Shown here: positions 1 through 64,000 of the stretch, piece after piece | Numbering within the stretch: position 1 is the stretch's first letter | Layout: the number at the start of each line of letters is the position of its first letter | Sequence record: MT682709.1 | DNA: 64,000 nucleotides | Strand: one strand, 5' to 3' | Source: Escherichia phage vB_EcoM_SP1 | The notes under the pieces: model-generated | Told to the model about the DNA's origin: nothing | Seen by the model: only the letters and a program-made list of their open reading frames with translations | The model's database searches: none | Made by a program: the position numbers and the translations under genes

Positions 1-218
1 GCGTAAGTAGCACCAGTTTTAAAAGTAAATTCGTTATCTGGATTAAGGTATTTGATACCATAAAAAGCAGCAACAGGTTGATTAGTTCTTTGCGTTGCTA
101 CAATGTCAGAATATATTAATTTAGTGGTAGCGCGAGTCAAAGCAACGAGATTTGGGCGACCGATTGAGTTGCTATTCGTTGTGGTTGATTCGCGCAGAAG
201 TTCGTTGATTTTAGCCAT
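1..218 (-). CDS. 24: head vertex protein gp24 (N-terminal part, runs off window edge)
   Basis: Minus-strand ATG at 218-216; translation MAKINELLRESTTTNSNSIGRPNLVALTRATTKLIYSDIV matches recalled T4 gp24 N-terminus. Confidence 0.85.
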   Translation of the reverse strand, partial: MAKINELLRESTTTNSNSIGRPNLVALTRATTKLIYSDIVATQRTNQPVAAFYGIKYLNPDNEFTFKTGATY

Positions 219-245
219 TGCGCTTTCCTTTTGGTTTATATGATT

Positions 246-253
246 TATTTATA
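246..253 (-). promoter_or_regulatory. late promoter TATAAATA for gene 24
   Basis: tatttata on + strand, about 28 nt upstream of the gene 24 ATG. Confidence 0.6.
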
Positions 254-265
254 CCATAAAAACAA

Positions 266-288
266 CTAAAGGGACCCGAAGGTCCCTT
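266..288 (-). terminator. stem-loop terminator downstream of gene 23
   Basis: GGGACC-cgaa-GGTCCC hairpin at 271-286 just past the gp23 stop, followed by a T-rich tract on the minus strand. Confidence 0.6.
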
Positions 289-301
289 AAATCGTCAAAG
301 A

Positions 302-1867
302 TTAGATACCTTTAACATATACACGGCGGAAGTAAGCGTTTTTACCAAGGCTATTCAGAATAGAAGGCATACCGCTCTGGATGCGAGAAGCCGGAGCCTG
401 AGCAGCGGATTCTGCAAATGGGTTGATACCGATACCGTAACGAGTTTTGAATCCCATTACTGGTTGGAAGTTCTTCGGATCGGAACCGCGCAGCGGAGTC
501 AGAGCTACATATGGAGCATAGTAAATACCAGCATCCATTTCGTTCGGACCTTTATAACCTACAGTGAAATAATCCTGTTTAGCATACTGGTCGATATATA
601 CACGGTATTTACCACCCAGAACGCCAGCAAATACTGACTTGGTAGTATCAGTGTTAAAGCCGGTAGCCAGACCCTGTGCAGCATAAGAAATGCCAGTATC
701 AACTGAAGCCAGAACGTTAACTACGTTACGGGAAGCGATAATGAAGTTACCTTCACCACGACCGGTCTGACGAGCAATTTCAACTGCTTCTTTGTCAATC
801 TGGAACAACAGAGCTTTAAAGGATTCACCCGCCCAGCGAGCACCACGAATATCAATCGGATCCTGGAAGTCAAATACACCAGCTTTAGAACCCGGAGTCA
901 GGGTCATACCAGATTTACCAACCTGAGCTGAGTAGTTAATCCAATCAACAACTTCACGGTTGATTTCCAGCATGATTTCGGTAGCCAGAATACCAGACAG
1001 TTCAGCATCAGCATCCATACCGTGAACAGCGCGGAGGTCTTGTGCTAATTCGATAGAGTAAGCAGCTTTCAACTGACGAGATTTAGCTTCGATAACTTGT
1101 TTATCGATACGGAAGCCCATTTCATTCCATGGGTTATCGGTAGAACCGTTGAAACCTTCCTGGAGTTCAGCGATAGAAGTAGCCATACCTTCAGCGATTT
1201 CTACCAGTACACCAGCTTCCATTTGTTTCTTAATTTCTGCATCTAATTTAGCTGCGTCAGATGCACCAGCATCGATTGTTACTACAGCAGAAGCCTGCAG
1301 ATACACAGTACCAGTTTCCTGGAAGAAGTGAGTATAGATATCACCTACAACGGTTTGTGTGCTAGCAGCCAGAGCTGGGAATTTCTTAGCAGCACCCTGA
1401 CCAGAGAACATTGCATCTGGACCATACATTGGGTGGAATGCTTCTTTAGCGCCGGCAGCGATTGGGTCTTTACCATATACTGCGCGCAGTGCGAATACCT
1501 GACCAGTTGGGCTGTTCATCGGCTGAACACCGCAAATATCGAAAGCAATCAGGTTAGGAATAGCACGACGTACCATACCCATAACAGCTGGGCCAATCTG
1601 AGTTACTGCGCCAGAAGTCTGACCAGCAGCGATGTTAGTAGCGTTGTAACCGTGGTCACCACCGATTTCAGCTTCTGTTAAGAAAGAACCGAATGCCTGA
1701 GCAATTTTTTCGTCTTTGTACTCTGGAGCTGTCTGGAAATCTTTTTCCTGGTTTTCAAAGATTTTAGCGATAATCGCTTGTTTGCTATTAGCAATTTCCG
1801 GTAAACCTTCACCTTCCAGTAATGGCTTCCATTTGTTCAAAAGTTCAGCTTTAGTTTTGATAGTCAT
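302..1867 (-). CDS. 23: major capsid protein gp23
   Basis: 521 aa, near-identical to recalled T4 gp23 (MTIKTKAELLNKWKPLLEGEG...). Confidence 0.97.
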   Translation of the reverse strand: MTIKTKAELLNKWKPLLEGEGLPEIANSKQAIIAKIFENQEKDFQTAPEYKDEKIAQAFGSFLTEAEIGGDHGYNATNIAAGQTSGAVTQIGPAVMGMVRRAIPNLIAFDICGVQPMNSPTGQVFALRAVYGKDPIAAGAKEAFHPMYGPDAMFSGQGAAKKFPALAASTQTVVGDIYTHFFQETGTVYLQASAVVTIDAGASDAAKLDAEIKKQMEAGVLVEIAEGMATSIAELQEGFNGSTDNPWNEMGFRIDKQVIEAKSRQLKAAYSIELAQDLRAVHGMDADAELSGILATEIMLEINREVVDWINYSAQVGKSGMTLTPGSKAGVFDFQDPIDIRGARWAGESFKALLFQIDKEAVEIARQTGRGEGNFIIASRNVVNVLASVDTGISYAAQGLATGFNTDTTKSVFAGVLGGKYRVYIDQYAKQDYFTVGYKGPNEMDAGIYYAPYVALTPLRGSDPKNFQPVMGFKTRYGIGINPFAESAAQAPASRIQSGMPSILNSLGKNAYFRRVYVKGI

Positions 1868-1885
1868 TTGTGTTAACCTTTAAAA

Positions 1886-2695
1886 TTAGAAACGAGATGC
1901 GACTTTCGCATATACACTTACAATATCTTCTGCACCAGGTGCAGCTTTATCTTCTACAGCTTCAGTGACGAAATTCAGTCCGGCTGCTTCAGTATCAGGA
2001 GTATTTATACCCTCAGTAATAGTGCTTTCATCTTTATTAGACTTCTTCACCATTTCTACGATGGCACTCAATTTATTTGAGAATTCATCTGAATAATCCA
2101 TACCTTCGACCAGAGCAGAGACTTTTTCTTTTTGAGACTCAGTCAGATCTTTAGTACTTTCGCTCAATGCCACTTCACGCTGCACATAATTGATATATGC
2201 GTCGCGCATATTGAGTTCTTCGAACAGACGAGCTGATTCTTCTTTATGTTCTTGCAGCTCTTCTTCCATTTCAGCCACAACATCAACTGATTCTTCTGGA
2301 ACAACAACGTTGTGTTCAACAAAGAGCTCTTTTAATCCACCAAGCATGGATTCAAACAGTTCGGCTTTGATGCCTTTATCAACTGCTAATTTATTTTCAG
2401 CGAGCCATTCTTTCGCAAGATGGTCAATGAATTTAGAAGCTTGCTCAGCGATTTTCTTCTCAGCTTTTTCTTCTGCTTCTTCTTTATTTTTTTCTACTTC
2501 TTCTTCTGCTTTTTCAGCAATTTTAGCGATATGAGATTCAGCTAATTTAACGGCGTGCTGCTTGACGGTAGCTTCGAATACAGTGCCGAAAGTTTCTTTT
2601 GCTTCCGGAGAAATATTAACTGATTCGAAAATACTATCAAGAGCAACGGAAGCATCAATTTTTTGCGCTTCAGCAATCAGTTGTTCTTTAAGCAT
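1886..2695 (-). CDS. 22: prohead core scaffold protein gp22
   Basis: 269 aa, acidic coiled-coil, T4 position and size. Confidence 0.9.
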   Translation of the reverse strand: MLKEQLIAEAQKIDASVALDSIFESVNISPEAKETFGTVFEATVKQHAVKLAESHIAKIAEKAEEEVEKNKEEAEEKAEKKIAEQASKFIDHLAKEWLAENKLAVDKGIKAELFESMLGGLKELFVEHNVVVPEESVDVVAEMEEELQEHKEESARLFEELNMRDAYINYVQREVALSESTKDLTESQKEKVSALVEGMDYSDEFSNKLSAIVEMVKKSNKDESTITEGINTPDTEAAGLNFVTEAVEDKAAPGAEDIVSVYAKVASRF

Positions 2696-2722
2696 TTTGT
2701 AGTCCTGTTGTTTAGATAATAA

Positions 2723-2730
2723 TATTTATA
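2723..2730 (-). promoter_or_regulatory. late promoter TATAAATA for gene 22
   Basis: tatttata on + strand about 28 nt upstream of the gp22 start. Confidence 0.6.
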
Positions 2731-3364
2731 ACGCTTTTTTCATGGCCTCTGCGAGAGCCATATAGGCGTCATCGGCACTTGTATCGGCTTCCGCCGTCTG
2801 TGATTCGGTAATTTCCTTAGGAGTTACCCATGCATCTGGAGCACTTGGACCCCATACTGCATCAACACCTACAGTTAATTTGAATCCTTCGTTTACGATA
2901 CGATAACCTTTATTTGTGTCAGTCAATGAACCTAATCCACGAGAAGAAACTCCTGGAATCCATCCGGCACGAATATTAGCTGCTAATTTATCTCCAGGAC
3001 CGTGGTCACCTTCAATAACACGAGCTCGTCCGTATACGTCATTTCCTTTCCACCACATATCTTCTATAATGATAGCGGCTTGCATCGGGTCAACATTAGC
3101 GCGTGGAGGATGATTTAATTCTCCGAGAGCTTGTTTAGTTAAAACTTGCTCATTAATATAGTCTTTTACCGCTTTTTCTAATATGCGTTTTGGATAAAGA
3201 CGTTTATTTCTATTGACGACTTCTGCTTGCATGAATATTCCTTCGATGTATAAACCAGGTTTTAAACCTAAGTCTTTTCCATCGTGGGATTCAAGCATTG
3301 GCACACCATCAATAATTTCGCCAGGTTGACCCCAAGTTTCAATTAGTAATTGGGGTTCATTCAT
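2726..3364 (-). CDS. 21: prohead core protease gp21
   Basis: 212 aa, T4 gp21 size and position between 22 and 68. Confidence 0.9.
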   Translation of the reverse strand: MNEPQLLIETWGQPGEIIDGVPMLESHDGKDLGLKPGLYIEGIFMQAEVVNRNKRLYPKRILEKAVKDYINEQVLTKQALGELNHPPRANVDPMQAAIIIEDMWWKGNDVYGRARVIEGDHGPGDKLAANIRAGWIPGVSSRGLGSLTDTNKGYRIVNEGFKLTVGVDAVWGPSAPDAWVTPKEITESQTAEADTSADDAYMALAEAMKKAL

Positions 3365-3789
3365 TAGCTTAATCCTAATGCTTTACGGCGTTTAAGAGCT
3401 TTTTTACGCTTACGCTGAGCACGAGATTGACCTGCTGGATTGGCAATCTTCGTTTTGGTAGCTTTGCGAGCAATTTGTCTACGTTTTGCTTTAGACAGCC
3501 CAGTGGTTTGAAATGCATTACGTTCGCGTGTTTTGCGGTCTTTAGTACGTGTAATTTCACCACGAGCTGAAACGTGCTTAACAATGAATTCATTTAACGG
3601 CATGTTTTCATTAATAGAAGCTAATGCAACTGCTAAATCAGTTTCATCATCAAGCATATTCTCGACAATTGTATTTATATCGTCTTTATTTAAAGCAGAA
3701 GACAATTCGTCAAAGCGACCCTGTGCTTCAGGAATAAGTGCTTCGACATTCTCGAGAACTAATTCATGAGTTTCAGGGATCAGAAGCAT
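3364..3789 (-). CDS. 68: prohead core protein gp68
   Basis: 141 aa basic protein in the T4 gp68 position. Confidence 0.75.
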
Positions 3790-4033
3790 TATTCATCATC
3801 CTCGTCTTCGTCATCTTCGTCAGAGTCTTTGTCTTTTTTGTCGTCTTTATCATCACTATCTTCGTCTTCATCATCCTCGTCTTCAGGTTCTTCACCTTCG
3901 ATTAAGAAATTACGAGCGATAGCGATTTTTTCTTCTTTAATTAAATCAATCGTTCTTGCAGCCATGGCTTCAGCAAATAATTTACGAGCGGCTACGAGGT
4001 CGTTTGATTTAATAGCTTCAATTAAACCTTCCA

Positions 4034-4034
<1 letters not shown>
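3789..4034 (-). CDS. 67: prohead core protein gp67 with acidic C-terminal tract
   Basis: 81 aa; C-terminal E/D-rich tract; T4 gp67 position. Confidence 0.75.
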
Positions 4035-5686
<1,652 letters not shown>

Positions 5687-5691
5687 TCATT

Positions 5692-6183
5692 TTATTCCCA
5701 ATAATCGAGAGCGAGAGTTACTTCAAAGGTTTGGATTTCATTGTTTGAATCCCAATCTAACTGAAGTTCACCCACGTTAGTAGGCCACAGGCCTTTAATT
5801 TCGACTTCTTTTGTTACAGTTTTAGCGTCACGAGCATATTGGCGTACAATAGCACTCTTTTTATACTCTGCTGGTTTTCCACCAGTAATTTCGTTTCCTT
5901 GCCCAGCAGCAATGCTTTGCCAGTCAACAAACTTCTGGCGTGCATCATGCGCCTCATCATTCATTACTGTAATAGTCCAGTCATCGAATGTACGATCGCC
6001 TGCTACGTTAATTTTACGGTTCATAAATCCGACTGGAATTTTTTCTACAATACCAGCTGGTAAAGCAGTGGCTTTACATTGAAACGTAAAATTTTGTCCA
6101 AGATAAGAAATTTCTACTTGGAATAAGTTAGGTCGAGCAAAATCACCAGATTCAAACGCTCGTGTTACATCATCTACAAACAT
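5692..6183 (-). CDS. 19: tail tube protein gp19
   Basis: 163 aa, T4 gp19 size and position. Confidence 0.9.
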   Translation of the reverse strand: MFVDDVTRAFESGDFARPNLFQVEISYLGQNFTFQCKATALPAGIVEKIPVGFMNRKINVAGDRTFDDWTITVMNDEAHDARQKFVDWQSIAAGQGNEITGGKPAEYKKSAIVRQYARDAKTVTKEVEIKGLWPTNVGELQLDWDSNNEIQTFEVTLALDYWE

Positions 6184-6197
6184 ATTAGCCTCTGTAG

Positions 6198-6205
6198 TAT
6201 TTATA
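6198..6205 (-). promoter_or_regulatory. late promoter TATAAATA for gene 19
   Basis: tatttata on + strand 15 nt upstream of the gp19 ATG. Confidence 0.55.
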
Positions 6206-6256
6206 TCCCTATGTTTAACCTAGGGCATATAGAATTAAAGAATTAAGGATATAGTG

Positions 6257-6264
6257 TATTTATA
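6257..6264 (-). promoter_or_regulatory. second late promoter TATAAATA upstream of gene 19
   Basis: tatttata on + strand next to the gp18 hairpin. Confidence 0.5.
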
Positions 6265-6265
6265 T

Positions 6266-6283
6266 GGCCTGCCGAAACAGGCC
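6266..6283 (-). terminator. stem-loop downstream of gene 18
   Basis: GGCCTG-ccgaaa-CAGGCC hairpin; no clear T-run. Confidence 0.4.
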
Positions 6284-6299
6284 TTTAGAATGCACCGTA

Positions 6300-8279
6300 T
6301 TAACCTGCAAGACCAGTTAACTCATCGAAATCTGCACCAGTAGCAGTTGCTACGAAGTTCAAGGTAATGTAGTTAATGCTTCTAGCCGGTTGGATGTAGA
6401 ATGTTGCAACAAACTCATTTCTATCAATTACTGACGGAGTGTTATTTGTTGTATCGCAAACTACACGATATTCATAAATTCCACCGAGAGCTTTAATTCC
6501 CTGTAAGTATTGGGCAGTTTCTGTGCGGAATGATGAACGAGTAAACGCGTTGTTTAATTCGAACAAACGATATTTTGAACTACGTCCGATATTCGTTTTC
6601 AACATATTAAACAGACGACGAACGTTAATACGATCAAATGGAGAAGGAACAGAAGTAGCTGTTTTATCACCATATAATACGTAACCATCACCACCTGTAC
6701 CAGTTACTGGATTGATAGCTTCTTGGTATAAACGGTCGCGCTGAGCTTGGCGAGTTTCAATAGCAAGTTTAATAACGTTAAGAATCTGGCCGCGATTATA
6801 ACCAGCTGGAGACATCCAAGTCTGAGAAACGTTATCGGTTCTTGCACATAAACCGGCAATATCAGCTGCTAATGGAACCCAACGATTTACATCATTATAT
6901 TTGTCATACTGATATTTGTAGTTACCATCAATTGCTGCGTAGGTTGAACTGATATTAAAGTTATTATCAGTGTATGAACCCGTTGCAGTTCTCCAATTGA
7001 CTAAGTTATCGACAGCACGAGTTACAGGAATTCCAACTACAGTTTCACGCGGTGGTGAGCACAATACTAAGCAATCTTGGCGAGCATCCCCAATTGAAAC
7101 GACGTGTTTTTGGACAGTAGATGCTGTTTCTAAAGATTCACCGGCACAAGAACCCGCAATAAACAACTGAACGTCAACAGATTCACGGTCAGCAAAGAAG
7201 TCCCAGGCTTCCATCAAATCTCCTGCTGTTACTTCAGCATTTGATGATAATCCACCAGACAGAGTTAAAATTCCAGAGAAGCCTTCTGGCCAGTTTTGCG
7301 CAGTTGCAAAAATATATTCTGAACCACCTTTTGCGAAAAAGTCATCAATATAGATGTTGCTATCGTAAATATCTTTTTCACCACGCTTTGTTGAAAGAAC
7401 AACACTTTGAACAATAGCATCATTACGACGAACTATAATAGCGTATTGTGAATCAGTTTGTGGTCCATATCCAAACACTGCTTTGGCAGTAGATGCGCGT
7501 GTTCCGCCACCTGGATAAATTGGGAGTAATGCAGAAGCTCCTTTTGCGTAGTCAGCTTTAGATACAATTTCGATTTCAATTTTATCGCCTAACTCGCCTG
7601 GATAAAGAGCTACTACTCCTGGAATTCCATATTTTTCGAGATTTGCTTGAAATTCAACCGCTGTCACAGCAGCTTCAGCATTTTCAATTTCAGCTAATAA
7701 AATACCGGAATCAGTAATAATTTTTCCAAGAGTTATTACTGCAGCTAAACCAGAGGAAGACGAAGAAATTTCCGCGGTCCAGTTAGAACCTAATGCTGGA
7801 TATTCACCGACTTCTTTCGCTTTAGCGATAATTTTTGCGGTAGGAATATTAATTTTCTTAATTTTTCCATCAGCATCTACTTCGGTAATTTTACCCTCTG
7901 TTTCAACATTTTCTGAAACATACTTAACCGTGATTTTATCTCCAACCGCGTAGTTACTACCTGGGGCTGAAATAGTGTATTCAATATTACCAGCAATCGG
8001 AGATGAGTTTTTAGCGGTATCTCTATCGACAGCACGCACAACTCGCAAATCATTTCCATATTGTAAGAAATTCATTGCAGACATAAAATAATCAGCAGTT
8101 TCAGCTGTAGGTTGACCAAAAGTATTAACTAAATCTACTTCATTTGTAACCTGTTTAATCTGAAAAGCAGGACCCCACTGGAATTTACCGGCCAAAGCTG
8201 CTGTACCAGTAGAGTTATTAACCACGGTGCTTTGAACCGTAGTTTCTTTGAGCTCAATGCCCGGAGATAATAAAGTCAT
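6300..8279 (-). CDS. 18: tail sheath protein gp18
   Basis: 659 aa, T4 gp18 size and position. Confidence 0.93.
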   Translation of the reverse strand: MTLLSPGIELKETTVQSTVVNNSTGTAALAGKFQWGPAFQIKQVTNEVDLVNTFGQPTAETADYFMSAMNFLQYGNDLRVVRAVDRDTAKNSSPIAGNIEYTISAPGSNYAVGDKITVKYVSENVETEGKITEVDADGKIKKINIPTAKIIAKAKEVGEYPALGSNWTAEISSSSSGLAAVITLGKIITDSGILLAEIENAEAAVTAVEFQANLEKYGIPGVVALYPGELGDKIEIEIVSKADYAKGASALLPIYPGGGTRASTAKAVFGYGPQTDSQYAIIVRRNDAIVQSVVLSTKRGEKDIYDSNIYIDDFFAKGGSEYIFATAQNWPEGFSGILTLSGGLSSNAEVTAGDLMEAWDFFADRESVDVQLFIAGSCAGESLETASTVQKHVVSIGDARQDCLVLCSPPRETVVGIPVTRAVDNLVNWRTATGSYTDNNFNISSTYAAIDGNYKYQYDKYNDVNRWVPLAADIAGLCARTDNVSQTWMSPAGYNRGQILNVIKLAIETRQAQRDRLYQEAINPVTGTGGDGYVLYGDKTATSVPSPFDRINVRRLFNMLKTNIGRSSKYRLFELNNAFTRSSFRTETAQYLQGIKALGGIYEYRVVCDTTNNTPSVIDRNEFVATFYIQPARSINYITLNFVATATGADFDELTGLAG

Positions 8280-8307
8280 TTTTAATCCTCTTTAATATGC
8301 TTTAATA

Positions 8308-11448
<3,141 letters not shown>

Positions 11449-11489
11449 GATTTCTCCTAATCTGGGCTTTAATTAGTTTATAATATTTA

Positions 11490-13191
<1,702 letters not shown>

Positions 13192-13203
13192 TTAAAATCC
13201 TTT

Positions 13204-13219
13204 GGGGCCTTGCGGCCCC
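13204..13219 (-). other. GC-rich stem-loop in the wac-13 intergenic region
   Basis: GGGGCC-ttgc-GGCCCC between the wac stop and the gp13 start. Confidence 0.4.
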
Positions 13220-13222
13220 ATG

Positions 13223-14680
13223 TTATGCTGGTGATAAAAAGGTAGAAAGTAGTACCCATTCGCCGTCTTTACGAACGTAAGCTTGGCCATCTTTTGGAGC
13301 TTCAGGGATATAACCTGCTTCCTGTAAAGTCTGAACATCCCCCTGTAATGAAGATACATTACTTTTAATACTACGCATTTCTTGATTAATAGAAGAAATG
13401 TTAGTTTCATTAGCTTTTATTGAATTAGTTAATCCGCGCTCTTCTACCGTTGAACCATTTGGATTTGTGCCGCTTACTAGTTTATTTAGTGCAACAACTT
13501 GGCCTTTAATTCCAGTAGTGTTATTACCAATTTCAACTTGTAAGTTTTGAACATCATTGTTCAGTCTATTAACTGAAGTTTCAACAGTTGAAACCCTATT
13601 TAAAAGAGACCCAGGAGGAGAAGGCTGACCTCCACTAGAATCAGTTCCAACGATTTGGTTTAGCCATGAAACGTTTGCTCGTAGTCCAGATGAAGTGTTT
13701 TCACCAACAATTCCATTTAAAAACTCAATTGATGTGGTATTATCTTTAATTCTACCTTTAATACTAGAAGGAATATCATCTGAGCCAATTGACGTTTCAA
13801 TGACAGTCAATCGTTGTTTAATACCTCCGCTTTTATTTAGTTCATCATTTAAAGCTGAAACTTCTCGTGTATTAGTGTTAACATCTGTGATTATTGAAGT
13901 ATTTCCTGGATATCCAATAGAAGTTTTGATAGATTTAATTTCGGAACTAAGATTAATCTGCGATTGATCTAAATTATGAACACGTGAATATATGCTTTCA
14001 CTGAATGAAGATGGTCTTTGTCCAAGTTCTTGTCTAAGATTTCCGACTTCAATTGTCAGTGAACCTACATCAGATTCAATAAATTTTTCTTCCAAATCAC
14101 TTAGACGTATTCCTTGGGAAGTTATAGCATCTGTATTATTAATGATGCGGTGCTTCATACCCGTGCTGCTATTTCCTACAACAGGAAGACCATTAATGTC
14201 TTGCCCAGCATATTGTCCTAATTCTCTTTTAATCCATAACAAATCATTTCTAATCGTTCTATAAACTGAATTTGCTTGCGAATTAAATGGACCAATATCA
14301 GAAAGAATATTATCAACCGTAGTATTTGTGCCATTTAATATATCAGTGTGTTCATTCGTGAGTGTCTTTAAATTTGATATATCATTTTTATTAATGCTGA
14401 TCTGTGATAGCGCTTCTATATCTCCTGATACATCTAAAATGCCTTGAATGGTTTTAATATCTTCCTGAGATGTTTCAATGGCAGTTTTAAGAATTCCTAC
14501 ATTTTCGTCGAGAACCTCGACATTTTTAAACACGGAAACAGTTGGTCTATTCATTGACCCATCGTTTCCATACTTAGTACTAGCTCCTAATATTTCTTCA
14601 CCATTTTTAATCCATGAAATACGTTCCTGACCTTCGCCAGGAACGCTATCAACAAAAGGTAACTCTTTTAATTCAATCAT
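13223..14680 (-). CDS. wac: fibritin (whisker, neck fibre) with C-terminal foldon
   Basis: 485 aa; C-terminus [30 protein letters not shown] is the foldon motif. Confidence 0.92.
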
Positions 14681-14689
14681 TTGTAATCC

Positions 14690-16246
14690 TTAGTAATGAA
14701 CTTTAATAATATAGTTTAATGATATATTCCATGGTCTAGTTTCATAACCAATTAATCCTTCACGGTTTAACGTACCAAACGAATCACGAGCACCACCCAT
14801 TTCAAATCCGTCGTTAGTAAAGAACAAATGGTTGTCCCAGTCGGCGCTTCTACCATTGCCTAAATATCCACTGCCATTAGATGCGCCAAACGGTGCATAA
14901 CCTCTGTTATTTCCATTTTCCCCCCAGGCACCAGCATGTTTATGGTATGACATTTGTTGTGCCTGAACACCGCCAACATGCATTCCGTCACATCCTACAC
15001 CAAGTCTATCCTTCCCATAACCATCTTGTCCGCGTTGATTTAAAATATGACTGCCTGTGCCAGCTCCTCTAACAAAAAGACCTCGCATATCAGGAATACC
15101 AGGATTATTCCAATCACCACCAAATCTTGTTCCAACTGTGTTTCTATAATCAGGAAATTGGGCACCTGAGACGGTTCCACCGTGGCACATAATCCAACCC
15201 GGAGGTGCTGAATCACCCGCAAACATCATAATAGTTCCGACTGGAACCCTTTCGGACGCATATCTTTCAGTGGCAACAGGTTGATCGCCATTTTTCCACA
15301 TTCCGCCGCGTGACCAAATTCCGTTTGCTGTAAGATGGTCTAAATTTAAAGAACCATTAATAGTTTGTCCACCACGAGTATTAATTACATCTGCGTTCCA
15401 TGCTAATGCACCAGAGCTATCACCTTCAGGGGCAATACCGGCTTGCGTCGTTAATTTAACTACTCCACGCATAGAACCAGTAGCTCCTCGACCATTTAGT
15501 GTTTCACCTGTTACTGCAACATCTCCTAAATTACTGTTAATTTCCGATTGTGTTCCTAAACGTATAACACCCTTATATTCTTGTGTTGCAACAGAATTCA
15601 TAAAGGTATACGGAGAAATTGCATATCCTTCGCGGAGAGTTCCTTGACGAGTTTGCGCAACAGTAGATAATTGAACTACACCTCTCACAGATTCTGATGC
15701 AGTATCTTCGGAAGGAGCTATTTGTGAAATTAATTTTATTGCAAGTTTTTGCGTTTTTAATGGAGTCATCGCCGTAGTATCATCAACTCCAGCTAAAGCT
15801 GCAGGTGTAGATGATATTTTAATAACCCCGTTTGATGACTCAGACGAATATCTATTTTGGAACACATCGTCAGTATGGTATTTCAGTTTTTGCGGCGTTA
15901 TTGATGAATTATTATCTGAGCCTTCTAATGTTTCTTCATTTGTTGAATAGCGCGTTAAACCATACTTAGTTTCAGTAGCATTTGGATACAATAGTCTTGT
16001 TGCTAATGTAGCTGGTGTAACGATTTTAGAATTATTAGTTCCATCTAAAACCTCTTGCTCTGACGCAATCATTGCTATTCCTTTAACTTCCATAGTTGCA
16101 TCAGGAATACCATTTACGCCGATATTACTTATTTTTGATAATGCAGACTGCACTGTCGTGACAGTGTCAGGAAAATTCGATCCAGTAGGATCGAATTTAA
16201 CATATTTTGATTCATTTGATACGTGCTGATATGTATTGTTACTCAT
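14690..16246 (-). CDS. 12: short tail fibre gp12
   Basis: 518 aa, T4 order. Confidence 0.88.
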
Positions 16247-16902
16247 GCTATTCTCTCAAAATAATAAAATACCGTAGGTTGTGTGTGACTATCTAGCGTG
16301 ACAGTTTGCGCACCTAATAATTGCCAAGTTCCGTATCCAGGTTTAGAAGGAGAAATTATTTCTTGTTTGAAAGTAATTCCTTTATCAGAGTATTGTTCTA
16401 AGATATGTTCTTGGTTATCTAAATACTTAACTTGTATTTTATTTCCTATGGTAGGATGGTCTTCAAATGAATCAATTGCAATAAATTTTGCAACCATTTC
16501 CTGCAGAGCTGTTCTAACGGCACTGGTAAATTCGATTGAAGTCATTCCATTAGTAGCTTTAACAGGAATGCCAAACATGTTAACAATAACTGGGTCACCT
16601 GGTTTGGCTGAAGTATCATTGACAGTTCCTTCAAATGACCAATAGTCTGTTTGCTGCACGCCAGTAGGAGATACGCCGCTTATATTAACTAATACAGCTC
16701 CAACTTGTTGCTCTGCCATATTTCTAACATCATTGATAGCAGATTCTACATTTGGGTCATAAAAACCTTTTGCTATTTGTGAAATTGTTACAGCGCCTAC
16801 TGGCTGATTATTCATAACCGAAATATCATTTTTCTTAGTTCTAAAACCAAGAAAATCTGCTAAGCGGGAAATAACTCCCGCTTTATTATTAAGTAAACTC
16901 AT
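16243..16902 (-). CDS. 11: baseplate wedge protein gp11
   Basis: 219 aa from [20 protein letters not shown]; ATGA overlap with the gp10 stop. Confidence 0.85.
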
Positions 16903-18707
16903 TATGCAATCCTTATCCAACGGTATACAGTAATAGACGGTTGAATATTACTAATATTAGCAGGAGGAGTATGTGAAGAGTTTGTTGTTGCGTAGTCTTC
17001 ACGATATTTTGTATATATAGGACCAGTTTCATCTGGGTCATATTGGCAACCTCCAATAATAACTGATCCGTTTTCGTCTTCAATTAAAACTCTTTCGTCG
17101 GTTTTAGTTGCAGGAAGATTTGCGTTTTCAAGTGTCACCGTTGTTGTTCCAACTGTTCCACCGGCAGTATGTGAAGGATTTCCGCTAGAATCTAAATCAT
17201 TATTGTTTAAAGCAAAGTTTGGATCCGTAACATCATCATTCCATCCTACTAAAACTTGTCCTTTACCAAATAATTTCCATGAACCAAATCCCATATAAGT
17301 CACCGGATTATTTGGATTTATAGCATTTTCATAAATTGAACCAACAGGATAAATGCTGTCGAAAATAGATGATATTGAATTATACATTCTAGTATAAGAA
17401 TCAACTTTTTCAACATTTGGCCAACCGATTTTATCAAAATCTGTTAAGGCTACATCACCAGTAACTTCGGTAGATGATCCTTTGCTAACATAACGGTCAT
17501 CCGTTAATTCAATAATGTCATCTTTTTCTAAAAGAGTTCCTAAATCATTATTGAACCACGTTATAACGATTATATCACCTGATTCAAATTTTCTATCAAA
17601 TAAAAGACTGGTAGGTTTTCCATCTTCATATTCTATAGAATAATCTGTGTTTGATTCTTTCCATTCACCACCAAGAGATATACAACCTTCTCGCGTATCT
17701 GAACTAGCGCCTTCACACAAAAACAGAGGATATCCAGCGGTTCCAGCCTGCTGCTGTAAAATTCCATTAAAACGAACCTCAAGAGAATTAGGATTAATGG
17801 GTTCACCAGGAATTAATCCAAATGCAGAAAATGGAATTGATTTCATCGCCGATAAATCAGTAACATAAATGCTTCCTTCTAAAGAAGTCTTTGATGTTAG
17901 TTTTGAATCTAGTACTTTTATTTGGCGTCTTGTATATGAACTTCTCCATTGTGATACACCATCCATAAATGTTTCAATTTGAACGGTGTCACCAATATTA
18001 CAAGGCTGTCTTAATCGAATATTAAATCCATCAAGAGGAACTAATTCGCCTTCATTTTCGCCCGGAGAGCCAAAGTCACTATTTTCGCTAAATACATCAC
18101 CGTAATACAATTCGTTACCACGATGTTTTACTCTGATGTTATTGACATTATAACTAGTTCCATTGAAAACATCTAAAAAGTCAGTTTGTCCTTGAACTTC
18201 AACTAAAAATTCTTTGCGAGCTACATTACTAATATCTGAACTAACAATTTTGTCAATTTGTTTGTTTTTGACATATTCCCAACGTCCTGGAGCGCAATAA
18301 ACGAGCTCTAAATCACTAAATTGAATATTAATTTCAACTGATGATGACGACCCTTTAATTGTATCTCCGGAAGCAGCTACTAGTGTAACTGGATTGACGT
18401 TCCATGTAGCAAATACGTCTCTAGCTCTAATTACCTTGTTGTAATCATTAACAGTTCCTTTAGGAAGTTGTAGAGTTACTCTTCCAGACGAAGTATTAAT
18501 GGCATATGATTTTCCCCATTCTGCCGTTAGTGTTTGTCCAGATGAAGCATCATAAGTTTTCCAGGCACCGGCTGAATATGGAACATCTCCATCACCAAGT
18601 TCATAATAAAGTTCATCAAAGTTTTCATTTATTTTTATACCACCTTTACGCAGGTAGTCACCGGTACCATCATCAACAACATTACCGATATTAATATTTT
18701 GTTTCAT
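16902..18707 (-). CDS. 10: baseplate wedge protein gp10
   Basis: 601 aa, T4 order. Confidence 0.88.
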
Positions 18708-19573
18708 TATTGAGCCACCCCGATTTTCTGCGTAGCGATAACTTTAACTGCTGCTCTCATACCGACAGTTGAAGAACTTATAGTCGCCGTTACATAATTT
18801 TCTTTAATACTAAATGCAATATTAGCGATTTCGTCTTCTTCGGTTTCATTCCCAACCCGCATGACAGCATATTCAGAAGAAATGACCGTTGAATTAACAG
18901 TATCTACAAGAATATTTATTTCTGCCGTTTTAATTTTTCTTCCATCTACCGATTGACAAGTAACTAGCAATTTAGCCATATTGTATTCAGTACGATGAAA
19001 TAATGGAATGTCAACTGATCCAGATGTAGAAATATTCCATGTACCTTCGGCAGGTGATTCCTTTTGGCCAAACATACTTTCAATAGAATAATTCCAAACT
19101 GACGTAGAATTATCAGATGAAATACAGCGCAAAGTTACTTTACTATATGGGCTAGTTACTACCAAATTACCCGAAACACCTTTAATTGAATCAATGGCTT
19201 GAATTGTTAAAGGATTAGTAACTGATATCGATCCGTTAGAATTAATGAATTCAACACAGTCGCCGAGTTCTCCTCTTTCAATGATAACTTTAACACCAAC
19301 AGTAGAGGTATCAATATCATGTCTAGTACCAACTTTCACCGGAGTTGCGTACTCTGTGATAGAATGCTTTTGATAATATCCAGTAGCATGGATAATTTGG
19401 CCGTCAGCGCCAGTACCATTTGCTACTGCCATTTTACGCTGATCGCCAAACGCGTTATAAATTGCATTAAAATCACTATTAATTTTATTACCACCGTCGA
19501 ATAAGATATCACCAGTAGAAGCGTTACCAATTTCGCCGGTATCAATCAATTTCTTTGGTTCTTGAATGAACAT
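18707..19573 (-). CDS. 9: baseplate wedge / long tail fibre attachment protein gp9
   Basis: 288 aa, T4 order. Confidence 0.85.
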   Translation of the reverse strand: MFIQEPKKLIDTGEIGNASTGDILFDGGNKINSDFNAIYNAFGDQRKMAVANGTGADGQIIHATGYYQKHSITEYATPVKVGTRHDIDTSTVGVKVIIERGELGDCVEFINSNGSISVTNPLTIQAIDSIKGVSGNLVVTSPYSKVTLRCISSDNSTSVWNYSIESMFGQKESPAEGTWNISTSGSVDIPLFHRTEYNMAKLLVTCQSVDGRKIKTAEINILVDTVNSTVISSEYAVMRVGNETEEDEIANIAFSIKENYVTATISSSTVGMRAAVKVIATQKIGVAQ

Positions 19574-19597
19574 AGCGGTTTCCTTATGAGTTTATAG

Positions 19598-19605
19598 TAT
19601 TTATA
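19598..19605 (-). promoter_or_regulatory. late promoter TATAAATA for gene 9
   Basis: tatttata on + strand upstream of the gp9 start. Confidence 0.6.
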
Positions 19606-19631
19606 AAGAAAAAGGGAGCCCATGGGCTCCC
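19606..19631 (-). terminator. intrinsic terminator downstream of gene 8
   Basis: GGGAGCC-catg-GGCTCCC hairpin followed by TTTTTCTTT on the minus strand. Confidence 0.7.
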
Positions 19632-19636
19632 TTAAT

Positions 19637-20641
19637 TTAAAATGTAAACAGAATATTGATTTCTTCTGTTTGATCCATTGCCATAATAATAGGTGGCCTA
19701 TTTTCCATATAAATCATTTCGCCCGAATGCCTCATTAAATCTTCCGGATCATAGTAATCCTTTTCAGCTTTAACGTTTGGGTCATTTGGATGAACTTTAG
19801 CTTCAAGAGGATTCGTGATTATCGATATTTGTCTAAATCCTTTATTTCCTGGCAATGCAGCTTCAGGAAAATAAACTGAATCTAAGTATGCTTTAAAACG
19901 AATAGTATTTGCCTTAACCCGGTAAATTAATCCAAAATCATCTTGCTGCCAAGTGAGGTTATCTTCATACCCCCATCTAGTCGGGTCTTCTTTTAATTCC
20001 TCGGGCCAAGGAACCACGATATATTCATTCGTGCATCTGTTTATAGATACATCAGGCGGAATCTCAAAAAGATATTCCCATACATACCCGTCTCCAGGTT
20101 CGATTGTTCCTTCCGCGTCTCCTCGACCTTCAGGAGGAGTCATTGACCTAACAGAAGGAGTCCATTTTCCACCTAGCTTAAGGCATTCATCCTTATTAGT
20201 TAAAGACTCAATTGAGCACATTCCAGTATCAGGAACATCTAAACAACGATATACTAACCAGCCTGCGCCTGATTCGGTAGCGTTGTAAGGAGCTGAGTTA
20301 CACACTACAATATCGTTAATTCTAAATGTGTATGGATCCGGATATCTAGTATCTCCCCAATCTCGACGAGGAATAACTGCATCAAGCATAGATGGAAGAA
20401 CCTTCACGGTTCCCATCATATGAGTCCACATGTCAGTTACACCTAACACAGAATCGGTGGGATAAGGTGGGGCAAATCCCACCTCATTTTCGTTTGATGA
20501 CCACGGTTCTGATCTTCCAAATGTAATAAAGATAGTGTTTTTATCCGGACCACTTCCAATTGAATTATAAAAATTCAACATTTTTTCTGTTCTAAATTTT
20601 GAAGTAACTATCGCACGATAGATAACACTTGAATCATTCAT
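19637..20641 (-). CDS. 8: baseplate wedge protein gp8
   Basis: 334 aa, T4 order. Confidence 0.85.
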   Translation of the reverse strand: MNDSSVIYRAIVTSKFRTEKMLNFYNSIGSGPDKNTIFITFGRSEPWSSNENEVGFAPPYPTDSVLGVTDMWTHMMGTVKVLPSMLDAVIPRRDWGDTRYPDPYTFRINDIVVCNSAPYNATESGAGWLVYRCLDVPDTGMCSIESLTNKDECLKLGGKWTPSVRSMTPPEGRGDAEGTIEPGDGYVWEYLFEIPPDVSINRCTNEYIVVPWPEELKEDPTRWGYEDNLTWQQDDFGLIYRVKANTIRFKAYLDSVYFPEAALPGNKGFRQISIITNPLEAKVHPNDPNVKAEKDYYDPEDLMRHSGEMIYMENRPPIIMAMDQTEEINILFTF

Positions 20642-23600
20642 CTATTTTAACCTGTGTTGGATTTTCAGGGTCTCTTGGATTTCCTATATTATCTTTTAGA
20701 CGTTTATTAACTAAATCCCTAAATTGCGCAAATGTTGTTCCAGATGCATCAAATAGAGGACTCATTAATTTACGTCGTTCAGATGGCAATTGACCTTGAA
20801 ATATTGAATTATTATTTTCAGCATTATAGTCATCAGGAAGAGGATATTCTACACCAGCCATTGGGCCAGGTTCATAAATTGCTTCGCCTGTTACTGAGTC
20901 ATGCTCAATTTCACCGGTTGGAGTTAATTTAGCTACTCTATCAGCATATTCAGTAGGCAATCCAGAATCCCATTTATAGTTTTTGTATTTATTAATTATA
21001 GTCTCTGTATGTTTAAGAGTTAAACCGACATTAATAAACATTGTTAAAAGGGTAATTGCTATAAATCCAAATCCTACTGGATGAACAAAACGAATAACGT
21101 CAGATTTCCAGCGGGAAGAAGGTAAATTGGATTTAATTTTCATTACATAATATGATCTACTTCTATTAATATAGTCTATATTATTTTGAAGCAAATCCTT
21201 TCCTTTAACCCCGCGAATAATTTCGCCTTCGAAACTAGGGAGTCTTTCTGCTTTAACTTCTTGACCGGCAATTAATCTTCCCAAAAGATTATGAATAGTT
21301 ACGGTCCATTGCAATTTGCCATTGGAATAGCTTCTTTCTATATAAGTAACATTACATCTTCCTGTAGCAGTATAAATCGTTTGTCCTACTAAATCTTCAG
21401 TCAAAGAATCAGATTGAACGATTATATCATATTCAGTACCAGCCCCAGATTCAATTTCAATTTCAACTTCTTCATTATAAAGAACTTTAAAAAGAAATTT
21501 GTATGATGCTTCAATTCCTTTAGTAGAATAAAAATCATAGCTACGTGATTCAAAAAATCTTGCAACAGCATCACGTTTGTCAGCATTTAAATAAATGTTT
21601 CTTTTATATATCTCTGACCACAAATATTCCCACGCATGCTCTTCTCGCGGATATTGGTTACGAATTAAATTTCGTAAATTATTATACTGAGTTCCATATC
21701 CATCAGAAAGATACTGAATATATGCTTCGCAGAATGCCTCAAAATTAGAATCCTGTAGCAAATAAGAATCAGGCATCATTGTGCCAATCAATGGTCTTAA
21801 ATCAGGATCAGCTAATCCATGCTCTTCTTCCGGGGACCAAGGAGTTTCATGCTCTTGGTTTTGTAAAAATGCTTTTAAAAATATTCCAGTTGGCTTCCAA
21901 ATTATTTCAACCGTGTCTCTCACTCGATAGTTAAAATCATAGTAAGAAATTATTTCACCAGAAGATTTATAAAAAAGCATCCCAGACGCATATTTTTTAA
22001 ATCCCGTGAATTTAACATTTGGCATTACTATCGTGCAATCACCATCATCCCAATATTCATGAACTAATCTATCTGGCGATGTTTCCGGAATATTTTCTAT
22101 AACTTTAGTGTATTTTAAATCAGCATAAACTACTACAGCTCTATCAGAGTTGTTTATCCAACAGCGTGTGTTAGATTTTTTAGACCAGTTAAAGAATGGT
22201 TCTGCGTAGTATTTCATCGGCTGAGGTGTAAAAGTTTCCCAATCAGATTTTTCATCTGCTATAAATGCCATCATATGATAATGCTTATCAGCTAGCCATT
22301 CACGAGGAAATTCATATTTAACAGCACCGATTAACTGATACTTCACCACAGTTTCAGGGTCATTAACAACGTTATCGCTTAAAAATTTAAAATTACTAGA
22401 AGATAAAGAAACTAATTTACCGTCAGTTGACATATTCGCATACCCTGGTTGAATACGTCTTCTTTCTTCTTCAGTGTTGCCAAAAACTCTTTTCCACGTT
22501 TTTGTGTCATGATTTAAAACATATATTCCTTTATCAACAGAATCAATTATTTTTGATGTTCTAGGATTAGCATTTAATGTTTCAACTTCACCAATAATAA
22601 GAGCAAAAACTTTATCACCAATAGAATCCATTTTATAACATACTGCTTTAGGATTTCCAGTTATAGTCATCGTATCAGGTTCAAATAGCCTTTCCGAATA
22701 CGTTGGAGATAATGGATCAGAATCTATAGGTGCATTACTCGTTTTTATGTATCTAACTTTGTCTCTGGCGACAACGTAAATGTAATCATCGGTGCAAGTA
22801 ATAGCTTCTGCAATGCGATATACATTAGCTGGTAAAGTCGCGTAAGTGGCAAAAATTTCTACATCAAATCCTAGATGTAATTGGTCGCCAAGTTTAGCGA
22901 ATGTTATATCCTGCGAACTAAATCTGACATCATCAGCTGACCATCTAACATCAGTAGATTTGCGGCCGTAGAAAATCTTGTCGTATCCTAGAACGTATGT
23001 TGTGTTTGCAGATTGGTAATATACTGTCTTAGATAAAGGATATCCTACACGGTCATTGAAGAGCTTTACAGCTTTCCAAGTTTGTCCTTTATCATTGGAT
23101 ACTTTAACTACAGGTTGATAACGCTCAAAAAGGTATAGAATCCCTTCTGATTCCATCAAATAAACTCGGTTAATATCCTTACATACTTGCTGAATAGAAC
23201 CCTGTATTTCATGATACTCATTTTCACCAATAATAAAATTACTTATTGATGAAACATCAACATATGATGGGCTAAATTGAAACGATTCATTCATCAATGC
23301 AGCCATTATAGTGTCATTGTTAAAATTGACATAGTCAGAATTATTAAGAGTAAATTTTTCCTGAATGAATTTATTAGCTAATTGCATTTCAATCATGTTT
23401 TGAAATGTATAAGCATTTGTAGCAAAAGTTTCAAACTCTTCAGTATAAATCCAATCAGACTGCTCAAAATCCTGCGCAGCTGTAGCTACTCTAATAATGT
23501 ACGATGTCAATGGGTCGGCATCATCAAAAAAGAAGCTGTTATTTGCAGTATATCCTAAGTTAACCCATCTGTATTGATTACTCGGGAGATTTTCCCCCGA

Positions 23601-23732
23601 GTCTGTTTTTGTCTCAGCGATTTCTACAAAATAGTAGAAATTAGCACCAACGTCATCCCAGCGTACTTGCACCTGATTTGCGGATAACTTGGAAATTCTG
23701 AGACTAGTGACTGAAGGTGCTTTTACTGTCAT
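20634..23732 (-). CDS. 7: baseplate wedge protein gp7
   Basis: 1032 aa, T4 order. Confidence 0.9.
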   Translation of the reverse strand: MTVKAPSVTSLRISKLSANQVQVRWDDVGANFYYFVEIAETKTDSGENLPSNQYRWVNLGYTANNSFFFDDADPLTSYIIRVATAAQDFEQSDWIYTEEFETFATNAYTFQNMIEMQLANKFIQEKFTLNNSDYVNFNNDTIMAALMNESFQFSPSYVDVSSISNFIIGENEYHEIQGSIQQVCKDINRVYLMESEGILYLFERYQPVVKVSNDKGQTWKAVKLFNDRVGYPLSKTVYYQSANTTYVLGYDKIFYGRKSTDVRWSADDVRFSSQDITFAKLGDQLHLGFDVEIFATYATLPANVYRIAEAITCTDDYIYVVARDKVRYIKTSNAPIDSDPLSPTYSERLFEPDTMTITGNPKAVCYKMDSIGDKVFALIIGEVETLNANPRTSKIIDSVDKGIYVLNHDTKTWKRVFGNTEEERRRIQPGYANMSTDGKLVSLSSSNFKFLSDNVVNDPETVVKYQLIGAVKYEFPREWLADKHYHMMAFIADEKSDWETFTPQPMKYYAEPFFNWSKKSNTRCWINNSDRAVVVYADLKYTKVIENIPETSPDRLVHEYWDDGDCTIVMPNVKFTGFKKYASGMLFYKSSGEIISYYDFNYRVRDTVEIIWKPTGIFLKAFLQNQEHETPWSPEEEHGLADPDLRPLIGTMMPDSYLLQDSNFEAFCEAYIQYLSDGYGTQYNNLRNLIRNQYPREEHAWEYLWSEIYKRNIYLNADKRDAVARFFESRSYDFYSTKGIEASYKFLFKVLYNEEVEIEIESGAGTEYDIIVQSDSLTEDLVGQTIYTATGRCNVTYIERSYSNGKLQWTVTIHNLLGRLIAGQEVKAERLPSFEGEIIRGVKGKDLLQNNIDYINRSRSYYVMKIKSNLPSSRWKSDVIRFVHPVGFGFIAITLLTMFINVGLTLKHTETIINKYKNYKWDSGLPTEYADRVAKLTPTGEIEHDSVTGEAIYEPGPMAGVEYPLPDDYNAENNNSIFQGQLPSERRKLMSPLFDASGTTFAQFRDLVNKRLKDNIGNPRDPENPTQVKIDE

Positions 23733-25711
23733 TGTGATATAGGCTCCAAATCGATAGTTAAGTATTGTGGACGTAAATCATTTTCAAATACGATCAGTGA
23801 ACCATCGCGTGTGAAAATAACATCGTCTATTGGATCAGAATATAGCTCAATAGTCTGAACCTCAAATTTATCGGATGTTAAATTAATTTTAGCGATATTC
23901 CAATAAATCATGTCAGCTGGATAATTTATTTCACCGATAACATAGTATTTGTCACGTCCATCGGAACTTGCTAATTTATTAAAATCATTGCCTGTATATG
24001 GCTGAATGTTTTCATTTTCTGTAACATCACCCGAAGCAAATGGACCAATAATAACTTTACCAATTCCTTTAGAATCTCGGTCTGTTGATACTATACGAAC
24101 GTCATATAATACATCTTCTTCTAAGCCAGTATCAGGATTTACAACCTTTCGTCCGGAATTAAATGAAAACGTATTAGATTCCATAGAACGATCTTTTATT
24201 TGATTATTGTATTTAATACCCGCTTCAGGCGTTTTATAGAAGTTTTGTACTTCACGTACCATCTGAATTGTCGCCGATGAGCCAATAATAGAATGATCTG
24301 CATCATCTACATATGTCAACATCTTAGATTTAGCGAAAGATGAATTAAAAATTTCTACGTCTTCGGTATAATAACGATCAATTTTATCAATTATTTGACC
24401 TTCTAGCCACTGTTCTGATTCTTGCAGCTTATTTAAAGCATATGTGACTTTTAAATTAGTCTTAACAAAAAGATAATTAGGAGAAATAATTGATGGTGTA
24501 ATAGGAGCTAAATTATAATCTTTGAGATAATTTTTAATATCTTCACGTTGTACAGTAGTTAAATATAGTCCTGATTTAGGTTTAGCAGCAATAAATGCAT
24601 AACCAGGCTTAGTAGAATCAGTGAAAGTCTGAACCGCTTGAATAATAGAACCGAATCTTTCTGAGACGAATGTATCATAGTCAGTCGCAGTTACGCAGCG
24701 TTGCTGGGTTTCGCGTTTAATAGTACCCAATTCGCGAATACGTTCAATATCTTCTGGGTCACCGCCGCCATCTGCCCCAACAAAATCTGGGTCATCGTTT
24801 GGGTTTTCGTTAATATTGATGACAGTTATATTTGTTAATGTATCTGCGTATGAAAATCCGACTGCACCATTCGCATCTGCACCGTTAGTACTGATGTACT
24901 CAATAACAATCGTAGAGTTCTGGGTAGGTTTAAGACCTCCAATATAATTAGCAGTCAATGCTCCTTCTGCCGCATTAACAGAAATCTCGCCTTCACCAAA
25001 ATAAAACTCAGTATTTCCATCAATAGTTTCACGCATGTAGTAAATTGTTGATGTAGAACCAGCATGAACCATTGACTTTCTTGTCCAGTTAATCCATTCT
25101 GCTCCATCAACGTATAGTTTAACTTGGTTTCTATCTATATTTTTGTCATAAATGATAATAGGTGTTAATTTATCATAAATGATTTCAGTTCTTACTATAC
25201 GTCCTTGGGCCAATTTTAATCGTGGAAAATATTGGTTATTTTTATCACGAATAGCAATAACATCTTCGGTAGATACAAAGTTATAAGGATTAACAGAAGT
25301 ATCCTTTGCATATGCTAAAAAGCGAGTACCGCGAGGAATAGTAATGTAATTTCTATTCAATGCATCTGTGCAAGTTAGCATAATTTCAGTTTGAGCAGCT
25401 GATTTTGAAGTAGGTAAATATCCATTATCTTGTGCCGCTTGAACTACTGAACTACGTAAGTTAGCAGTACGCATAAAGCTTTCATATACGGCAGCATTAC
25501 CAAACTGCTGAATGTATAATGTATTATAAGCTAAAAGGTCACACAGAACGTTTAATCTTGAGCCTTCAAAATCATAATCCAAAAATTCATTTTGACCATT
25601 AAGCCATTCAATGAGGTTTTGTTTTATTTCAGCAAATGTACCCCCGACGAATATCTCGGGAATAGCATTTGCTGTTCTTGTTAATTGATAATTTACAGGG
25701 GTATTTGCCAT
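23729..25711 (-). CDS. 6: baseplate wedge protein gp6
   Basis: 660 aa, T4 order. Confidence 0.9.
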   Translation of the reverse strand: MANTPVNYQLTRTANAIPEIFVGGTFAEIKQNLIEWLNGQNEFLDYDFEGSRLNVLCDLLAYNTLYIQQFGNAAVYESFMRTANLRSSVVQAAQDNGYLPTSKSAAQTEIMLTCTDALNRNYITIPRGTRFLAYAKDTSVNPYNFVSTEDVIAIRDKNNQYFPRLKLAQGRIVRTEIIYDKLTPIIIYDKNIDRNQVKLYVDGAEWINWTRKSMVHAGSTSTIYYMRETIDGNTEFYFGEGEISVNAAEGALTANYIGGLKPTQNSTIVIEYISTNGADANGAVGFSYADTLTNITVININENPNDDPDFVGADGGGDPEDIERIRELGTIKRETQQRCVTATDYDTFVSERFGSIIQAVQTFTDSTKPGYAFIAAKPKSGLYLTTVQREDIKNYLKDYNLAPITPSIISPNYLFVKTNLKVTYALNKLQESEQWLEGQIIDKIDRYYTEDVEIFNSSFAKSKMLTYVDDADHSIIGSSATIQMVREVQNFYKTPEAGIKYNNQIKDRSMESNTFSFNSGRKVVNPDTGLEEDVLYDVRIVSTDRDSKGIGKVIIGPFASGDVTENENIQPYTGNDFNKLASSDGRDKYYVIGEINYPADMIYWNIAKINLTSDKFEVQTIELYSDPIDDVIFTRDGSLIVFENDLRPQYLTIDLEPISQ

Positions 25712-25719
25712 TTTAAATC

Positions 25720-26013
25720 CTATTTAATGAATACTTTAGATGATGCCTGAGCCACAGTATCACCGCATGATATTGGATCAGCCATTTGAACAGCTTTCTT
25801 TCCAGTGACATATACCTTAGAAGTTCTAGGTTGTGTCACTCCGCCATGTGTTTCATATGGCTTTTTAATTTCTGTATGTTCTGTAATTGGATCACCTGCT
25901 ACGAGAACAGCAATCCCTCCAGTGAATACTTTACTTTGTGTAGCATTCACAACTGTTGGAGGCCACGCTTCATGGCCAGCAGTAACACACTTATCATAAC
26001 TTAATCCTGACAT
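25720..26013 (-). CDS. 5.4: PAAR-repeat spike tip protein gp5.4
   Basis: 97 aa small protein directly downstream of gene 5. Confidence 0.75.
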
Positions 26014-26570
26014 TATTGCCTCTCATATACGTAGCTTTTCAATTTATTAGCCCAACGACTCCAATTTCCAACTATAGTTTTTGTGTAATTTTTAACAAGA
26101 GTTTTTCTTATTGGAGCTGGAGGATCGGTTGGTTCAGTAGTATCAGAAGATGACCTAGAATTACTGCCAGAACCTCCAGATTCACTTTGTTCTTGGTAGT
26201 CATATATTAATGTTACTTCGTAAGTGAATGTCTTCTGGAGGTTTTGAGGAGCTTTCCATAGATATAACTGAGTATTAGAATCAGTTGGAAGGTCTTCCCA
26301 TGAAGCAGCAGTTTTAAATTCATTATCTAAACGATATTTCAATGCGTCATTTCCAAATCCAAACACAGATTCATACGTTCCATATAAACGATTTTCTTCT
26401 ACTAAAACCCCAGGAGTTTCTTCGTAACTAGTTATATTTATAGATACTAACGTTTCACCCGTTTCTAATTGAGCGGTAAAGGTGACGTCGATAGAAGAAC
26501 CTTCCATGGATTCTCCTAAATCAGCGCTCATTGGAAGTATATTAGCCAATGTCAATCCTCGATCCATCAA
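26013..26570 (-). CDS. conserved baseplate-region protein (gp5.1-like)
   Basis: 185 aa ORF between 5 and 5.4. Confidence 0.55.
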
Positions 26571-28269
26571 TTGTGTATTGACCAGATGAAATAGAACTCA
26601 TAGATGCCATTTTTTCTGTCCAATCACCACCAACGTCCCAATCAACTGTCCCAGCAACTTTCCAAGAAAGATTTCCATTTACTGTATTAGTCTGATTTCC
26701 TTCAACTAAAGTGGTAGCATCCCCTTTAACTGTAATGTCAGCATTACCTTCAACTACAATAGTAACATTACCTTTAACTAGGATAGTTCCATTACCTTCA
26801 ACTGTCTTAGTTTCATCGCCACGCACAAATATTGTGTTGCTTCCATCTATTTGGTGAAGACGATTATCCATGTTATAATAAATTTCTGATCCACCGACGT
26901 TAGTCTTTTTATCGCCGGCTACCAAAAAATTACCGTCAGCATTTGTTATATCATACAAATTATCAACAGTTTTTCTCGTTCTTCTTCCTGATGGTGATAC
27001 TTCCTCATATGTTCCAGTCGGATGAACTAATCTGTATCGTTCTTGCCCAGGGGTATCATCAAATTCCTGAATATGACCGCTTTCAGTTTCCATTGTATGA
27101 ACATACGGATACTCACCTTTATATGAAGAAACAGGTTCTTTGAATAAAATTCTTGAATCATTCGGAATAGGAGGATCGGCCGGGTCAGAAGACTTTGCTA
27201 CAGTAGCAGCCATTGCTGACAAAGACCTAGCTGGCGTTTTAACTTCAATACCGTATGATTCCAAATTACCTGTAAGAATAATCATGGTAACACGGGATGC
27301 ACGGCCTTTTGTTTGTTGATACCACAATGAATCACGACCGGCTTTATATGCTTTTTCCCAATCTCCGGCTAACATAGCAGTTAACATTGTGTTAAATTTA
27401 GCTACACCTCCAACACCCATCTGAAATGCCATATTTTCTAATGCCATTTGACGAGAACGATTAACTGCTTTCCAAACTGGGCCAACTTTAGAATGTGATT
27501 TAATGTCACGTTGCATATCAGCCAAATCGCGTTCAAATAAAGTTACCGCTTCTTCCATTGTAATAGAACCTGGATTTCCGGTAATTTCACGACCAACTTG
27601 TTTTGATAAAACTTTATTAATTTGGGTCATATCACGAACTGGCTGCTTCATGATAAGATGACCAATACCAATTGTCGGATATCCTTCAGTATCCCAATAA
27701 ACTTTTAGTCTTAATCCTTCATCACGGCGAAGCATTTCAGCCATTGACATATTTGGATTATCATCAGTTGGAATCTCTGATAGTGGTCTATCATCGGGAT
27801 TTATCGCAGTATCTAAATTACTATCTTGGATAATATTAGAAGACGAATCATATCCTACTTCTCCGCCTTGGTTTAATACGTTAGTATCATTTCCTAGACG
27901 TCTAGGATACTGACCAGTTGGGTCAGAAAATCCTTCAAGTCTATTAGGTTTTTCGCGAACTATTCCGCCATAAGTGCCAAGGACAATTCCGTTAGTTTTC
28001 CATTTGTCTAAAAAATGACCATATACTCTAGTTCCTTCTACTGGCCCTGTAACAGAACCTCCAATTCCAGACATTGCTGCAGAAGTTATCGGTTGAATAA
28101 CTGACATCCATGGCAATTTATCGGTTGGAATACCCATTACATCACCTTGTGCTCTTTGAGGCGGATGCAGACCAACCACACGAACACGAACACGACCTAA
28201 TTTTAATGGGTCCATTCTATCTTCAACAACACCAACAAACCAATTGAGGTTATTACTTATCATTTCCAT
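26542..28269 (-). CDS. 5: baseplate hub and tail lysozyme gp5
   Basis: 575 aa; internal lysozyme domain (MLRRDEGLRLKVYWDTEGYPTIGIGHLI) and C-terminal beta-helix repeats. Confidence 0.93.
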   Translation of the reverse strand: MEMISNNLNWFVGVVEDRMDPLKLGRVRVRVVGLHPPQRAQGDVMGIPTDKLPWMSVIQPITSAAMSGIGGSVTGPVEGTRVYGHFLDKWKTNGIVLGTYGGIVREKPNRLEGFSDPTGQYPRRLGNDTNVLNQGGEVGYDSSSNIIQDSNLDTAINPDDRPLSEIPTDDNPNMSMAEMLRRDEGLRLKVYWDTEGYPTIGIGHLIMKQPVRDMTQINKVLSKQVGREITGNPGSITMEEAVTLFERDLADMQRDIKSHSKVGPVWKAVNRSRQMALENMAFQMGVGGVAKFNTMLTAMLAGDWEKAYKAGRDSLWYQQTKGRASRVTMIILTGNLESYGIEVKTPARSLSAMAATVAKSSDPADPPIPNDSRILFKEPVSSYKGEYPYVHTMETESGHIQEFDDTPGQERYRLVHPTGTYEEVSPSGRRTRKTVDNLYDITNADGNFLVAGDKKTNVGGSEIYYNMDNRLHQIDGSNTIFVRGDETKTVEGNGTILVKGNVTIVVEGNADITVKGDATTLVEGNQTNTVNGNLSWKVAGTVDWDVGGDWTEKMASMSSISSGQYTIDGSRIDIG

Positions 28270-28843
28270 AAGATTTCTCCATTATACGTATAAGGTCGTT
28301 CATAAATGAATTAATGTCTGATTTTGCTATTATTTTTATTTGACGAAGTTTTTCATTTTCAAGAACAGCAGCTTCATACGTATCGACCGCAGCAAGTGCT
28401 CCTTCGTATTGAGGATATTTTCTAGCTTTATCGCCTTTATCATACCAAACATATGGATTATCATCGTATGATATTAAATTATAAAATTTTTCACCATTCT
28501 CATTCACATGATATACTATTTGGTCTCCACCTACATTTTTGTATTTTTGTATAGATGCTTGATAAGCAGCTTCTTGCGAAGTAATCCATCCATAATACGG
28601 ATCATAATTATCATTACACATCAATAAAACCCAATACAACTGCGGATTTCCATATATAGCATTTGCTAATTCTTCCGGGCGTGGTGAACCTTTAATATAA
28701 TAAGTACGTAAGCGGTATCCCGCAAGAGCGCGTTTGAAATAGTCTTTATAGTTTCTAAAAATATCTGTCATAGGAATAGTCGGCGCGTTTTTATTCACCG
28801 TTTTGGCCGCATATTCAATCGGATCAAAAAATGTAAAGAGCAT
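28253..28843 (-). CDS. 53: baseplate wedge protein gp53
   Basis: 196 aa, T4 order. Confidence 0.85.
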   Translation of the reverse strand: MLFTFFDPIEYAAKTVNKNAPTIPMTDIFRNYKDYFKRALAGYRLRTYYIKGSPRPEELANAIYGNPQLYWVLLMCNDNYDPYYGWITSQEAAYQASIQKYKNVGGDQIVYHVNENGEKFYNLISYDDNPYVWYDKGDKARKYPQYEGALAAVDTYEAAVLENEKLRQIKIIAKSDINSFMNDLIRIMEKSYGNDK

Positions 28844-28856
28844 GGGCCCTCCTGTT

Positions 28857-28864
28857 TATAAATA
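28857..28864 (+). promoter_or_regulatory. late promoter TATAAATA for genes 4-2-3
   Basis: tataaata 27 nt upstream of the gene 4 ATG. Confidence 0.6.
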
Positions 28865-28871
28865 TATTATC

Positions 28872-28879
28872 TATTTATA
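28872..28879 (-). promoter_or_regulatory. late promoter TATAAATA for gene 53
   Basis: tatttata on + strand 29 nt upstream of the gp53 ATG; divergent with the gene 4 promoter. Confidence 0.6.
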
Positions 28880-28890
28880 AGGAGAATCCA

Positions 28891-29343
28891 ATGGCATATT
28901 CTGGAAAATGGGTTCCTAAAAATATATCAAAATATAGAGGTGACCCTAAAAAAATTACGTATAGATCAAATTGGGAAAAATTCTTTTTTGAATGGTTAGA
29001 TAAAAATCCAGAAATTATTGCATGGGGTAGTGAAACAGCAGTAATTCCTTATTTTTGTAATGCAGAAGGGAAAAAACGTAGATACTTCATGGATATTTGG
29101 ATGAAAGATTCTTCTGGACAAGAATTTTTTATTGAAATAAAGCCTAAAAAAGAAACACAACCACCAGTTAAACCAGCACATCTAACAACCGCAGCGAAGA
29201 AAAGATTTATGAATGAAATTTATACATATTCCGTTAATACTGACAAATGGAAAGCAGCGCAAGCTTTAGCTGAAAAGCGCGGAATAAAATTTAGAATTCT
29301 AACAGAAGATGGATTACGAGCTCTTGGCTTTAAGGGGGCATAA
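28891..29343 (+). CDS. 4: head completion protein gp4
   Basis: 150 aa, T4 order. Confidence 0.85.
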
Positions 29344-30167
29344 TGGCTATTTTTCAAATAATTAATGAAAGCACTCCCCAAGTTCCAAAGGTTAAGCAAT
29401 CATTAAACGAAAAGAAATGGATTCAGATAGGTCTTGAATACAAAAAGGCCAAAGCAAAAGGAATGACAGGAAAACAATTTGCTGAAGAAAGAGGAATCAA
29501 ATACTCTACGTTTACTTCGGCAATGTCAAAATATGCTTCAGGAATTAAAACGGCTGAAAAGATTCAAAAGCTTGAATCAAAACCAATGAATAAACTCAAT
29601 AAGCAAGAAAGACAACTGCTTATGATAAATTCATTCAGACAAACATTGCGTGATAAAATTCGTAATGAAGGCGCAGCAATTAATAATAAAACCAGAAAGT
29701 GGTTTGCTGAAACTATTAAGCAAGTAAAAGGACATAAAGTTGTTCGCCCGCAGCCGGGACGAATATATGCTTTTGCTTACGATGCTAAACACAAAGAAAC
29801 TCTTCCTTATTGGGATAAATTTCCTTTGATAATTTACCTTGGTTTAGGTAAACATAATTTAATGTATGGATTGAACTTGCACTATATTCCACCTAAAGCT
29901 CGTCAACAGTTTCTAGAAGAGCTTTTAAAGCAATATTCAAATACACCTACTATTACTAATAAAACGAAATTAAAAATTGATTGGAGTCAAGTGAAAGGAT
30001 TTAGAGGTGCAGACCAAATGATTAAGGCATATATACCTGGTAATATTATGGGTAGCCTTGTTGAAATCGCCCCGAAAGACTGGGCGAACGTTGTGTTAAT
30101 GCCACTTCAGCAGTTCGTTTCAAAAGGAAAACGTTTCTCTGCAAACAAAGTCTGGTCAAATATCTAA
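29343..30167 (+). CDS. 2: DNA end protector protein gp2
   Basis: 274 aa, T4 order. Confidence 0.85.
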
Positions 30168-30273
30168 TTCTATTATCTTCCATTCTTTTCTATTGTTTGT
30201 TCTAATTGGAATTGAATGGAAGGGACTTAGACCCATTATACCACCAACATTTATAAAGCATTATGAGGAATAT

Positions 30274-30804
30274 ATGTCGCAAGCACTACAACAAATTTTT
30301 AACCAAGCAAATACAACTAACTTTGTAGTATCAATACCGCATAGTAATACTACATCTGCTTTTACTTTAAATGCTCAGTCAGTTCCTATTCCAGGAATTA
30401 GAATACCTGTTACTGATACCGTGACTGGGCCGTTTGGACTAGGCAGAGCGCAACGTCCAGGAGTTACATTTGAGTACGATCCACTCATCGTGAGATTTAT
30501 AGTTGATGAAGAGCTTAAGTCGTGGATAGGAATGTATGAATGGATGCTAGGAACTAGTAACTATCTTACAGGCGAAAATACTGCCCAAAAAACAGGTCCT
30601 GAATACATTACGCTTTACATTTTAGATAATAGTAAAACTGAAATCGTGATGTCAATAAATTTTTATAAGCCTTGGGTTTCTGACCTGTCTGAAGTAGAAT
30701 TTAGCTACACGGAAGATTCAGACCCAGCTTTAGTATGTACAGCAACGATTCCTTATACGTATTTTCAAGTAGAAAAAGATGGCAAAATTATAGCAGAAGT
30801 TTAA
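30274..30804 (+). CDS. 3: tail completion / tube terminator protein gp3
   Basis: 176 aa from internal ATG (MSQALQQIFNQ); the track ORF starts 27 codons upstream. Confidence 0.8.
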   Translation: MSQALQQIFNQANTTNFVVSIPHSNTTSAFTLNAQSVPIPGIRIPVTDTVTGPFGLGRAQRPGVTFEYDPLIVRFIVDEELKSWIGMYEWMLGTSNYLTGENTAQKTGPEYITLYILDNSKTEIVMSINFYKPWVSDLSEVEFSYTEDSDPALVCTATIPYTYFQVEKDGKIIAEV

Positions 30805-30828
30805 TGCTTCAGTTTCATGTGTTATAAT
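30803..30828 (+). promoter_or_regulatory. candidate MotA-dependent middle promoter for gene 1
   Basis: MotA-box-like aaTGCTTcA at 30803-30811 and TATAAT at 30823-30828. Confidence 0.4.
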
Positions 30829-30853
30829 CTTAACTAAATTTGAGGAGAAACAT

Positions 30854-31578
30854 ATGAAACTAATCTTTTTAAGTGGTGTAAAGCGTAGTGGAAAAGATAC
30901 TACTGCAGATTTTATCATGAATAATTATTCTGCAGTTAAATATCAACTTGCTGGTCCTATTAAAGATGCATTGGCTTATGCATGGGGTGTATTTGCAGCA
31001 AACACTGACTATCCTTGCTTAACTCGTAGAGAGTTTGAAGGAATTGACTATGATCGCGAGACTAATTTAAATCTGACTAAATTAGAAGTAATTACGATTA
31101 TGGAACAAGCATTTTGCTATCTTAATAGTAAAAGCCCAATTAAAGGCGTGTTTGTTTTTGATGACGAAGGAAAAGAATCAGTTAATTCCGTAGCATTTAA
31201 CAAGATTATTGACGTTATAAATAATATTGAAGACCAATGGTCAGTCCGTCGTCTGATGCAAGCCCTAGGTACGGATTTGATTGTTAATAACTTCGACCGC
31301 ATGTATTGGGTAAAATTATTTGCTTTAGATTATCTTGATAAATTTAACTCAGGTTATGATTATTATATCGTTCCTGATACTCGTCAAGATCATGAAATGG
31401 ATGCGGCTAGGGCGATGGGTGCTACAGTAATTCATGTAGTTCGTCCTGGTCAAAAATCCAATGATACTCATATTACAGAAGCTGGATTGCCAATTCGTGA
31501 TGGCGATTTAGTAATTACAAACGATGGTTCTCTTGAAGAACTTTTTTCTAAAATTAAAAATACACTAAAGGTACTATA

Positions 31579-31579
<1 letters not shown>
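30854..31579 (+). CDS. 1: deoxynucleoside monophosphate kinase gp1
   Basis: 241 aa, P-loop-like GVKRSGKDT, T4 gp1 size and position. Confidence 0.9.
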
Positions 31580-32264
<685 letters not shown>

Positions 32265-32276
32265 TTTCACAAAGTT

Positions 32277-32306
32277 ATTTACACGGGGTTTTAGTAGTGA
32301 TACTAT
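32277..32306 (+). promoter_or_regulatory. early promoter (-35 ATTTAC, extended -10 TGaTACTAT)
   Basis: 18-bp spacing between elements. Confidence 0.55.
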
Positions 32307-32342
32307 TACCCTATCAAAACAAATGAGTGATTGGAGAATAAA

Positions 32343-32615
32343 ATGAAAACATTTAAAGAATTTATCAATGAAGCTACTTTTAACGAAAAAGTAAAAATTA
32401 GCAAAGCTGTCAAGACTTTGATTGCTGACATCAATTACCTATATGATATTGATTTAACTGACTATGTAACAGTTGGTAACAAACGTAACTTTTTCGTGTT
32501 TGACATCTCTGAACTTGACCAGAATCAAATTAACAACATTGAGCGTTTTGCTAATGATAAGGGTCTTCGTCATGAGTCAGCGGGTTATAAAAAATACGCA
32601 ATTTATTTAAAATGA
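32343..32615 (+). CDS. internal-protein-like ORF with capsid-targeting sequence (MKTFKEFINE/A)
   Basis: N-terminal CTS with a gp21-type (I/L)xE cleavage site; ATG 8 nt after GGAG; the track's TTG start discarded. Confidence 0.7.
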   Translation: MKTFKEFINEATFNEKVKISKAVKTLIADINYLYDIDLTDYVTVGNKRNFFVFDISELDQNQINNIERFANDKGLRHESAGYKKYAIYLK

Positions 32616-32645
32616 GTTTACTTTTAAATAGGGTTGTGGTACTAT
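32616..32645 (+). promoter_or_regulatory. early promoter (GTTTAC ... TACTAT)
   Basis: -35 GTTTAC 32616-32621, -10 TACTAT 32640-32645. Confidence 0.6.
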
Positions 32646-32675
32646 TATCTCATCAAAATTAATTAGGAAAATAAA

Positions 32676-32984
32676 ATGAAAACATTTAAAGAATTTATCA
32701 ATGAAGCGGCTGCACCAAAGACATTCGTTATTAATACTCAGACGAGTCTTGACGATGAGTATGCAGAGGCAATTCTGAAGTCACTTGCTAAGAACGGCGT
32801 TGAAGTAATCGCCTCGGACTTTAAGAAAGGGGCTTCCGAGATGTTTATTTCTATAACTAAAGGATCTAAAGCTAAAATCAAATCATCATTCGGTGTTGCT
32901 CGTACCGATCAAATCGACAATCATGACTTTAAACAAACTGGTGTTAAACGGCAGAACACAATTGCATCACGCGGAATAAAATAG
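32676..32984 (+). CDS. internal-protein-like ORF with capsid-targeting sequence (MKTFKEFINE/A)
   Basis: First 32 nt identical to the 32343 ORF, unrelated C-terminal part. Confidence 0.7.
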   Translation: MKTFKEFINEAAAPKTFVINTQTSLDDEYAEAILKSLAKNGVEVIASDFKKGASEMFISITKGSKAKIKSSFGVARTDQIDNHDFKQTGVKRQNTIASRGIK

Positions 32985-32994
32985 TTTATAAACC

Positions 32995-33024
32995 GTTTAC
33001 TTTTCGATGGGGTAGTGATATTAT
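32995..33024 (+). promoter_or_regulatory. early promoter (GTTTAC ... TATTAT)
   Basis: -35/-10 elements with 18-bp spacing. Confidence 0.55.
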
Positions 33025-33052
33025 TACCCTATCAACTACTGAGGAGAATAAA

Positions 33053-33235
33053 ATGAAACGTTGTGAATTAATTCGAAATGTTGCTATTGCAATTTCTGCT
33101 TCCGCTTTTAGTTTTTCAATGTTTGTTGGATTTATATGCGGATTATTAACTACAGCAGAAAATGTGTTTTCACTTGTAGTAGCATTTTTAATTGGTTTAA
33201 TTGCTATCGTTATGGATAAAATTTCTAAAGGTTAA
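33053..33235 (+). CDS. small hydrophobic membrane protein
   Basis: 60 aa, two predicted TM helices, GGAG RBS. Confidence 0.55.
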   Translation: MKRCELIRNVAIAISASAFSFSMFVGFICGLLTTAENVFSLVVAFLIGLIAIVMDKISKG

Positions 33236-33237
33236 TA

Positions 33238-33525
33238 ATGATTCTTTATGCGAAAGTATCGTCCGTTGAAAATGGATATAAATATGATCAAGATGCGGCT
33301 AAAGCCTTGATTGATGATTATGGCATTTTAACATGTTTTGAAGTTGAAAAGGTTTACATTGACCGTTCATCTTCTCAAGTTAAATTAGTAAAGGAAGACC
33401 GTAAATTTAATACAGTAAATTTTGATTTCTTTATCGAAACAGAAAAAGGTCCTCTTGAATATGATATTTTCAAGAATCCTTTGGGTCTTGAATGCATCGT
33501 AAACATGTATTATCATAAATGGTAA
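33238..33525 (+). CDS. hypothetical protein
   Basis: 95 aa ORF, coupled start (TAATG) with the upstream ORF. Confidence 0.55.
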   Translation: MILYAKVSSVENGYKYDQDAAKALIDDYGILTCFEVEKVYIDRSSSQVKLVKEDRKFNTVNFDFFIETEKGPLEYDIFKNPLGLECIVNMYYHKW

Positions 33526-33622
33526 ATATGCTTTAAGAATTATTTGTTATTATTAACTCATATCGCACTGATTAATACCCTCTATCATCAAGGGTTCTTG
33601 CTTGAGAGCCTTTGTTAATAAT

Positions 33623-33695
33623 TGGGAATTAGCCAAGTTGGTAAGGCACTGGATTTTGATTCCAGGATGCAAAGGTTCGAGTCCTTTATTCCCAG
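33623..33695 (+). tRNA. tRNA-Gln (anticodon TTG)
   Basis: Cloverleaf read by hand: acceptor TGGGAAT/ATTCCCA, anticodon loop TTTTGAT. Confidence 0.85.
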
Positions 33696-33696
33696 C

Positions 33697-33783
33697 GCGA
33701 GAATGGTCAAATTGGTAAAGGCACAGCACTTAAAATGCTGCGGAATGATTTCCTTGTGGGTTCGAGTCCCACTTCTCGCACCA
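33697..33783 (+). tRNA. tRNA-Leu (anticodon TAA), CCA encoded
   Basis: Acceptor GCGAGAA/TTCTCGC, anticodon loop CTTAAAA, long variable arm. Confidence 0.85.
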
Positions 33784-33788
33784 AATTT

Positions 33789-33862
<74 letters not shown>

Positions 33863-33872
33863 ATTTAATTTA

Positions 33873-33946
33873 CTCCGTGTAGCTCAGTTTGGTAGAGCGC
33901 CTGATTTGGGATCAGGAGGTCCAAGGTTCAAATCCTTGTATGGAGA
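33873..33946 (+). tRNA. tRNA-Pro (anticodon TGG)
   Basis: Anticodon loop TTTGGGA, T-arm GGTTCAAATCC. Confidence 0.85.
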
Positions 33947-33948
33947 CT

Positions 33949-34038
33949 GGAGGCGTGGCAGAGTGGTTTAATGCACCGGTCTTGAAAACCGGCAGTCGCT
34001 CCGGCGACTCATAGGTTCAAATCCTATCGCCTCCGCCA
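33949..34038 (+). tRNA. tRNA-Ser (anticodon TGA)
   Basis: Acceptor GGAGGCG/CGCCTCC, anticodon loop CTTGAAA, long variable arm. Confidence 0.85.
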
Positions 34039-34043
34039 GTTTT

Positions 34044-34119
34044 GTTGATTTAGCTCAGTAGGTAGAGCACCTCACTTGTAATGAGGACGTCGGCGGTTCG
34101 ATTCCGTCAATCAGCACCA
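34044..34119 (+). tRNA. tRNA-Thr (anticodon TGT)
   Basis: Acceptor GTTGATT/AATCAGC, anticodon loop CTTGTAA. Confidence 0.85.
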
Positions 34120-34120
34120 A

Positions 34121-34195
34121 GGCCCTGTAGCTGGAAGGTTCAAGCAAGCGACTCATAATCGCCAGATGGTGGTTCAATTCCACCCAGGGCCACCA
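34121..34195 (+). tRNA. tRNA-Ile (anticodon CAT, T4-type) or Met
   Basis: Acceptor GGCCCTG/CAGGGCC, anticodon loop CTCATAA. Confidence 0.75.
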
Positions 34196-34204
34196 AATTA
34201 ATTT

Positions 34205-34291
34205 GGGGAGTTATCCCGTAGAGGTAGCGGTGTGGACTGTAAATCCATTGTCATTGCGACTCGGGTGGTTCGACTCCATCACTCCCCACCA
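34205..34291 (+). tRNA. tRNA-Tyr (anticodon GTA), type II
   Basis: Acceptor GGGGAGT/ACTCCCC, anticodon loop CTGTAAA, long variable arm. Confidence 0.7.
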
Positions 34292-34295
34292 ATTT

Positions 34296-34370
34296 GGATG
34301 TGTAGCTCAATGGCAGAGCGATCGCCTGTTAAGCGATTGGTTATAGGTTCGAATCCTATCACGTCCGCCA
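34296..34370 (+). tRNA. tRNA-Asn (anticodon GTT)
   Basis: Acceptor GGATGTG/CACGTCC, anticodon loop CTGTTAA. Confidence 0.75.
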
Positions 34371-34374
34371 AATC

Positions 34375-34450
34375 CGAGGCATAGCTCAGAAGGAAGAGCA
34401 AGGACCTTCTAAGTCCTAGGTCGTAGGTTCGATCCCTACTGCCTCGACCA
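34375..34450 (+). tRNA. tRNA-Arg (anticodon TCT)
   Basis: Acceptor CGAGGCA/TGCCTCG, anticodon loop CTTCTAA. Confidence 0.75.
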
Positions 34451-34466
34451 ATTAAGTGAGGAAAAT

Positions 34467-34817
34467 ATGAAAGGTAATGTTTATTTAGTAGTTCATGATT
34501 TAACATTCTATTTTAATCATAATGACACTGTTATTTCTGAACGTGTAATTAATTTACTTTATCAGCATGCAGATTATGTTTATGTCGAAAACGAATACGG
34601 TCATTGGCAATTTCTCAAAAATCGTTCATTTGGTTTAGATGGTTACGAATACTTTGAACGTAAAGACCTTTTAGATAAAATTCCATTATCTACACAATAT
34701 CAAAATCACAAGTCTTTATATAAATGCCGTCCAATTCGAAATGCTGAATCTGCGTATGAAGTAATTGATTTATGGCGTAAACGTCGTGGACAGGTTGATG
34801 CTTTAAAAGAATACTAA
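34467..34817 (+). CDS. hypothetical protein
   Basis: 116 aa ORF with GAGGA RBS just after tRNA-Arg. Confidence 0.55.
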   Translation: MKGNVYLVVHDLTFYFNHNDTVISERVINLLYQHADYVYVENEYGHWQFLKNRSFGLDGYEYFERKDLLDKIPLSTQYQNHKSLYKCRPIRNAESAYEVIDLWRKRRGQVDALKEY

Positions 34818-35151
34818 GAAACCGGGTCGCTACCGGTAAGTCGTCGGACTGATGTTCCCTGGAGTATAGTTTCTCCCACAGTTTTACTGTGTTCTGATTC
34901 TTTACTATCACAGCAGAAACGGCGCACCAAATTATCGATTCGAGGAAATATCTTTGCCGTAAGCCGAGTAGCGTTTTTGACGGAACGTTCGGATATGGTC
35001 GAGATATGGCCTTTTAAAAATATTGAGTAGCGTCAACTACTTAATAACCGGGTTCAAATCCCGGCGTTTCGTACAAACACTTGCCTTAGCAGGTGGAACC
35101 CCGACAAGGTTGCCGCAAGGCTTAGCCCCAGCCGAAAGGTTGGGGCTTTTT
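34818..35151 (+). ncRNA. putative structured stable RNA with strong intrinsic terminator
   Basis: No ORF in about 330 nt; tRNA-like T-arm CCGGGTTCAAATCCCGG at 35048-35064; 9-bp hairpin with GAAA loop and T5 at 35125-35151. Confidence 0.4.
35125..35151 (+). terminator. intrinsic terminator
   Basis: GCCCCAGCC-gaaa-GGTTGGGGC followed by TTTTT. Confidence 0.8.
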
Positions 35152-35241
35152 AGTTTGAATCACTCGGATAACGCTGTTACGGATAATAACAAAGTAATAA
35201 ATAATTAATAACCAACTGATAGATTATTTCAAGGATTTTAA

Positions 35242-35805
35242 ATGAAAACTTATGCCGAATTTTTAACCGAAGCAGCAAAATTACCATCTGAAGCAGATCT
35301 TACTAAAGTATTCTTTCAATTAGACCCAAAAGACCGTGGCGATTTTCTTAAGTGGAAAGCTAAAGCTATTGAAATGTATAACATCGATAATAGTTCTTTT
35401 ACGATGAGTCAAGAAAATAAATTCAATAAAGCATTTTTCAAAATTTCTAAGAAATTGGCATCTGGCGCTCAGGTTCCTAAATCTGCATTAGCTACTCCTG
35501 AACGTGCACCTGTTAAAATTTCTAAGAATATGTTCGACACTAAAAAATACGTTAATGCTTTGAATAAAGCTCTTGATGCATTGGATGATGCAAAGAAGGC
35601 AGCCCGTGATCTTCAAGACGTGTACACTGATTTTGATCGTAAAACTAAAGGTTCTATTTCAAATAGCGAACGTAATAGTGTAAGTGTTTATTCTGATAGC
35701 CTTGATGTTCTTGGCGATGCGTATACTGAAATTAAAAATCGTATTAACACCGCATCTAAGCTAAAAGCTGCCGCAGAAGCTATAATAACTAAACTGGATA
35801 AATAA
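35242..35805 (+). CDS. internal-protein-like ORF with capsid-targeting sequence (MKTYAEFLTE/A)
   Basis: 187 aa; N-terminal CTS; lysine-rich helical body. Confidence 0.65.
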   Translation: MKTYAEFLTEAAKLPSEADLTKVFFQLDPKDRGDFLKWKAKAIEMYNIDNSSFTMSQENKFNKAFFKISKKLASGAQVPKSALATPERAPVKISKNMFDTKKYVNALNKALDALDDAKKAARDLQDVYTDFDRKTKGSISNSERNSVSVYSDSLDVLGDAYTEIKNRINTASKLKAAAEAIITKLDK

Positions 35806-35811
35806 TTTTAA

Positions 35812-35838
35812 AGCCCTATCTAAATGATAGGGCTTTTT
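35812..35838 (+). terminator. intrinsic terminator
   Basis: 9-bp stem AGCCCTATC/GATAGGGCT followed by TTTTT. Confidence 0.8.
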
Positions 35839-35971
35839 GGTATCTCGGCCTTTCTGGACCTCTCTAGGCATCATTTAGTTTCTACCCTTTATAATATATT
35901 ATCCTATCCTTTAATTGCCCCTTCCATCCCTAGAATTCCCTAAAACTTTTTAAAAATTTTTTCACAAAACT

Positions 35972-36001
35972 GTTTACATCCCTGTTCTTCCATGGTACTA
36001 T
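35972..36001 (+). promoter_or_regulatory. early promoter (GTTTAC ... TACTAT)
   Basis: 18-bp spacing; leader shared with the promoters at 52169 and 53608. Confidence 0.6.
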
Positions 36002-36044
36002 ATCAATATCAACTACTGATACAGAAAACAACTTGGAGAATGAA

Positions 36045-36308
36045 ATGGATAATTACGGCGAACTGTTCAACTTCTTTATGAAATGCGTTTCAGAAGATTT
36101 CGGTCGTACAGTTAATGATATTAAAGTTATCGGTCCTGACCATCCGATGTTTGAAACTTACGCAGTAATGGGTAATGAAGACGGTCAGTGGTATACTGTA
36201 AAAGTTGTGATTAACATGTTCACTGCTGAAGGTTATGTTAAACTGTCTTCTAAAGTTTACCATGATAACGACGAAATCGCAGAAGAATATTTCAATAATA
36301 TGAAATAA
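36045..36308 (+). CDS. hypothetical protein
   Basis: 87 aa from ATG 36045 after GGAG; the track ORF begins at a TTG. Confidence 0.55.
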   Translation: MDNYGELFNFFMKCVSEDFGRTVNDIKVIGPDHPMFETYAVMGNEDGQWYTVKVVINMFTAEGYVKLSSKVYHDNDEIAEEYFNNMK

Positions 36309-36338
36309 GTTTACACAGGCTCATGATTGAGATATTAT
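36309..36338 (+). promoter_or_regulatory. early promoter (GTTTAC ... TATTAT)
   Basis: -35/-10 with 18-bp spacing; overlaps an inverted repeat aggctcat/atgagcct. Confidence 0.5.
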
Positions 36339-36363
36339 GAGCCTATAATTTGAGGAAAATATT

Positions 36364-36699
36364 ATGAAACGTAACTTTAGCAAAGATTTTTGCAATAGAA
36401 ATGATTATCCTGAAGAGCTTTTTGAATCTAAGGACTTTAAAGAGTTTAATGAACGTTCTCAAAACATACCTGTACAATGGGTGTTAGATTATGCCAATCG
36501 TATCTTTGAAGGTGTGCGGGATATTTGTCCTGATGATGAAGCTCCTTATTTTAAAAAGGCTTGGGAACTCGCCAATCAAGCATATATCAATGCTTCAGAA
36601 TCTTATAAAGGTACTGACGACGATTTTATTTTACTGGCTATTAACGATGCCATTGTCGAGGCTATCAACGTCTTTATCGACGAGCTAGACGAAGAATAA
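36364..36699 (+). CDS. hypothetical acidic protein
   Basis: 111 aa ORF with RBS. Confidence 0.55.
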   Translation: MKRNFSKDFCNRNDYPEELFESKDFKEFNERSQNIPVQWVLDYANRIFEGVRDICPDDEAPYFKKAWELANQAYINASESYKGTDDDFILLAINDAIVEAINVFIDELDEE

Positions 36700-36729
36700 G
36701 TTTACAATCTATTAGAAACGTGATATTAT
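36700..36729 (+). promoter_or_regulatory. early promoter (GTTTAC ... TATTAT)
   Basis: -35 36700-36705, -10 36724-36729. Confidence 0.55.
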
Positions 36730-36756
36730 TTAATTATATCAACCTAAGGAAATACT

Positions 36757-37350
36757 ATGAACACACTGAAGAAAATTGTTGAGTTTATTCGCACTAAACT
36801 TGGTTCTGCTATGGCTAAAAATCTATCTGTTGAAGAACAGTATACTGCTGCAGCAGCAAAACTGCTTGATAAAATTAAAGATCTAAAAACTGCTTCTATT
36901 AAATCTATTAATGAAGAAAAACGTATTCGTGAACTTGTTATCGAAAAGAATCGACAAGCCGAATCAAAAGAGCGTGAAATTCGCAAGCTTCTTTCCGAGG
37001 GTCAAGATGTAACAATGCATGCTAAACTCGGTTTGCTATATCGTCGAACAGCTGAACAGTTGACTACTAAGGCTGATGGTTATGCTGAAATGCGAATTGA
37101 AATCGCCAAGAAAGTAGTTGAGTTAGATGATGCTCGCCAAGAACTTGCAGTTAAATTGGAATATATCCGTGAAACTCGTGCGGCAAATGCCCTTGGAATT
37201 AGTACTGCTGATGATGTAGTTGAAATCGCAGCGCTAACTAAGGTTGATATTGAAGATACTCTTGCTCGAGTTGAAACCTTTAACGGTAATATTTCTGGGG
37301 TTGAAACCACTTCTGCTGATGTTCAGGAATATATTAATTCTCTGAAATAA
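36757..37350 (+). CDS. coiled-coil protein (possibly PspA/IM30-like)
   Basis: 197 aa, heptad-rich; family assignment is weak pattern recognition only. Confidence 0.5.
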
Positions 37351-37354
37351 TGAT

Positions 37355-37370
37355 AAGGGGCTTCGGCCCC
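37355..37370 (+). terminator. stem-loop (weak terminator)
   Basis: AGGGGC-ttcg-GCCCCT after the stop; poor T-run. Confidence 0.4.
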
Positions 37371-37391
37371 TATTACTTGGAGTAAATAGGA

Positions 37392-38000
37392 ATGAGAATG
37401 CAAAATGATTTCAATTCAATGTTTGAAGAGTTCCAAAGACAGGTTGATGTTCCAGACCAATTACTGAATGCTCTTAAACGTATGGCAGAAGGACGTAATT
37501 ACTATTGGGGGTCTTCATATGAAACTGATGAAAGTCTTTCTGGAAGATTTTATAGAGGTAAAAAGTCTTTAATACGCCCTGGAATACTCATTAAAAGTAT
37601 TGAATCAATTCATTCATTGACATGTGATTTTGATGTTGAATTTACTGATTTCATTTCTCCTGAATGGACAGTTTGTTATTTAAATGACGATTATGATTAT
37701 CTTGGCATTTATAGTTTAAGTGACGCGGGGTTTAGACGTAATTTACAAAAGTCAAATTTATTTTATATTGATACTACGGTAAAATTTCAGGGAAAGAAAT
37801 ATTTCTTTACTCTTATAGTTGACTCTGAAACAAAATATGAAAATAAGCGTATTCTTAGTAAAAAGAATATCTTGACTATTATTGATGATCTTTTTGATAA
37901 ATTCGTGGAAAATCCCAGTTTTGAAAGCGATTTATTACTAGAAAAATTTGTTAAGGAATGTAGAGAATATGTCAAAGCCATCACTATACCTTCCAAGTAA
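37392..38000 (+). CDS. hypothetical protein
   Basis: 202 aa; C-terminus KFVKECREY overlaps the RBS and start of the next gene. Confidence 0.55.
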   Translation: MRMQNDFNSMFEEFQRQVDVPDQLLNALKRMAEGRNYYWGSSYETDESLSGRFYRGKKSLIRPGILIKSIESIHSLTCDFDVEFTDFISPEWTVCYLNDDYDYLGIYSLSDAGFRRNLQKSNLFYIDTTVKFQGKKYFFTLIVDSETKYENKRILSKKNILTIIDDLFDKFVENPSFESDLLLEKFVKECREYVKAITIPSK

Positions 38001-38361
38001 ACCTTTGAAGTATGAACTAAAGCGCCAGATAATTTCTACCGATGTATTAATGGGTCCTGTGGTAGCTGTATCATTTGTGATTCTGCTGATTGCTGGAATG
38101 GTTATAGACGTTATGACTGATATTGAATCCGGTGTAATATTTGGAGCAACGTTAATTCTTCCATTAATAATTCCGCTTTTATTAGTACCTGTAAATTGGG
38201 TAGGATACTGGTATCAAGGAAGACATTATCGTAAACGTGTACGTGAATGGAAAGCTCAGTGTAAAAAGATTAAAAAGGAACACCAGCTTAAACTAGATAT
38301 GTATGAATTTAACGAAATTATGAAATTTGTTAAGGAATCACGATGCAAAAGCCAAAACTAA
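37969..38361 (+). CDS. small two-TM membrane protein (paralog family member)
   Basis: ATG 37969 inside the junction motif; the track ORF 37948 extends upstream. Confidence 0.5.
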   Translation: MSKPSLYLPSKPLKYELKRQIISTDVLMGPVVAVSFVILLIAGMVIDVMTDIESGVIFGATLILPLIIPLLLVPVNWVGYWYQGRHYRKRVREWKAQCKKIKKEHQLKLDMYEFNEIMKFVKESRCKSQN

Positions 38362-38705
38362 ATAAAGTCAAATATTCGTTTCCCGAGGCACTATTAATTC
38401 TTGCCGTGTCAGTATTTGCAGCTCTTGCTGGTAGTCTTATTGGATTAATGATTGACTGTATTATTTTAAACATCGATGGTTCAGCAATTATAACAGAGGT
38501 TTGGAGTGAACTTCGTTTTACTATAGCGATTTCATTATTTTCATTCTTTGGTACCATGCTATATTTTCATTATGATAATTTTAAAATAAATTGGCAAAGA
38601 AAAAAGGATTACAAAATACAATTAAAAGAATATAATAACTACATGTCTTATATTGAAAATGAATCAATGAAAGAGTTTGTGAGTGATTGTAGGAAAATCA
38701 AATGA
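38343..38705 (+). CDS. small two-TM membrane protein (paralog family member)
   Basis: 120 aa; C-terminal EFVSDCRKIK. Confidence 0.55.
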   Translation: MQKPKLNKVKYSFPEALLILAVSVFAALAGSLIGLMIDCIILNIDGSAIITEVWSELRFTIAISLFSFFGTMLYFHYDNFKINWQRKKDYKIQLKEYNNYMSYIENESMKEFVSDCRKIK

Positions 38706-39190
38706 TTTTAAAAACTCGCTGGTATGATTTAGATGATGGGGATGATGGCATTCCAGTTGATAGAGTTGACTGGAATGGCTGTTCCGAAGATATGAAAAAT
38801 TTGTTGATTAGGGAGTTTAGAATGGGATATCAACCAGTTAAGCCATCTACTATAACAGACGATAAATTCGTGTGTATTCATAATGGTCGCGCTAAGTTAA
38901 CGAACGCTGATTGGTTCACAGATAAAATTATGATTCTGTGGTATATTATTAGTCTTCCTGTGACATCATTCGTATTTTACTTTTTTATAAAAAATCCAAT
39001 GGACAGAATAGGAGATTGGATTCTTTTAACCATACTTGTTAATATTTTTACAGCAGCAATATTATCTGGGATATGGTACACGTTCATTGAAATGCCATGG
39101 CGGCTACGCAGACAACAAAAGATTTTTGATGAAAAGAAATATACTCAAAATTTAAATAACTTTATCACCGAATGCAGGAAATTAAAATGA
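38702..39190 (+). CDS. small membrane protein (paralog family member)
   Basis: 162 aa; C-terminal NFITECRKLK. Confidence 0.55.
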   Translation: MILKTRWYDLDDGDDGIPVDRVDWNGCSEDMKNLLIREFRMGYQPVKPSTITDDKFVCIHNGRAKLTNADWFTDKIMILWYIISLPVTSFVFYFFIKNPMDRIGDWILLTILVNIFTAAILSGIWYTFIEMPWRLRRQQKIFDEKKYTQNLNNFITECRKLK

Positions 39191-39627
39191 AAACATTATC
39201 AGCTGGTATTATCTTTATGACAGAAGATAAAGATTTATTCATGGGACGGGTTACTGGTTCTCGTAAGCCTGGAATGATGGCACATCGCTGGGATATTCCA
39301 AAGGGCCGTGTAGAAAATTCTGATTTGAGCGCACTAGATGCAGCACGAAGAGAATGCTTAGAAGAGACCGGTTTTAGCAATTATAATCCAGACCTTCTAG
39401 AAGACCTAGGTGTATTTAAATATTCTAGTAATAAAGACTTACAGCTGTTTTATTATACGATTCCAGTAGAGCATGAGATGTTTAGAAATTGCCATTGCGA
39501 GTCTTATTTTGAAAATAAAGATGGTGTTATGATTCCAGAGATGGATGCTTTTGCTCTTATTCCTCGTACTCAGTGGCAATATGTGATGGGTCCTTCACTT
39601 TATCGAATAATGAACAGCCTCTTTTAA
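39187..39627 (+). CDS. nudE: Nudix hydrolase NudE (e.1)
   Basis: Position immediately upstream of e; Nudix-like motif GRVENSDLSALDAARRECLEETG; start may be 39172. Confidence 0.7.
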   Translation: MKTLSAGIIFMTEDKDLFMGRVTGSRKPGMMAHRWDIPKGRVENSDLSALDAARRECLEETGFSNYNPDLLEDLGVFKYSSNKDLQLFYYTIPVEHEMFRNCHCESYFENKDGVMIPEMDAFALIPRTQWQYVMGPSLYRIMNSLF

Positions 39628-40430
<803 letters not shown>

Positions 40431-40431
40431 T

Positions 40432-40461
40432 GTTTACTTCCTCCAAGGACTTTGATACTAT
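40432..40461 (+). promoter_or_regulatory. early promoter (GTTTAC ... TACTAT)
   Basis: 18-bp spacing, upstream of denV. Confidence 0.6.
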
Positions 40462-40488
40462 ACATTCATCAACTACTTGGAGGAAATT

Positions 40489-40902
40489 ATGACTCGTATC
40501 AATTTAACACTTGTTTCTGAACTGACCGACCAACATCTTATGGCTGAGTATCGTGAATTACCACGCGTATTTGGTGCAGTCCGTAAACATGTTCAAAACG
40601 GTAAACGTGTAAAGGATTTTAAAATCTCTCCAACATTTATCTTAGGCACAGGTCACGTAACATTCTTTTACGACAAACTCGAATTTTTACGTTTACGTCA
40701 AATCGAGCTAATCGCTGAATGCTTGAAACGTGGTTTCAAAATCAAGGACACGACTGTCCAGGATATTTCCGACATCCCTGTCGAATTTCGTAATAATTAT
40801 GTCCCGTCCGAAGCGTCCATTGCGATAAGTCAAGCTCGCTTAGATGAAAAAATTGCTCAACGCCCTACTTGGTACAAATACTATGGTAAATCAATTTACT
40901 AA
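40489..40902 (+). CDS. denV: endonuclease V (pyrimidine dimer DNA glycosylase)
   Basis: 138 aa from [29 protein letters not shown], matches recalled T4 EndoV. Confidence 0.92.
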
Positions 40903-40908
40903 GGAAAA

Positions 40909-41169
40909 ATGAAAATGTATCAAGAATTTATCGCTGAAGCAGATGCCAAAGGCCCCAAATTTAAAGTTAAAGCTTTCGTTGGTGATGCAGAAGATTTTGG
41001 CTCATTAAAACGTAATGGGTATTCTTTCCTAGGCGGCGATGGTAGAGAAATAAACACCTATGCAAAACGTAGTGAAATTGCTTATGTTGTAGCAAGCCCT
41101 AAAGTAGATGTTGACGATATTGGATATGATTTTAACAACTTCGGAATTATTTCTGGCGGTAAAGCTTAA
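40909..41169 (+). CDS. internal-protein-like ORF with capsid-targeting sequence (MKMYQEFIAE/A)
   Basis: 86 aa; CTS plus (I/L)xE cleavage site. Confidence 0.65.
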   Translation: MKMYQEFIAEADAKGPKFKVKAFVGDAEDFGSLKRNGYSFLGGDGREINTYAKRSEIAYVVASPKVDVDDIGYDFNNFGIISGGKA

Positions 41170-41172
41170 ACA

Positions 41173-41202
41173 GTTTACGCTTAAGTATTAATATGATATA
41201 AT
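41173..41202 (+). promoter_or_regulatory. early promoter (GTTTAC ... TATAAT)
   Basis: 18-bp spacing. Confidence 0.6.
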
Positions 41203-41232
41203 TACTCTATCAAAACAAACAAGGAAACAAAA

Positions 41233-41811
41233 ATGAAAACGTATCAAGAATTTATTGCTGAAGCTTCTGTAGTAAAGGCAAAAGGCATTAATAAGGACGA
41301 GTGGAACTATCGTGGTGGAAACGGCTTTGACCCTAAAACTGCTCCACTTGAACGATATCTAGCCACAAAAGCTTCTGATTTTAAAGCCTTCGCTTGGGAA
41401 GGACTTCGCTGGCGTAACGATCTAAATATTGAAGTTGACGGACTTAAATTTGCTCATATTGAAGATGTTGTTGCTAGTAACTTAGATGCAGCTTTTGTTA
41501 AAGCCGACAGTGATCTTCGTCGCTGGAATTTAAAACTGTTCTCTAAACAAAAAGGCCCGAAGTTTGTGCCTAAAGCCGGTAAATGGGTCATTGATAATAA
41601 ATTAGCTAAGGCTGTCAACTACGCTGGTCTTGAATTCGCCAAGCACAAATCATCATGGAAAGGTCTTGATGCAATGGCTTTCCGTAAAGAATTTGCCGAT
41701 GTTATGGCTAAAGGCGGCTTTAAGGCAGAAATAGATACCTCTAAAGGTACGTTTAAGGACGCTAATGTTCAGTACGCTTATGCCGTTGCTAATGCAGCCC
41801 GTGGTAATTAA
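41233..41811 (+). CDS. ipIII: internal protein III-like (CTS MKTYQEFIAE/A)
   Basis: 192 aa; T4 IPIII size and CTS. Confidence 0.7.
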   Translation: MKTYQEFIAEASVVKAKGINKDEWNYRGGNGFDPKTAPLERYLATKASDFKAFAWEGLRWRNDLNIEVDGLKFAHIEDVVASNLDAAFVKADSDLRRWNLKLFSKQKGPKFVPKAGKWVIDNKLAKAVNYAGLEFAKHKSSWKGLDAMAFRKEFADVMAKGGFKAEIDTSKGTFKDANVQYAYAVANAARGN

Positions 41812-41852
41812 TAAGGCCTAAGTATAGGCCTATTTACATTTAAAGGAAACAT

Positions 41853-42155
41853 ATGAAAACATATCAAGAATTTATTACTGAAGCGCGAGTGAGTGCAGGT
41901 AAATTAGAAGCCGCTATAAATAAAAAGGCCCATTCATTTCACGATTTGTCCGATAAAGACCGTAAGAAACTTGTAAGCCTTTATATTGACAAAGAGCGTA
42001 TTCTCGCTCTTCCTGGCGCTAATGAAGGTAAACAGGCCAAGCCTTTGAATGCTGTCGAAAAGAAAATTGATAACTTTGCTTCTAAATTCGGTATGTCTAT
42101 GGATGACCTTCAGCAAGCGGCTATCGAAGCAGCTAAAGTAATTAAAGGTAAATAA
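41853..42155 (+). CDS. ipII: internal protein II-like (CTS MKTYQEFITE/A)
   Basis: 100 aa; T4 IPII size and CTS. Confidence 0.7.
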   Translation: MKTYQEFITEARVSAGKLEAAINKKAHSFHDLSDKDRKKLVSLYIDKERILALPGANEGKQAKPLNAVEKKIDNFASKFGMSMDDLQQAAIEAAKVIKGK

Positions 42156-42157
42156 CA

Positions 42158-42187
42158 GTTTACTTTCTCCTAAAATTGTGATAGTAT
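42158..42187 (+). promoter_or_regulatory. early promoter (GTTTAC ... TAGTAT)
   Basis: 18-bp spacing. Confidence 0.5.
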
Positions 42188-42427
42188 ATTCATAATTACT
42201 TAGAGAGGTAAAATGACTCGATGAAAAAATTTTAATGAAGCCACACTGGTATAAGTATTAAGGCAAAAATATTTACATTCAAATAACATGGGAACAACCT
42301 GGACCTCATGATTCTATGAGGGATTCCCGCCAACCTGTAATAAGGTCGAGCCCAAGTGCGGTAATGGGTAAATACAGAAATGGACAATTCATGTGCCATG
42401 GAATGGCCCAAATTTAGAGAGAATAAA

Positions 42428-42967
42428 ATGAGAACATTTTTAACTGGACCTTATCTATCCCTGATGAATGCTTTTACACACCATTCTGATGCTAGAGTAG
42501 AAGAAATTTGTAAAAACGATTATATCCCACCATTTGAAGACTTACTCAAACAGTATTGCACACTTCGACTAGATGGTGGACGTCAATCCGGTAAATCAAC
42601 TGCAGTAACTAATTTTGCCGCTAATTGGTTGTATGACGGTGGAACAGTTATTGTTCTTTCTAATACTTCAGCTTACGCTAAAATTTCTGCGGGCCACATT
42701 AAAAAAGAGTTTTCTCGTTATTCTAGCGATGATATTCGATTCCGCTTATTTACCGATTCTGTCCGTAGTTTTATCGGTAATAAAGGAAGCAAGTTCAGAG
42801 GTTTATCGCTTTCGCGGATTTTGTATATAATCGATGAGCCTGTTAAATCTCCTGATATGGATAAAATTTACGATATTCATATTGAAACTGTGCACCACTG
42901 TTGCAATAGTAAATGCTGCATTGGTGGTATTACTCGTCCACAGTTTTTCATAATCGGAATGCAATGA
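42428..42967 (+). CDS. P-loop NTPase with C-terminal Cys cluster
   Basis: Walker A GGRQSGKST, Walker B-like ILYIIDEP, HHCCNSKCC; ATG 42428 follows an RBS-like tract. Confidence 0.55.
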   Translation: MRTFLTGPYLSLMNAFTHHSDARVEEICKNDYIPPFEDLLKQYCTLRLDGGRQSGKSTAVTNFAANWLYDGGTVIVLSNTSAYAKISAGHIKKEFSRYSSDDIRFRLFTDSVRSFIGNKGSKFRGLSLSRILYIIDEPVKSPDMDKIYDIHIETVHHCCNSKCCIGGITRPQFFIIGMQ

Positions 42968-43293
42968 TGACAGACACGCAACTTTTCGAATATCTTTATT
43001 TTTCGCCAAAAACTATTAAAAATAAATTGGTGAATCATTTTGAAATTTTGGCAAATAACAACGCCTTGAGCGAATTTTATCCTAAGCAATACAAATTACA
43101 AAAAGGCGTATTCAAAGGATGCAGAGTTTTGTGCACTGCTCCTAATGCAAGATTAATGAATAAAATTCCATATTTTACCATGGAATTTATTGATGGGCCT
43201 TTTAAAGGACTAATCACCCAAAGTTTAATGGCATATGATTCTGAGCCATTTTTAATTAAAGAACAATCTTGGATAAATTTATTTTCTAATTGA
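42964..43293 (+). CDS. hypothetical protein
   Basis: ATG overlapping the upstream stop; 109 aa. Confidence 0.5.
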
Positions 43294-43301
43294 GAGGTTA
43301 T

Positions 43302-43664
43302 ATGAAAGCATATCAAATTCTTGAAGGCACGCATAAAGGTACTATTTATTTTGAAGATGGTATTCAAGCACGAATTATTGTCTCTAAAACTTTTAAAGAG
43401 GACTCTTTTGTAGACCCAGAAATTTTCTATGGTTTGCATGCCCGTGAAATTGAAATTGAAACACAACCTACAGTTAAAATTGAGGGTGGTCAACACCTGA
43501 ACGTAAACGTTCTGCGTCGTGAAACTCTGGAAGATGCAGTTAAGCATCCGGAAAAATATCCGCAGCTGACCATCCGTGTATCCGGTTATGCAGTTCGCTT
43601 TAACTCTCTGACTCCGGAACAGCAGCGCGACGTTATCGCTCGTACCTTTACTGAGAGTTTGTAA
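43302..43664 (+). CDS. GrcA/YfiD-like autonomous glycyl radical cofactor
   Basis: C-terminal 60 aa carry the RVSGYAVRF glycyl-radical motif and are essentially identical to recalled E. coli GrcA, with host-like codons. Confidence 0.8.
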
Positions 43665-43885
43665 TGGCAAAGATAATTATTGAAGGTTCTGAAGATGTGC
43701 TAAATGCTTTCGCCGAATGGTTTAGTAATTCAGGCGAACAGCAATTTAATGAAGCGTGGAACATGGGTGATATTAATGGAATTTATCCTACGACAGAAAT
43801 TTCTGTTCAAGGATATGGAATTCATGAGCCTATTCGTTTAGTTGAATATGATTTGGGAACAGGTGAGGAAGTAAAATATGATTGA
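43664..43885 (+). CDS. hypothetical small protein
   Basis: 73 aa, coupled start. Confidence 0.5.
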   Translation: MAKIIIEGSEDVLNAFAEWFSNSGEQQFNEAWNMGDINGIYPTTEISVQGYGIHEPIRLVEYDLGTGEEVKYD

Positions 43886-44144
43886 AGACATTAAAGGCTA
43901 TAAGCCACATACTGACGATAAAATCAGTAAAGTGAATGCTATCAAAGATGCTGAAGTTCGTTTAGGACTTATCTTTGATGCTTTATATGATGAATTCTGG
44001 GAAGCGCTAGATAATTGTGAAGACTGCGAATTCGCGAAGAATTATGCTGAAAGTCTCGATCAGTTAACTATTGCTAAAACGAAACTCAAAGAAGCCAGTA
44101 TGTGGGCTTGTCGTGCTGTGTTCCAACCAGAGGAAAAATATTAA
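43878..44144 (+). CDS. hypothetical small protein (Acb2/Vs.4 candidate position)
   Basis: 88 aa; vs-region small ORF. Confidence 0.45.
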
Positions 44145-44422
44145 TGGCCCAATTAAGCGCAGGGTTTGGTTATGAGTATTATACTGCCCCTCGTCGTGTA
44201 TCTGTTGCTCCTAAGAAAATTCAAAGTCTTGATGATTTCCAGGAAGTAATTCGTAACGCTTTCCAGGACTATGCGCGTTATCTTAAAGAAGATTCACAGG
44301 ACTGTCTCGAAGAAGATGAAATTGCTTACTATACGCAGCGTCTTGAACAGCTTAAAAACCTACATGAGGTCCGTGCAGAAGTTTCAAAGTCTATGAATAA
44401 ATTGATTAGATTTAAAGAATAA
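44144..44422 (+). CDS. hypothetical small protein (Acb2/Vs.4 candidate position)
   Basis: 92 aa from the ATG overlapping the upstream stop. Confidence 0.45.
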
Positions 44423-44424
44423 CT

Positions 44425-44454
44425 GTTTACTTTTCCTCTTGACTGTGGTATAAT
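44425..44454 (+). promoter_or_regulatory. early promoter (GTTTAC ... TGgTATAAT) upstream of regB
   Basis: 18-bp spacing. Confidence 0.6.
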
Positions 44455-44481
44455 TTTTCTATCAGTTAAGAGGAGAATAAC

Positions 44482-44943
44482 ATGACTATCAACACAGAAG
44501 TTTTTATCCGTCGAAATAAGCTCCGTCGTCACTTTGAGTCGGAGTTTCGTCAAATTAACAATGAGATTCGTGAGGCATCAAAAGCAGCAGGGGTCTCATC
44601 GTTTCATCTAAAATATTCTCAACATCTTCTTGATCGTGCAATTCAACGGGAGATTGATGAGACATATGTTTTTGAATTATTCCATAAAATAAAAGACCAT
44701 GTTTTAGAAGTTAATGAATTCCTAAGTATGCCTCCGCGTCCTGACATTAATGAGGATTTTATTGATGGGGTTGAATATCGTCCTGGGCGTTTAGAAATCA
44801 CCGATGGAAATCTTTGGCTTGGATTTACAGTTTGTAAACCTAACGAGAAGTTCAAAGACCCGTCACTTCAGTGCAGGATGGCAATTATCAACAGTCGTCG
44901 TTTACCGGGAAAGGCTTCTAAAGCAGTAATTAAAACTCAATGA
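44482..44943 (+). CDS. regB: site-specific endoribonuclease RegB
   Basis: 153 aa; matches recalled T4 RegB (MTINTEVFIRRNKLRRHFESEFRQINNE...). Confidence 0.8.
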   Translation: MTINTEVFIRRNKLRRHFESEFRQINNEIREASKAAGVSSFHLKYSQHLLDRAIQREIDETYVFELFHKIKDHVLEVNEFLSMPPRPDINEDFIDGVEYRPGRLEITDGNLWLGFTVCKPNEKFKDPSLQCRMAIINSRRLPGKASKAVIKTQ

Positions 44944-44950
44944 GGTAAGC

Positions 44951-45496
44951 ATGAGAAAAGCACTACTCGCTGGTCTATTGGCCATTTCAATGATGGCACA
45001 TAGCTCCGAGCATACTTTCAGTAATGTCCAACTCGATAACATGCGTTACGCGTATCAATTCGGGGAACAATTTTCTAAGGATGGAAAATATAAAACACAC
45101 AAAAATATCCACAAGAGCGGATTAGGTCATATAATGGCTGCTATTTTATGGCAAGAAAGCTCTGCCGGAGTTAATTTAAAATCTAAACCAAAGCATCATG
45201 CCTATGGAATGTTCCAAAATTATTTGCCGACAATGCGAGCAAGAGTTAAGGAACTTGGTTATAATATGACCGATGCTGAAATAAAAAGAATGTTGAATAA
45301 ACGGTCCAATTCAGCTTCCTGGGCGTACATTGAACTTTCTTATTGGTTAAATATACATAAGGGTGATATAAGAAAGGCAATATCCTCTTATAATTCGGGA
45401 TGGAATGTTAAAGCAGGTTCTAAATATGCTTCTGAAGTCCTAGAAAAGGCTAACTACCTTAAAAGTAATAAACTACTGGAAATAGTAAATGACTAA
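44951..45496 (+). CDS. secreted lytic transglycosylase-like protein
   Basis: Signal peptide; SLT-like motifs ILWQESSAG, HAYGMFQ, SSYNSGW. Confidence 0.55.
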   Translation: MRKALLAGLLAISMMAHSSEHTFSNVQLDNMRYAYQFGEQFSKDGKYKTHKNIHKSGLGHIMAAILWQESSAGVNLKSKPKHHAYGMFQNYLPTMRARVKELGYNMTDAEIKRMLNKRSNSASWAYIELSYWLNIHKGDIRKAISSYNSGWNVKAGSKYASEVLEKANYLKSNKLLEIVND

Positions 45497-45830
45497 AATT
45501 TTGGTTTTATGTATAGGATTAATTTCATTTTCTGCGTTAGCAAATACATCATATACTGAAATTAGAGAGTATGTAAACCGTACTGCCGCGGATTATTGCG
45601 GGAAAAATAAAGCATGCCAAGCTGAATTTGCGCAGAAATTAATATATGCATATAAAGACGGAGAAAGAGATAAATCAAGCAGATACAAAAATGATACTTT
45701 ATTAAAACGATATGCTAAAAAGTGGAATACCTTAGAATGTTCAGTTGCGGAGGAGAAAGATAAAGCCGCTTGTCATTCAATGGTTGACCGTTTGGTAGAT
45801 TCTTATAATCGAGGATTGAGTACTAGATGA
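45489..45830 (+). CDS. small secreted protein
   Basis: 113 aa with N-terminal signal peptide and four Cys. Confidence 0.5.
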   Translation: MTKILVLCIGLISFSALANTSYTEIREYVNRTAADYCGKNKACQAEFAQKLIYAYKDGERDKSSRYKNDTLLKRYAKKWNTLECSVAEEKDKAACHSMVDRLVDSYNRGLSTR

Positions 45831-46306
45831 TTGTAAAATATATCAAGGGCGATATTGTCGCCCTATTTCTTCAAGGTAATATTATTGCGCATGGGTGCAA
45901 CTGCTTTCATACTATGGGTTCAGGTGTAGCAGGTCAATTAGCAAGGGCCTATCCTAAAATTTTAGAAATAGATAAAACCACTACTGAGTACGGTTCTCGT
46001 GATAAATTAGGTGATATGTCTATTGTTTTTAAACATAATCCTACAGGATTTGGTATATGCTATAACCTGTATACACAATACGAACCAGGTCCTAATCTTG
46101 ATTATGGTGCTTTAGTAAACTGCATGATAGAATTAAATCTACAGGCAGAAACCCTTTTGTTTAAACCAGTAATTTACATTCCACGCATAGGTTGTGGTAT
46201 TGCTGGCGGTGATTGGGATAAGGTTTCTAAATTAATCGACATGTTTACTCCTGATATTGATTTAATAGTGGTGGATTATGAAAGCACATTACCCGCATCC
46301 GTTTGA
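45827..46306 (+). CDS. macro-domain-like protein
   Basis: HGCNCFHTMGSGVAGQ and IPRIGCGIAGGDW resemble macro-domain ADP-ribose-binding loops. Confidence 0.5.
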   Translation: MIVKYIKGDIVALFLQGNIIAHGCNCFHTMGSGVAGQLARAYPKILEIDKTTTEYGSRDKLGDMSIVFKHNPTGFGICYNLYTQYEPGPNLDYGALVNCMIELNLQAETLLFKPVIYIPRIGCGIAGGDWDKVSKLIDMFTPDIDLIVVDYESTLPASV

Positions 46307-46490
46307 TCCTAAAAACAAAGTGGAAATTATTCGTCAATGGGAACGCATTTGCCGTACTAAATGCCCAATTAATAGTCCACATGATGTAGATAAAGACTAT
46401 ATTGGAACATTCGTTGAATATACCTTTATTGATAAGAAAGGTCGTAAACAGCATGTAGAAGAATATTGCTTAAAGGTTACATGGTTATGA
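46278..46490 (+). CDS. hypothetical small protein
   Basis: 70 aa. Confidence 0.45.
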   Translation: MKAHYPHPFDPKNKVEIIRQWERICRTKCPINSPHDVDKDYIGTFVEYTFIDKKGRKQHVEEYCLKVTWL

Positions 46491-46693
46491 GCCAAATTAG
46501 CATTCTTAAAAATGCACATTGTGAAAAGTGTAAATGGCCAGTTGTTTTTGCTTTATGCAATGATGAAATGGCTTGTGATTTCGATTATTGGTGCTATTGC
46601 TCTAATAAAGGATGCATCAATCATAAAGGCGAAGGATTTTATTCAGGATTTTATCCTTATCCTGATTTCGTTAAAGAAGGTAAACCAAAATGA
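46487..46693 (+). CDS. Cys-rich small protein (putative zinc-binding)
   Basis: 68 aa from MSQISIL, 9 Cys including CEKC and CNDEMAC. Confidence 0.45.
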   Translation: MSQISILKNAHCEKCKWPVVFALCNDEMACDFDYWCYCSNKGCINHKGEGFYSGFYPYPDFVKEGKPK

Positions 46694-46863
46694 ATAGTTC
46701 TGAGTTACAATATGAAGTGTTACGTGAACTTGATAATTTAATTGAACTCGCTGTTAATAAAGGTTTTGCCATTGGAATTGGTCAAAAAGATACTGATCAT
46801 TTAACTATGGAAATATTTAAGCAAAAACGAATTATTTTAAAACTTCTGGAAATTAATATATGA
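46690..46863 (+). CDS. hypothetical small protein
   Basis: 57 aa, ATGA-coupled to neighbours; below the track's length cutoff. Confidence 0.35.
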   Translation: MNSSELQYEVLRELDNLIELAVNKGFAIGIGQKDTDHLTMEIFKQKRIILKLLEINI

Positions 46864-47045
46864 GTCTGAGCAAAGAACAAAAAGATAAATTGTTTGAGCT
46901 TATCCATGAACTTCTAGATGAGCATACAGAAGCAAACACCTTTTATGATGAATACGGCCCGCTATCTCCCGAACAGCAGGAAGAATTTGCTGATCGGTTT
47001 GATAAGAAAGAAAATGAATTAATAGCTTATGTGAATACGCTTTAA
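46860..47045 (+). CDS. hypothetical small acidic protein
   Basis: 61 aa. Confidence 0.45.
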   Translation: MSLSKEQKDKLFELIHELLDEHTEANTFYDEYGPLSPEQQEEFADRFDKKENELIAYVNTL

Positions 47046-47054
47046 GAAGGTGAT

Positions 47055-47636
47055 ATGGCGAGTTTAATTTTTACTTATGCAGCAATGAATGCTGGAAAAT
47101 CTGCTTCTCTTTTGACTGCTGCGCATAATTATAAAGAACGTGGAATGAGTGTATTAGTTCTTAAGCCTGCTATTGATACTCGCGATTCTGTCTGTGAAGT
47201 CGTTTCTCGCATTGGAATTAAGCAGGAAGCGAATATTATTACGGATGATATGGATATTTTTGAGTTCTATAAATGGGCTGAAGCACAAAAAGATATTCAT
47301 TGCGTATTTGTAGATGAAGCTCAGTTTTTAAAAACTGAACAGGTACATCAATTAAGCCGAATTGTCGATACATATAATGTTCCTGTTATGGCTTATGGTC
47401 TAAGGACTGATTTCGCTGGAAAATTATTTGAAGGTTCTAAAGAACTTTTGGCGATTGCAGATAAACTTATTGAACTAAAGGCAGTTTGTCATTGCGGTAA
47501 AAAAGCGATTATGACAGCTCGATTAATGGAAGATGGAACGCCAGTTAAAGAAGGTAATCAAATCTGTATTGGTGATGAAATTTATGTTTCTTTGTGTAGA
47601 AAACATTGGAATGAATTAACTAAAAAGCTCGGTTAG
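47055..47636 (+). CDS. tk: thymidine kinase
   Basis: 193 aa; P-loop MNAGKSASLL, FVDEAQF, C-terminal zinc-ribbon CHCGKK...C. Confidence 0.92.
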   Translation: MASLIFTYAAMNAGKSASLLTAAHNYKERGMSVLVLKPAIDTRDSVCEVVSRIGIKQEANIITDDMDIFEFYKWAEAQKDIHCVFVDEAQFLKTEQVHQLSRIVDTYNVPVMAYGLRTDFAGKLFEGSKELLAIADKLIELKAVCHCGKKAIMTARLMEDGTPVKEGNQICIGDEIYVSLCRKHWNELTKKLG

Positions 47637-47645
47637 CGCAAAAGT

Positions 47646-47653
47646 TATAAATA
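47646..47653 (+). promoter_or_regulatory. late promoter TATAAATA
   Basis: Exact tataaata 26 nt upstream of the 47679 ORF. Confidence 0.45.
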
Positions 47654-47678
47654 GGTTTATCTAACTAAAGGGGTATAT

Positions 47679-47891
47679 ATGCTACAATTAACTGAAAAGC
47701 AACTTCGCAATCTTACTGTTCTTCAATTAGATGAAATTCGTAGGGAAGTTGGAAATATCATTTCAGCTTTGCGTCGAGAAGTATCACTCAACCAATCTCC
47801 GGCAGACTATACTAGATTGCGAAATTTTGAAAAATACCTTGATAAAGTTAAGGCCGTGCATCGGCATAAAGTAAATACAGGACAAAAATGA
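47679..47891 (+). CDS. hypothetical protein
   Basis: 70 aa ORF between tk and rI. Confidence 0.5.
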
Positions 47892-47903
47892 TAGGAGGCC
47901 TTT

Positions 47904-48197
47904 ATGGCCTTAAAAGCAACGGCATTATTTGCCATGCTAGGATTAGCGTTTGCTTTATCTCCACCAATTGAAGCGAATGTCGATCCTCATTTTGATAAAT
48001 TTATGGAATCTGGTATTAGACATGTTTATATGCTTTTTGAAAATAAAAGCGTAGAATCATCTGAACAGTTCTATAGTTTTATGCGAACGACCTATAAAAA
48101 TGACCCGTGCTCTTCCGATTTTGAATGTATAGAACGAGGCGCGGAGATGGCACAATCATACGCTAGAATTATGAACATTAAATTGGAGACTGAATGA
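47904..48197 (+). CDS. rI: lysis inhibition regulator rI (antiholin)
   Basis: 97 aa with signal sequence; matches recalled T4 RI (MALKATALFAMLGL...[24 protein letters not shown]). Confidence 0.85.
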   Translation: MALKATALFAMLGLAFALSPPIEANVDPHFDKFMESGIRHVYMLFENKSVESSEQFYSFMRTTYKNDPCSSDFECIERGAEMAQSYARIMNIKLETE

Positions 48198-48580
48198 AAT
48201 TCAGCGACTTTTCACAAAGTGGAAAACCTTCAAAGGCAGATGAATACTTAGGTTTATTAATGGCTGCACAAGCTTATTTTCATTCTGCGCATTTTGAAAC
48301 TAAAAGTTATGCTAGACACAAGGCATACGATTTTATTTTCTCTGAGTTGCCAGATTTGATTGATAAATTTGGTGAGCAGTATTTGGGGTATTCTGGTAGA
48401 AAATACACACCTTCAATTCCAGATGCTAGTAAACTTCCTACCGACACAATTAAAATGATTGATCGTATACTAGACCAATCTAACAGCATTTACAAAGAAA
48501 TGCCTCCAGCCATTCAAAGTACGATAGATGATATTACTGGAATGTTTTATCAAAGTAAATATCTTCTTTCCCTCGAATAA
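48194..48580 (+). CDS. hypothetical protein
   Basis: 128 aa, ATGA overlap with rI. Confidence 0.55.
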
Positions 48581-48584
48581 CATT

Positions 48585-48607
48585 AGTCTCCTTCGGGAGA
48601 CTTTTTT
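48585..48607 (+). terminator. intrinsic terminator
   Basis: AGTCTCC-ttcg-GGAGACT followed by TTTTTT. Confidence 0.8.
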
Positions 48608-48617
48608 CATTTTACCG

Positions 48618-48647
48618 GTTTACTTTCTATTTGAGCTGTGATACTAT
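48618..48647 (+). promoter_or_regulatory. early promoter (GTTTAC ... TACTAT)
   Basis: 18-bp spacing. Confidence 0.6.
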
Positions 48648-48675
48648 ACAACCATCGGATAAAGAGGAGAACATC

Positions 48676-48864
48676 ATGAAAATTGAAGCACTTAATCAAG
48701 AAGGAAATATATACGTCATCATTAATGGTGATTTTTTCGTCGACATGGATGAAGTTACCAGTGAAGAACTTGAAGAACTTCTTAAGAAACGTTATGATAT
48801 GTGTGATGAAGCTGCAACTCATATGGCGTGTGCAATATTCTCTCTTTCATATGTGGTGGAATAA
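48676..48864 (+). CDS. hypothetical small protein
   Basis: 62 aa from ATG after GAGGAG; the track's TTG start discarded. Confidence 0.5.
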
Positions 48865-49046
48865 TGATTAGTATCAAACAAGCAGATAAAATTAAAGAAT
48901 TGGTAGCTTTAATTCGCAAAGCAGATGAGGAACGCATTAACTTTGCCTTATCAGGTATTGAAGAATTTGAAGCTAAAGTTGATAATGCTGTAGAAGCGTT
49001 AGATATGTTTCTTGATGAAATTATCGATCATAATACGAGAGTTTAA
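48864..49046 (+). CDS. hypothetical small protein
   Basis: 60 aa from ATG overlapping the upstream stop; the track's GTG start discarded. Confidence 0.45.
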   Translation: MISIKQADKIKELVALIRKADEERINFALSGIEEFEAKVDNAVEALDMFLDEIIDHNTRV

Positions 49047-49048
49047 TT

Positions 49049-49243
49049 ATGCTAACACGTGAACAGTTTGAAAAAATCATTAAATTAGCACGTGATATTG
49101 AAATAGATTCATACCAATTAGCAGTTGAGCATTGTGAAGGATATTCATACGACGGTATAGAAGCAGCTAAAAAGGATTTGGATAAATCCAAAGCTAAGTT
49201 AGTTCAATATCTTGAAATGATTAGGTGGAATAATGAAAACTGA
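49049..49243 (+). CDS. hypothetical small protein
   Basis: 64 aa. Confidence 0.45.
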   Translation: MLTREQFEKIIKLARDIEIDSYQLAVEHCEGYSYDGIEAAKKDLDKSKAKLVQYLEMIRWNNEN

Positions 49244-49406
49244 AAAGCAGATATTTTTAATGAAGCTAATTGAAGAATATGCTAATGCAGTTTCTGACTA
49301 TGAGTGTTCTTCTCGGGAAAGAGGTATAGCTTTCGCCAAAGAAGAAATGAAAATCATGGTTGATGCTCACACAAAGCTTCAGAATTTTATTGAAAACGTC
49401 ATTTAA
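49233..49406 (+). CDS. hypothetical small protein
   Basis: 57 aa ORF below the track cutoff, overlapping the upstream stop. Confidence 0.35.
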   Translation: MKTEKQIFLMKLIEEYANAVSDYECSSRERGIAFAKEEMKIMVDAHTKLQNFIENVI

Positions 49407-49408
49407 TG

Positions 49409-49438
49409 GTTTACAAGTTGGCAAGGTTATGGTATAGT
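49409..49438 (+). promoter_or_regulatory. early promoter (GTTTAC ... TATAGT) flanked by inverted repeat
   Basis: 18-bp spacing; gttggcaag / cttgccaac inverted repeat brackets the -10. Confidence 0.5.
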
Positions 49439-49570
49439 AATCTTGCCAACTGTCAAGGAGAAGAGAATGAAAGTTTTGTTTGTTGTGTATGTGATGATTC
49501 AATATAATTACCCAATGTTTACTTATAATCTGGTGAATAACATTATTGATATTATTCAAAGGAGTATGTA

Positions 49571-50116
49571 ATGACGGTAGCGGCGAAACGATTAGTATTA
49601 GAAGTTAGTTCACTTTTTGGTGAATTGGCTATAGAAAAAGTAAATAATGTGTATCGTTTGACACAAGAAGACGATATGCTGTATTTTACGCCTAGTGAAA
49701 TCATTCATTTAACCAAAATTGAAAATCCTTATACTGATAAAATTGTAAGCATTAATGATGAGCATAAAATTCATTTTTATTCTTCATGCCCAGGATTTAA
49801 TATTGAAAGCGAGTCAATATGCTTATCAATTAATAATTGGGATAATTTTATAACTAACATTAAATATTTTTATGATTCTACTAAAAGAAAACATAATTTA
49901 AAATGGTTTAAAAAATGTAATGCTATTATTACTAACTCCTGTAATCAGAATGATGAAACTATTTTAAATGTTTCAAAATGCTATGAAGAGGGAGATGTAG
50001 TATCTATTCGTCAAATTGACGATTTTCGATCACATATCATTACATTAAACAAAGACGAAGCTATTGCGCTAAAGACTTATCTTGATTCTGTTATTCCAAC
50101 TATGATTTCAAAGTGA
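49571..50116 (+). CDS. hypothetical protein (paralog pair, member 1)
   Basis: 181 aa; shares GFNIE(S/D)E and SIRQ...(A/E)(I/A)..K(T/Y)L..V.P(T/S)M with the 50123 ORF. Confidence 0.55.
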   Translation: MTVAAKRLVLEVSSLFGELAIEKVNNVYRLTQEDDMLYFTPSEIIHLTKIENPYTDKIVSINDEHKIHFYSSCPGFNIESESICLSINNWDNFITNIKYFYDSTKRKHNLKWFKKCNAIITNSCNQNDETILNVSKCYEEGDVVSIRQIDDFRSHIITLNKDEAIALKTYLDSVIPTMISK

Positions 50117-50122
50117 GGAAAT

Positions 50123-50644
50123 ATGTTTATTTCAAGTGGAAGTGGTTTAATTCGTGTTGAATTTAAAAATGACATCTTCCTTATTCAAGGAGATGATATT
50201 ATTAAAATGAGTTATGACGAAATCAAGAAAATTTGTCATGCTCTTGAAATCCGTGGAAAAGTAAATGCTACTATCGATATAGGTGATTTATGGGTGACAC
50301 TTTATGAAGTATCCGAAGGATTTAACATTGAAGATGAAAACAACATCTTAGCTATTGATAAAAGAAGTGATTTGTTTGATGTGTTAAAAGTTTATGAACA
50401 GTCAAACGGTGGAAGAAAAGCTGCATTGATTTATCAAAAACCACATTCATGTGGAACTGCTTCAATCGTTTCAAATATTGAAGATGAAACTGATACTTAT
50501 ATGTGTGTTTTAAAAGCTGGTGGTGACCGTCATCCGGATTTTATTTCTATTCGTCAAAACAATGGAGAAATTTCATTATCAAAATCAGAAGCTGAAGCTA
50601 TGATTAAGTATTTAACAACTGTTACACCTTCAATGAAAGGATAA
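50123..50644 (+). CDS. hypothetical protein (paralog pair, member 2)
   Basis: 173 aa; paralog of the 49571 ORF. Confidence 0.55.
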   Translation: MFISSGSGLIRVEFKNDIFLIQGDDIIKMSYDEIKKICHALEIRGKVNATIDIGDLWVTLYEVSEGFNIEDENNILAIDKRSDLFDVLKVYEQSNGGRKAALIYQKPHSCGTASIVSNIEDETDTYMCVLKAGGDRHPDFISIRQNNGEISLSKSEAEAMIKYLTTVTPSMKG

Positions 50645-50646
50645 TT

Positions 50647-51108
50647 ATGATTATTAATGAAAGCTCTTGGCATTATAAATTATTCAAAATGTTTAACGAC
50701 GAATGGAAACGACCTAAGACACTGTGTGCATACTTTTGGTCTATTGTTATTCCTACATTTTTCGTTTCTTTTTTCGGATGTACTATACTCGCAGGTCTAA
50801 CTATCATCTGTGCAGAAATCATGCAGAAATGGCTTATTTTTGGTAGTTTATGGACTCTTATTCCATCAGCATTTATACTTGCCATTTTGCTTGTTTTACT
50901 TATTATTGGTTCATTTGTTATTCCTGCACAACTGCGTGAAAAATATAAAGATTATAAATGGAAAAAGGATTATGCTTTACATGTAGAAAATATTGATAGG
51001 GCGTATAAAGGTTTACCTCCTATTCAACCAAAGAAATCTATTATCGTCGAATTTTTAAAAGCGCGTAAAGCTAAAGTATGTCCTGTTATTGAATATAAGG
51101 CTAAATGA
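50647..51108 (+). CDS. integral membrane protein
   Basis: 153 aa, three predicted TM helices. Confidence 0.55.
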   Translation: MIINESSWHYKLFKMFNDEWKRPKTLCAYFWSIVIPTFFVSFFGCTILAGLTIICAEIMQKWLIFGSLWTLIPSAFILAILLVLLIIGSFVIPAQLREKYKDYKWKKDYALHVENIDRAYKGLPPIQPKKSIIVEFLKARKAKVCPVIEYKAK

Positions 51109-52118
51109 TGAAAACAATAATGAAAAGCTATTTTGGTAGTCATCTTTATGGAACTTCTACTCCAGAATCTGATGTAGATTTTAAAGAAATCTTTGTTCCT
51201 CCTGCTCGTGATATTCTTATCGGAAATGTTAAAGAGCATATGAGTAAAAACACTAACAACACATCATCTAAAAACACCAAAGATGATATTGACCATGAAC
51301 TATACAGTCTTAAATATTTCTTTAAATTAGCAGCAGATGGTGAAACTGTAGCATTGGATATGCTCCACACTCCACCTGAACTGGTAGTTAAATCTGATTT
51401 GCCTGATGTATGGAAGTTTATTCAAGACAATCGTTCACGGTTTTATACAACTAACATGAAATCCTATTTAGGATATGTTCGCAAGCAAGCTTCTAAATAT
51501 GGTGTTAAGGGTTCTCGTTTGGCCGCATTGCGTGATGTATTGAAAGCAGTTAATCAAATCCCTGATCAGTGGGTTGATTACCAAGAAGACGGTTCCATTA
51601 AGCAGCGTCGAACTAAAGTAGAAGATATTAAGCATCGTCTTCCAGAAAACGAGTTCTGTGAATGGGTATTCCATAATCATGAGAAAACAGGCCCGCAAAC
51701 GTTCTATACTGTGTTGGGTCGTAAATATCAGACAACACTTTCTCTTATTGAGCTTAAGCAGTCTTTGAATAAACTTGATGCTGAATACGGCGAACGTGCT
51801 CGTAAGGCTGAAGCGAATGAGGGTATTGACTGGAAAGCACTGAGCCATGCTTGTCGTGGTGGACTCCAACTATTGGAAATTTACAAAACTGGTGACTTGG
51901 TTTATCCACTCCAAGATGCTCCATTTATTCTCGATGTGAAGTTGGGTAAACATCCATTTAAAACGATCCAAGAGTTTTTGGAAGATGTGGTCGATCAAGT
52001 AGAAGCAGCATCCATTGAAGCTTCTAAGAACGGTATGCAGCAAAAAGTAGACATGGGTTTCTGGGATGACTTCCTTGAGAGGGTTTATCTTGAAAACCAC
52101 CGAAGTTATTATAAATAA
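51105..52118 (+). CDS. nucleotidyltransferase-fold protein (Pol-beta superfamily)
   Basis: N-terminal GSHLYGTSTPESDVDF matches the GS...[DE]h[DE]h NTase motif; 337 aa with helical C-terminal half. Confidence 0.55.
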   Translation: MMKTIMKSYFGSHLYGTSTPESDVDFKEIFVPPARDILIGNVKEHMSKNTNNTSSKNTKDDIDHELYSLKYFFKLAADGETVALDMLHTPPELVVKSDLPDVWKFIQDNRSRFYTTNMKSYLGYVRKQASKYGVKGSRLAALRDVLKAVNQIPDQWVDYQEDGSIKQRRTKVEDIKHRLPENEFCEWVFHNHEKTGPQTFYTVLGRKYQTTLSLIELKQSLNKLDAEYGERARKAEANEGIDWKALSHACRGGLQLLEIYKTGDLVYPLQDAPFILDVKLGKHPFKTIQEFLEDVVDQVEAASIEASKNGMQQKVDMGFWDDFLERVYLENHRSYYK

Positions 52119-52120
52119 AA

Positions 52121-52147
52121 AGGGAGCCTTCGGGCTCCCTTTTTATT
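52121..52147 (+). terminator. intrinsic terminator
   Basis: AGGGAGCC-ttcg-GGCTCCCT followed by TTTTATTT. Confidence 0.8.
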
Positions 52148-52168
52148 TCAAAATTTTTTCACAAAACG

Positions 52169-52198
52169 GTTTACAAGCATAAAGCTTTATGGTACTAT
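52169..52198 (+). promoter_or_regulatory. early promoter (GTTTAC ... TACTAT)
   Basis: 18-bp spacing; leader near-identical to the 35972 and 53608 promoters. Confidence 0.6.
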
Positions 52199-52232
52199 AC
52201 AACTATCAACTGATACGGATTTGGAGAATAAA

Positions 52233-53201
52233 ATGAAAACTGTAACTATCAATAAGGGTATCTACTTCGGTAAAGAAATCTCTGGAACTTTTGAGCTCTT
52301 AGGCGAATGGTTCCCAGATAATGCTCCGGTAGATGCACAAGGAGATGGTAAAGTTTTTGTTGAAATTGACGGTAAACGTCGCGGTGTTTGGGTTTACAAA
52401 TCAGATATTTCATATGATGGTGTAAAAGTTGAAGAAGTTAAAGAATCATATGAAGATATGAAAATCCGCATTAATAAAAGATTTAATGTTATGGGAATGA
52501 TGACGAATGGTATTATTAATGGAAATATTCGTTCATTAATTATCTCTGGCGCAGCAGGTATTGGTAAAACGTATTCTTTAGATAAAGCTTTGAATAAAGC
52601 AAATGATATTGGATACATTGAATATAAAAGCATTAATGGTAAAATCTCTGGTATTGGTCTTTATGAGCAGCTTTGGAATAATCGTGAAGAGAATTCTGTC
52701 CTTTTGATTGATGATGTGGATGTTTTCTCTGATATGGACATTCTTAATCTTCTAAAAGCTGCTCTGGACACTGGAGAGACCCGTAAAGTCTGCTGGAGCA
52801 CTGCATCTTCTTACTTAGAAGAAAAAGGCATTGACCGTGAGTTTGAATTTAAAGGAACGATTGTTTTTATCACAAACGTTGACATTGACCGCGAATTAGA
52901 CCGTGGTACTAAACTTGCCCCACACTTACAAGCATTGGTGTCCCGCTCAGTTTATTTGGATTTGGGTGTTCACACTAATGAAGAAATTATGGTCAGGGTT
53001 GAAGATGTTATTCTTTCAACTGACATGATGCAAAAGCGCGGTCTTTCTGATGAAGAAACTTATAAAGCATTATCATGGATGAAAGTTAATGTTAATCGTT
53101 TACGCAATGTTTCACTGCGTACTGCTCTTTATCTTGCTGACTTTATTATGACCGACAAAAACGGTTGGGAAGAAATTGCTGAGGTTACTCTTCTGAAATA
53201 A
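52233..53201 (+). CDS. AAA+/P-loop ATPase
   Basis: Walker A SGAAGIGKT, Walker B VLLIDDVD; ATG 52233 after GGAG; the track's TTG start discarded. Confidence 0.6.
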   Translation: MKTVTINKGIYFGKEISGTFELLGEWFPDNAPVDAQGDGKVFVEIDGKRRGVWVYKSDISYDGVKVEEVKESYEDMKIRINKRFNVMGMMTNGIINGNIRSLIISGAAGIGKTYSLDKALNKANDIGYIEYKSINGKISGIGLYEQLWNNREENSVLLIDDVDVFSDMDILNLLKAALDTGETRKVCWSTASSYLEEKGIDREFEFKGTIVFITNVDIDRELDRGTKLAPHLQALVSRSVYLDLGVHTNEEIMVRVEDVILSTDMMQKRGLSDEETYKALSWMKVNVNRLRNVSLRTALYLADFIMTDKNGWEEIAEVTLLK

Positions 53202-53290
53202 TTCATAAGAGGACTTCTATGACAAAAAGGCAGTTCAGAAATAGATTATATGGACTGCCATCAAAAAGATGACTAGAATTAAACTGGTAA

Positions 53291-53605
53291 ATGGAGGTAG
53301 TGATGTTATACTCAAAGGCTCGTGAAATTTACGAAACTAAAATTAAAGAAGCAGTATTTCAATTCGCAACGACAATGCGATGGACAAATGACTGGGAGTA
53401 TTCAAAAAATCATAAGAAGCCCATGGTGACAAGAAAGGCTCATATGTTAGTGTTAATAGACCGTGAGCAGATTAAAGCCCGAGAAGCTCTCCAGAATCAT
53501 AAAAAGGCTGCCTTTGAATGGTTTATGGATAACACTGCTCCTGAGACTAAGAAAGCGGTAAGCGCATGGTTCAGTGGAAAAAATTGTGAAAGAAGTTTCT
53601 TTTAG
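53291..53605 (+). CDS. hypothetical protein
   Basis: 104 aa. Confidence 0.5.
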   Translation: MEVVMLYSKAREIYETKIKEAVFQFATTMRWTNDWEYSKNHKKPMVTRKAHMLVLIDREQIKAREALQNHKKAAFEWFMDNTAPETKKAVSAWFSGKNCERSFF

Positions 53606-53607
53606 TG

Positions 53608-53637
53608 GTTTACAAGACTGTTCCTCTGTGGTACTAT
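53608..53637 (+). promoter_or_regulatory. early promoter (GTTTAC ... TACTAT)
   Basis: 18-bp spacing. Confidence 0.6.
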
Positions 53638-53665
53638 ACAACTATCAACTACGGAGGAACAGAAA

Positions 53666-54193
53666 ATGAACGCTAAAGATATTTTCAACCTGGTAAATTA
53701 CAACGATGGTAAATTTAAATCTGAAGCACAAAGTAAGTTCTTTAACGACATCTCAATCGGAGGTGAAATCACTGTTGATGGAGGACAAATTTACAAATCC
53801 CGTTGGAATTGGATCGTTATTATCGATGAGATTGGTATTGTAGAAATTTACAAGAATACGAATAAAAATCGTACATTACACTGGTCTCGTGATACTAACG
53901 AACAGTACAAAAAGGATAAAGCATCTAAAATGTCTCGTGTAACTCAAGAAGATATTGAGTTCATCAAGAAAGATATTTTAATGTATGATAACTTAATTGC
54001 TGAAGAGCAAGCTGTTATTGATAAATTTGATGAGATTAAAGCTTCTCGTGAAATTCCTGATTTTATGAAAGAATCAGTAAATGAACGATACTCTCTCATT
54101 TCAGAGCGTATTGAAACTTACAAAAAGCAAAGAGCTGAACGCCAAAATACTCTTCGGAAGTTTGAAGAACGGTTAAAGACGGTACTCGCATAA
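53666..54193 (+). CDS. hypothetical protein
   Basis: 175 aa, charged C-terminal helix. Confidence 0.55.
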   Translation: MNAKDIFNLVNYNDGKFKSEAQSKFFNDISIGGEITVDGGQIYKSRWNWIVIIDEIGIVEIYKNTNKNRTLHWSRDTNEQYKKDKASKMSRVTQEDIEFIKKDILMYDNLIAEEQAVIDKFDEIKASREIPDFMKESVNERYSLISERIETYKKQRAERQNTLRKFEERLKTVLA

Positions 54194-54248
54194 CCGCTTT
54201 ATACCAAGGATGGTATAATGGTTCTAAGCCCTTTTAATTGAGATTATT

Positions 54249-54656
54249 ATGAAACAGTTGATAATTAAAAGATTGAATTTATTGATATGTTGTTTATGTG
54301 TAGTAGTTGCATATGGTTATTACGCAATTAATGATTATATGCACTATAAAGATTATGATGTTACTGTAGTTAATACTATTACAGGAACACAAGGAAAGGG
54401 GTCTAGTTTATCGTTTATTGCCGTATATGAACTCAAAGACGGTTATAGATTTAGTGAATATATTTCCCCAGAGATGTATTCTTCAATAGAAAAAGGTGAT
54501 AATATTACTGTAAGTTTACGTCCTTTCGACGTAAAACAGACACTGTTTGATAATATTGTTTGGTTCTTTGGGATGGTATTAGTTCAATCCGTGTGTGGTG
54601 CTTATATAGTCTGTTCAATCATATTCTGTGTATTTAGTAAAATTGAAATTGAGTGA
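54249..54656 (+). CDS. membrane protein
   Basis: 135 aa, N- and C-terminal TM segments. Confidence 0.5.
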   Translation: MKQLIIKRLNLLICCLCVVVAYGYYAINDYMHYKDYDVTVVNTITGTQGKGSSLSFIAVYELKDGYRFSEYISPEMYSSIEKGDNITVSLRPFDVKQTLFDNIVWFFGMVLVQSVCGAYIVCSIIFCVFSKIEIE

Positions 54657-54663
54657 GGAAAAT

Positions 54664-55551
54664 ATGTCAGTAGTAATTAATAATGTCAATACAGTAATTA
54701 AATCTTTAGTTAATAAAAAATTGAATGAATGGACTGTACTTCGTCGTGGAGAGCCAGATAAATTTTTTCATAGATTTAACCTAACTCTGAATTTGAATGT
54801 TATTGACAAAGATGTTCATGCTGAAATTTTAGATAAATTTAAAGTTGATATTGGATTTGGATTAGAAAAACATCTACAGCGAACACACGAGTCTGGAATG
54901 GATTTATCTAATCGCATTATGAAAGCCCTTAATAAAATTGGAGCGCTGTCTCGTATTAATGCGAGTGAAATCCTTCGTAATTATAATAAAGGATATGACC
55001 TTTATGGTCGACTAATGCCGAAATTATCGTTTGACCAAATGATTGCGGATTTGTGGGAAAATCAACGACGATTATTAGCATTGGGCGCTCGATTAGCTAA
55101 AGGTCTAGATAAACAAATGATTTTTAAGACCAATAATACAGAAGACCTTAAATGCTTTAAATTTAGTATGCGTGGAGATGATTATTACATCAGAGCTCAC
55201 TCTACAGATTATGTTAATATGGGGCATCATCTCTGTTTAGCTTTTGAAGTTTTAAAAGAAGCTGGAACATTAGAATATTCATCTGGTGCAAAATGCCCGA
55301 TTGGTTCAAATTGTATTTTGATTTATCGCCCGGATGAATCCAGTTCAACTAAATTGCCTACAAAACCTGTACCAGTTCGTAGTAACGAAAAACATTCTGA
55401 ACAAATTGATTATTTTAATAAGCAAATTGAAGAGCTGAATATTTCTATTCAACAATACGACGATGAAATTTTCAGACTATCTGGATTGAGTAGTAAAGCT
55501 AAATCTGAGCGTGAAAAATTAATTAAAATTGTTGATTTACTTAAATCTTAA
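54664..55551 (+). CDS. hypothetical protein with C-terminal coiled coil (tandem set 1 of 4)
   Basis: 295 aa from ATG after GAGGAA; the track's GTG start discarded. Confidence 0.55.
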   Translation: MSVVINNVNTVIKSLVNKKLNEWTVLRRGEPDKFFHRFNLTLNLNVIDKDVHAEILDKFKVDIGFGLEKHLQRTHESGMDLSNRIMKALNKIGALSRINASEILRNYNKGYDLYGRLMPKLSFDQMIADLWENQRRLLALGARLAKGLDKQMIFKTNNTEDLKCFKFSMRGDDYYIRAHSTDYVNMGHHLCLAFEVLKEAGTLEYSSGAKCPIGSNCILIYRPDESSSTKLPTKPVPVRSNEKHSEQIDYFNKQIEELNISIQQYDDEIFRLSGLSSKAKSEREKLIKIVDLLKS

Positions 55552-55559
55552 GGAACACC

Positions 55560-56588
55560 ATGAAAACTCGTTCTCAAATTGAAGATATGGTTCGTAATGC
55601 CAGCTATACCCGTGATGTTATGACATTTTTGTGTGAAAATAATTTAGACCCTGATAAAGTTAATCGTGTTATTCATCACTTTAAGTATACGAATAGCAGT
55701 GAATGGGTGCGTAATTTTAGCGAAGCAGGGTATATTACGCAAATGACGGCTCGTGAGCAGCTCACCGATTTCTGTAAAACTATTGATTATAAAAATCCTC
55801 TATTTGTTCAAGGCGTTGGTCAAAGTAAGGTCGATTTATCATCTGGATTTTTTAATCCAAATCATTATCGTATTGAATGGAGATTTATTGCTCTGTTCCG
55901 TAGACAATTAAAGCAAATTTTATCAACTGCGAGTCGATTAAAAGGTTCTGATATTAACTTAAAGAATCTGAAATTTGATGGTTATACTCTTCAGATGGAA
56001 GTAAGACCATTAAAAGAAAATAATAGAACTGCACGAATTAGCTTTAAACCTAATACAAAAAATTCTCTTTCAATTTGCGAATGCCTTAAATCACAGTTAA
56101 CAGAAGCATTTAAGTATATGGATGTTGTTGCTGCTGTTCAATCTAAGATTTTACCTCGTTTTGAACGATTTAAGTTAGATACAACATCATATGAACTTGA
56201 TATGATCGTTTCATTTAAATACGATTTTTTGAGAAAGGACGAAGTCCCGCAAGAGAAAAAGCAGGAAGCGCAAGATAACTTAAATTTAAATTTATCCAAT
56301 TACTCATCAAACGATCCTAAATTTTGGATGTATAGCTCAAGCAATATAGATGCATGTAAACTTAATAAAGTGAGTTTTCTTCCTACTGAAAATTCAAATT
56401 TTAAACCTGTAGAAAAATGGCACGCTGACGCGATTGAGAAGTCTCTTAAGGCAGTAGATGATGAACTCGTTAAAGCGACCAATGAAGTGCTAGAAGCTGA
56501 AAAGGCGTTAGAACAAGCTCAGTCAAGGGTTCAAAATCTGACAAAGCAACGTTCTAAACTGAACAATGCACTAAATGCACTGAACTAG
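55560..56588 (+). CDS. hypothetical protein with C-terminal coiled coil (tandem set 2 of 4)
   Basis: 342 aa. Confidence 0.55.
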   Translation: MKTRSQIEDMVRNASYTRDVMTFLCENNLDPDKVNRVIHHFKYTNSSEWVRNFSEAGYITQMTAREQLTDFCKTIDYKNPLFVQGVGQSKVDLSSGFFNPNHYRIEWRFIALFRRQLKQILSTASRLKGSDINLKNLKFDGYTLQMEVRPLKENNRTARISFKPNTKNSLSICECLKSQLTEAFKYMDVVAAVQSKILPRFERFKLDTTSYELDMIVSFKYDFLRKDEVPQEKKQEAQDNLNLNLSNYSSNDPKFWMYSSSNIDACKLNKVSFLPTENSNFKPVEKWHADAIEKSLKAVDDELVKATNEVLEAEKALEQAQSRVQNLTKQRSKLNNALNALN

Positions 56589-56617
56589 TTTACTTCACCA
56601 CAAGGATGTGGTATAAT
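56588..56617 (+). promoter_or_regulatory. early promoter (GTTTAC ... TGgTATAAT)
   Basis: 18-bp spacing; the -10 overlaps the track's ATG at 56616, supporting the downstream start 56646. Confidence 0.6.
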
Positions 56618-56645
56618 GTTCTTACTTTCTACTGAGGAGATTATT

Positions 56646-57647
56646 ATGACTCGTAACGAATATATCAAATCATTCAATAGAGTTATTGATGATAAAGCTA
56701 TACCGATGTTTGGCCAAAATAGCGTTCTTTCTATTATCAATCAGTGGCTCAATAGTGTTGATGCAAGTATTGTTTCTTCTGCTAAATTTATTCATGAAAT
56801 TCGTAAAATTTCTAGCCGTGTAGATAAAGATGTTATCAAGAAAACCTTTAAAGAGTCTCGTCTTCTTTCATATTTGGTTAATCGGGATATTCTTGGTAAT
56901 TTTGGGAAAGAAATTAAACGAACCAAAGATGTAGTAGGATATAATTGGTTCGGTGATGTTAATTCTTATCATCTTAATAATAAAGAAGACCCTGAGAATA
57001 TTTTTACTCGTCGTTGGATTAGTAATTTCAGACTTTTCAAAGGACAGATTCTAAAATCAGCTTCTAAATTATGTTATGGCGATTATCGTCAAATTCATCC
57101 TTTGGCTTCTGATATGATTATCATAAAAGAATATGAACTTGATAAAAATAAAGTATCTATTTTTGTGAATTATGGATTTTTTACACCAGAAGCTAACCAA
57201 AAGAACATTAATAAATTTTTCTCAATTGCTAGCACTATAACTCGTCAATTAGAGACCGCATTACTTTGTATGGAAACAGTAGAAAATATTCATACTTATC
57301 CTTTTAAGAATATATGCGGTTGGGAAGGATATAAAATTGTAATTAGTCTTCGTGAAGTAAAGTGCGCGTACTCACCTACTAATAAAGAAATTTATCAACA
57401 AAAATGTGAGGAAATTGTGAATACCCCTAAAGAAGAAACTACCCTTGAGGAACTAATGGATAATCTTGACGATTCGCCTGAACCGGTAGAAATTCGTCCA
57501 GAAGTTATTGCACTAGAAAAAGCTTATAAAGAAGTTCTAGAAATTTCTAATAAAGCACAGAAAGAATATGAGCAGGCTAAAAGGATTTGGGAAGAATCTG
57601 TTAATCGCCTAGATCGTCTTGAACAAGCTTTACAGTTAATTAAGTAA
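56646..57647 (+). CDS. hypothetical protein with C-terminal coiled coil (tandem set 3 of 4)
   Basis: 333 aa from MTRNEY after GAGGAG. Confidence 0.55.
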   Translation: MTRNEYIKSFNRVIDDKAIPMFGQNSVLSIINQWLNSVDASIVSSAKFIHEIRKISSRVDKDVIKKTFKESRLLSYLVNRDILGNFGKEIKRTKDVVGYNWFGDVNSYHLNNKEDPENIFTRRWISNFRLFKGQILKSASKLCYGDYRQIHPLASDMIIIKEYELDKNKVSIFVNYGFFTPEANQKNINKFFSIASTITRQLETALLCMETVENIHTYPFKNICGWEGYKIVISLREVKCAYSPTNKEIYQQKCEEIVNTPKEETTLEELMDNLDDSPEPVEIRPEVIALEKAYKEVLEISNKAQKEYEQAKRIWEESVNRLDRLEQALQLIK

Positions 57648-57699
57648 TTTAAAGCCAAGGATGGCTCGGAGTATAAATCATTAACCAAGTGAGAAGAAC

Positions 57700-58629
57700 A
57701 TGAAAACTCGTAAACATTATATTGATTATTTTGATAGTCTTATTACTAAACACCGTAATTATCATATCGGGCACAGAGCAGTAATCAATAATATTCTTCG
57801 TGATTTCCTTCAATATGTTGGCCAGGAAAATCATATCTGTAAAGATACTCAAAACGCTTATTCTCATTCGTTAGGCAATTTGCTTGAATGGTTTAAACGT
57901 TCTCGTATGTTATCTTCTACTATAGCTCATGAGAACATTAAAAACTTTATGAAGCCGAGCTTCATTAAATCTGAGACATCTATAACCGATTTGGTTGAAT
58001 TTACTATTGTTAACGATGTTAAAAAGACCCATTTGGCTGATTGGTTATCTACCATTCCCGAAACTAAATTTGCTGATAAATTTGCTTGTCAATTCAATGA
58101 CCAAGTGAATATGCTTTTTAAGCATGCTCGCAAACTGTTTACCGCTGGCGATGACCGTACAAATACAGTTCATGTTAAGGATTGGGTTATTGCTGATGAA
58201 GTAACACACAAGCCAGGTGGTTCATCAGTATTAATTAATATCCAGGTTCCTTATTATTACTCACGTAATCTCGGCACCATGACAGCTAAAGAAATTAATA
58301 AGCACAACAAAACTATTCGTTCGTTGTCTTATAAACTTCGCATGATGTTAAAAATTATGGACGTAGTAGAAATGTATGATGAAACCGAAGATAATGGTTC
58401 AATGTTATACAGTTCACGCATTCTAATTAAACTGAAGAACCCTAATACGTATAAGCCAGTTGTAAAAGAACCTAAAGTAGAAAAGGTTGATAACTTGAGC
58501 GAAGAACGCGAATATCTCAAATCTCGACTGGTTGAAGTTGAAGCCCAAATTGCAGAACACACCAAATTGTTAAAAGCTCTTAATGCAAAAGCAAATGGTT
58601 TACGTAATGCTATTGAGGTACTGAAATGA
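57700..58629 (+). CDS. hypothetical protein with C-terminal coiled coil (tandem set 4 of 4)
   Basis: 309 aa. Confidence 0.55.
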   Translation: MKTRKHYIDYFDSLITKHRNYHIGHRAVINNILRDFLQYVGQENHICKDTQNAYSHSLGNLLEWFKRSRMLSSTIAHENIKNFMKPSFIKSETSITDLVEFTIVNDVKKTHLADWLSTIPETKFADKFACQFNDQVNMLFKHARKLFTAGDDRTNTVHVKDWVIADEVTHKPGGSSVLINIQVPYYYSRNLGTMTAKEINKHNKTIRSLSYKLRMMLKIMDVVEMYDETEDNGSMLYSSRILIKLKNPNTYKPVVKEPKVEKVDNLSEEREYLKSRLVEVEAQIAEHTKLLKALNAKANGLRNAIEVLK

Positions 58630-58922
58630 AAAAGCGTTTATTAGAAGATATTGCCGAAGCTTCAGATTTTCCTGAATGGACTCCATGCGTTGGGTTTGAT
58701 AAAGGACTGCTAGTTACTGACGATTTAGATTTTAAACCTCCAGCATGGGATGCCATTATGGCTATGGTTGAACGTCGTGAAAGGGCTTCTAAAAACGTTC
58801 CTAATTGCCCTGAATGTGGAACTGAACAGGTGCAATTGGTCCATTGGCAGACTAGTAATCTTCGTTATAAATGTCGCCATTGCAAACACCGATTTGACCG
58901 AGAAGAAAATGACCAAGCGTAA
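58626..58922 (+). CDS. zinc-ribbon protein
   Basis: 98 aa; CPECG...CRHCKH four-Cys ribbon. Confidence 0.5.
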
Positions 58923-59151
58923 AGAATATATGGAGGCTGCTGAAAAGGCAGTCCGTGAATTAGCAATAGCTTATTATAATGAACATGGTAAATTTCCTGA
59001 TAGATACAGCGTACTTAAATCTGCTTTAACTCGTTCATATAAAAATATGCTATCAGAAGTAAGTGATATTATATACAAACATAAAGAACAAACGGGCCAA
59101 AGTCTTGATTACGACGAGACTTTTAAACAAGTACTAGGAATTAAGGAATAA
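58909..59151 (+). CDS. hypothetical protein
   Basis: 80 aa from internal ATG ([14 protein letters not shown]); the track ORF 58750 extends upstream across the zinc-ribbon gene. Confidence 0.45.
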
Positions 59152-59152
59152 T

Positions 59153-59416
59153 ATGTTTAAAGTATATGGTTATGATAGCAACATTCATAAATGTGTGTAT
59201 TGCGATAATGCAAAACGTCTTTTGACCGTGAAGAAACAGCCGTTTGAATTTATCAACATTATGCCGGAAAAAGGTGTTTTTGATGATGAGAAAATCGCTG
59301 AGCTTCTGACTAAACTAGGTCGTGATACTCAAATCGGCTTGACAATGCCCCAGGTATTTGCTCCTGATGGAAGTCATATTGGTGGATTTGACCAACTGCG
59401 AGAATACTTTAAATGA
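59153..59416 (+). CDS. nrdC: thioredoxin/glutaredoxin NrdC
   Basis: 87 aa; CVYC active site; matches recalled T4 NrdC. Confidence 0.92.
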   Translation: MFKVYGYDSNIHKCVYCDNAKRLLTVKKQPFEFINIMPEKGVFDDEKIAELLTKLGRDTQIGLTMPQVFAPDGSHIGGFDQLREYFK

Positions 59417-59628
59417 TGCTCGAAGGAACTGATTATATCCATGACTACCGCGGAAGCGCGGTATATGTAGGTGATGAAGTTGCAGTTTATTATGGGTATG
59501 GAACTTTGATGACAGCCAAGGTTATTCAAATTAAAAATAATCGTGCTAAACTCGAAGTTTATTATTCTAATGGTGAAAAGTCTATTTCTAAGTGGAAATA
59601 CGGCGATTGTATGGTTAAATTGGGGTAA
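59413..59628 (+). CDS. hypothetical small protein
   Basis: 71 aa, ATGA-coupled to nrdC. Confidence 0.5.
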   Translation: MMLEGTDYIHDYRGSAVYVGDEVAVYYGYGTLMTAKVIQIKNNRAKLEVYYSNGEKSISKWKYGDCMVKLG

Positions 59629-59630
59629 AT

Positions 59631-59801
59631 ATGATTTACGATATTAATGTATCACGAGCTCCGTCAATGGTTACTATTCCAGCCGAAGAACTAGATCGTC
59701 TTCAGAAAATTGAAGAACTTCTTTGGGAAATTGAATGTGCCCTGCCATCAGGACTAGAATCCTGGATTGATGATGAAGAACTTAATAAATTGCGAAATTA
59801 A
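59631..59801 (+). CDS. hypothetical small protein
   Basis: 56 aa ORF below the track cutoff. Confidence 0.35.
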   Translation: MIYDINVSRAPSMVTIPAEELDRLQKIEELLWEIECALPSGLESWIDDEELNKLRN

Positions 59802-59811
59802 TTGGTGAAAA

Positions 59812-60132
59812 ATGACTATTGAAAATAAATTAGATGTTGATGCAGTTCTGAGCGAAATCATTGAAGACCATGATGCATTTTCGGAAAACTATGATTTCGA
59901 TTTTTCCGATTATCTTAAACCTGTCGAAATAGAAGACTGGGTGCAAGATGGTAAATGTCAATATCGTCAGTGTGTTTACTTTAGTCCAAAACATAATGTA
60001 CATGTGGCTGTAAATGAATCTCGCTCAGGTTCTTACCATTCTGACTGGTATTATGCAGTTCCTACCGTTGAACTGGTTGAGCTTCGAGAACGTGTAGTAA
60101 CTCAGACAGTACGAGAATGGATTACGCTATAA
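59812..60132 (+). CDS. hypothetical acidic protein
   Basis: 106 aa. Confidence 0.5.
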   Translation: MTIENKLDVDAVLSEIIEDHDAFSENYDFDFSDYLKPVEIEDWVQDGKCQYRQCVYFSPKHNVHVAVNESRSGSYHSDWYYAVPTVELVELRERVVTQTVREWITL

Positions 60133-60237
60133 AACCTTGGTGGGCGGCTAGATGGGAAACTGTAGAGCCAGAGCCGGAAGAACCGGTTTACACTGATGAA
60201 GAAACAGTATATAATGAACCAACGATAAATGACTTAA

Positions 60238-60702
60238 TTGATATGGAGATGGGACATGATTACAGTAGATAAGTGGTTTAGAATTAATCGTGCTGATACA
60301 GGGCTGTGTAATTACTGGCCGGAACTTAGTGCAGGTGCTGTCTTTAAAGTTCGTGAACTTGCAAAAGAATGTGAAGATGATATAGAGCCTGACACTGGAA
60401 TTATTGAAATTGAACTTTCTGATGGAAAGATTATTAACATCTACGATAAGCCAATTACGTATTGGTGCTTATGGAATACTGAATCAGTAGAAAATGGTGA
60501 AATTGAAGAAGTTGTAGAGAGAACTAATCAAGTTGTTCAGAAGCCCAAAGCCGATTTTCAAGGTGAACGTATTTCATACGCATTAGCTAAATTAGCTGCG
60601 CAAGAAAATAACGATGGCTATGAAGGAAATTTGATGCAAGCTGCGGCAGAATATATTGAATGGCTTGAAACTCAAAATTCTTTTTCTGACAGGACATTTT
60701 AA
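60238..60702 (+). CDS. hypothetical protein in the position of T4 pin (protease inhibitor)
   Basis: 154 aa; positional inference only. Confidence 0.35.
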   Translation: MIWRWDMITVDKWFRINRADTGLCNYWPELSAGAVFKVRELAKECEDDIEPDTGIIEIELSDGKIINIYDKPITYWCLWNTESVENGEIEEVVERTNQVVQKPKADFQGERISYALAKLAAQENNDGYEGNLMQAAAEYIEWLETQNSFSDRTF

Positions 60703-60878
60703 TGAAAACCGAATTGGTTTATACTGAAAAGTTAAATGGCGGTAAGGTTTGGAAACTTTTTATTAAAGGACATTCTACGGACCCTCATATGACTACTTGC
60801 GTAGGAACTTATTCTCGTCCTACTAAAAAGATGATTCGACAGTATAAACGATTGCATCGAATGTTTTACAATACTTGA
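60702..60878 (+). CDS. hypothetical small basic protein
   Basis: 58 aa, ATGA-coupled; below the track cutoff. Confidence 0.35.
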   Translation: MKTELVYTEKLNGGKVWKLFIKGHSTDPHMTTCVGTYSRPTKKMIRQYKRLHRMFYNT

Positions 60879-60919
60879 AAATAATAAATACCCTTATCTA
60901 TTTAAGGTAAGGGTTTATT

Positions 60920-61393
60920 ATGTTATTGACTGGCAAATTATATAAAGAAGAAAAACAGAAATTTTATGATGCACAAAACGGTAAATGCTTAATTTGCCAA
61001 CGAGAACTAAATCCTGATGTTCAAGCTAATCACCTAGATCATGACCATGAATTAAATGGACCAAAAGCAGGAAAGGTACGTGGATTGCTTTGTAATCTCT
61101 GTAATGCCGCAGAAGGTCAAATGAAGCATAAATTTAATCGTTCTGGCTTAAAGGGACAAGGTGTTGATTATCTTGAATGGTTAGAAAATTTACTTACTTA
61201 TTTAAAATCCGATTACACCCAAAATAATATTCACCCTAACTTTGTTGGAGATAAATCAAAGGAATTTTCTCGTTTAGGAAAAGAGGAAATGATGGCCGAG
61301 ATGCTTCAAAGAGGATTTGAATATAATGAATCTGACACCAAAACACAATTAATAGCTTCATTTAAGAAGCAGCTTAGAAAGAGTTTAAAATGA
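60920..61393 (+). CDS. 49: endonuclease VII (Holliday junction resolvase)
   Basis: 157 aa; matches recalled T4 gp49 (MLLTGKLYKEEKQKFYDAQNGKCLICQREL...). Confidence 0.92.
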   Translation: MLLTGKLYKEEKQKFYDAQNGKCLICQRELNPDVQANHLDHDHELNGPKAGKVRGLLCNLCNAAEGQMKHKFNRSGLKGQGVDYLEWLENLLTYLKSDYTQNNIHPNFVGDKSKEFSRLGKEEMMAEMLQRGFEYNESDTKTQLIASFKKQLRKSLK

Positions 61394-61927
61394 CAATTGA
61401 AAAAGAAATTGAAGGATTGATTCATAAAACTAATAAAGACCTTTTAAACGAGAATGCTAATAAAGATTCTCGTGTTTTTCCAACTCAACGGGACCTTATG
61501 GCTGGTATTGTGTCTAAACACATTGCCAAAAATATGGTCCCGTCTTTTATTATGAAAGCGCATGAAAGCGGAATTATCCATTTCCACGATATTGATTATT
61601 CCCCTGCTCTTCCATTTACTAATTGTTGTTTAGTAGATTTAAAAGGAATGCTTGAGAACGGATTTAAGCTAGGTAATGCACAGATTGAAACTCCTAAATC
61701 AATTGGCGTTGCTACTGCAATTATGGCACAAATTACTGCACAGGTTGCTTCTCACCAATACGGCGGAACGACTTTTGCGAATGTAGATAAAGTACTTTCT
61801 CCTTATGTTAAACGCACCTATGCAAAACATATTGAGGATGCAGAAAAATGGCAAATCGCTGATGCGTTGAATTATGCTCAATCTAAAACAGAAAAAGACG
61901 TATACGATGCATTCCAGGCGTATGAGT
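61390..61927 (+). CDS. nrdD: anaerobic ribonucleotide reductase NrdD, exon 1
   Basis: ORF ends at a group I intron; exon ends in U at 61927. Confidence 0.8.
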
Positions 61928-62138
61928 TAATTTAATTCAGGCTCATGTAAAACCGGTCTAAACGGGGAACCTCTCTAGTAGACAATCCCGTGCTAAATGT
62001 TCTTTTGAACTAAATGCCTAACGACTAACCGTGATGAATGTAGCGGTGTAGAATAGAAGCTAATGCTATTCGAAACGGCCGGCATCGAAAGATGAAGATA
62101 TAGTCTAATCTGCATGGCGACATGCAGCAGTCATCTTG

Positions 62139-62146
62139 TATAAATA
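62139..62146 (+). promoter_or_regulatory. late promoter TATAAATA inside intron, upstream of the endonuclease ORF
   Basis: Exact tataaata 30 nt upstream of ATG 62176; hairpin ctgcatg-gcga-catgcag at 62110-62127. Confidence 0.5.
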
Positions 62147-62175
62147 AGATTATCTTATGAATACGAGGTGAAACA

Positions 62176-62946
62176 ATGAAATGGATAAAAAGACGTTGTA
62201 CTAAAATAAAAGATAAAGACGCATTTACATACTTAGTTAAGTTTTCTAATGGCGACATTTATATCGGTTATAAAAAATTTAGAACAATTAAAAACAAGCC
62301 CACAAACTGGAAAACTTACACAACGTCATCTAAGTATATAAATGAACGCTTAAAAACTGATACACCTACTAAATGGATAATTTTAAAAACATTTGATAGT
62401 TATAAAGATGCATTAAAACATGAAGAAGAGGTCATACGTAAATATTTTTATAGCAAAAAATGTTTAAATAAATCCATAGGCGGTAAAAAGTTTTATAAGC
62501 ATCCGGATACTGAAGAACATATTCAAAAATTAAGAGATGCTCATAAGGGTAAAGTGTTATCCGAATCTCATAAAAACAATATAAAATCTTCTGTAGCTGA
62601 ATATTATGCTAAAAACGGAAGATCTAAGGAACATGTGCAAAATAATATCAATAGTCGAAAAAGTAAAAAACAAGTATCGATAAAGCTTAAAAATAAAACT
62701 TTTAGAAGTTTTAAAAAAGCAGCGGAATATTTAAATTGCACTGAAAGTGAAGTCGAAACTCATCCTCTTGTTTTGAGTATTAAGACTACTATTCATAAAG
62801 TTCCTGAATATGTGGTTGTTGACGGTATTAAGTATACGTCTTATATAGAAGCAGCTAAAGCGCTAAATTTTCATCCTAGCACTATAAAAGAACGTTGCAT
62901 ATCTATGGACTATCCAAATTTTGTTGTTTCATATAAACGGGCATGA
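62176..62946 (+). CDS. I-TevII-like GIY-YIG homing endonuclease
   Basis: 256 aa intron ORF; N-terminal GDIYIGYKKF is GIY-YIG-like. Confidence 0.7.
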   Translation: MKWIKRRCTKIKDKDAFTYLVKFSNGDIYIGYKKFRTIKNKPTNWKTYTTSSKYINERLKTDTPTKWIILKTFDSYKDALKHEEEVIRKYFYSKKCLNKSIGGKKFYKHPDTEEHIQKLRDAHKGKVLSESHKNNIKSSVAEYYAKNGRSKEHVQNNINSRKSKKQVSIKLKNKTFRSFKKAAEYLNCTESEVETHPLVLSIKTTIHKVPEYVVVDGIKYTSYIEAAKALNFHPSTIKERCISMDYPNFVVSYKRA

Positions 62947-62960
62947 ATTTGCGACTCATG

Positions 62961-64000
62961 CTGAATATAATGATGAAGTAAATACACTTTTCAGCTCTAA
63001 CGGACAAACGCCTTTTGTAACAATTACATTTGGTACGGGAACTGACTGGACTGAACGAATGATTCAGAAAGCAATTCTGAAAAATCGCATTAAAGGTCTT
63101 GGTCGTGACGGGATAACTCCTATTTTTCCTAAGCTTGTTATGTTCGTTGAAGAAGGTGTTAATCTTTATAAAGACGATCCGAACTATGATATTAAGCAGC
63201 TTGCTTTAGAGTGCGCAAGCAAAAGAATGTATCCTGACATCATTTCTGCTAAGAACAATAAAGCTATCACCGGTTCATCTATTCCTGTTTCTCCAATGGG
63301 TTGCCGTAGTTTCTTGAGCGTATGGAAAGATTCGACTGGTAATGAAATTCTTGACGGTCGTAATAATCTTGGCGTTGTAACACTGAATCTTCCTCGCATC
63401 GCATTAGATTCTTATATTGGAACACAGTTCAATGAACAGAAATTTACTGAATTATTCAATGAGCGAATGGATTTATGTTTTGAAGCATTGATGTGTAGAA
63501 TTAGTTCCTTAAAGGGAGTTAAAGCTACTGTTGCTCCTATTCTTTACCAAGAAGGTGCATTCGGGGTTCGTCTTAAACCTGATGACGATATAATTGAGTT
63601 ATTTAAAAACGGTAGAAGTTCAGTGTCCTTAGGATACATTGGTATTCACGAATTGAATATTCTTGTCGGTCGTGATATTGGACGAGAAATTTTAACTAAA
63701 ATGAATGCTCATCTTAAACAGTGGACTGAAAGAACCGGATTTGCTTTTAGTTTATATTCTACTCCTGCTGAAAACCTTTGTTATCGCTTCTGTAAACTCG
63801 ATACAGAAAAATATGGAAGCGTAAAAGATGTTACCGATAAAGGCTGGTACACTAACAGTTTCCATGTTTCAGTAGAAGAAAATATTACTCCGTTTGAAAA
63901 GATTTCTCGTGAAGCGCCATATCATTTCATTGCGACAGGTGGTCACATTTCTTATGTTGAACTTCCTGATATGAAAAATAACTTAAAAGGTCTTGAGGCC
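62961..64000 (+). CDS. nrdD: anaerobic ribonucleotide reductase NrdD, exon 2 (continues past window end)
   Basis: Open frame to window end (..TPFVTITFGTGTDWTERMIQKAI..). Confidence 0.8.

Follow-up and report, generated by a model that had tools for sequence, protein, structure and literature searches.

Orthologs of the T4 stable RNA genes rnaD and rnaC at the end of a phage tRNA cluster

Results

The window, a stretch of 64,000 nucleotides from Escherichia phage vB_EcoM_SP1 (MT682709.1), derives from a T4-like phage (Tequatrovirus) and carries ten tRNA genes at 33623-34450, as detected with ARAGORN and Rfam. The gene order is that of T4: the tRNAs are followed by a homolog of rnaD (34814-34928), a homolog of rnaC (34935-35073) and a terminator (35124-35152). 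The boundaries of the individual parts are the annotated T4 coordinates, transferred to the window through alignment. For rnaD the 5' end is uncertain and was set by analogy to T4, because an open reading frame and not tRNA-Arg lies upstream. The following features were assigned:

34814..34928 (start approximate), + strand: homolog of rnaD (T4 species 2 RNA), placed by the T4 alignment, model R2 and the covarying consensus fold; 3' end ...GGCGCACC
34821..34837, + strand: rnaD hairpin HP1, ACCGG-GUCGCUA-CCGGU, compensatory changes at all five pairs
34840..34846, + strand: 5' strand of the predicted rnaD closing helix, GUCGUCG, partner of 34920-34927 (RNAalifold consensus and MFE folds)
34862..34905, + strand: rnaD variable arm, a predicted hairpin in each phage type despite sequence differences
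34877..34891, + strand: rnaD apical hairpin CACAG-UUUUA-CUGUG; G34889, paired with C34879, is the equivalent of the BW-1 SNP site
34920..34927, + strand: 3' strand of the predicted rnaD closing helix, CGGCGCAC, with the C bulged (consensus fold)
34929..34934, + strand: spacer AAAUUA between rnaD and rnaC (transferred T4 annotation)
34935..35073, + strand: homolog of rnaC (T4 species 1 RNA), 139 nt, predicted tRNA-shaped four-way junction (alignment, model R1, covariation)
34936..34942, + strand: 5' strand of the rnaC acceptor-like stem, CGAUUCG, partner of 35065-35071, with two central U.U mismatches
34943..35012, + strand: large arm of rnaC in the position of the D-arm (RNAalifold and MFE), composed of the helices AGG/CCU (invariant), AUAUCUU/GAGAUAU, GCCGUA/UAUGGU and CCGA/UCGG and hairpin P3; compensatory changes in the inner helices
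34977..34982, + strand: loop UUGACG of hairpin P3, putative partner of 35031-35036 in a kissing interaction
35021..35046, + strand: rnaC arm P4 in the position of the anticodon arm, 10-bp stem and 6-nt loop CGUCAA (35031-35036)
35048..35064, + strand: rnaC T-arm CCGGG-UUCAAAU-CCCGG, read directly; the middle pair covaries
35065..35071, + strand: 3' strand of the rnaC acceptor-like stem, CGUUUCG, directly 3' of the T-arm and followed by UA (the T4 mature end) and CAAA
35074..35123, + strand: conserved 3' trailer with hairpins CACUUGC/GCAGGUG, AACC/GGUU and GCC-GCAA-GGC
35124..35152, + strand: intrinsic terminator of the tRNA/rnaD/rnaC unit, 10-bp stem, GAAA loop and U tract (terminator scan)

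In the T4 record NC_000866, rnaD (71053-71171, 119 nt) and rnaC (70908-71046, 139 nt) are annotated directly after tRNA-Arg. Pairwise alignment over the full length revealed 137 identical bases among the 139 of rnaC. The 5' module (approximately 47 nt) and the 3' module (approximately 22 nt) of rnaD are identical to T4 save for a few bases, while the central 45 nt or so represent another sequence type than that of T4. Trailer and terminator are nearly identical to their T4 counterparts. The region was matched in 759 to 817 records of T-even-type phages with identities of 80-99 %. Judged from these alignments, positions 34818-35151 hold the ortholog of T4 rnaD and rnaC, followed by trailer and terminator. 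The element itself is already known: the genes for species 1 and species 2 RNA of the T-even phages have been known since the 1970s and are part of the T4 reference annotation. New are the comparative fold for each RNA, the evidence for independent modules and a structural reading of an adaptive mutation in phage BW-1.

The T4 tRNAs are transcribed together with rnaD and rnaC as one primary transcript of approximately 1.75 kb, and its synthesis stops behind species I RNA (PMC2330249). A northern blot revealed RNAC, and RNAC as well as RNAD were assigned to the late class (PMC9697503). By analogy to T4, where both RNAs share the tRNA precursor and accumulate as discrete stable species, the same would apply to their homologs in the window. 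This agrees with the earlier note, in which one or two stable small RNAs made from the same transcript as the tRNAs were expected. The strong terminator that it had placed at the end of the region was also recovered: the hairpin AGCCCCAGCC-GAAA-GGTTGGGGCT at 35124-35147 is followed by a run of T to 35151, and the terminator scan counted 10 pairs, 7 of them G-C. The roles of both RNAs were stated as unknown in 2010, 2022 and 2025 (PMC3014915, PMC9697503, PMC12685909). A literature search that covered reviews and recent papers yielded no publication that assigns a function.

Single-sequence folding was compared with shuffled sequences. The rnaC sequence (34935-35073) folded better than its shuffles (z = -4.43, 0 of 200 as good), and so did the trailer at 35074-35151 (z = -3.69, 0 of 200). 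The rnaD sequence alone (34818-34928) folded no better than chance (z = -1.34, 18 of 200 shuffles as good). A covariance-model scan and comparative folding across related phages, proposed as a check in the earlier note, gave a covariation-supported fold for rnaC as well as for rnaD.

The rnaC alignment comprised 21 distinct homologs from six genera (Tequatrovirus, Gaprivervirus, Karamvirus, Kanagawavirus, Marfavirus and Winklervirus). RNAalifold on these 21 sequences and the MFE fold of the window sequence alone arrived at the same structure. It is modelled as a tRNA-shaped four-way junction, in which a 7-bp acceptor-like stem would stack on the T-arm and a domain of approximately 68 nt would replace the D-arm; a single linker base separates arm P4 from the T-arm. 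Standard pairs occupied 98.3 % of the sequence-by-pair cells, compared to 88.4 % in shuffles (0 of 500 reached the observed value) and 37-51 % with slid partners. Compensatory changes on both sides were present in 22 of 42 pairs. In the acceptor-like stem the five standard pairs were kept at 100 %, and pair 3 changed from A-U to G-C in 12 of the 21 sequences. The perfect T-arm reported earlier at 35048-35064 (CCGGGTTCAAATCCCGG) is read directly from the sequence; its middle pair is exchanged from G-C to U-A in 12 of 21 homologs. Seven of the nine counted P4 pairs had compensatory changes, and in L122, a Karamvirus-like contig, the P4 stem was wholly replaced with the loop sequence retained. 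Model R1 located a single copy in the window with 165 bits at 34935-35077, a score that is not independent as the window is one of the training sequences. In T4 the annotated mature rnaC has one extra base ahead of the first acceptor pair and ...CGUA as its 3' end. The window and T4 encode U-ACA as 3' tail, the Marfavirus homologs U-CCA.

The two hairpin loops of rnaC are related to each other. The P3 loop UUGACG is the exact complement of the P4 loop CGUCAA, and both loops stay constant while their stems vary freely, with the exception of Marfavirus. There, in three of three aligned sequences, the loops read UUGGCG and CGCCAA, a matched double change from A-U to G-C. All six loop-loop pairs are kept in 21 of 21 sequences. 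This comparison supports a putative intramolecular kiss of 6 bp between the loops of P3 and P4, on the strength of a compensatory exchange in a single column and a single clade, with the five remaining pairs invariant.

For rnaD, the alignment is best modelled as a 5' hairpin and a long irregular rod that would be closed by GUCGUCG/CGGCG(C)AC and carry an exchangeable tip. RNAalifold and the separate MFE folds of the window, T4 and W70 agreed on this full architecture; in the MFE folds of Karamvirus and Jiaodavirus the 5' hairpin, a closing helix and the variable arm were common and the pairing register was shifted. Compensatory changes in hairpin HP1 are exemplified by UCAGA/UCUGA in Karamvirus and Jiaodavirus and by UCGGG/CCCGA in W70. 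The closing helix is 98 % paired and mostly invariant, with one exchange from G-C to A-U in Jiaodavirus and an unchanging core; covariation says little about it because it is almost invariant. In the short middle helix, CUGA(U/A)G and CAGC(A/U)G change in concert, the variable U/A of the first matching the A/U of the second. A helix CUGAUG/AUCACAG, guessed by eye, was rejected on account of this pairing. The variable arm occurs in at least five unrelated sequence types, each of them with a hairpin. Pairing was observed in 96.3 % of the cells compared to 85.3 % in shuffles and 29-50 % with slid partners, and compensatory changes in 14 of 23 pairs, counts taken from an alignment fitted to the covariance model, which favours the modelled structure. 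Model R2 scored 120 bits at 34815-34934, with the window among its own training sequences. The covariance model built from the rnaD alignment also detected rnaD in Karamvirus, Jiaodavirus and Marfavirus.

A long-range helix between 34818-34826 and approximately 35060-35070, suggested in the earlier note, was not upheld. The complementarity is present (gaaaccggg at 34818-34826 and cccggcgtttc at 35060-35070, one base off the previously given 35061-35071), yet both arms are engaged in other covarying helices. ACCGG (34821-34825) is a strand of HP1 with compensatory changes in five of five pairs, and CCCGG and CGTTTCG are the covarying 3' strands of the T-arm and the acceptor-like stem of rnaC. 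Furthermore, rnaC and rnaD are each found without the other in other phages, and the centroid fold of the whole region contained separate local domains only.

No Rfam family reached its gathering threshold on the stretch in a search with gathering threshold and E <= 10. The Rfam tRNA model (RF00005) aligned weakly at 35000-35072 with 13.9 bits versus a threshold of 29 (E = 7.9), and ARAGORN called neither a tRNA nor a tmRNA in 34451-35241. The earlier idea of a degenerate tRNA therefore stands in one part: rnaC has a tRNA-like acceptor/T-arm and a predicted cloverleaf topology, but by these scores it is not a tRNA. Reading the 3' half of rnaC as a short tRNA with the acceptor CGAGAUA/CGUUUCG, which the weak Rfam alignment uses and the label in G4507 implies, was rejected; pairing amounted to 71.4 % versus 71.1 % in shuffled sequences, and compensatory changes were absent. 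In phage G4507, an annotation pipeline has labelled the 3' part of rnaC as a 94-nt tRNA-Lys(ttt).

The distribution among phages identifies rnaC and rnaD as independent modules. Karamvirus genomes contain rnaC alone between tRNA-Trp and tRNA-Gly, and the Vequintavirinae phages W70 and A73 have rnaD alone after tRNA-Met. In Karamvirus, Jiaodavirus and Marfavirus, rnaD is located after tRNA-Asn, hundreds of bases away from rnaC. Several Mosigvirus-like contigs had a clean deletion of rnaC with retention of rnaD and the trailer. Trailer and terminator are kept in phages without rnaC, and the terminator is conserved in homologs. Some related phages are devoid of both RNAs. A host homolog or origin was sought with blastn in 5,426 complete E. 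coli genomes without a match, and the rnaD signature, sought in 185,579 genomes of bacteria and archaea (GTDB), gave only four unrelated matches, apparently by chance. Among the matches listed, a pattern scan of metagenomes for rnaC revealed mostly ordinary tRNAs beside a chance TTCGAGGA and added only a few copies of the T4 type and the Marfavirus type. Two scans of viral contigs with short rnaD motifs gave mostly chance matches. Both RNAs appear to be confined to phages, always beside tRNA genes.

The only functional hint for these RNAs is a single-nucleotide polymorphism in phage BW-1. This convergent adaptive SNP at 164264, T to C on the + strand, was common to all three lines evolved on ECOR34, and virulence rose from 0.17 to 0.98 (PMC12685909). 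Mapped on the deposited BW-1 record, the change is A to G in the sense of the RNA and turns CACAG-UUUUA-CUAUG into a hairpin with CUGUG as 3' strand. It restores a C-G pair of the tip hairpin that is already present in the window (G34889-C34879) and in other relatives. Before the change, BW-1 rnaD is predicted to adopt a different fold at -25.9 kcal/mol; with it, the canonical rod is predicted at -31.0 kcal/mol. This modelling points to correct folding of rnaD as relevant on some natural hosts, though not on K-12. The SNP could also act through something besides the rnaD fold.

Discussion

The region is very probably composed of two genes for small stable non-coding RNAs together with a conserved trailer and an intrinsic terminator that close the phage tRNA operon. 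Deletions of the whole tRNA region of T4 are viable on laboratory hosts. As the RNAs are also absent from some relatives, any function would therefore be conditional.

The folds allow a proposal for the maturation of both RNAs. The acceptor/T-arm minihelix of rnaC may direct excision by host tRNA-processing enzymes. RNase P would cut at the 5' side of rnaC and thereby release rnaD at its 3' end as well. Trimming by exonucleases would follow, up to the closing helices of both RNAs, and RNase III and RNase E may act in the flanks. The compact folds would account for the stability of the RNAs. The annotated ends of T4 rnaC and rnaD lie one or two bases past the closing helices, which fits exonucleases stopping there. 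Mature rnaC as annotated in T4 is not an ordinary product of RNase P and the CCA-adding enzyme, because its start is one base early and its end is UA instead of CCA.

With regard to function, our preferred guess, held with low confidence, is that both RNAs work in trans and not in decoding, be it as tRNA-like mimics or decoys of a host factor or as host-specific fitness factors. Formulated as trans-acting, structure-dependent host-range factors, the two RNAs form a joint reading that we put forward as tentative and consider doubtful as a whole. In its first part, rnaC may be a non-chargeable tRNA mimic, held in shape by the kiss, and would occupy or draw away a tRNA-binding factor of the host, for instance a processing enzyme or a defence nuclease that targets tRNAs. 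In its second part, rnaD, a separate module that the unrelated Vequintavirinae phages carry too, may have to be correctly folded for growth on some natural E. coli hosts, ECOR34 among them.

The main rival to this mimic or decoy guess is a role in cis only: the region would serve as a processing scaffold and as a barrier against 3' exonucleases for the upstream tRNAs, and the excised RNAs would be by-products. We regard this as unlikely. A location at the operon's 3' end, directly ahead of the terminator, is as expected for such a role, trailer and terminator are retained where rnaC is deleted, and RNase III contributes to the maturation of T4 tRNAs according to work cited in PMC4810235. However, Karamvirus, Jiaodavirus and Marfavirus carry rnaC and rnaD amid their tRNA clusters, apart from each other and not at the operon end. 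Loops and unpaired blocks (UUGACG, CGUCAA, UAAGUCGUCGG and CCCUG) are strongly conserved, which a mere barrier does not need, and the SNP in the tip hairpin of rnaD has a host-specific fitness effect.

Decaying tRNA pseudogenes, left over from the turnover of genes in the cluster and without a function of their own, are a very improbable reading of the stretch. The canonical T-arm, the weak Rfam tRNA alignment at 35000-35072 (13.9 bits), the tRNA-Lys(ttt) label in G4507 and the loss of rnaC or of both RNAs in some lineages are compatible with a relic. But pseudogenes would not keep compensatory pairing in 22 of 42 rnaC and 14 of 23 rnaD pairs across at least six genera, the acceptor of the short tRNA pairs no better than shuffled sequence, and the RNAs of T4 accumulate as stable species.

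Small proteins encoded in the stretch are more improbable still, although many homologous GenBank records show two to five features named hypothetical protein under the match and mechanical ORFs of 34-73 aa are present. The earlier note had seen no credible ORF, and the region indeed overlaps with short, unconserved ORFs only: a 61-aa ORF on the + strand, which begins with TTG, and three of 73, 38 and 34 aa on the - strand. Several of the overlapping ORFs start with TTG or GTG, and one passes through the terminator. Against a coding function also stand the T4 annotation as RNA, substitutions that compensate each other in paired stems, and the centre of rnaD, which is swapped for unrelated sequence that keeps only the potential for a hairpin. 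Last, a single tmRNA-like or large tRNA-like RNA formed by the whole stretch of approximately 260 nt is hardly credible: the complementarity of 34818-34826 and approximately 35060-35070 and a loose resemblance of the rnaC 5' end (CGAUUCGAGG) to the D-loop-analog sequence of tmRNA speak for it, but it is rejected because the closing long-range helix is rejected, with both arms in covarying helices, rnaC and rnaD each occurring without the other, a tmRNA detected neither by ARAGORN nor by Rfam, and a centroid fold of separate local domains.

Many deposited genomes of T4-like phages label this region with hypothetical proteins, or else with a tRNA-Lys of 94 nt, and need correction. The question of function is about 50 years old, and the folds make it more testable, as they suggest specific mutants and, with ECOR34, a host on which to look for a phenotype.

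Comparison with known systems

T4 has the same genes in the same order (rnaD, spacer, rnaC, trailer, terminator) and at the same site, the end of the tRNA cluster. The window differs by an ORF of 116 aa (PHROG 3355) between tRNA-Arg and rnaD, whereas T4 rnaD abuts tRNA-Arg, and by a cluster of ten tRNA genes in a T2-like layout versus eight in T4. The central arm of rnaD has a different sequence in the window, yet it is still predicted to form a hairpin.

Like tRNA (RF00005), rnaC has a T-stem of 5 bp, the 7-nt loop UUCAAAU and, as modelled, a four-way junction, and a 7-bp stem joins its 5' end to the bases directly 3' of the T-arm. Unlike tRNA, it has no D-arm, which is replaced by the multi-helix domain of approximately 68 nt, and the arm in the anticodon position has 10 bp and a loop of 6 nt. 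A single linker base precedes the T-arm, the acceptor-like stem contains two U.U mismatches, and the tail is UACA and not NCCA, with UCCA encoded in Marfavirus. From tmRNA, rnaC differs in the absence of a tag reading frame and in the acceptor pair 3-70, which is A-U or G-C instead of G.U.

An acceptor/T-arm minihelix within a non-tRNA molecule is known from tmRNA, the bacterial Y RNA YrlA and mascRNA-type processing signals, where it is expected to recruit proteins that process or bind tRNAs. The resemblance of rnaC to these RNAs is one of concept, without a match in sequence or covariance model to any Rfam family. The putative kiss has its counterparts in TAR-TAR* and in RNA I/RNA II of ColE1, which likewise pair exactly complementary hexaloops; in rnaC a change in one loop is matched on the other. 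In contrast to these systems, both loops of rnaC reside within one molecule, and their kiss is deduced from sequence comparison only.

Occurrence of rnaD outside the T4 relatives

Homologs of rnaD were found in Escherichia phage W70 (locus L005, 1493-1598, immediately 3' of tRNA-Met) and in phage A73, both members of the Vequintavirinae, a phage subfamily without relation to T4. The conserved modules of the W70 RNA are identical, and its central arm is similar to the Karamvirus/Jiaodavirus type (GAGUUCYCUCAACGAUAAC). This combination suggests that the RNA gene rnaD was passed horizontally between phage families.

The variable arm of rnaD is also the site of a convergent adaptive SNP in phage BW-1, evolved on host ECOR34. 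The affected position, 164264 of the BW-1 record (locus L279, 315), corresponds to 34889 in the window, and with the exchange the apical hairpin of the arm regains one of its C-G pairs. The source paper reported a fold without major change from the SNP and placed rnaC upstream of rnaD, the opposite of the transcription order (PMC12685909).

Rearrangement and annotation of rnaC

The Mosigvirus AV109, an Escherichia phage, carries a deletion that covers tRNA-Arg and rnaD together with the greater part of rnaC. The annotated tRNA-Asn of this phage (locus L278, 551-622) is a chimera of the 5' two-thirds of tRNA-Asn and the 3' end of rnaC, joined at the T-loop GGTTCGAATCC common to both; ARAGORN did not call it as a tRNA. 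The chimera looks like the product of a recombination between the T-loops. One record, that of phage vB_EcoM_G4507, assigns a 94-nt tRNA-Lys(ttt) to the 3' part of rnaC (locus L277, 473-566). In many other T4-like records two to five 'hypothetical protein' features overlie rnaD, rnaC and the trailer. These annotations are probably erroneous.

Klebsiella phage KLB31 (Kanagawavirus) has approximately 300 nt without annotated gene downstream of rnaC (locus L004, 1575-1890), in which ARAGORN did not call the T-arm-like GTAGGTTCGAGCCCTAT as a tRNA. In a 170-kb viral contig (locus L026, ~4020-4100, minus strand), a G+C-rich unrelated sequence (...GGAGTTTTTCCAGAGCGGGCGGTGCGCCCGG...) follows rnaD in place of rnaC. 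Karamvirus and Jiaodavirus possess a further stretch between the rnaD-like element and tRNA-Asp:

L275 585-719, equivalents in loci L276 and L002: ~130 nt without annotated gene, opening with the hairpin CCGAAAG-UUUA-CUUUCGG

Gene arrangement around the tRNA cluster

Three further features were located in the window:

33277-33284, plus strand: T4 late-promoter-like box TATAAATA, with the first tRNA following ~340 nt downstream
34467-34817, plus strand: 116-aa ORF (PHROG 3355), between tRNA-Arg and rnaD
34719-34726, plus strand: T4 late-promoter-like box TATAAATG, within the 116-aa ORF, ~90 nt upstream of rnaD

The late-promoter-like motif is commoner in the window than expected (31 matches versus 17), and either box may serve rnaD and rnaC as a late promoter. 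PHROG 3355 is also annotated next to the tRNA cluster in one Karamvirus (L002, 2337-2711). The tRNA cluster of the window (33623-34450) comprises ten genes, for Gln, Leu, Gly, Pro, Ser, Thr, Met, Tyr, Asn and Arg, and lacks segB, a layout like that of T2, RB1 and RB3. In contrast, T4 has eight tRNA genes together with segB, and nothing lies between its tRNA-Arg and rnaD, where the window carries the 116-aa ORF.

Follow-up and report, generated by a model that had tools for sequence, protein, structure and literature searches.

Early promoter cassettes upstream of e.8, nrdC.10 and nrdC.8 in a T4-like coliphage probably belong to a dispersed family kept alike by recombination or gene conversion

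In front of a small early gene at about 36 kb in the window, i.e., the whole 64,000-nucleotide stretch of DNA analysed here, lies a promoter-like sequence that recurs at about 52.17 and 53.61 kb, which raises the question of why three dispersed sites should be alike over more than the two hexamers of a promoter. The first-pass annotation had read these sites as an early promoter with its leader, and had suggested either that a regulatory cassette had been duplicated or that the sites share a leader element; the strings that it quoted were all recovered where it had placed them. We consider it most probable (roughly 0.9) that the three sites are T4-type early promoter cassettes of the PeSL form which have been homogenised by recombination or gene conversion, and for which we infer start sites and activity from the sequence and from T4. 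The cassettes are real but ordinary, as they have already been described for T4-like phages.

By its sequence, the window belongs to a Tequatrovirus, one of the T4-like coliphages. Hundreds of T4-like phages match its e.8 region at 94–98% identity. Barring a few indels, the early half is collinear with T4, with ~92% identity. The orientation of the window is opposite to that of the T4 reference. The late structural genes are on the minus strand as far as ~28.8 kb, beyond which the early genes occupy the plus strand. The three cassettes, referred to here as copies 1, 2 and 3, are followed directly on their 3' side by the following genes:

36045 to 36308, plus strand: e.8 (87 aa; phrog_2678), downstream of copy 1
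52233 to 53201, plus strand: nrdC.10 (322 aa; weak AAA-type NTPase signals), downstream of copy 2
53666 to 54193, plus strand: nrdC.8 (175 aa), downstream of copy 3

All three copies consist of GTTTAC, an 18-nt gap and TACTAT preceded directly by TGG. The 18-nt gap corresponds to 17 bp between the sigma-70 hexamers, and the promoter scanner accordingly gave TTTACA-17-TACTAT for copy 1. The elements of copy 1, together with the nearest hairpin, are:

35811 to 35838, plus strand: terminator-like hairpin AAAGCCCTATC...GATAGGGCTTTTT, after a 187-aa ORF (35242 to 35805)
35942 to 35971, plus strand: A/T-rich UP-element-like tract AAAACTTTTTAAAAATTTTTTCACAAAACT, from sequence and alignment
35972 to 35977, plus strand: -35 element GTTTAC (the sigma-70 hexamer TTTACA is 35973 to 35978)
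35993 to 36001, plus strand: extended -10 TGG with -10 hexamer TACTAT, from a pattern scan
36008 to 36044, plus strand: predicted 37-nt 5' leader AUCAACUACUGAUACAGAAAACAACUUGGAGAAUGAA, its start placed at the seventh nucleotide after the -10
36035 to 36045, plus strand: Shine-Dalgarno and RegB/S1-type site GGAGAATGAAA, 10/11 against GGAGRAYARAA

The hairpin at 35811–35838, which the scanner had scored on the minus strand and which reads on the plus strand as a GC stem followed by TTTTT, lies 134 nt upstream of the -35 element and is the nearest one to copy 1. No stem-loop was found close to the promoter of this copy, and no significant local fold was predicted for it. Copy 2 has the classic PeSL layout, with the T tract of a terminator hairpin entering its UP-like tract:

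52113 to 52148, plus strand: intrinsic-terminator hairpin of nrdC.11, a 16-bp stem followed by a T tract, abutting the UP tract of copy 2
52150 to 52168, plus strand: UP-element-like tract AAAATTTTTTCACAAAACG, from the alignment of a repeat family
52169 to 52174, plus strand: -35 element GTTTAC, from a pattern scan
52190 to 52198, plus strand: extended -10 TGG with TACTAT, from a pattern scan
52205 to 52232, plus strand: predicted 28-nt 5' leader AUCAACUGAUACGGAUUUGGAGAAUAAA, with a predicted MFE of 0 kcal/mol
52223 to 52233, plus strand: exact RegB/S1 consensus GGAGAATAAAA, overlapping the Shine-Dalgarno sequence and the A of the ATG

Copy 3 is placed tightly behind the preceding gene and carries an inverted repeat:

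53608 to 53613, plus strand: -35 element GTTTAC, beginning 3 nt past the nrdC.9 stop codon (53603 to 53605)
53629 to 53637, plus strand: extended -10 TGG with TACTAT, from a pattern scan
53644 to 53665, plus strand: predicted 22-nt 5' leader AUCAACUACGGAGGAACAGAAA, with the Shine-Dalgarno sequence GGAGG at 53653 to 53657
53618 to 53662, plus strand: inverted repeat CTGTTCCTCTGTGGT / ACTACGGAGGAACAG, with the -10 and the start site in its loop and the Shine-Dalgarno sequence in its 3' arm

An UP-like tract is absent from copy 3, the upstream sequence of which shares only 10–17 of 39 positions with those of the other copies. This copy has no convincing similarity upstream of the -35 element because the coding sequence of nrdC.9 has its 3' end in this stretch.

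A three-way alignment showed identity outside both hexamers rather than similarity confined to them, which bears out the earlier claim that the likeness extends into the leader. Common to all three copies are (A/G)TGGTACTATA, then a 4-nt stretch that differs in copy 1, and then ATATCAACT; the shared region includes the block ACAACTATCAACT from -6 to +9, as well as parts of the spacer and TGG-TACTAT. Copies 1 and 2 also have AAAATTTTTTCACAAAAC(T/G) in common upstream of the -35 element and, in the leader, TGATAC(A/G)G...TTGGAGAAT(G/A)AAATG, which reaches into the start codon, their leader similarity continuing down to the ribosome site GGAGAAT(A/G)AAATG. The UP regions of these two copies are identical at 22 of 30 positions, the best value among 105 promoter pairs, and the segment 35949–35978 forms a repeat family with 52146–52175 (93%) and 32254–32283 (77%). 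The shared sequence takes in spacer and leader positions that are not explained by any RNA polymerase contact.

A chance origin of the repeats is excluded. The degenerate 21-mer GGTACTATAYMAMTATCAACT occurs three times, always on the plus strand (35994, 52191 and 53630), versus 0.01 occurrences expected from shuffles, and GTTTAC-N(14-20)-TACTAT occurs six times in the window versus 0.08 expected. The likeness was also set against the background of the promoter family itself by shuffling each alignment column across the window's 15 early promoters (2000 shuffles; non-hexamer positions only; ungapped). For e.8/nrdC.10 and for e.8/nrdC.8, 38 of the 65 positions agree, a value that the best pair reached in only 23 of the 2000 shuffles, while the nrdC.10/nrdC.8 pair shares 33 of 65 (ungapped), which is within the promoter-family background.

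The 15 promoters were obtained with a simple scan, which found them on the plus strand of the early region from 32277 to 56588, and their consensus is GTTTAC...tgTG.TA.tAT.....TATcaa. As (C)TATCAA is found at the start site in many of them, it is a trait of the family and not special to the three copies. The three-site module described initially is real, but it is no isolated triplet; the window holds at least 15 early promoters, and these three make up one subfamily of them. Each of the three sites aligns base for base with the T4 site upstream of e.8, nrdC.10 or nrdC.8, at ~95–100% identity, and this orthology, together with the full anatomy of T4-type Pe promoters, supports the assignment as early promoters. 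That the T4 counterparts are themselves documented early promoters appears likely from our own scan and from one annotated promoter name. The 22-mer core TGGTACTATACAACTATCAACT is present in exact form in T4 upstream of ndd.6, motA, e.8, nrdC.10, nrdC.8 and imm.1, and near copies with 3–4 mismatches lie upstream of frd.3 and ndd.4 and in the motB-cef spacer, whereas late-gene DNA holds no copies of the core. With six exact and three near copies in T4, the idea of a duplicated regulatory cassette has held up well. The family is also widespread, a 201-nt query around copy 1 giving 2540 matches in 587 phage records, or about four per genome, and T4-like genomes in IMG/VR having up to six exact core copies each.

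Upstream of the -35 element, copies 1 and 2 share AAAAATTTTTTCACAAAAC, an A/T-rich tract placed where an UP element would lie (~-40 to -60). It was judged to fit the UP-element consensus of E. coli (Estrem et al. 1998). Separately, TTTTTCACA in the UP tract fits a loose DnaA-box consensus, probably a coincidence in A/T-rich DNA. The early promoters of T4 are UP/-35/TGn/-10 promoters with further consensus regions (review, Hinton 2010, PMC2988021), and the cassettes of the window show the same -35 element, 17-bp spacing, TGn, TAnnAT -10, A/T-rich UP element and extra consensus, with the same placement in front of early genes on the early-transcribed strand. They depart from this pattern in that copy 3 is without an UP-like tract and in that the discriminator of the window's e.8 copy is ATCAAT versus ACAACT, neither of which is a functional difference.

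On this anatomy, unmodified host sigma-70 RNA polymerase would read the cassettes immediately after infection, with the alpha C-terminal domains presumably bound to the A/T-rich UP-like tract of copies 1 and 2, GTTTAC(A) acting as the -35 element and TGG-TACTAT as an extended -10. Transcription would begin at the A seven bases past the -10, i.e., at 36008, 52205 and 53644. The rule used here, by which the start is the seventh base after the -10, reproduces Pe133295, the sole promoter name in the T4 reference annotation; all three predicted starts are A, and the predicted leaders of 37, 28 and 22 nt begin with AUCAAC. A literature search found no genome-wide start-site data for T4. The sequence around +1 does not seem to fit the published preference for NAD capping.

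A T4 middle (MotA-dependent) promoter was also considered for these sites and rejected. The MotA box, (a/t)(a/t)(a/t)TGCTTtA, is centred at ~-30 and replaces the -35 element (PMC2988021), whereas all three copies have GTTTAC at -35 and no MotA box at -30. The sole GCTTTA, at 52184–52189 in copy 2, is misplaced for a MotA box, as it lies 3 nt from the -10.

PeSL elements in T4 and PST comprise an AT-rich tract, TTTACW-N17-TAYWAT, a Shine-Dalgarno sequence, an ATG and a stem-loop (Comeau 2014, PMC4122927), and such cassettes have been linked to gene exchange in variable early regions, the ndd.4/.5 locus being an example (PMC4122927). The cassettes described here resemble PeSL (Arbiol 2010, PMC2839356; PMC4122927) in being the same composite, in occurring as many dispersed intergenic copies in variable early regions, and in gene replacements, seen in other phages, whose homology ends inside the cassette; the TTTACW-N17-TAYWAT consensus of T4 and PST fits all three copies. 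They differ in that copy 1 is without a stem-loop near its promoter and in that copies 1–3 are collinear with T4. The formation of mini-circles has been demonstrated in RB49 and phi1 but not with T4-type cassettes.

How the copies are related to one another changes from segment to segment. The nrdC.10 and frd.3 cassettes of T4 are identical from -35 to -10 (30/30) and match at only 16 of 40 leader positions, their 18-nt spacers being identical and followed by abrupt divergence. The leader of nrdC.10 is instead close to those of ndd.6 (37/40) and imm.1 (36/40), with which it has only 20–21 of 30 positions in common from -35 to -10, and the spacer of imm.1 matches those of e.8 and nrdC.8 at 27 of 30 positions each. 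A comparable switch is found within the e.8 copy of the window. Upstream of the -10 this copy is identical to T4 e.8 at 59 of 60 positions, while downstream of it the sequence is TATATCAATATC, with 59/61 identity to the T4 motB-cef copy versus 56/61 to T4 e.8; the TATATCAATATC variant sits at the motB-cef site in T4 and in two other genomes. Elsewhere, an nrdC.8-type cassette occupies the ndd.4 site of one genome, and in some Tequatroviruses the nrdC.8 cassette carries TATTAT-TACCCT, as does the window's promoter at 32995.

Cassettes of this type also mark places where genes have changed. At the imm.1 and ndd.6 positions of some phages the same cassette stands before a different gene, with homology to T4 stopping a few bases past the ATG, and the same cassette type lies at junctions at the imm.1, ndd.6 and ndd.4 positions of other genomes. 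Within the window, the early promoters at 40432 and 42158 are at insertion, deletion or replacement junctions, whereas at copies 1–3 the window is collinear with T4, so that this genome shows no visible exchange event there. A comparison of RB69 with the window over the 22-nt core gave 19/22 within genomes and 18/22 between genomes, which is too close to argue either way. The mosaic pattern fits recombination or gene conversion, which we infer to be the homogenising process. The likeness beyond the polymerase contacts would then reflect common descent, upheld by recombination or gene conversion among dispersed copies, and the cassette, as a PeSL mobile regulatory cassette, would double as a homology patch for the shuffling of early genes. 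For the invariant block from -13 to +6, functional constraint could be at work instead of gene conversion.

A sceptical reader might hold that the copies became alike by convergence only, through independent optimisation of the sites for polymerase, ribosome and RegB, with neither shared ancestry nor exchange. Functional elements (UP tract, -35, TGn, -10 and the Shine-Dalgarno/RegB site) do account for much of the shared sequence, TATCAA is found at the start of many unrelated early promoters of the window as well, and the nrdC.10/nrdC.8 pair is not above the family background. However, the other two of the three pairs exceed 98.8% of the column shuffles, and variant patches at orthologous sites match paralogs elsewhere. 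Given the identical spacers of T4 nrdC.10 and frd.3, which end in abrupt divergence, and the segment-by-segment switches in paralog similarity, pure convergence on polymerase contacts is insufficient, and we regard it as decidedly unlikely. That the repeats derive from a small transposable element, as its ends or remnants, or are targets of a homing endonuclease, is hardly credible. Such an origin would suit the dispersal of the copies, and homing endonuclease genes (segB, mobD) are common in the corresponding region of T4, but segB and mobD are absent from the window, which has nevertheless retained its cassettes. Moreover, every copy is oriented with early transcription and placed precisely so that a stop codon or terminator precedes it and a ribosome site follows, with no terminal inverted repeats, no target duplications and no associated enzyme gene.

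Two further readings assign the shared sequence a function of its own. The invariant block from -13 to +9 (TGGTACTATACAACTATCAACT) might be an operator for a phage factor, e.g., an agent of early-promoter shut-off, the mechanism of which is called not understood in reviews (PMC2988021; PMC3014915), and the block is identical in the six T4 copies and in every copy recovered elsewhere while UP tract and spacer vary. This seems unlikely to us, since most early promoters are likewise shut off and are without the block beyond TATCAA, the window's own e.8 copy deviates within it, and gene conversion alone can explain the identity; the genome searches demanded an exact match, so that the invariance of the recovered copies is partly circular. 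A structured cis-regulatory RNA in the leader of all three mRNAs, e.g., a riboswitch, an attenuator or a protein-binding hairpin, was a possibility raised by the first-pass annotation with its shared leader element, and ~30 nt of leader are indeed common to copies 1 and 2, but copy 3 shares only the first 9 nt. From the predicted starts, the leaders have MFE values of 0 to -0.6 kcal/mol (z +0.1 to +1.4) and thus no fold beyond that of shuffles; with ~30 nt of coding sequence the values are -2.9 to -4.5 kcal/mol. No Rfam family reached its threshold at the three sites, the whole window yielding only 10 tRNAs at gathering scores and permissive scans around the sites only sub-threshold matches, which fell on the terminator hairpin. 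We therefore think such an RNA very improbable. What survives of the shared leader element is a shared leader sequence, unstructured from the predicted start, and not a folded RNA.

Since the leader is unstructured and ends in a RegB-type ribosome site, the shared element within these early promoter cassettes is best understood as a block at the start site together with a ribosome site sensitive to RegB. The optimal target of RegB/S1 in T4 is GGAGAAUAAAA, with the consensus GGAGRAYARAA (Durand 2006, PMC1702504). Exact matches to this consensus number three in the window versus 0.39 expected, and all are at early-gene start codons. Copy 2 has the exact GGAGAAUAAAA, which ends at the start codon, while 10 of 11 positions match in copy 1 and 8 of 11 in copy 3, with GGAGGAACAGA; the T4 nrdC.8 site is reported to be only moderately cleaved (PMC1702504). 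In the predicted primary transcripts these sites would be single-stranded, as in a RegB/S1 target, and the endoribonuclease is encoded in the window, with an early promoter of its own in front at 44425:

44482 to 44943, plus strand: regB endoribonuclease gene (Pfam PF10715, E = 1.2e-68)

The RNAs would thus start with AUCAAC and carry unstructured leaders of 22–37 nt ending in a GGAG(A/G) ribosome-binding site, a putative target of the RegB/S1 endonuclease (exact in copy 2) made from regB at 44482–44943. RegB would presumably cleave the early mRNAs of this phage too, and so inactivate them a few minutes into infection.

The inverted repeat of copy 3 concerns RNA that enters the cassette from upstream. 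Its 15 bp join 53618–53632 with 53648–53662, around a loop that spans the -10 and the start site, and the predicted folding energy of the read-through RNA is -27 kcal/mol (z -5.2), a value reached by 0 of 200 shuffles; for the T4 ortholog of the repeat it is -23.9 kcal/mol (z -5.3). The predicted pairing probability of GGAGG is 1.0 in the read-through RNA versus 0.19 in RNA started at 53644, and when the promoter part was shuffled 50 times this pairing was never reached. A predicted hairpin of this kind, between the spacer and the Shine-Dalgarno sequence, is clear in copy 3. The pairing in copy 1 is marginal (0.99 versus 0.16; 3 of 50 shuffles), and copy 2 has no such pairing (15 of 50 shuffles). 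Of the window's 15 early promoters, 7 have a significant hairpin over the -10, and among 38 T4 early promoters the ribosome site is predicted to pair in 8 at 0/50 shuffles and in 12 at ≤2/50. At the nrdC.8 site of Dhakavirus the spacer TCTCCAGTAG pairs with CTACTGGAGG, while in Mosigvirus the partner, CTTTTAGTTG, lies upstream of the -35 element; the predicted pairing would thus sequester the nrdC.8 ribosome site in Tequatrovirus, Dhakavirus and Mosigvirus, with a different 5' partner in each.

From these predictions we tentatively suggest that, in a subset of cassettes, the promoter spacer may double as an anti-Shine-Dalgarno sequence, such that read-through RNA would be closed and RNA from the gene's own promoter open; we would not count on this holding. 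Sequestration by a hairpin that contains a promoter is listed only for e, soc, 49 and I-TevI, which have late promoters (Uzan and Miller 2010, PMC3014915), and the authors of PeSL described stem-loops between or over the promoter boxes but treated them as terminators (PMC2839356). As in the e, soc, 49 and I-TevI hairpins, the Shine-Dalgarno sequence of copy 3 is predicted to pair with sequence upstream of the start site. In those known cases the promoters are late and translation is delayed until late in infection, whereas the internal promoter of copy 3 is early, so that translation would be restricted to the earliest transcripts. If true, the arrangement would be an early-gene mirror image of the late-promoter hairpins, and it would tie the translation and the RegB sensitivity of a gene to the firing of its own early promoter. 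The hairpin of spacer and anti-Shine-Dalgarno sequence, in copy 3 and at other early promoters, is the only part of the present results that might repay experiment.

The current understanding of these phages is unchanged by the result. For the annotation, the gain is a set of 15 promoter positions with predicted start sites in the window. The early region is organised as in T4, where strong, near-identical promoter-leader cassettes drive small early genes, and the cassettes would at the same time be the homology patches by which T4-like phages swap accessory genes.

The window differs from T4 in several segments; the features of these segments and two further genes, nrdC.11 and nrdC.10, are listed here in window coordinates.

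33623-34450, ten consecutive tRNA genes (Gln, Leu, Gly, Pro, Ser, Thr, Met, Tyr, Asn, Arg)
35154-35814, ~660-bp segment absent from T4, directly upstream of the e.8 promoter region
35242-35805, 187-aa ORF inside that segment, matching phrog_2280 (unknown function)
40477-40902, denV-like gene, only ~79% identical to T4 denV
50123-50644 and 50647-51108, two ORFs replacing mobD, between mobD.1 and nrdC.11
51105-52118, nrdC.11, RlaP nucleotidyltransferase family match (PF10127, E = 2e-11)
52233-53201, nrdC.10, weak P-loop NTPase/STAND signals below threshold (residues 96-201)

The tRNA cluster holds ten genes, compared with eight in T4, and segB, which lies within the T4 cluster, is missing. The T4 homing-endonuclease gene mobD has given way to two unrelated ORFs (50141-51104). 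Within 40134-42290 the gene order departs from that of T4, with the denV-like gene standing before ipIII and ipII rather than after them; this region also carries additional internal-protein-like ORFs, and its breaks in T4 homology coincide with two early promoters, 40432 and 42158.

The 187-aa ORF found no match in a Pfam search; it has an internal-protein-like N-terminus and is followed by a hairpin. Seven gene starts in the window (32343, 32676, 35242, 40149, 40909, 41233 and 41853) share the pattern ATGAAAAC(A/G)T(A/T)T..GAATTTAT...GAAGC, which in protein form reads MKT(F/Y)(K/Q)EFI..EA and resembles the N-terminus that targets internal head proteins to the capsid. Internal-head-protein PHROGs were matched by two of the ORFs.

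The small early gene frd.3 has changed position between RB69 and T4. In RB69 its homolog (L030 21052-21279) is flanked by e.8 and e.6, whereas in T4 frd.3 adjoins gene 32, ~76 kb away, with a promoter cassette of the type found before e.8, nrdC.10 and nrdC.8 upstream of it. RB69 retains the T4-type core TGG-TACTAT-ACAACTATCAACT at the e.8 promoter only; its dominant early-promoter subfamily (L030 16536-39665) is distinct, reading ...taggactATGT-TATAGT-AGTCCTATCAAAAC, and has a start region complementary to the spacer.

The nrdC.10 cassette stands between the neighbouring genes nrdC.11 and nrdC.10, and its promoter spacer is a perfect 14-bp palindrome, CATAAAGCTTTATG (52179-52192), which is shared with the T4 frd.3 promoter and for which fold prediction gave no significant RNA structure. 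Upstream of the -35 in the e.8 and nrdC.10 cassettes, the A/T-rich UP-like tract contains TTTTTCACA (35956-35964 and 52154-52162), matching the loose DnaA-box consensus, TTWTNCACA; in A/T-rich DNA this fit is probably coincidental.

At many early promoters in the window the -10 sits in the loop of an inverted repeat, as at 53618-53662 for the nrdC.8 promoter (53608), and the promoters at 32995, 36309, 40432, 42158, 44425 and 49409 are also among those with such repeats. The Shine-Dalgarno sequence falls within the 3' arm of the repeat at 40432 (denV), 44425 (regB) and 53608 (nrdC.8), a placement by which the ribosome site would be hidden in read-through RNA and exposed in promoter-initiated RNA. 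At nrdC.8 the predicted sequestration is kept in three phage genera, Tequatrovirus, Dhakavirus and Mosigvirus, with a different 5' partner in each.

Follow-up and report, generated by a model that had tools for sequence, protein, structure and literature searches.

A C-terminal tail shared by successive proteins of the T4-type e.5 to e.2 gene chain, with the next gene's ribosome-binding site in its codons

Here we describe a chain of four overlapping genes (e.5, e.4, e.3, and e.2) in a 64-kb stretch of DNA from a Tequatrovirus, referred to below as the window, whose products share a short C-terminal tail. The tail motif is conserved as a peptide, its codons contain the Shine-Dalgarno sequence (SD) of the following gene, and whole gene cassettes are present or absent in related phages exactly at these junctions. 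The explanation that we regard as probable, taken as a whole, combines selection on the tail as a peptide, recruitment of its codons as an SD, recombination at the junctions, and a role for the tail as a docking helix. One soluble protein (e.5) and three small hairpin membrane proteins would be made from tightly overlapping cistrons that feed into nudE. The T4 genes e.5 to e.2 have been listed as hypothetical for about thirty years, and the shared tail gives an experimental handle on them.

The gene order in the window is e.6, e.5, e.4, e.3, e.2, nudE, all on the + strand. The original prediction had pointed to the T4 e region for comparison, and the four ORFs are indeed direct orthologues of T4 e.5, e.4, e.3, and e.2 (older names msp4-msp7), arranged as in T4 between e.6 and nudE/e and with 80-91% amino acid identity to the T4 proteins (e.5 91%, e.4 85%, e.3 80%). 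For e.2, identity is approximately 87% as measured over the T4 fragment; the gene is intact in the window, whereas it is split by a frameshift in laboratory T4. Strong PHROG matches were obtained for the chain (phrog_2607, 2604, 2330, and 2203), and precomputed Pfam families exist for the e.5 homologues (PF26876) and an e.4 homologue (PF26873, Phage_T4_Y06O). The features of the locus are as follows.

36757..37350, + strand: e.6, a helical protein of 197 aa, highly conserved and encoded immediately before the chain
37356..37371, + strand: GC-rich UUCG hairpin between e.6 and e.5, annotated as a stem-loop/terminator in T4 record L13089 and in the G2540 and PhAPEC2 records
37392..38000, + strand: e.5 (T4 msp4), soluble, 202 aa, no TM segment; 32-nt overlap with e.4
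37969..38361, + strand: e.4 (msp5), 130 aa, two TM segments (residues 31-49 and 55-73); 19-nt overlap with e.3
38343..38705, + strand: e.3 (msp6), 120 aa, two TM segments; ATGA overlap with e.2
38702..39190, + strand: e.2 (msp7), 162 aa, a soluble N-terminal domain followed by TM segments at residues 78-96 and 106-129; ATGA overlap with nudE
39187..39627, + strand: nudE (Nudix hydrolase), last gene of the coupled chain; Pfam NUDIX E = 1e-13

The true start of e.5 is likely the ATG at 37398 rather than 37392, since AGGA lies 6 nt before ATG 37398 and L13089 annotates the second ATG. Similarly, nudE likely starts at 39187 and not at 39172, because ATG 39172 has no SD before it and the position corresponding to 39187 is where orthologues in other genera begin. 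The UUCG hairpin upstream of e.5 has no T-run after it on the + strand.

The original prediction of three two-TM membrane proteins with basic C-terminal segments holds for e.4, e.3, and e.2 by Kyte-Doolittle hydropathy, with the second TM segment of e.3 (residues 57-75) falling below the 1.6 threshold and assigned by inspection. The same analysis found no TM segment in e.5. By the positive-inside rule, e.4, e.3, and e.2 would be hairpins with both ends in the cytoplasm. All four proteins may end in the same short cytoplasmic helix, L-x-x-F-(I/V)-x-(E/D)-C-R-(K/E), with e.4 as a Cys-less variant that carries an additional internal copy with Cys. The tails and the SDs within their codons are located as follows.

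37947..37964, + strand: e.5 tail F-V-K-E-C-R (ttt gtt aag gaa tgt aga); AAGGAA at 37953-37958 is the SD for e.4
38245..38268, + strand: internal tail-like copy in e.4, E-W-K-A-Q-C-K-K, aligned by BLASTP to the e.3 tail EFVSDCRK
38326..38343, + strand: e.4 tail F-V-K-E-S-R, Ser in place of the motif Cys; AAGGAA at 38332-38337 is the SD for e.3
38676..38693, + strand: e.3 tail F-V-S-D-C-R; AGGAAA at 38691-38696 (Arg-Lys codons) is the SD for e.2
39161..39178, + strand: e.2 tail F-I-T-E-C-R; AGGAAA at 39176-39181 is the SD for nudE

The earlier description of all four tails as F(V/I)x(E/D)CR is accurate for e.5, e.3, and e.2. The e.4 protein instead ends in KFVKESRCKSQN before its stop codon (FVKESRC), with Ser at the Cys position, so only three of the four tails carry the CR pair. 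Its internal copy is kept as EW..QC or EW..KC in the e.4 proteins of Mosig-, Dhaka-, and Jiaodavirus. Nor do all of the ORFs end at the motif as had been stated, since e.5 and e.4 continue for 11 and 5 codons past it. The peptide F[IV]x[ED]C[RK] occurs three times in the six frames of the 64-kb window, always as the tail of e.5, e.3, or e.2; random sequence from a first-order Markov model contained it 0.24 times on average and never more than twice in 200 trials.

Across nine Tevenvirinae groups (Tequatro-, Mosig-, Dhaka-, Jiaoda-, Kanagawa-, and Mosugukvirus, two unclassified phages, and one metagenomic lineage), F-(I/V)-x-x-C-R is kept, and the tail is the best-conserved segment of each family alignment. 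For example, the invariant columns among 34 e.5 homologues are M1, N98, C190, and R191, with F186 conserved at 90% or more. The remote e.5 homologues, at 17-40% identity, carry F[VI]xxCR in 19 of 19 cases, and their invariant columns are M, N, F, C, and R. Such strict invariance of C and R in e.5 homologues, along with one Asn, could also mean that the Cys-Arg pair is a chemical site and not a docking surface, for instance a catalytic or ligand-binding dyad, a metal site built from several tails, or a target of modification. The L..F...C..(I/L) pattern read from the tail sequences would place the Cys in a short coiled-coil core, and the chain geometry, through the coupling it suggests, ties these genes to the Nudix hydrolase NudE. 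However, all e.4-type proteins examined have S, I, V, or M where the Cys would be, and it is also missing from several other membrane members, yet F-(I/V)-x-x-x-R is kept in these proteins; no enzyme family or fold was matched. We consider a chemical site unlikely. Our best guess at the function of the tail is a shared docking or bundling helix, which would join e.5 and the membrane proteins to each other or to a common partner.

Outside the tail, the proteins have little detectably in common. The original prediction had named membrane proteins that cannot be aligned to one another as part of what would refute it; they align marginally, e.3 with e.4 only, and e.2 matches through the tail alone. 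With shallow hhalign profiles of 4-8 sequences each, e.3 and e.4 aligned (E = 4.5e-4) at 92.6% probability with the tail and 33% without it, and the comparisons of e.3 with e.2, e.5 with e.2, and e.5 with e.3 gave tail-only matches of 15-21 columns. At the same profile depth, nothing was detected for any pair except e.3/e.4 once the tail was removed. By sequence comparison, the protein bodies are not detectably related apart from e.3/e.4. The four genes might nonetheless be old tandem duplicates, with the tail as the last remnant of their ancestry, possibly gene-converted and functionless itself. The e.3/e.4 alignment spans TM2, the basic stretch, and the tail, the two proteins have an M-x-K-P-x-L start in common, e.4 contains its second, internal tail copy, and e.5 and e.4 share 16 identical nucleotides in one genome, all of which fit such an origin. 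But these 16 nt are no longer identical in 2 of 12 Tequatroviruses, and Mosigvirus lacks the identity altogether, so concerted evolution is not the general rule. In addition, e.5 is a soluble protein and e.2 carries an additional N-terminal domain, with bodies dissimilar to the others, and a neutral remnant is not expected to stand out in all nine groups as the segment of each family that is best conserved. Duplication with a functionless tail thus seems quite unlikely to us, and selection on the peptide would be what maintains the tail.

The nucleotide sequence of the tail has a second task. AAGGAA or AGGAAA lies 5-10 nt before each start, within the upstream ORF, and the duplex with the 16S rRNA 3' end amounts to -4.2 to -6.1 kcal/mol. 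The SD cores are invariant in 12 Tequatroviruses, as are the 30 nt before the e.3 start. A general elevation of nucleotide conservation at the junctions within Tequatrovirus was rejected, as it held only for the e.4-to-e.3 junction (junction windows at the 2.5th to 64th percentile in comparison with the rest of the region). A next start 17-23 nt after the Phe codon goes with an SD at motif positions 3-4 (AAG GAA, GAG GAA, AAG GAG, or AAA GAG G), and one 26 nt after it with AGG AAA at the Arg-Lys codons. The ribosome-binding site visibly migrates within the motif as the tail length changes, and the distance to the start may decide which codons serve. Because each following start falls within the tail or immediately behind it, the tail codons would have been recruited as the downstream SD. 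The embedded SD accounts for motif positions 3-4, the K/E at position 3, and the AGG Arg codon, and dual coding would fix motif position 3 and the Arg codon in this way.

The original prediction saw in the conserved tail, in part, a by-product of a repeated SD-plus-start junction. One half of this stands, in that the SD is written in motif codons and sets the K/E of position 3 and the AGG of the Arg codon; as the cause of the tail, it does not. A nucleotide-first origin, with the tail mainly a by-product of the junction, would explain why AAGGAA and AGGAAA cores invariant in 12 Tequatroviruses sit inside the motif, why K or E stands at position 3 exactly where codons 3-4 form the SD and AGG encodes the Arg exactly where codons 6-7 do, and why e.5 and e.4 have 16 identical nucleotides in common. 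The SD, however, takes up no more than two of the six codons of the motif, and not the same two at every junction. The F, I/V, C, and R codons vary synonymously (TTT/TTC for F, ATT/ATC/GTT/GTG for I/V, TGT/TGC for C, and AGA/AGG/CGT/CGC/CGA for R). The motif also survives where 28-60 nt separate the Phe codon from an SD downstream of it: the next start is at +40 nt from the Phe codon in the e.5-like genes of Dhakavirus and, as calculated from coordinates, at approximately 60 nt in KLB31. Finally, F, C, and R stay invariant among e.5 homologues of 17-40% identity. A by-product as the main cause is very unlikely on this evidence and is already largely refuted, and we prefer dual coding, in which the tail is probably selected as a peptide and its codons have been recruited as the SD of the downstream gene.

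The four junction strings quoted in the original prediction are all present in the window, with aaatttgttaaggaatgtagagaatATG at 37944-37971 (e.5 to e.4) and aaatttgttaaggaatcacgATG at 38323-38345 (e.4 to e.3). Instead of the single repeated sequence that had been claimed, they form two pairs.

37944..37959, + strand: junction repeat copy 1, AAATTTGTTAAGGAAT, exact 16-nt direct repeat
38323..38338, + strand: junction repeat copy 2, AAATTTGTTAAGGAAT, exact 16-nt direct repeat
38685..38705, + strand: junction e.3 to e.2, gattgtaggaaaatcaaATGA / GATTGTAGGAAAATCAAATGA, left partner of the e.2 deletion breakpoint
39170..39190, + strand: junction e.2 to nudE, gaatgcaggaaattaaaATGA / GAATGCAGGAAATTAAAATGA, right partner of the e.2 deletion breakpoint

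The 16-mer AAATTTGTTAAGGAAT occurs in the window only at 37944 and 38323, and a 21-nt pattern common to the remaining two junctions is confined to 38685 and 39170; neither was matched in 100 shuffles, both patterns having been picked after the data were seen. The similarity of the junctions is well above chance, and similarity no greater than chance was the other part of the outcome that the original prediction had named as refuting it. The unit of tail, SD, and start would recur as short direct repeats.

Overlap of a stop and a start at ATGA, with the downstream SD inside the upstream ORF, is a general feature of bacterial and T4 operons. The chain resembles such coupled cistrons in that its genes lie on the same strand with overlaps of 4, 4, 19, and 32 nt and with each SD inside the upstream coding sequence. 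As predicted, each next ATG lies inside or just after the motif, with overlaps of 32 nt (e.5/e.4) and 19 nt (e.4/e.3); only e.3/e.2 and e.2/nudE have the 4-nt ATGA. Overlapping starts are common on the + strand of the window (9 ATGA overlaps and 6 one-base overlaps), so the coupling geometry itself is ordinary, and the shared tail is the unusual part. Unlike in other coupled cistrons, the SD codons here encode a peptide motif common to successive, otherwise unrelated proteins, and the SD shifts between motif positions 3-4 and 6-7 with tail length. Translational coupling along the chain may be expected from this geometry. Folding of the four junctions found no stable hairpin (z-scores +1.2 to -1.8) and no structure that would occlude the ribosome-binding sites; these sites are therefore open, and each gene could also be initiated independently. 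None of the four junctions overlaps a promoter-like site, and the promoter annotations of L13089 lie only upstream of msp1-msp3.

The junctions are also where genes are lost and gained. Several phages lack e.2 (T2, PST, ZN18, PP01, Ozark, GRNsp7, and others), and such phages give single-piece matches to a hybrid junction in which ..GATTGC is joined directly to AGGAAATTAAAATGaaaaca. Dhakaviruses occur both with and without e.4, many of them without, and here the breakpoint lies in the repeat A(A/G)GAGGTTC..AATG and leaves the hybrid tail ..EYAKEVQNGTA before the stop. In both cases, gene presence or absence coincides exactly with the repeated junctions, and the indels are bounded by repeats with short shared homology (9-16 nt). 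Since the e.2-less junction is identical in 3 of 3 phages compared, one ancient deletion that spread through recombination in the flanks would account for the e.2-less phages as well as recurrent events would. In Tequatrovirus, e.4 is present in approximately 498 records (tblastn). A synthetic e.5-to-e.3 hybrid query gave two-piece matches in all 25 matches listed (with 478 further records beyond them), and so no Tequatrovirus without e.4 was found among the matches listed. Recombination between the repeats could add or remove a whole cassette while the frame, tail, and ribosome-binding site of the neighbor stay intact. A peptide motif, a ribosome-binding site, and a recombination breakpoint would then fall on the same 20 nucleotides.

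Junction-mediated cassette shuffling is known in T4-type phages from PeSLs, which are intergenic promoter-plus-terminator units (PMC2839356; Comeau et al. 2014, PMC4122927). Neither paper mentions e.2. In both systems, non-essential genes of a plastic region are bordered by short repeated elements at their junctions, and gene presence or absence maps onto the repeats. The junctions from e.5 to nudE differ from PeSLs in being coding sequence plus a ribosome-binding site, 9-21 nt long, with neither a sigma-70-like early promoter nor a stem-loop terminator, and would extend such shuffling to coding junctions. That the junction is kept primarily as a recombination linker, a coding-region counterpart of PeSL cassettes for swapping membrane proteins with the peptide incidental, is improbable: the exact mapping of e.2 and e.4 presence or absence onto the repeats, the range of 1 to 4 membrane-protein genes per chain between genera, and the documented PeSL shuffling in T4-type hyperplastic regions (PMC2839356, PMC4122927) speak for it, but junction DNA differs between genera where the peptide is retained, the repeats are just 9-16 nt, the junctions have no promoter or stem-loop, and selection for evolvability is a weak force next to selection that acts on the peptide itself.

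Searches of e.5, e.4, e.3, e.2, and e.6 against Pfam, PHROGs, NCBIfam, PADLOC, and PDB sequences gave no match informative on function, a word-based protein search with e.3 returned close relatives only, and the remote e.5 alignment has no conserved stretch. No function is recorded for e.5 to e.2 in the records examined, and a literature search on the e.x genes and on phage PspA in T4 found nothing relevant and no paper on the shared tail. The GenBank labels "sulfurtransferase," "host specificity protein," and "DNA primase" on chain genes are mutually inconsistent and supported by no search, and they were rejected. An AlphaFold model of e.5 from a 34-sequence alignment reached a pLDDT of 57.7, with low confidence in the tail helix, and its Foldseek matches in the PDB (protein tyrosine phosphatases and kinesins) had TM-scores below 0.3 and were treated as meaningless.

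One candidate partner of the tail is e.6, the predicted model of which has a long alpha-helical hairpin followed by shorter helices. Based on this model, e.6 is possibly a PspA/Vipp1/ESCRT-III-like hairpin. A sequence-based assignment as PspA was unsupported: none of eight e.6 homologues matched PspA_IM30 or any other Pfam profile with E values as high as 10 allowed, a comparison by hhalign with a hand-entered E. coli PspA sequence gave 0.3% probability, and an e.6 profile search of PDB sequences returned nothing, so we claim only structural resemblance. [quoted passage not shown] The phage locus is similar in that e.6, PspA/Vipp1-like by its model only, adjoins genes for small inner-membrane proteins with predicted cytoplasmic C-terminal helices. 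It differs in that no sequence similarity of the phage proteins to PspA, PspB, or PspC was found, and in that the chain adds a soluble member, e.5, with the same tail. By analogy, e.6, e.5, and the variable two-TM proteins could form a phage module for membrane maintenance or remodelling, in which the shared helix L..F(I/V)..CR would dock e.5 and interchangeable adaptors on e.6 or host PspA and cassettes would plug in and out; we put this forward tentatively and think it unlikely as it stands. Since the tail codons also carry the next ribosome-binding site, adaptors of such a module could be plugged in or out without disturbing stoichiometric co-expression. In many Tevenvirinae, a soluble protein ends in the same tail as between one and four small, unrelated membrane proteins, and their genes always lie beside the strongly conserved e.6 with its PspA/Vipp1-like model.

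The region of the chain feeding nudE is gene-for-gene collinear with T4 e.6, e.5, e.4, e.3, e.2, nudE and e (msp3 to msp8 are the names of these genes in the old T4 record L13089), and its members are already known T4 ORFs. The surrounding 2.4 kb aligns with over 500 Tequatrovirus genomes, at identities of 90-97.5%.

Chain genes and their C-terminal tails, each tail ending at the stop codon
37392-38000, + strand: e.5, ORF of 202 aa, tail ..LLEKFVKECREYVKAITIPSK
37969-38361, + strand: e.4, ORF of 130 aa, tail ..IMKFVKESRCKSQN
38343-38705, + strand: e.3, ORF of 120 aa, tail ..MKEFVSDCRKIK
38702-39190, + strand: e.2, ORF of 162 aa, tail ..LNNFITECRKLK
From 39187, + strand: nudE ORF

The four junction strings of the original prediction, which combine codons of the F-(I/V)-x-(E/D)-C-R motif with the next gene's Shine-Dalgarno sequence (SD) and start, are all present in the window. 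Rather than one repeated sequence, they form two pairs: a 16-mer is common to the e.5 and e.4 junctions and a 21-nt pattern to the e.3 and e.2 junctions, each found nowhere else in the window. The CR ending expected of every tail is present in e.5, e.3, and e.2, while e.4 has Ser in place of the motif Cys. Likewise, not every ORF ends at the motif, as e.5 and e.4 extend 11 and 5 codons beyond it, giving overlaps of 32 and 19 nt with the gene that follows. Coupled cistrons that overlap and carry the SD within the upstream ORF are a standard arrangement, and with nine ATGA overlaps on the + strand of the window, overlapping starts are ordinary here. A six-frame scan of the 64-kb window finds the pattern F-(I/V)-x-(E/D)-C-(R/K) three times, in the tails of e.5, e.3, and e.2, against a mean of 0.24 and a maximum of 2 in 200 random sequences from a first-order Markov model. 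The tail and junction observation is real and non-random.

We compared the locus in Mosigvirus (PhAPEC2), Dhakavirus (EcWhh-1, JS10, VR5, and IMG/VR contigs), Jiaodavirus (KP179), Kanagawavirus (KLB31), Mosugukvirus (PM2), two unclassified phages, and one metagenomic contig. In every group, e.6 is followed by a soluble e.5-like protein and, after it, by between one and four small two-TM proteins, each with a version of the motif at the C-terminal end (for example RFIAECREYAKEVQN.., and, at the stop codon, ETFIKECKS, DFIEECRK, EFIKYCRERVQK, AWIRSCRK, FFIDDCRRNKNA, EQFIESARKK, and ELFIRNVRRK). Across 34 aligned e.5 homologues from four genera, between-group identity is only 17-21%; M1, N98, C190, and R191 are invariant, with F186 conserved at 90% or higher. 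Searching 1.84 billion representative proteins with an e.5 profile returned 28 relatives, and all 19 of the remote full-length ones read carry F(V/I)xxCR near the C-terminus, with M, N, F, C, and R again invariant.

The original prediction had read the tail as partly a by-product of the ribosome-binding site. This holds for the K or E at motif position 3 and for the choice of the AGG codon, but not for the motif itself. Each conserved residue is encoded by synonymous codons across groups (Phe TTT/TTC; Ile/Val ATT, ATC, GTT, GTG; Cys TGT/TGC; Arg AGA, AGG, CGT, CGC, CGA), and among 12 Tequatroviruses no SD core varies, yet there are synonymous changes inside the motif. The SD also shifts relative to the motif from junction to junction. 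Where the next start lies 17-23 nt after the Phe codon, the SD falls in codons 3-4 (AAGGAA, GAGGAA, AAGGAG, AAAGAGG); with a tail longer by two residues, which is the case in Tequatrovirus e.3 and e.2, it falls in the Arg-Lys codons (AGGAAA); with still longer tails it lies downstream of the motif, and in KLB31 gene coordinates place the next start about 60 nt downstream. Synonymous variation, the shifting SD, and the invariant F, C, and R of remote e.5 relatives together argue that the ribosome-binding site does not explain the motif, which appears to be selected as a peptide.

The tail also appears to act as a module carried by bodies that are largely unrelated, since most profile matches vanish once it is removed and e.4 has an internal tail-like copy (EWKAQCKK, conserved in other genera). 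Profile-profile comparison gives e.3 and e.4 a probability of 92.6%, the match covering TM2, the basic stretch, and the tail; without the tail this drops to 33%. Matches of e.3/e.2, e.5/e.2, and e.5/e.3 cover only the tail (15-21 columns), and nothing is left when it is removed. As originally described, e.4, e.3, and e.2 each have two TM segments by hydropathy and a basic C-terminal segment; e.5 has no TM segment by hydropathy. The N-termini of the three are also basic and the loops short, which fits a cytoplasmic location of both ends.

The L-x-x-F-x-x-x-C-x-x-(I/L) spacing would fit one face of an amphipathic helix, and e.5 residues 182-196 are drawn as a helix in a low-confidence model. Our working explanation is that the tail may serve as a shared cytoplasmic docking or bundling helix. 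Sequence searches of Pfam, PHROGs, NCBIfam, PADLOC, and PDB gave nothing informative on function, the e.5 model was poor and its fold search gave nothing meaningful, and the junctions showed no RNA structure. Directly upstream, e.6 (36757-37350) models as a long helical hairpin with best Foldseek matches to Vipp1/PspA/ESCRT-III; no sequence-level match to PspA was found. Its conservation (61-88% identity) is far above that of the chain genes, and its C-terminal end, TTSADV(Q/E)EY(I/L)xSLK, is near-invariant. Should the tail prove to be a docking element of a phage Psp-like system, the finding would gain interest.

A better account than the original prediction is a selected peptide tail whose codons also carry the ribosome-binding site of the gene that follows; repetition of the tail would offer in-frame breakpoints for cassette loss and gain. 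Yersinia phage ZN18 (contig L008) is without e.2, and its e.3 tail, FVIDCRKLK, leads straight into nudE. The junction, ..GATTGC AGGAAATTAAAATG aaaaca, joins the left half of e.3-to-e.2 to the right half of e.2-to-nudE, with the crossover within the shared TGCAGGAAA. This hybrid matches in a single piece in T2, PST, PP01, Ozark, GRNsp7, and many others, and in two pieces in T4-type phages; GRNsp7 is without e.2 despite 97.7% identity to the window in e.5 DNA. The absence of e.2 may be a single old event that later spread, since all e.2-less junctions read are identical. Among Dhakavirus-type loci, e.4 is present in three (L011, L013, and L020, the last being Yersinia phage P8, which is not formally classified) and missing from six (L004, L010, L012, L014, L015, and L016). 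In this group, A(A/G)GAGGTTC..AATG is common to the e.5-to-e.4 and e.4-to-e.3 junctions, and five of the six without e.4 have the hybrid tail ..EYAKEVQNG(T/A)A, VR5 (L015) being the exception. No Tequatrovirus without e.4 was found among the matches listed in a hybrid-junction search.

The nearest described concept is the PeSL cassette, whose junction repeats mediate gene shuffling in T4-type phages; PeSLs are intergenic promoter-terminator units, unlike the chain junctions, and the e.5-e.2 locus is absent from both papers (PMC2839356, PMC4122927). Literature searches found no description of the shared tail.

Intact in the window, e.2 is frameshifted in laboratory T4, where it is split, and in T4T (L001/L018, T4 e.2a/e.2b), and e.5 is split in the ZN18-like contig (L008:2543-3158). 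These broken copies suggest that phages can do without any single chain gene in the laboratory or in some natural settings. GenBank product names for these genes are mutually inconsistent (among them "sulfurtransferase", "host specificity protein", "DNA primase", "phosphoserine phosphatase", "head outer capsid protein") and look like automated mislabels.

Further tailed proteins were seen elsewhere. In Mosigvirus, a 101-aa two-TM homologue of RB69 ORF133c (L003:5509-5814, tail NLENFIKECRGK at the stop codon) is located some 2 kb downstream of the chain, directly before a 228-aa conserved gene, and the SD (GAGGAAAA) comes after the motif. In Klebsiella phage KP179, the 290-nt "gap" between gp111 and gp112 is taken up by a 98-aa two-TM ORF that lacks annotation (L019:3851-4147, tail AWIRSCRK) and has ATGA overlaps on both sides; its counterpart in a metagenomic contig (L032, 4258-4554) is called as a gene.

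Missing from the window, a second family of small soluble proteins arranged in tandem comes after the chain in Mosig-, Dhaka-, Kanagawa-, and Mosugukvirus, as well as in the unclassified Klebsiella phage CP-p-KP-21072 (L003:3357-4151, L004:3351-4358, L015:2030-3052, L027:3560-4634, L028:4189-4733, L029:3383-4433). Members mostly end in W(V/I)SSSxxC, others in ..SSMxC or ..PSSC, and in many the stop TAA is fused to GGAA (TAAGGAA), the next gene's SD. Here too, a conserved protein end is linked to the ribosome-binding site of the gene that follows.

The e.5 start region (37388-37405, AGGAATGAGAATGCAAAA) and e.3 start region (38333-38350, AGGAATCACGATGCAAAA) are alike at 15/18 positions (83%). 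Judged by SD spacing, e.5 more probably starts at the ATG at 37398 than at 37392, in agreement with the L13089 annotation. The T4 annotation starts nudE at the ATG at 39172, inside the e.2 tail, giving 151 aa. Since that ATG has no SD before it, while the one at 39187 is preceded by AGGAAA at 5 nt and gives an N-terminus that agrees with nudE of other genera, the product is likely the 146-aa form.

Follow-up and report, generated by a model that had tools for sequence, protein, structure and literature searches.

What is encoded by the open reading frame at positions 42428-42967 (+ strand) of Escherichia phage vB_EcoM_SP1 (MT682709.1), and is the protein, as the original prediction held, a minimal NTPase to which a metal-binding module has been fused? 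Positions refer to the window, the whole 64,000-nucleotide stretch of DNA analyzed here. The reading frame, the Walker A motif, the Walker B-like segment, and the Cys/His-rich stretch were all present as predicted. The length of the protein had been given as 180 amino acids; it is 179, the stop codon being included in 42428-42967.

Sequence comparison identifies the gene as the ortholog of phage T4 vs.8

The window comes from a Tequatrovirus, in an orientation reversed relative to the T4 map, and its genes include lysozyme e, denV, several internal-protein genes, regB, vs.1, and vs; terminase gp17 (610 aa) lies at 8311-10143 (- strand). A tblastn search with the protein matched 1009 phage records, and the match falls under a gene annotated as vs.8 in phage ime09. 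At the DNA level, 42428-42967 matched 818 phage records. The protein also matched PHROG 1488, a family with no assigned function, over residues 3-179 (E 4.4e-79), and the gene order e..denV..vs.8-vs.7..regB-vs.1 was kept in 35 T4-like genomes from IMG/VR. The full-length PHROG 1488 match and the conserved genomic position place the gene in the T4 vs.8 orthologous group. A comparison with T4 vs.8 had been put forward as a check on the original prediction; it points to an exact ortholog, 93.9% identical to the T4 protein over all 179 residues.

T4 vs.8 (T4p119, UniProt P13318) has the neighbors vs.7, vs.6, regB, and vs.1 in common with the gene studied here, and both proteins carry a Cys-rich loop, which reads HYCCNSKCC in T4. 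The two loci differ in the gene upstream of vs.8, which is an internal-protein gene in vB_EcoM_SP1 but denV in T4. In addition, the T4 RefSeq protein is given as 219 aa with an N-terminal extension, which is not supported here.

A profile search, run for one pass against 1.84 billion representatives, returned only 51 proteins, all of them of 259 aa or less, and no terminase was found among its matches at E <= 0.001. Judged by these sequence searches, the vs.8 family is small and stands apart from the true terminases. Similar small P-loop proteins of ~145-175 aa were found in other large myoviruses in BFVD.

Some GenBank records label vs.8 as the RegB endoribonuclease. This label was rejected, as a BLASTP comparison with the RegB of this phage gave an E value of 9.2; the same label has also been placed on vs.7, vs.3, and vs.1, and it probably derives from old names of the type 'regB-denV intergenic region'. 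The annotation of vs.8 as a 'toxin' in GenBank was likewise rejected.

The start codon of vs.8

Longer forms of the protein have been annotated. In some GenBank records, the frame is opened at an ATG at 42380 and encodes 195 amino acids, and the T4 RefSeq entry (64253..64912) encodes 219 amino acids, of which the additional N-terminus corresponds to a conserved element upstream of the gene. The frame of this extension in T4 differs from that in vB_EcoM_SP1. In a comparison of 34 sources (33 loci and the window), the conserved upstream block stood in frame relation 0, 1, or 2 to the vs.8 ATG, and in several phages the upstream frame was without any start codon. All distant vs.8 homologs, moreover, begin with M-(K/R)-x-(F/Y/L)-L-T. 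Because the upstream frames vary, start codons are missing in several phages, and the homologs share this N-terminus, the ATG at 42428 is supported as the right start, as had been predicted. Both the 195-aa and the 219-aa forms were rejected, since their upstream frames are not the same between phages. Inspection of the aligned sequences also revealed a purine-rich GAGA-type stretch 6-9 nt before this ATG. In T4, the equivalent of window position 42428 would be 64792, which corrects the probable start codon of T4 vs.8.

The position of this start bears on a published knock-down. In a CRISPRi-ART screen of T4, vs.8 was scored as 'Not Fit', meaning that its knock-down was without fitness effect under laboratory conditions (PMC11879866, supplement). 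The three vs.8 guides were located at T4 64887-64937, around the annotated start (PMC11879866), that is, 95-145 nt upstream of the start proposed here. As the guides sit this far upstream, the 'Not Fit' score is weak evidence and may say little on vs.8 itself.

The nucleotide-binding site is conserved

The Walker A motif, or P-loop, reads GGRQSGKST (residues 50-58; 42575..42601, + strand), in which R52-Q53 fits the terminase-type P-loop RQxGK[ST]. An R124-G125 pair (42797..42802, + strand) and the Walker B motif ILYIIDEP (residues 131-138; 42818..42841, + strand), with D136 and the catalytic E137, follow downstream. LDGGRQSGK, RG, and IIDEP stood out as invariant in an alignment of 17 sequences; residue by residue, and down to 40% identity, D49-K56 (DGGRQSGK) and R124-G125 were invariant and I134-I135-(D136)-E137-P138 was invariant or nearly so. 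Among 92 distinct family members, the P-loop residues were kept in 91 (R52), 90 (G55), 86 (K56), and all 92 (S/T57), the pair in 80 (R124) and 85 (G125), and the acidic residues of Walker B in 85 (D/E136) and 83 (E137).

An exception was found in a distant subfamily with 18-21% identity (P0056, P0058, P0060, P0064, P0066, and P0069), in which G-H-[ST] replaces G-K-[ST] and D-[CV]-[AS] replaces D-E. Since His stands in place of the P-loop Lys and the Asp-Glu pair is missing there, ATP hydrolysis would not be universal in the wider family.

The motifs are unlikely to be due to chance. When the protein sequence was shuffled 200,000 times, a Walker A and a Walker B-like motif occurred together in 0.017% of the shuffles. 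The window has 99 open frames of 100 aa or more, and only two of them, the vs.8 frame and that of thymidine kinase, contained both. It is these low shuffle frequencies, the small number of window frames with both motifs, and the conservation of the Walker motifs in the family that make a chance match unlikely.

An AF2 model based on the 17-sequence alignment (pLDDT 81.2, pTM 0.81) showed a long N-terminal helix (residues 6-29) followed by a five-stranded alpha/beta domain. In the model, strand 45-48 and helix 54-69 flank Walker A, and Walker B (ILYIIDE, 131-137) is placed on a strand of the core sheet (131-136), which is the arrangement of ASCE ATPases. The fold is therefore predicted to be a single RecA-like ASCE domain. 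This prediction, together with Walker motifs kept in 83-92 of the 92 relatives, bears out the minimal P-loop NTPase that had been proposed; a lack of the Walker motifs in homologs, named beforehand as the sign of a fortuitous match, was not seen in the core family.

A single RecA-like domain usually completes its site through a neighboring subunit or a partner. By analogy with terminase ATPases, R124-G125 is a candidate arginine finger. It sits 13 residues ahead of the catalytic Glu, whereas R245-G246 of gp17 is only 10 residues ahead, and the pairing of the two by hhalign requires a 2-residue gap. The vs.8 protein would bind Mg-ATP and probably hydrolyze it, most likely as an oligomer or together with a partner.

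Profiles point to kinship with the terminase ATPase

In profile searches, the protein matched the PHROG terminase family phrog_2 (E 4.9e-6). The same family was matched independently by 23 of 36 family members (best E 3.9e-8), and a helicase family by one of the 36. When a profile of 36 sequences was aligned with the gp17 of this phage using hhalign, a probability of 92.4% and an E value of 5e-7 were obtained over 113 columns. The alignment paired R52-Q-S-G-K56 with gp17 R162-Q-L-G-K166, R124-G125 with R245-G246 (in the gp17 segment VRGNSF), and D136-E137 with D255-E256, so that the Walker A and Walker B counterparts are 161-SRQLGKT-167 and 251-MIYIDE-256, respectively. R52, K56, R124-G125, and E137 thus align with R162, K166, R245-G246, and E256 of gp17, the set of residues looked for in a terminase-type active site.

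Other searches were weaker. Pfam Terminase_6N (PF03237) scored 15.0 bits, below its gathering cut-off of 22, and was weakly matched by 17 of the 36 relatives, with a best E value of 1.4e-4. Searches of PDB sequences with the protein and with the profile gave marginal matches only, to a DNA translocase coupling protein (E 0.03-0.07) and to the SRP receptor. No NCBIfam match was obtained with the protein, and the only PADLOC match, to PtuA, was weak and of a generic AAA type (E 0.004). Foldseek against the PDB did not separate terminase from SF2 helicase domains, the best match being SLFN11 (E 4e-4). Structure alone is therefore undiscriminating, whereas the sequence profiles favor a terminase over a helicase relationship.

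The last beta-strand and the C-terminus, QFFIIGMQ (residues 172-179; 42941..42964, + strand; strand 172-176 in the model), are also conserved, with G177 in 84 and the terminal Q179 in 78 of the 92 family members. Judged by the order of the secondary-structure elements, this strand may correspond to the coupling-motif strand of gp17 (282-IIITTTP-288); the hhalign alignment with gp17 ends at residue 146, short of it. A counterpart of the coupling motif itself (gp17 T285-T287) was not found, as the strand terminates with G177-M178-Q179-COOH. The protein ends at residue 179 with neither a lid (subdomain II) nor an RNase H-like nuclease domain. Because the lid subdomain and the nuclease domain are missing, vs.8 cannot be a packaging enzyme by itself.

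Comparison with known systems places these differences in context. Relative to gp17 of T4 (PDB 2o0h), vs.8 has one third of the length; the N-terminal region, subdomain II, the nuclease domain, and the TTT coupling motif of gp17 are all missing from it, and gp17 is late, whereas vs.8 is early. The packaging ATPase gp16 of phi29 (PDB 5hd9) is of the terminase class and free of a nuclease, and it gave a weak fold match (Foldseek E 0.024). However, phi29 gp16 works late, as a packaging motor docked on a packaging RNA and the portal, and none of this is known for vs.8. The RecA1 domains of SF2 helicases (Mfd, DDX1, and RIG-I) share 13-15% sequence identity with vs.8; these enzymes possess a second RecA domain and further motifs, whereas vs.8 has Walker A and B only.

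We consider it highly probable that this T4 vs.8 ortholog is a stand-alone paralog of the gp17 ATPase core (N-subdomain I), a reading that we put forward together with the role proposed for the protein below.

The Cys/His-rich stretch is a variable loop

The stretch that had suggested a metal-binding module, HHCCNSKCCIGG (residues 156-167; 42893..42928, + strand), is lineage-specific and variable. In the model, it is not an independent module but a loop of the ATPase domain connecting the final helix (143-158) to the final strand (172-176), and its residues 160-167 have a pLDDT below 50. By element order, it may correspond to the short loop ahead of the coupling-motif strand in gp17.

A minimal NTPase that requires a C-terminal Cys/His metal module (zinc or iron-sulfur) for its function would account for four Cys and two His within nine residues and for the rarity of the pattern, since CCxxxCC was seen in merely 0.004% of 200,000 shuffles. 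The CC pair and a third Cys are, moreover, kept in most relatives at 62-100% identity. The number of Cys in the loop, however, ranged from two to six among the 22 relatives with at least 60% identity, and the 70 relatives below 60% identity had zero (36), one (31), or two (3). The loop reads HHCCNSKCC here and HCCCCNIKCC at locus L007, while P0004 and P0006 have CC only. No set of four or more conserved Cys/His ligands could be defined: C158 was found in 32, C159 in 29, C163 in 17, and C164 in 12 of the 92 family members, and the two His were no better conserved (H156, 12/92; H157, 18/92). No zinc-finger or Fe-S family was matched in Pfam or NCBIfam. Given an internal loop of low model confidence, a variable number of Cys, and no fixed ligand set, we regard a required metal module as very improbable, and this lead was removed.

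On these counts, the Cys/His cluster is best described as a rapidly evolving decoration of the loop, limited to Tequatrovirus and close genera. It may form a lineage-specific metal or redox site in Tequatrovirus, although such a site is unnecessary to explain the protein. A Pfam match of residues 156-177 to the conotoxin I-superfamily (Toxin_19; 19.6 bits, cut-off 23.2) was rejected as compositional; it was obtained with only one of the 36 family members.

vs.7 probably is translationally coupled to vs.8

The next gene, vs.7 (109 aa; 42964..43293, + strand), begins with an ATG that overlaps the stop codon of vs.8 (ATGA), and owing to this overlap vs.7 is probably translationally coupled to vs.8. 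It belongs to PHROG 2049, to which no function is assigned. vs.7 was found after vs.8 in 31 of 37 loci, in 29 of them at E <= 1e-3; no match was obtained at L014, L018, L032, L033, L036, and L037. In L018 and L037, vs.7 is absent and vs.5 directly follows vs.8. A database search with vs.7 returned nine matches, mostly fragments, and its AF2 model (pLDDT 45.8) was unusable.

This neighbor is relevant to a further reading, namely that vs.8 is a helicase-type or other nucleic-acid NTPase, whose single RecA1-like domain would serve early DNA or RNA metabolism jointly with a partner, for instance vs.7. Some genomes, however, keep vs.8 without vs.7. A helicase would also require a second RecA domain and motifs Ia to VI, none of which is present within the 179 residues, and both the PHROG counts given above (23 of 36 members for terminase, one of 36 for helicase) and the 92% hhalign match to gp17 point elsewhere. 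We therefore consider this reading quite unlikely.

vs.8 may act as a look-alike of the terminase ATPase

T4 vs.8 is expressed early, at both the RNA and the protein level (Wolfram-Schauerte et al., 2022, PMC9697503, supplement). Literature searches on vs.8, which covered main texts, yielded one relevant paper, a preprint of 2 May 2026 in which vs.8 is called an 'uncharacterized ATPase-like protein' (Evans et al., bioRxiv 10.64898/2026.04.30.721860). In that work, vs.8 emerged from a screen in which T4 proteins were modeled with AlphaFold 3 against the immune sensor EcAvs2, and T4 vs.8 was toxic upon co-expression with EcAvs2. The authors noted sequence homology between vs.8 and the T4 terminase ATPase, Walker A and B included, and AlphaFold 3 placed vs.8 in the terminase pocket with an ipTM of 0.84 and a bridging ATP. 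They proposed an anti-defence origin for vs.8 and assigned it no role in infection (10.64898/2026.04.30.721860). Ksap1, Ksap2, and T4 vs.8 are described there as small non-terminase activators of Avs2 with a terminase-ATPase-like sheet-and-helix fold. The classification as terminase-ATPase-like is thus already reported, and the same class was reached independently here. The evidence for Avs2 activation comes from co-expression of T4 vs.8, not from infection, and the protein studied here is a 94%-identical relative.

We propose, tentatively and with some doubt, that in the early phase of infection vs.8 would act through protein contacts as a look-alike of the terminase ATPase, for instance by countering host defence or by handling nucleic acids together with vs.7. 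Sensing by Avs2 would then be a cost of its terminase-like shape. We rank this reading first, followed by a pure decoy and then by a nucleic-acid NTPase that works with vs.7.

The decoy would be non-enzymatic: by mimicking the ATP-loaded terminase ATPase, vs.8 would occupy or mislead Avs1-3, Upx, or other host factors, and hydrolysis would be irrelevant. Such a protein would be consistent with the triggering of EcAvs2 and the modeled position in the terminase pocket with bridging ATP, with the anti-defence origin suggested by Evans et al., and with expression long before that of the terminase. The distant subfamily, which is without the P-loop Lys and the catalytic Glu, also speaks for it. Nevertheless, the only tested case is activation of a sensor rather than its block, which is harmful to the phage. 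Moreover, 80-91 of 92 family members retain the P-loop Arg, the Arg-Gly pair, and the catalytic Glu, a degree of conservation that exceeds the needs of shape mimicry. A pure decoy is therefore unlikely. Because the catalytic Glu and both Arg are strongly conserved, the alignment argues for real chemistry rather than shape alone.

Conserved in about 1000 sequenced T4-like phages, vs.8 would represent a second, early copy of the core with which the packaging motor binds nucleotides. This core is recognized by bacterial immune sensors, and vs.8 is reported to trigger EcAvs2. The protein may thus serve as a handle on terminase-sensing immunity against T4-like phages, and it raises the question of why these phages retain a potentially self-betraying protein.

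A conserved, apparently non-coding element lies upstream of vs.8

The gene itself was already known; besides the link to Avs2 immunity, a conserved non-coding element adds interest to the locus. This apparently non-coding structured element was located just upstream of vs.8 at 42267..42414 (+ strand). It comprises a hairpin, H1 (42304-42321, + strand), an invariant core of 31 nt, CCTGTAATAAGGTCGAGCCCAAGTGCGGTAA (42334-42364, + strand), and a second hairpin, GCCA-TGGAA-TGGC (42395-42407, + strand). Of 37 sources (36 loci and the window), 34 contained the core, 33 of them with no more than three mismatches and one with seven, and it was conserved even at loci where vs.8 is only 37-44% identical. 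It occurs once per genome in 33 IMG/VR contigs (116-177 kb, and one 14-kb fragment), and the window likewise has a single copy. Depending on the phage, a further conserved block, TGYGCCANGGAAYGGCCC, falls in any of three frames, and the indels of the element are not multiples of three.

A covariance model of a three-hairpin structure found the element in 27 of 28 sources and matched the window at 42267-42414 with 74 bits (E 1e-16). The model also detected a second, tandem copy of the element at three loci, L012, L023, and L024, the copy at L024 being weaker; at each of them, this copy ends ~10-20 nt ahead of the vs.8 ATG. In the covariation analysis, 95.6% of cells pair and nine pairs show compensatory changes, a level reached by none of 500 shuffles, and the covariation score was 0.134 compared with at most 0.053 for slid controls; the alignment had been fitted to the model, and these counts lean towards the structure. 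Single-sequence folding was no better than that of shuffles (z 0.17 and -0.04). Folding energy does not distinguish the strand of the element; as conserved U-G pairs are present, the + strand is favored. A single long rod-like hairpin was rejected, having appeared in one local alignment only and not being reproduced on a later alignment. Tequatroviruses retain the 3' half of this proposed rod, and its 5' half is replaced.

By blastn, the element was present in 1021 phage records, compared with 1009 records with vs.8. The Vequintavirinae share the core: 118 of their records contain a mini-element of ~100 nt in which H1 is compensated (CACAU/AUGUG). The core was also found in 45-kb coliphages, and Campylobacter phages are named in the core match lists. 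In none of these phages is the core adjacent to a vs.8 homolog; in phiWec189, a promoter-like site is located downstream of it. A strict leader of vs.8 is weakened by the Vequintavirus core, which lies away from any vs.8 homolog and upstream of a promoter-like site. Because the core is not adjacent to a vs.8 homolog elsewhere, the element is probably not a strict leader of vs.8 but an RNA module in its own right. A host origin was rejected, since blastn of the element gave no match in E. coli genomes and the core had none in one representative genome each from 185,579 bacterial and archaeal species. No Rfam family matched the element, even at E <= 10.

No description of the element was found in the literature searched, the coverage of which was incomplete, and it could be present, unnamed, among the >10,000 candidate viral RNAs of a catalogue published in 2023 (PMC10690425). 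That the vs.8 locus holds an undescribed structured RNA of ~130-150 nt is, in our estimate, a real possibility, if somewhat short of probable. As a regulatory leader or a small RNA, the element could control the terminase-like ATPase or act together with it. If the link with vs.8 is true, one of the most thoroughly studied phages would possess an early module made up of an RNA and an ATPase. The conserved GGA-containing hairpin loops would fit a site for a host RNA-binding protein.

A conserved element directly upstream of vs.8

The upstream element occupies positions 42267-42414 on the plus strand, directly 5' of vs.8, and its 31-nt core (42334-42364) is nearly unchanged across T4-like genera. 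It was also located at 2863-2988 in the T4 locus (L002) and at 3838-3983 in a related phage locus (L009), and 1021 phage records contain it. The element carries compensatory changes in its hairpins and is apparently non-coding. An Rfam search with the element returned no match.

The element is duplicated in tandem in some T4-like phages, with copies at 3716-3833 and 3851-3973 in L012, 3723-3840 and 3858-3980 in L023, and 3430-3576 and 3866-3978 in L024. In all three loci, the second copy ends shortly 5' of the vs.8 start. The 246-aa database protein P0033 is an ORF call that runs across such tandem copies.

The core was also found in unrelated coliphage groups, within a shorter element of ~100 nt. 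This element lies at 1467-1555 and 1467-1567 in two Vequintavirus loci (L071 and L073, respectively) and at 1495-1532 in the 44.9 kb phage Ivi (L072); in these groups, it does not adjoin a vs.8 homolog. In phiWec189, the core-bearing element lies upstream of a sigma-70-like promoter, near a tRNA cluster. Campylobacter phages were also named among the core matches listed.

Annotation of vs.8

The T4 RefSeq coding sequence of vs.8 (64253..64912, 219 aa) appears to be 40 codons too long, reaching into the conserved upstream element; the extra part corresponds to window positions 42308-42427. The three CRISPRi-ART guides against T4 vs.8 are placed at 64887-64937 (PMC11879866) and target this upstream region, not the inferred T4 vs.8 start codon. 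Therefore, the 'Not Fit' call on T4 vs.8 in that screen may be uninformative.

Product names also vary. Several GenBank records, including that of phage HY01 (L001, 3581-6699), label vs.8, vs.7, vs.3, and vs.1 as 'endoribonuclease RegB domain-containing protein', and others name vs.8 'toxin' or 'terminase large subunit'. We rejected the RegB identity of vs.8, as the protein lacks similarity to RegB (E 9.2).

Sequence variation in the vs.8 family

In a distant subfamily (P0056, P0058, P0060, P0064, P0066, and P0069), the P-loop Lys is replaced by His (G-H-[ST]-[ST]), D-E is replaced by D-[CV]-[AS], and the C-terminus ends in (F/M/V)-E. These members are probably non-hydrolysing relatives. In some Tequatroviruses, the Cys run of the variable Cys/His-rich loop is longer, reading HCCCCNIKCC (six Cys) or HCCCNIKCC (five Cys), with expanded runs in vs.8 of L007 (gene at 4001-4540) and L005 (gene at 4001-4537). 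This pattern suggests that a TGT/TGC run varies in length by a slippage-like process.

Genes neighboring vs.8

Four genes, including those for IpIII-like and IpII-like proteins, lie at 40149-40430, 40909-41169, 41233-41811, and 41853-42155 on the plus strand; all begin with MKTY(Q/S)EF..., the T4 capsid-targeting sequence type. Their order differs from that in T4, and denV lies between e and these genes in the window, whereas in T4 it directly precedes the vs.8 region. Just 3' of the IpIII-like gene, AGGCCTAAGTATAGGCCT at 41814-41831 forms a perfect terminator-like hairpin. In the related phages L006 and L007, internal-protein cassettes are bordered by hairpins of a similar kind, with ATTTACATTCAAATAA after each, and the hairpin in the window therefore resembles the edge of a cassette.

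The vs.6 gene (43302-43664, plus strand) encodes the glycyl-radical motif RVSGYAVRF, and its product is named 'glycine radical domain-containing' in GenBank. We take it to be the counterpart of T4 Y06I, which resembles E. coli YfiD/GrcA in being an autonomous glycyl-radical cofactor.

Follow-up and report, generated by a model that had tools for sequence, protein, structure and literature searches.

Predicted products of the vs.5–vs.4–vs.3 locus of Escherichia phage vB_EcoM_SP1: an Acb2 orthologue, a TadIV-1 orthologue and an acidic protein of a separate family

Three small open reading frames (ORFs) with coupled starts lie directly upstream of regB in Escherichia phage vB_EcoM_SP1 (MT682709.1), a T4-like phage of the genus Tequatrovirus. 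A preliminary description of the sequence proposed all three as candidate Acb2 (Vs.4)-type cyclic-nucleotide sponges and did not decide which of them is the orthologue. We analyzed the locus within a 64,000-nt stretch of the phage DNA (hereafter the window) and asked which of the three ORFs belong to the Acb2 family and what the others are. The locus is best read as T4 vs.5–vs.4–vs.3, in which the second ORF (ORF2) is Acb2, the third (ORF3) is TadIV-1, and the first (ORF1) belongs to a separate, acidic, non-sponge family; we place the probability of this reading at about 0.9. The finding is already known, since both identified proteins are near-identical to published and experimentally characterized T4 proteins. 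Current knowledge is unchanged.

Organization of the locus

The 1.8-kb stretch around the locus shows 98.5% identity with Escherichia phage vB_EcoM-CHD94UKE2, and hundreds of Tequatrovirus genomes also match it. The ORF coordinates, the junctions, and the Pfam matches of the flanking genes to Gly_radical and REGB_T4 (Table 1) agree with the preliminary description, which placed three coupled ORFs encoding 73, 88, and 92 aa between regB and a GrcA-like gene. The same description equated the interval with T4 vs.3–vs.5, and the T4 record indeed lists vs.5, vs.4, and vs.3 between vs.6 and regB, in the same order as in the window.

The vs.6 stop and the vs.5 start are joined as TAATG, vs.5 and vs.4 overlap by 8 nt (ATGATTGA), and the vs.4 stop and the vs.3 start again form TAATG. 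These junctions fit translational coupling of vs.5–vs.4–vs.3. The three genes form the 3' end of the vs.8-to-vs.3 gene block, and the three small proteins are best explained as products of coupled translation. A start of ORF3 at GTG 44102, giving 106 aa, was dropped in favor of ATG 44144, which fits the T4 annotation, the published 92-aa protein, and the TAATG coupling. The promoter-like site of regB lies within the 59-nt gap between vs.3 and regB and closes the coupled block. Autoregulation of RegB, a feature of T4 biology, would be possible via GGAG in its own ribosome-binding site. The regB ribosome-binding site in the window, GAGGAG (44470–44475), includes GGAG, the RegB cleavage target as annotated in the T4 record.

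The dN/dS values against a re-sequenced T4 genome were approximately 0.05 for vs.5, 0.05 for vs.4, and 0.025 for vs.3, and tblastn matched them in 988, 1239, and 663 phage records, respectively. The low dN/dS values and the matches in many phage records indicate that vs.5, vs.4, and vs.3 are real genes rather than chance ORFs, and the three genes are under purifying selection.

Table 1. Positions of the genes and the promoter-like site considered in this study, numbered from the first nucleotide of the window.
Feature	Position	Strand	Basis or remark
acb1 (T4 gene 57B homologue; putative 2H phosphodiesterase cleaving CBASS signals)	31809..32264	+	PF23474, 7T26, two HxT motifs
vs.6 (GrcA-like glycyl-radical cofactor gene)	43302..43664	+	Pfam Gly_radical 2.2e-18; 98% identity to T4 Vs.6
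vs.5 (ORF1; 73-aa acidic protein, PHROG 1986)	43664..43885	+	ATG start
vs.4 = acb2 (ORF2; 88 aa, predicted cyclic-dinucleotide sponge, anti-CBASS 2)	43878..44144	+	ATG start; 7UQ2, PF24729
vs.3 = tadIV-1 (ORF3; 92 aa, predicted N7-cADPR sponge, anti-type IV Thoeris)	44144..44422	+	T4 Vs.3, 9WIW; function from PMC13243611
regB promoter-like site	44426..44454	+	TTTACT, 17 nt, TATAAT, with TG; consensus match only; same sequence in T4
regB (endoribonuclease; downstream boundary gene)	44482..44943	+	Pfam REGB_T4 1.2e-68; 99% identity to T4 RegB

Assignment of ORF2 and ORF3

ORF2 aligned over its full length with the protein of PDB 7UQ2 ("Vs.4"; E = 9e-56), with 85 of the 88 residues identical, and matched Pfam PF24729 (Acb2_Tad1_hairpin) at 1.2e-19 and 70.6 bits (cut-off 27). 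The two proteins are equal in length, their genes have the same vs.5 and vs.3 flanks, and ORF2 differs from T4 Vs.4/Acb2 only by the conservative substitutions E13D, E14D, and G17S in helix 1; the effect of D13, D14, and S17 is assumed to be neutral. The residues of the cyclic-dinucleotide pocket, Y8, K23, and F82, are all present in the translation of ORF2, and mutation of Y8 or F82 in T4 Acb2 abolishes dinucleotide binding (PMC12657218). On these sequence grounds ORF2 is the Vs.4/Acb2 orthologue and the sole one among the three ORFs. Its 97% identity to the characterized and crystallized T4 protein argues that ORF2 would act as a hexameric sponge for the cyclic dinucleotides of CBASS, and the same identity predicts an interlocked hexamer with three cyclic dinucleotides bound. 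Such a hexamer would soak up 3',3'-cGAMP and other cyclic dinucleotides, as the hexamer of T4 Vs.4/Acb2 does, so that the CBASS effectors would stay inactive.

The Acb2 of phage PaMx33 (PDB 8IXZ/8H2J), a dual-pocket protein, belongs to the same family as ORF2. Equivalents of its Y11 and K26 are found in ORF2, where K23 aligns with K26, although the pairwise match is weak (E about 0.1), as expected at about 24% identity. The PaMx33-type trinucleotide pocket (R67 and T74) was not found in ORF2, which has D61 and T68, as does T4 Acb2; this is a marker of subtype and leaves the family membership unaffected. T4 Acb2, having D61 and T68, binds cyclic dinucleotides and does not bind cA3 or cAAG, and the D61R mutant does not regain cA3 binding (PMC10312549). 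Since ORF2 has D61 where PaMx33 Acb2 has R67, as in T4 Acb2, cyclic trinucleotides should not bind to ORF2.

In regards to ORF3, 91 of the 92 residues are identical to those of T4 Vs.3, and the protein matched the TadIV-1 of phage UPEC07 (PDB 9WIW) at E = 1.9e-37 and PHROG 2037 at 2e-40. T4 Vs.3, renamed TadIV-1 in 2026, is a two-helix protein that forms dimers; it sequesters N7-cADPR with a KD of about 216 nM and in this way stops the caspase-like effector of type IV Thoeris from acting. Deletion of vs.3 makes T4 sensitive to type IV Thoeris, and the type I Thoeris and CBASS signals tested were not bound (PMC13243611). Among the TadIV-1 homologues only the long form (about 90 aa), which has the N-terminal loop required for activity, is active and the short form (about 70 aa) is inactive, and T4 TadIV-1 needs R17, R18, and K24, residues implicated in N7-cADPR binding (PMC13243611). 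ORF3 is of the long form, at 92 aa; its N-terminal 23 residues are the same as in T4, R17, R18, and K24 are present in its translation, and its gene likewise lies directly upstream of the regB promoter. The only difference from T4 Vs.3 is V36I, and the effect of I36 is assumed to be neutral. In the crystallized UPEC07 protein, in contrast, the N-terminal loop is extended by an insertion of 9 residues, which ORF3 lacks. These alignments identify ORF3 as Vs.3/TadIV-1, a sponge that is unrelated to the Acb2 family and directed at another signal and another defense system. The 99% identity to T4 Vs.3 suggests that ORF3 would bind N7-cADPR and inhibit type IV Thoeris. In the proposed mechanism, the flexible N-terminal loop carrying R17, R18, and K24 in a dimer of two-helix protomers would capture N7-cADPR, and the caspase-like effector would thereby be kept inactive.

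The entry 9WIW carries the label "Endoribonuclease", which we rejected for ORF3 as an inherited mis-annotation; the UPEC07 protein is shown to be a homologue of T4 Vs.3, the TadIV-1 sponge (PMC13243611). GenBank records (e.g. KF925357 and MW630116) likewise call the Vs.3/TadIV-1 gene, and sometimes its neighbors, "endoribonuclease RegB domain-containing protein", and this mis-annotation is being passed on from record to record.

The proposal that the three ORFs all encode paralogous sponges of the Acb2 type draws on their being adjacent, coupled, and each shorter than 100 aa, and on two of them being signal sponges. The proposal is refuted at both the sequence and the fold level. Acb2_Tad1_hairpin matched ORF2 alone, and the PF24729 scan and blastp against ORF2 revealed no likeness of ORF3 to Acb2. 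A tblastn search of the window with T4 Vs.4 returned 43878–44141 only, so that ORF1 and ORF3 were without a match to T4 Vs.4/Acb2, and the best blastp E value among the three ORFs was 2. TadIV-1 is reported as structurally distinct from Acb2 (PMC13243611), and the structural model of ORF1, described below, has no Acb2-like neighbor. We consider a set of three Acb2 paralogues highly improbable. Of the preliminary proposal, the Acb2 assignment stands for ORF2; ORF3 is predicted to be a signal sponge as proposed, but one of the TadIV-1 kind, and for ORF1 the proposal is unsupported.

Vs.5, its family, and its possible role

ORF1 matched PHROG 1986 at 4.7e-43 and the Vs.5 of re-sequenced T4 with 97% identity, and its gene overlaps vs.4 by 8 nt, as in T4. 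The T4 reference record gives a 58-aa frameshifted product, in contrast to the 73 aa of ORF1. One base of vs.5 is missing in the T4 reference records X04567, AF158101, and NC_000866; the extra base is present in every re-sequenced T4 genome listed, and translation of MT984581 gave a 73-aa protein as in the window. The 58-aa Vs.5 of the T4 reference is probably a sequencing artifact.

Scans of Pfam, PADLOC, and NCBIfam gave no meaningful match to ORF1. Relatives were sought by a word-indexed search and by a profile search run exhaustively against 1.84 billion representatives, and only a handful of small ones were found (about seven small representatives by the profile search); those with names were all from T4-like phages. 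The Vs.5 family is restricted to Straboviridae and is separate from the known sponge families. Long FG-GAP-like repeat proteins that also appeared were discounted as motif-level chance, the common part being a short WF-N-G-Q-F motif; our reason for this reading is that the Vs.5 model has a helix at this motif. The invariant Vs.5 motif WFSNSGEQxF (43715–43750, residues 18–29) resembles the FG-GAP-like repeat unit AWFENNGSQSFTE and is the source of spurious multi-stretch matches.

The AlphaFold2 model of ORF1 (16 sequences) reached a pLDDT of 88.5 and consists of a helix at residues 10–33 and a beta-hairpin at residues 44–49 and 58–63. The comparison of the model with the PDB gave no structural neighbor, and its neighbors in BFVD were members of its own family only. 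Vs.5 has a net charge of -11.4 and a pI of 4.05, the members of its family range in net charge from -8 to -14, and conserved basic residues are absent from every column of the family alignment. The protein is rich in aromatic residues, among which F16, W19, F20, and Y62 are invariant.

These properties bear on whether Vs.5 could be a nucleotide-signal sponge belonging to a new family, which would make three sponges in a row. The position of this 73-aa protein immediately before the two sponges within their coupled block, its invariant aromatic residues, and its wide conservation in Straboviridae are compatible with such a role. However, the sponge pockets known so far are almost always positively charged, matching the phosphates of the ligand, with Acb4 as the exception (PMC12265669), and the family-wide acidity of Vs.5 and its want of a conserved basic residue thus argue, though indirectly, against a nucleotide-sponge role. 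Moreover, when Vs.3 to Vs.8 were each expressed singly against type IV Thoeris, inhibition was observed with Vs.3 only (PMC13243611), and Vs.5 is kept in genera without vs.4 and vs.3. Vs.5 resembles no sponge in either sequence or fold and has a net charge of -11, and we consider it unlikely to be a sponge. As a strongly acidic alpha/beta protein, Vs.5 would be poorly suited to binding phosphate-rich nucleotides; our best guess, which is conjecture, is that its partner may be a host or phage protein.

We compared the gene orders of the vs.8–regB block in three other genera. The order is vs.8, vs.7–vs.5 (one in-frame ORF), vs.6, vs.4, a short 76-aa ORF, and regB in Enterobacter phage PG7 (Karamvirus); vs.8, vs.7, vs.5, vs.4, and regB in LHE83 (Dhakavirus); and vs.8, vs.5, and regB in CGG4-1 (Gelderlandvirus). 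The block is modular among the phages compared, and Vs.5 is the small ORF between vs.8 and regB that was kept in all of these genera (3/3). These gene orders indicate that vs.5 is the most persistent small gene of the block and that the two sponges are accessory. The persistence of Vs.5 is compatible with a counter-defense or host-takeover factor and does not prove it. In PG7, the homologues of Vs.7 and Vs.5 form one uninterrupted 156-aa frame (2767–3237 of the PG7 piece examined), with vs.5 placed before vs.6, and BFVD includes Vs.5-like proteins of 100–163 aa. The fusion and these longer proteins hint that Vs.7 and Vs.5 are functionally connected, though the PG7 fusion could still be translated from the internal ATG.

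It is possible, and we propose it tentatively, that Vs.5 is a protein-binding anti-defense or host-takeover factor, either an acidic inhibitor or a DNA mimic, maybe acting with Vs.7. The very low pI, the two counter-defense genes in the same block, the retention of the gene in the other genera, and the in-frame fusion in PG7 are in line with this proposal. On the other hand, Vs.5 has no homology or fold match to known inhibitors, gene neighborhood is a weak argument in the crowded early regions of T4, and in PG7 the internal ATG may be used. The literature search for Vs.5 found no paper. The narrower idea that vs.5–vs.4–vs.3 is a three-gene counter-defense cassette, in which Vs.5 would represent a new family and, as an acidic protein that possibly mimics DNA, would bind a host defense protein, perhaps together with Vs.7, is speculative and somewhat doubtful.

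Acb1 and other genes of the window

The gene at 31809–32264 matched Pfam Acb1 (PF23474) over its full length at 2.6e-60 and PDB 7T26 at 4.1e-62. Like T4 gp57B (Acb1; PDB 7T26), the predicted protein has the full-length domain and both HxT motifs, H43-S-T and H112-I-T. Acb1 differs from the sponges in being a nuclease, and its gene lies 12 kb upstream of the vs cassette. The presence of Acb1 at 31.8 kb, and hence of two anti-CBASS mechanisms, had been claimed before and is upheld by these matches: judged by its gene content, the phage has Acb1 and Acb2, as does T4. The two are complementary because cyclic trinucleotides are not bound by Acb2 of the T4 type, and these signals would fall to the nuclease Acb1.

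The annotation of the phage should thus list two anti-CBASS proteins, Acb1 and Acb2, and one protein directed at type IV Thoeris, TadIV-1. In most database records these genes are entered as "hypothetical", or Vs.3 is mislabeled as a RegB-domain endoribonuclease. The Panoptes system is triggered by the Acb2 sponge (PMC12657218); carriage of Acb2 predicts that the phage would be sensitive to Panoptes. T4 sequestin (Y16Q), sought with its primer sequence, was not found in the window.

Several differences from T4 were observed near the locus. An intact denV lies at 40489–40899, between e and ipIII, and the T4 position of denV (between ipII and vs.8; 42213–42276) holds only a remnant, consisting of ATG ACT CGA TGA and, in a different frame, roughly the final 20 codons. 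The intact copy elsewhere and the remnant at the T4 position indicate that denV and the ipIII–ipII genes are rearranged relative to T4. In the vs.8 region (42316–42967), residues 1–35 of T4 Vs.8 match 42316–42420 and residues 26–219 match 42380–42964 in a different frame, which indicates that the N-terminus of vs.8 is frameshifted or differently started compared with T4. With the Vs.8 homologues of other genera, the alignment begins only at about residue 10–20 of the 195-aa ORF. Furthermore, the product of the macro-domain gene tk.4 (45827–46306; Pfam Macro 5.8e-08) shows 58% identity to T4 Tk.4, compared with 96–99% for the flanking vs, vs.1, and tk, which suggests a putative allele replacement in this ADP-ribose-related gene.
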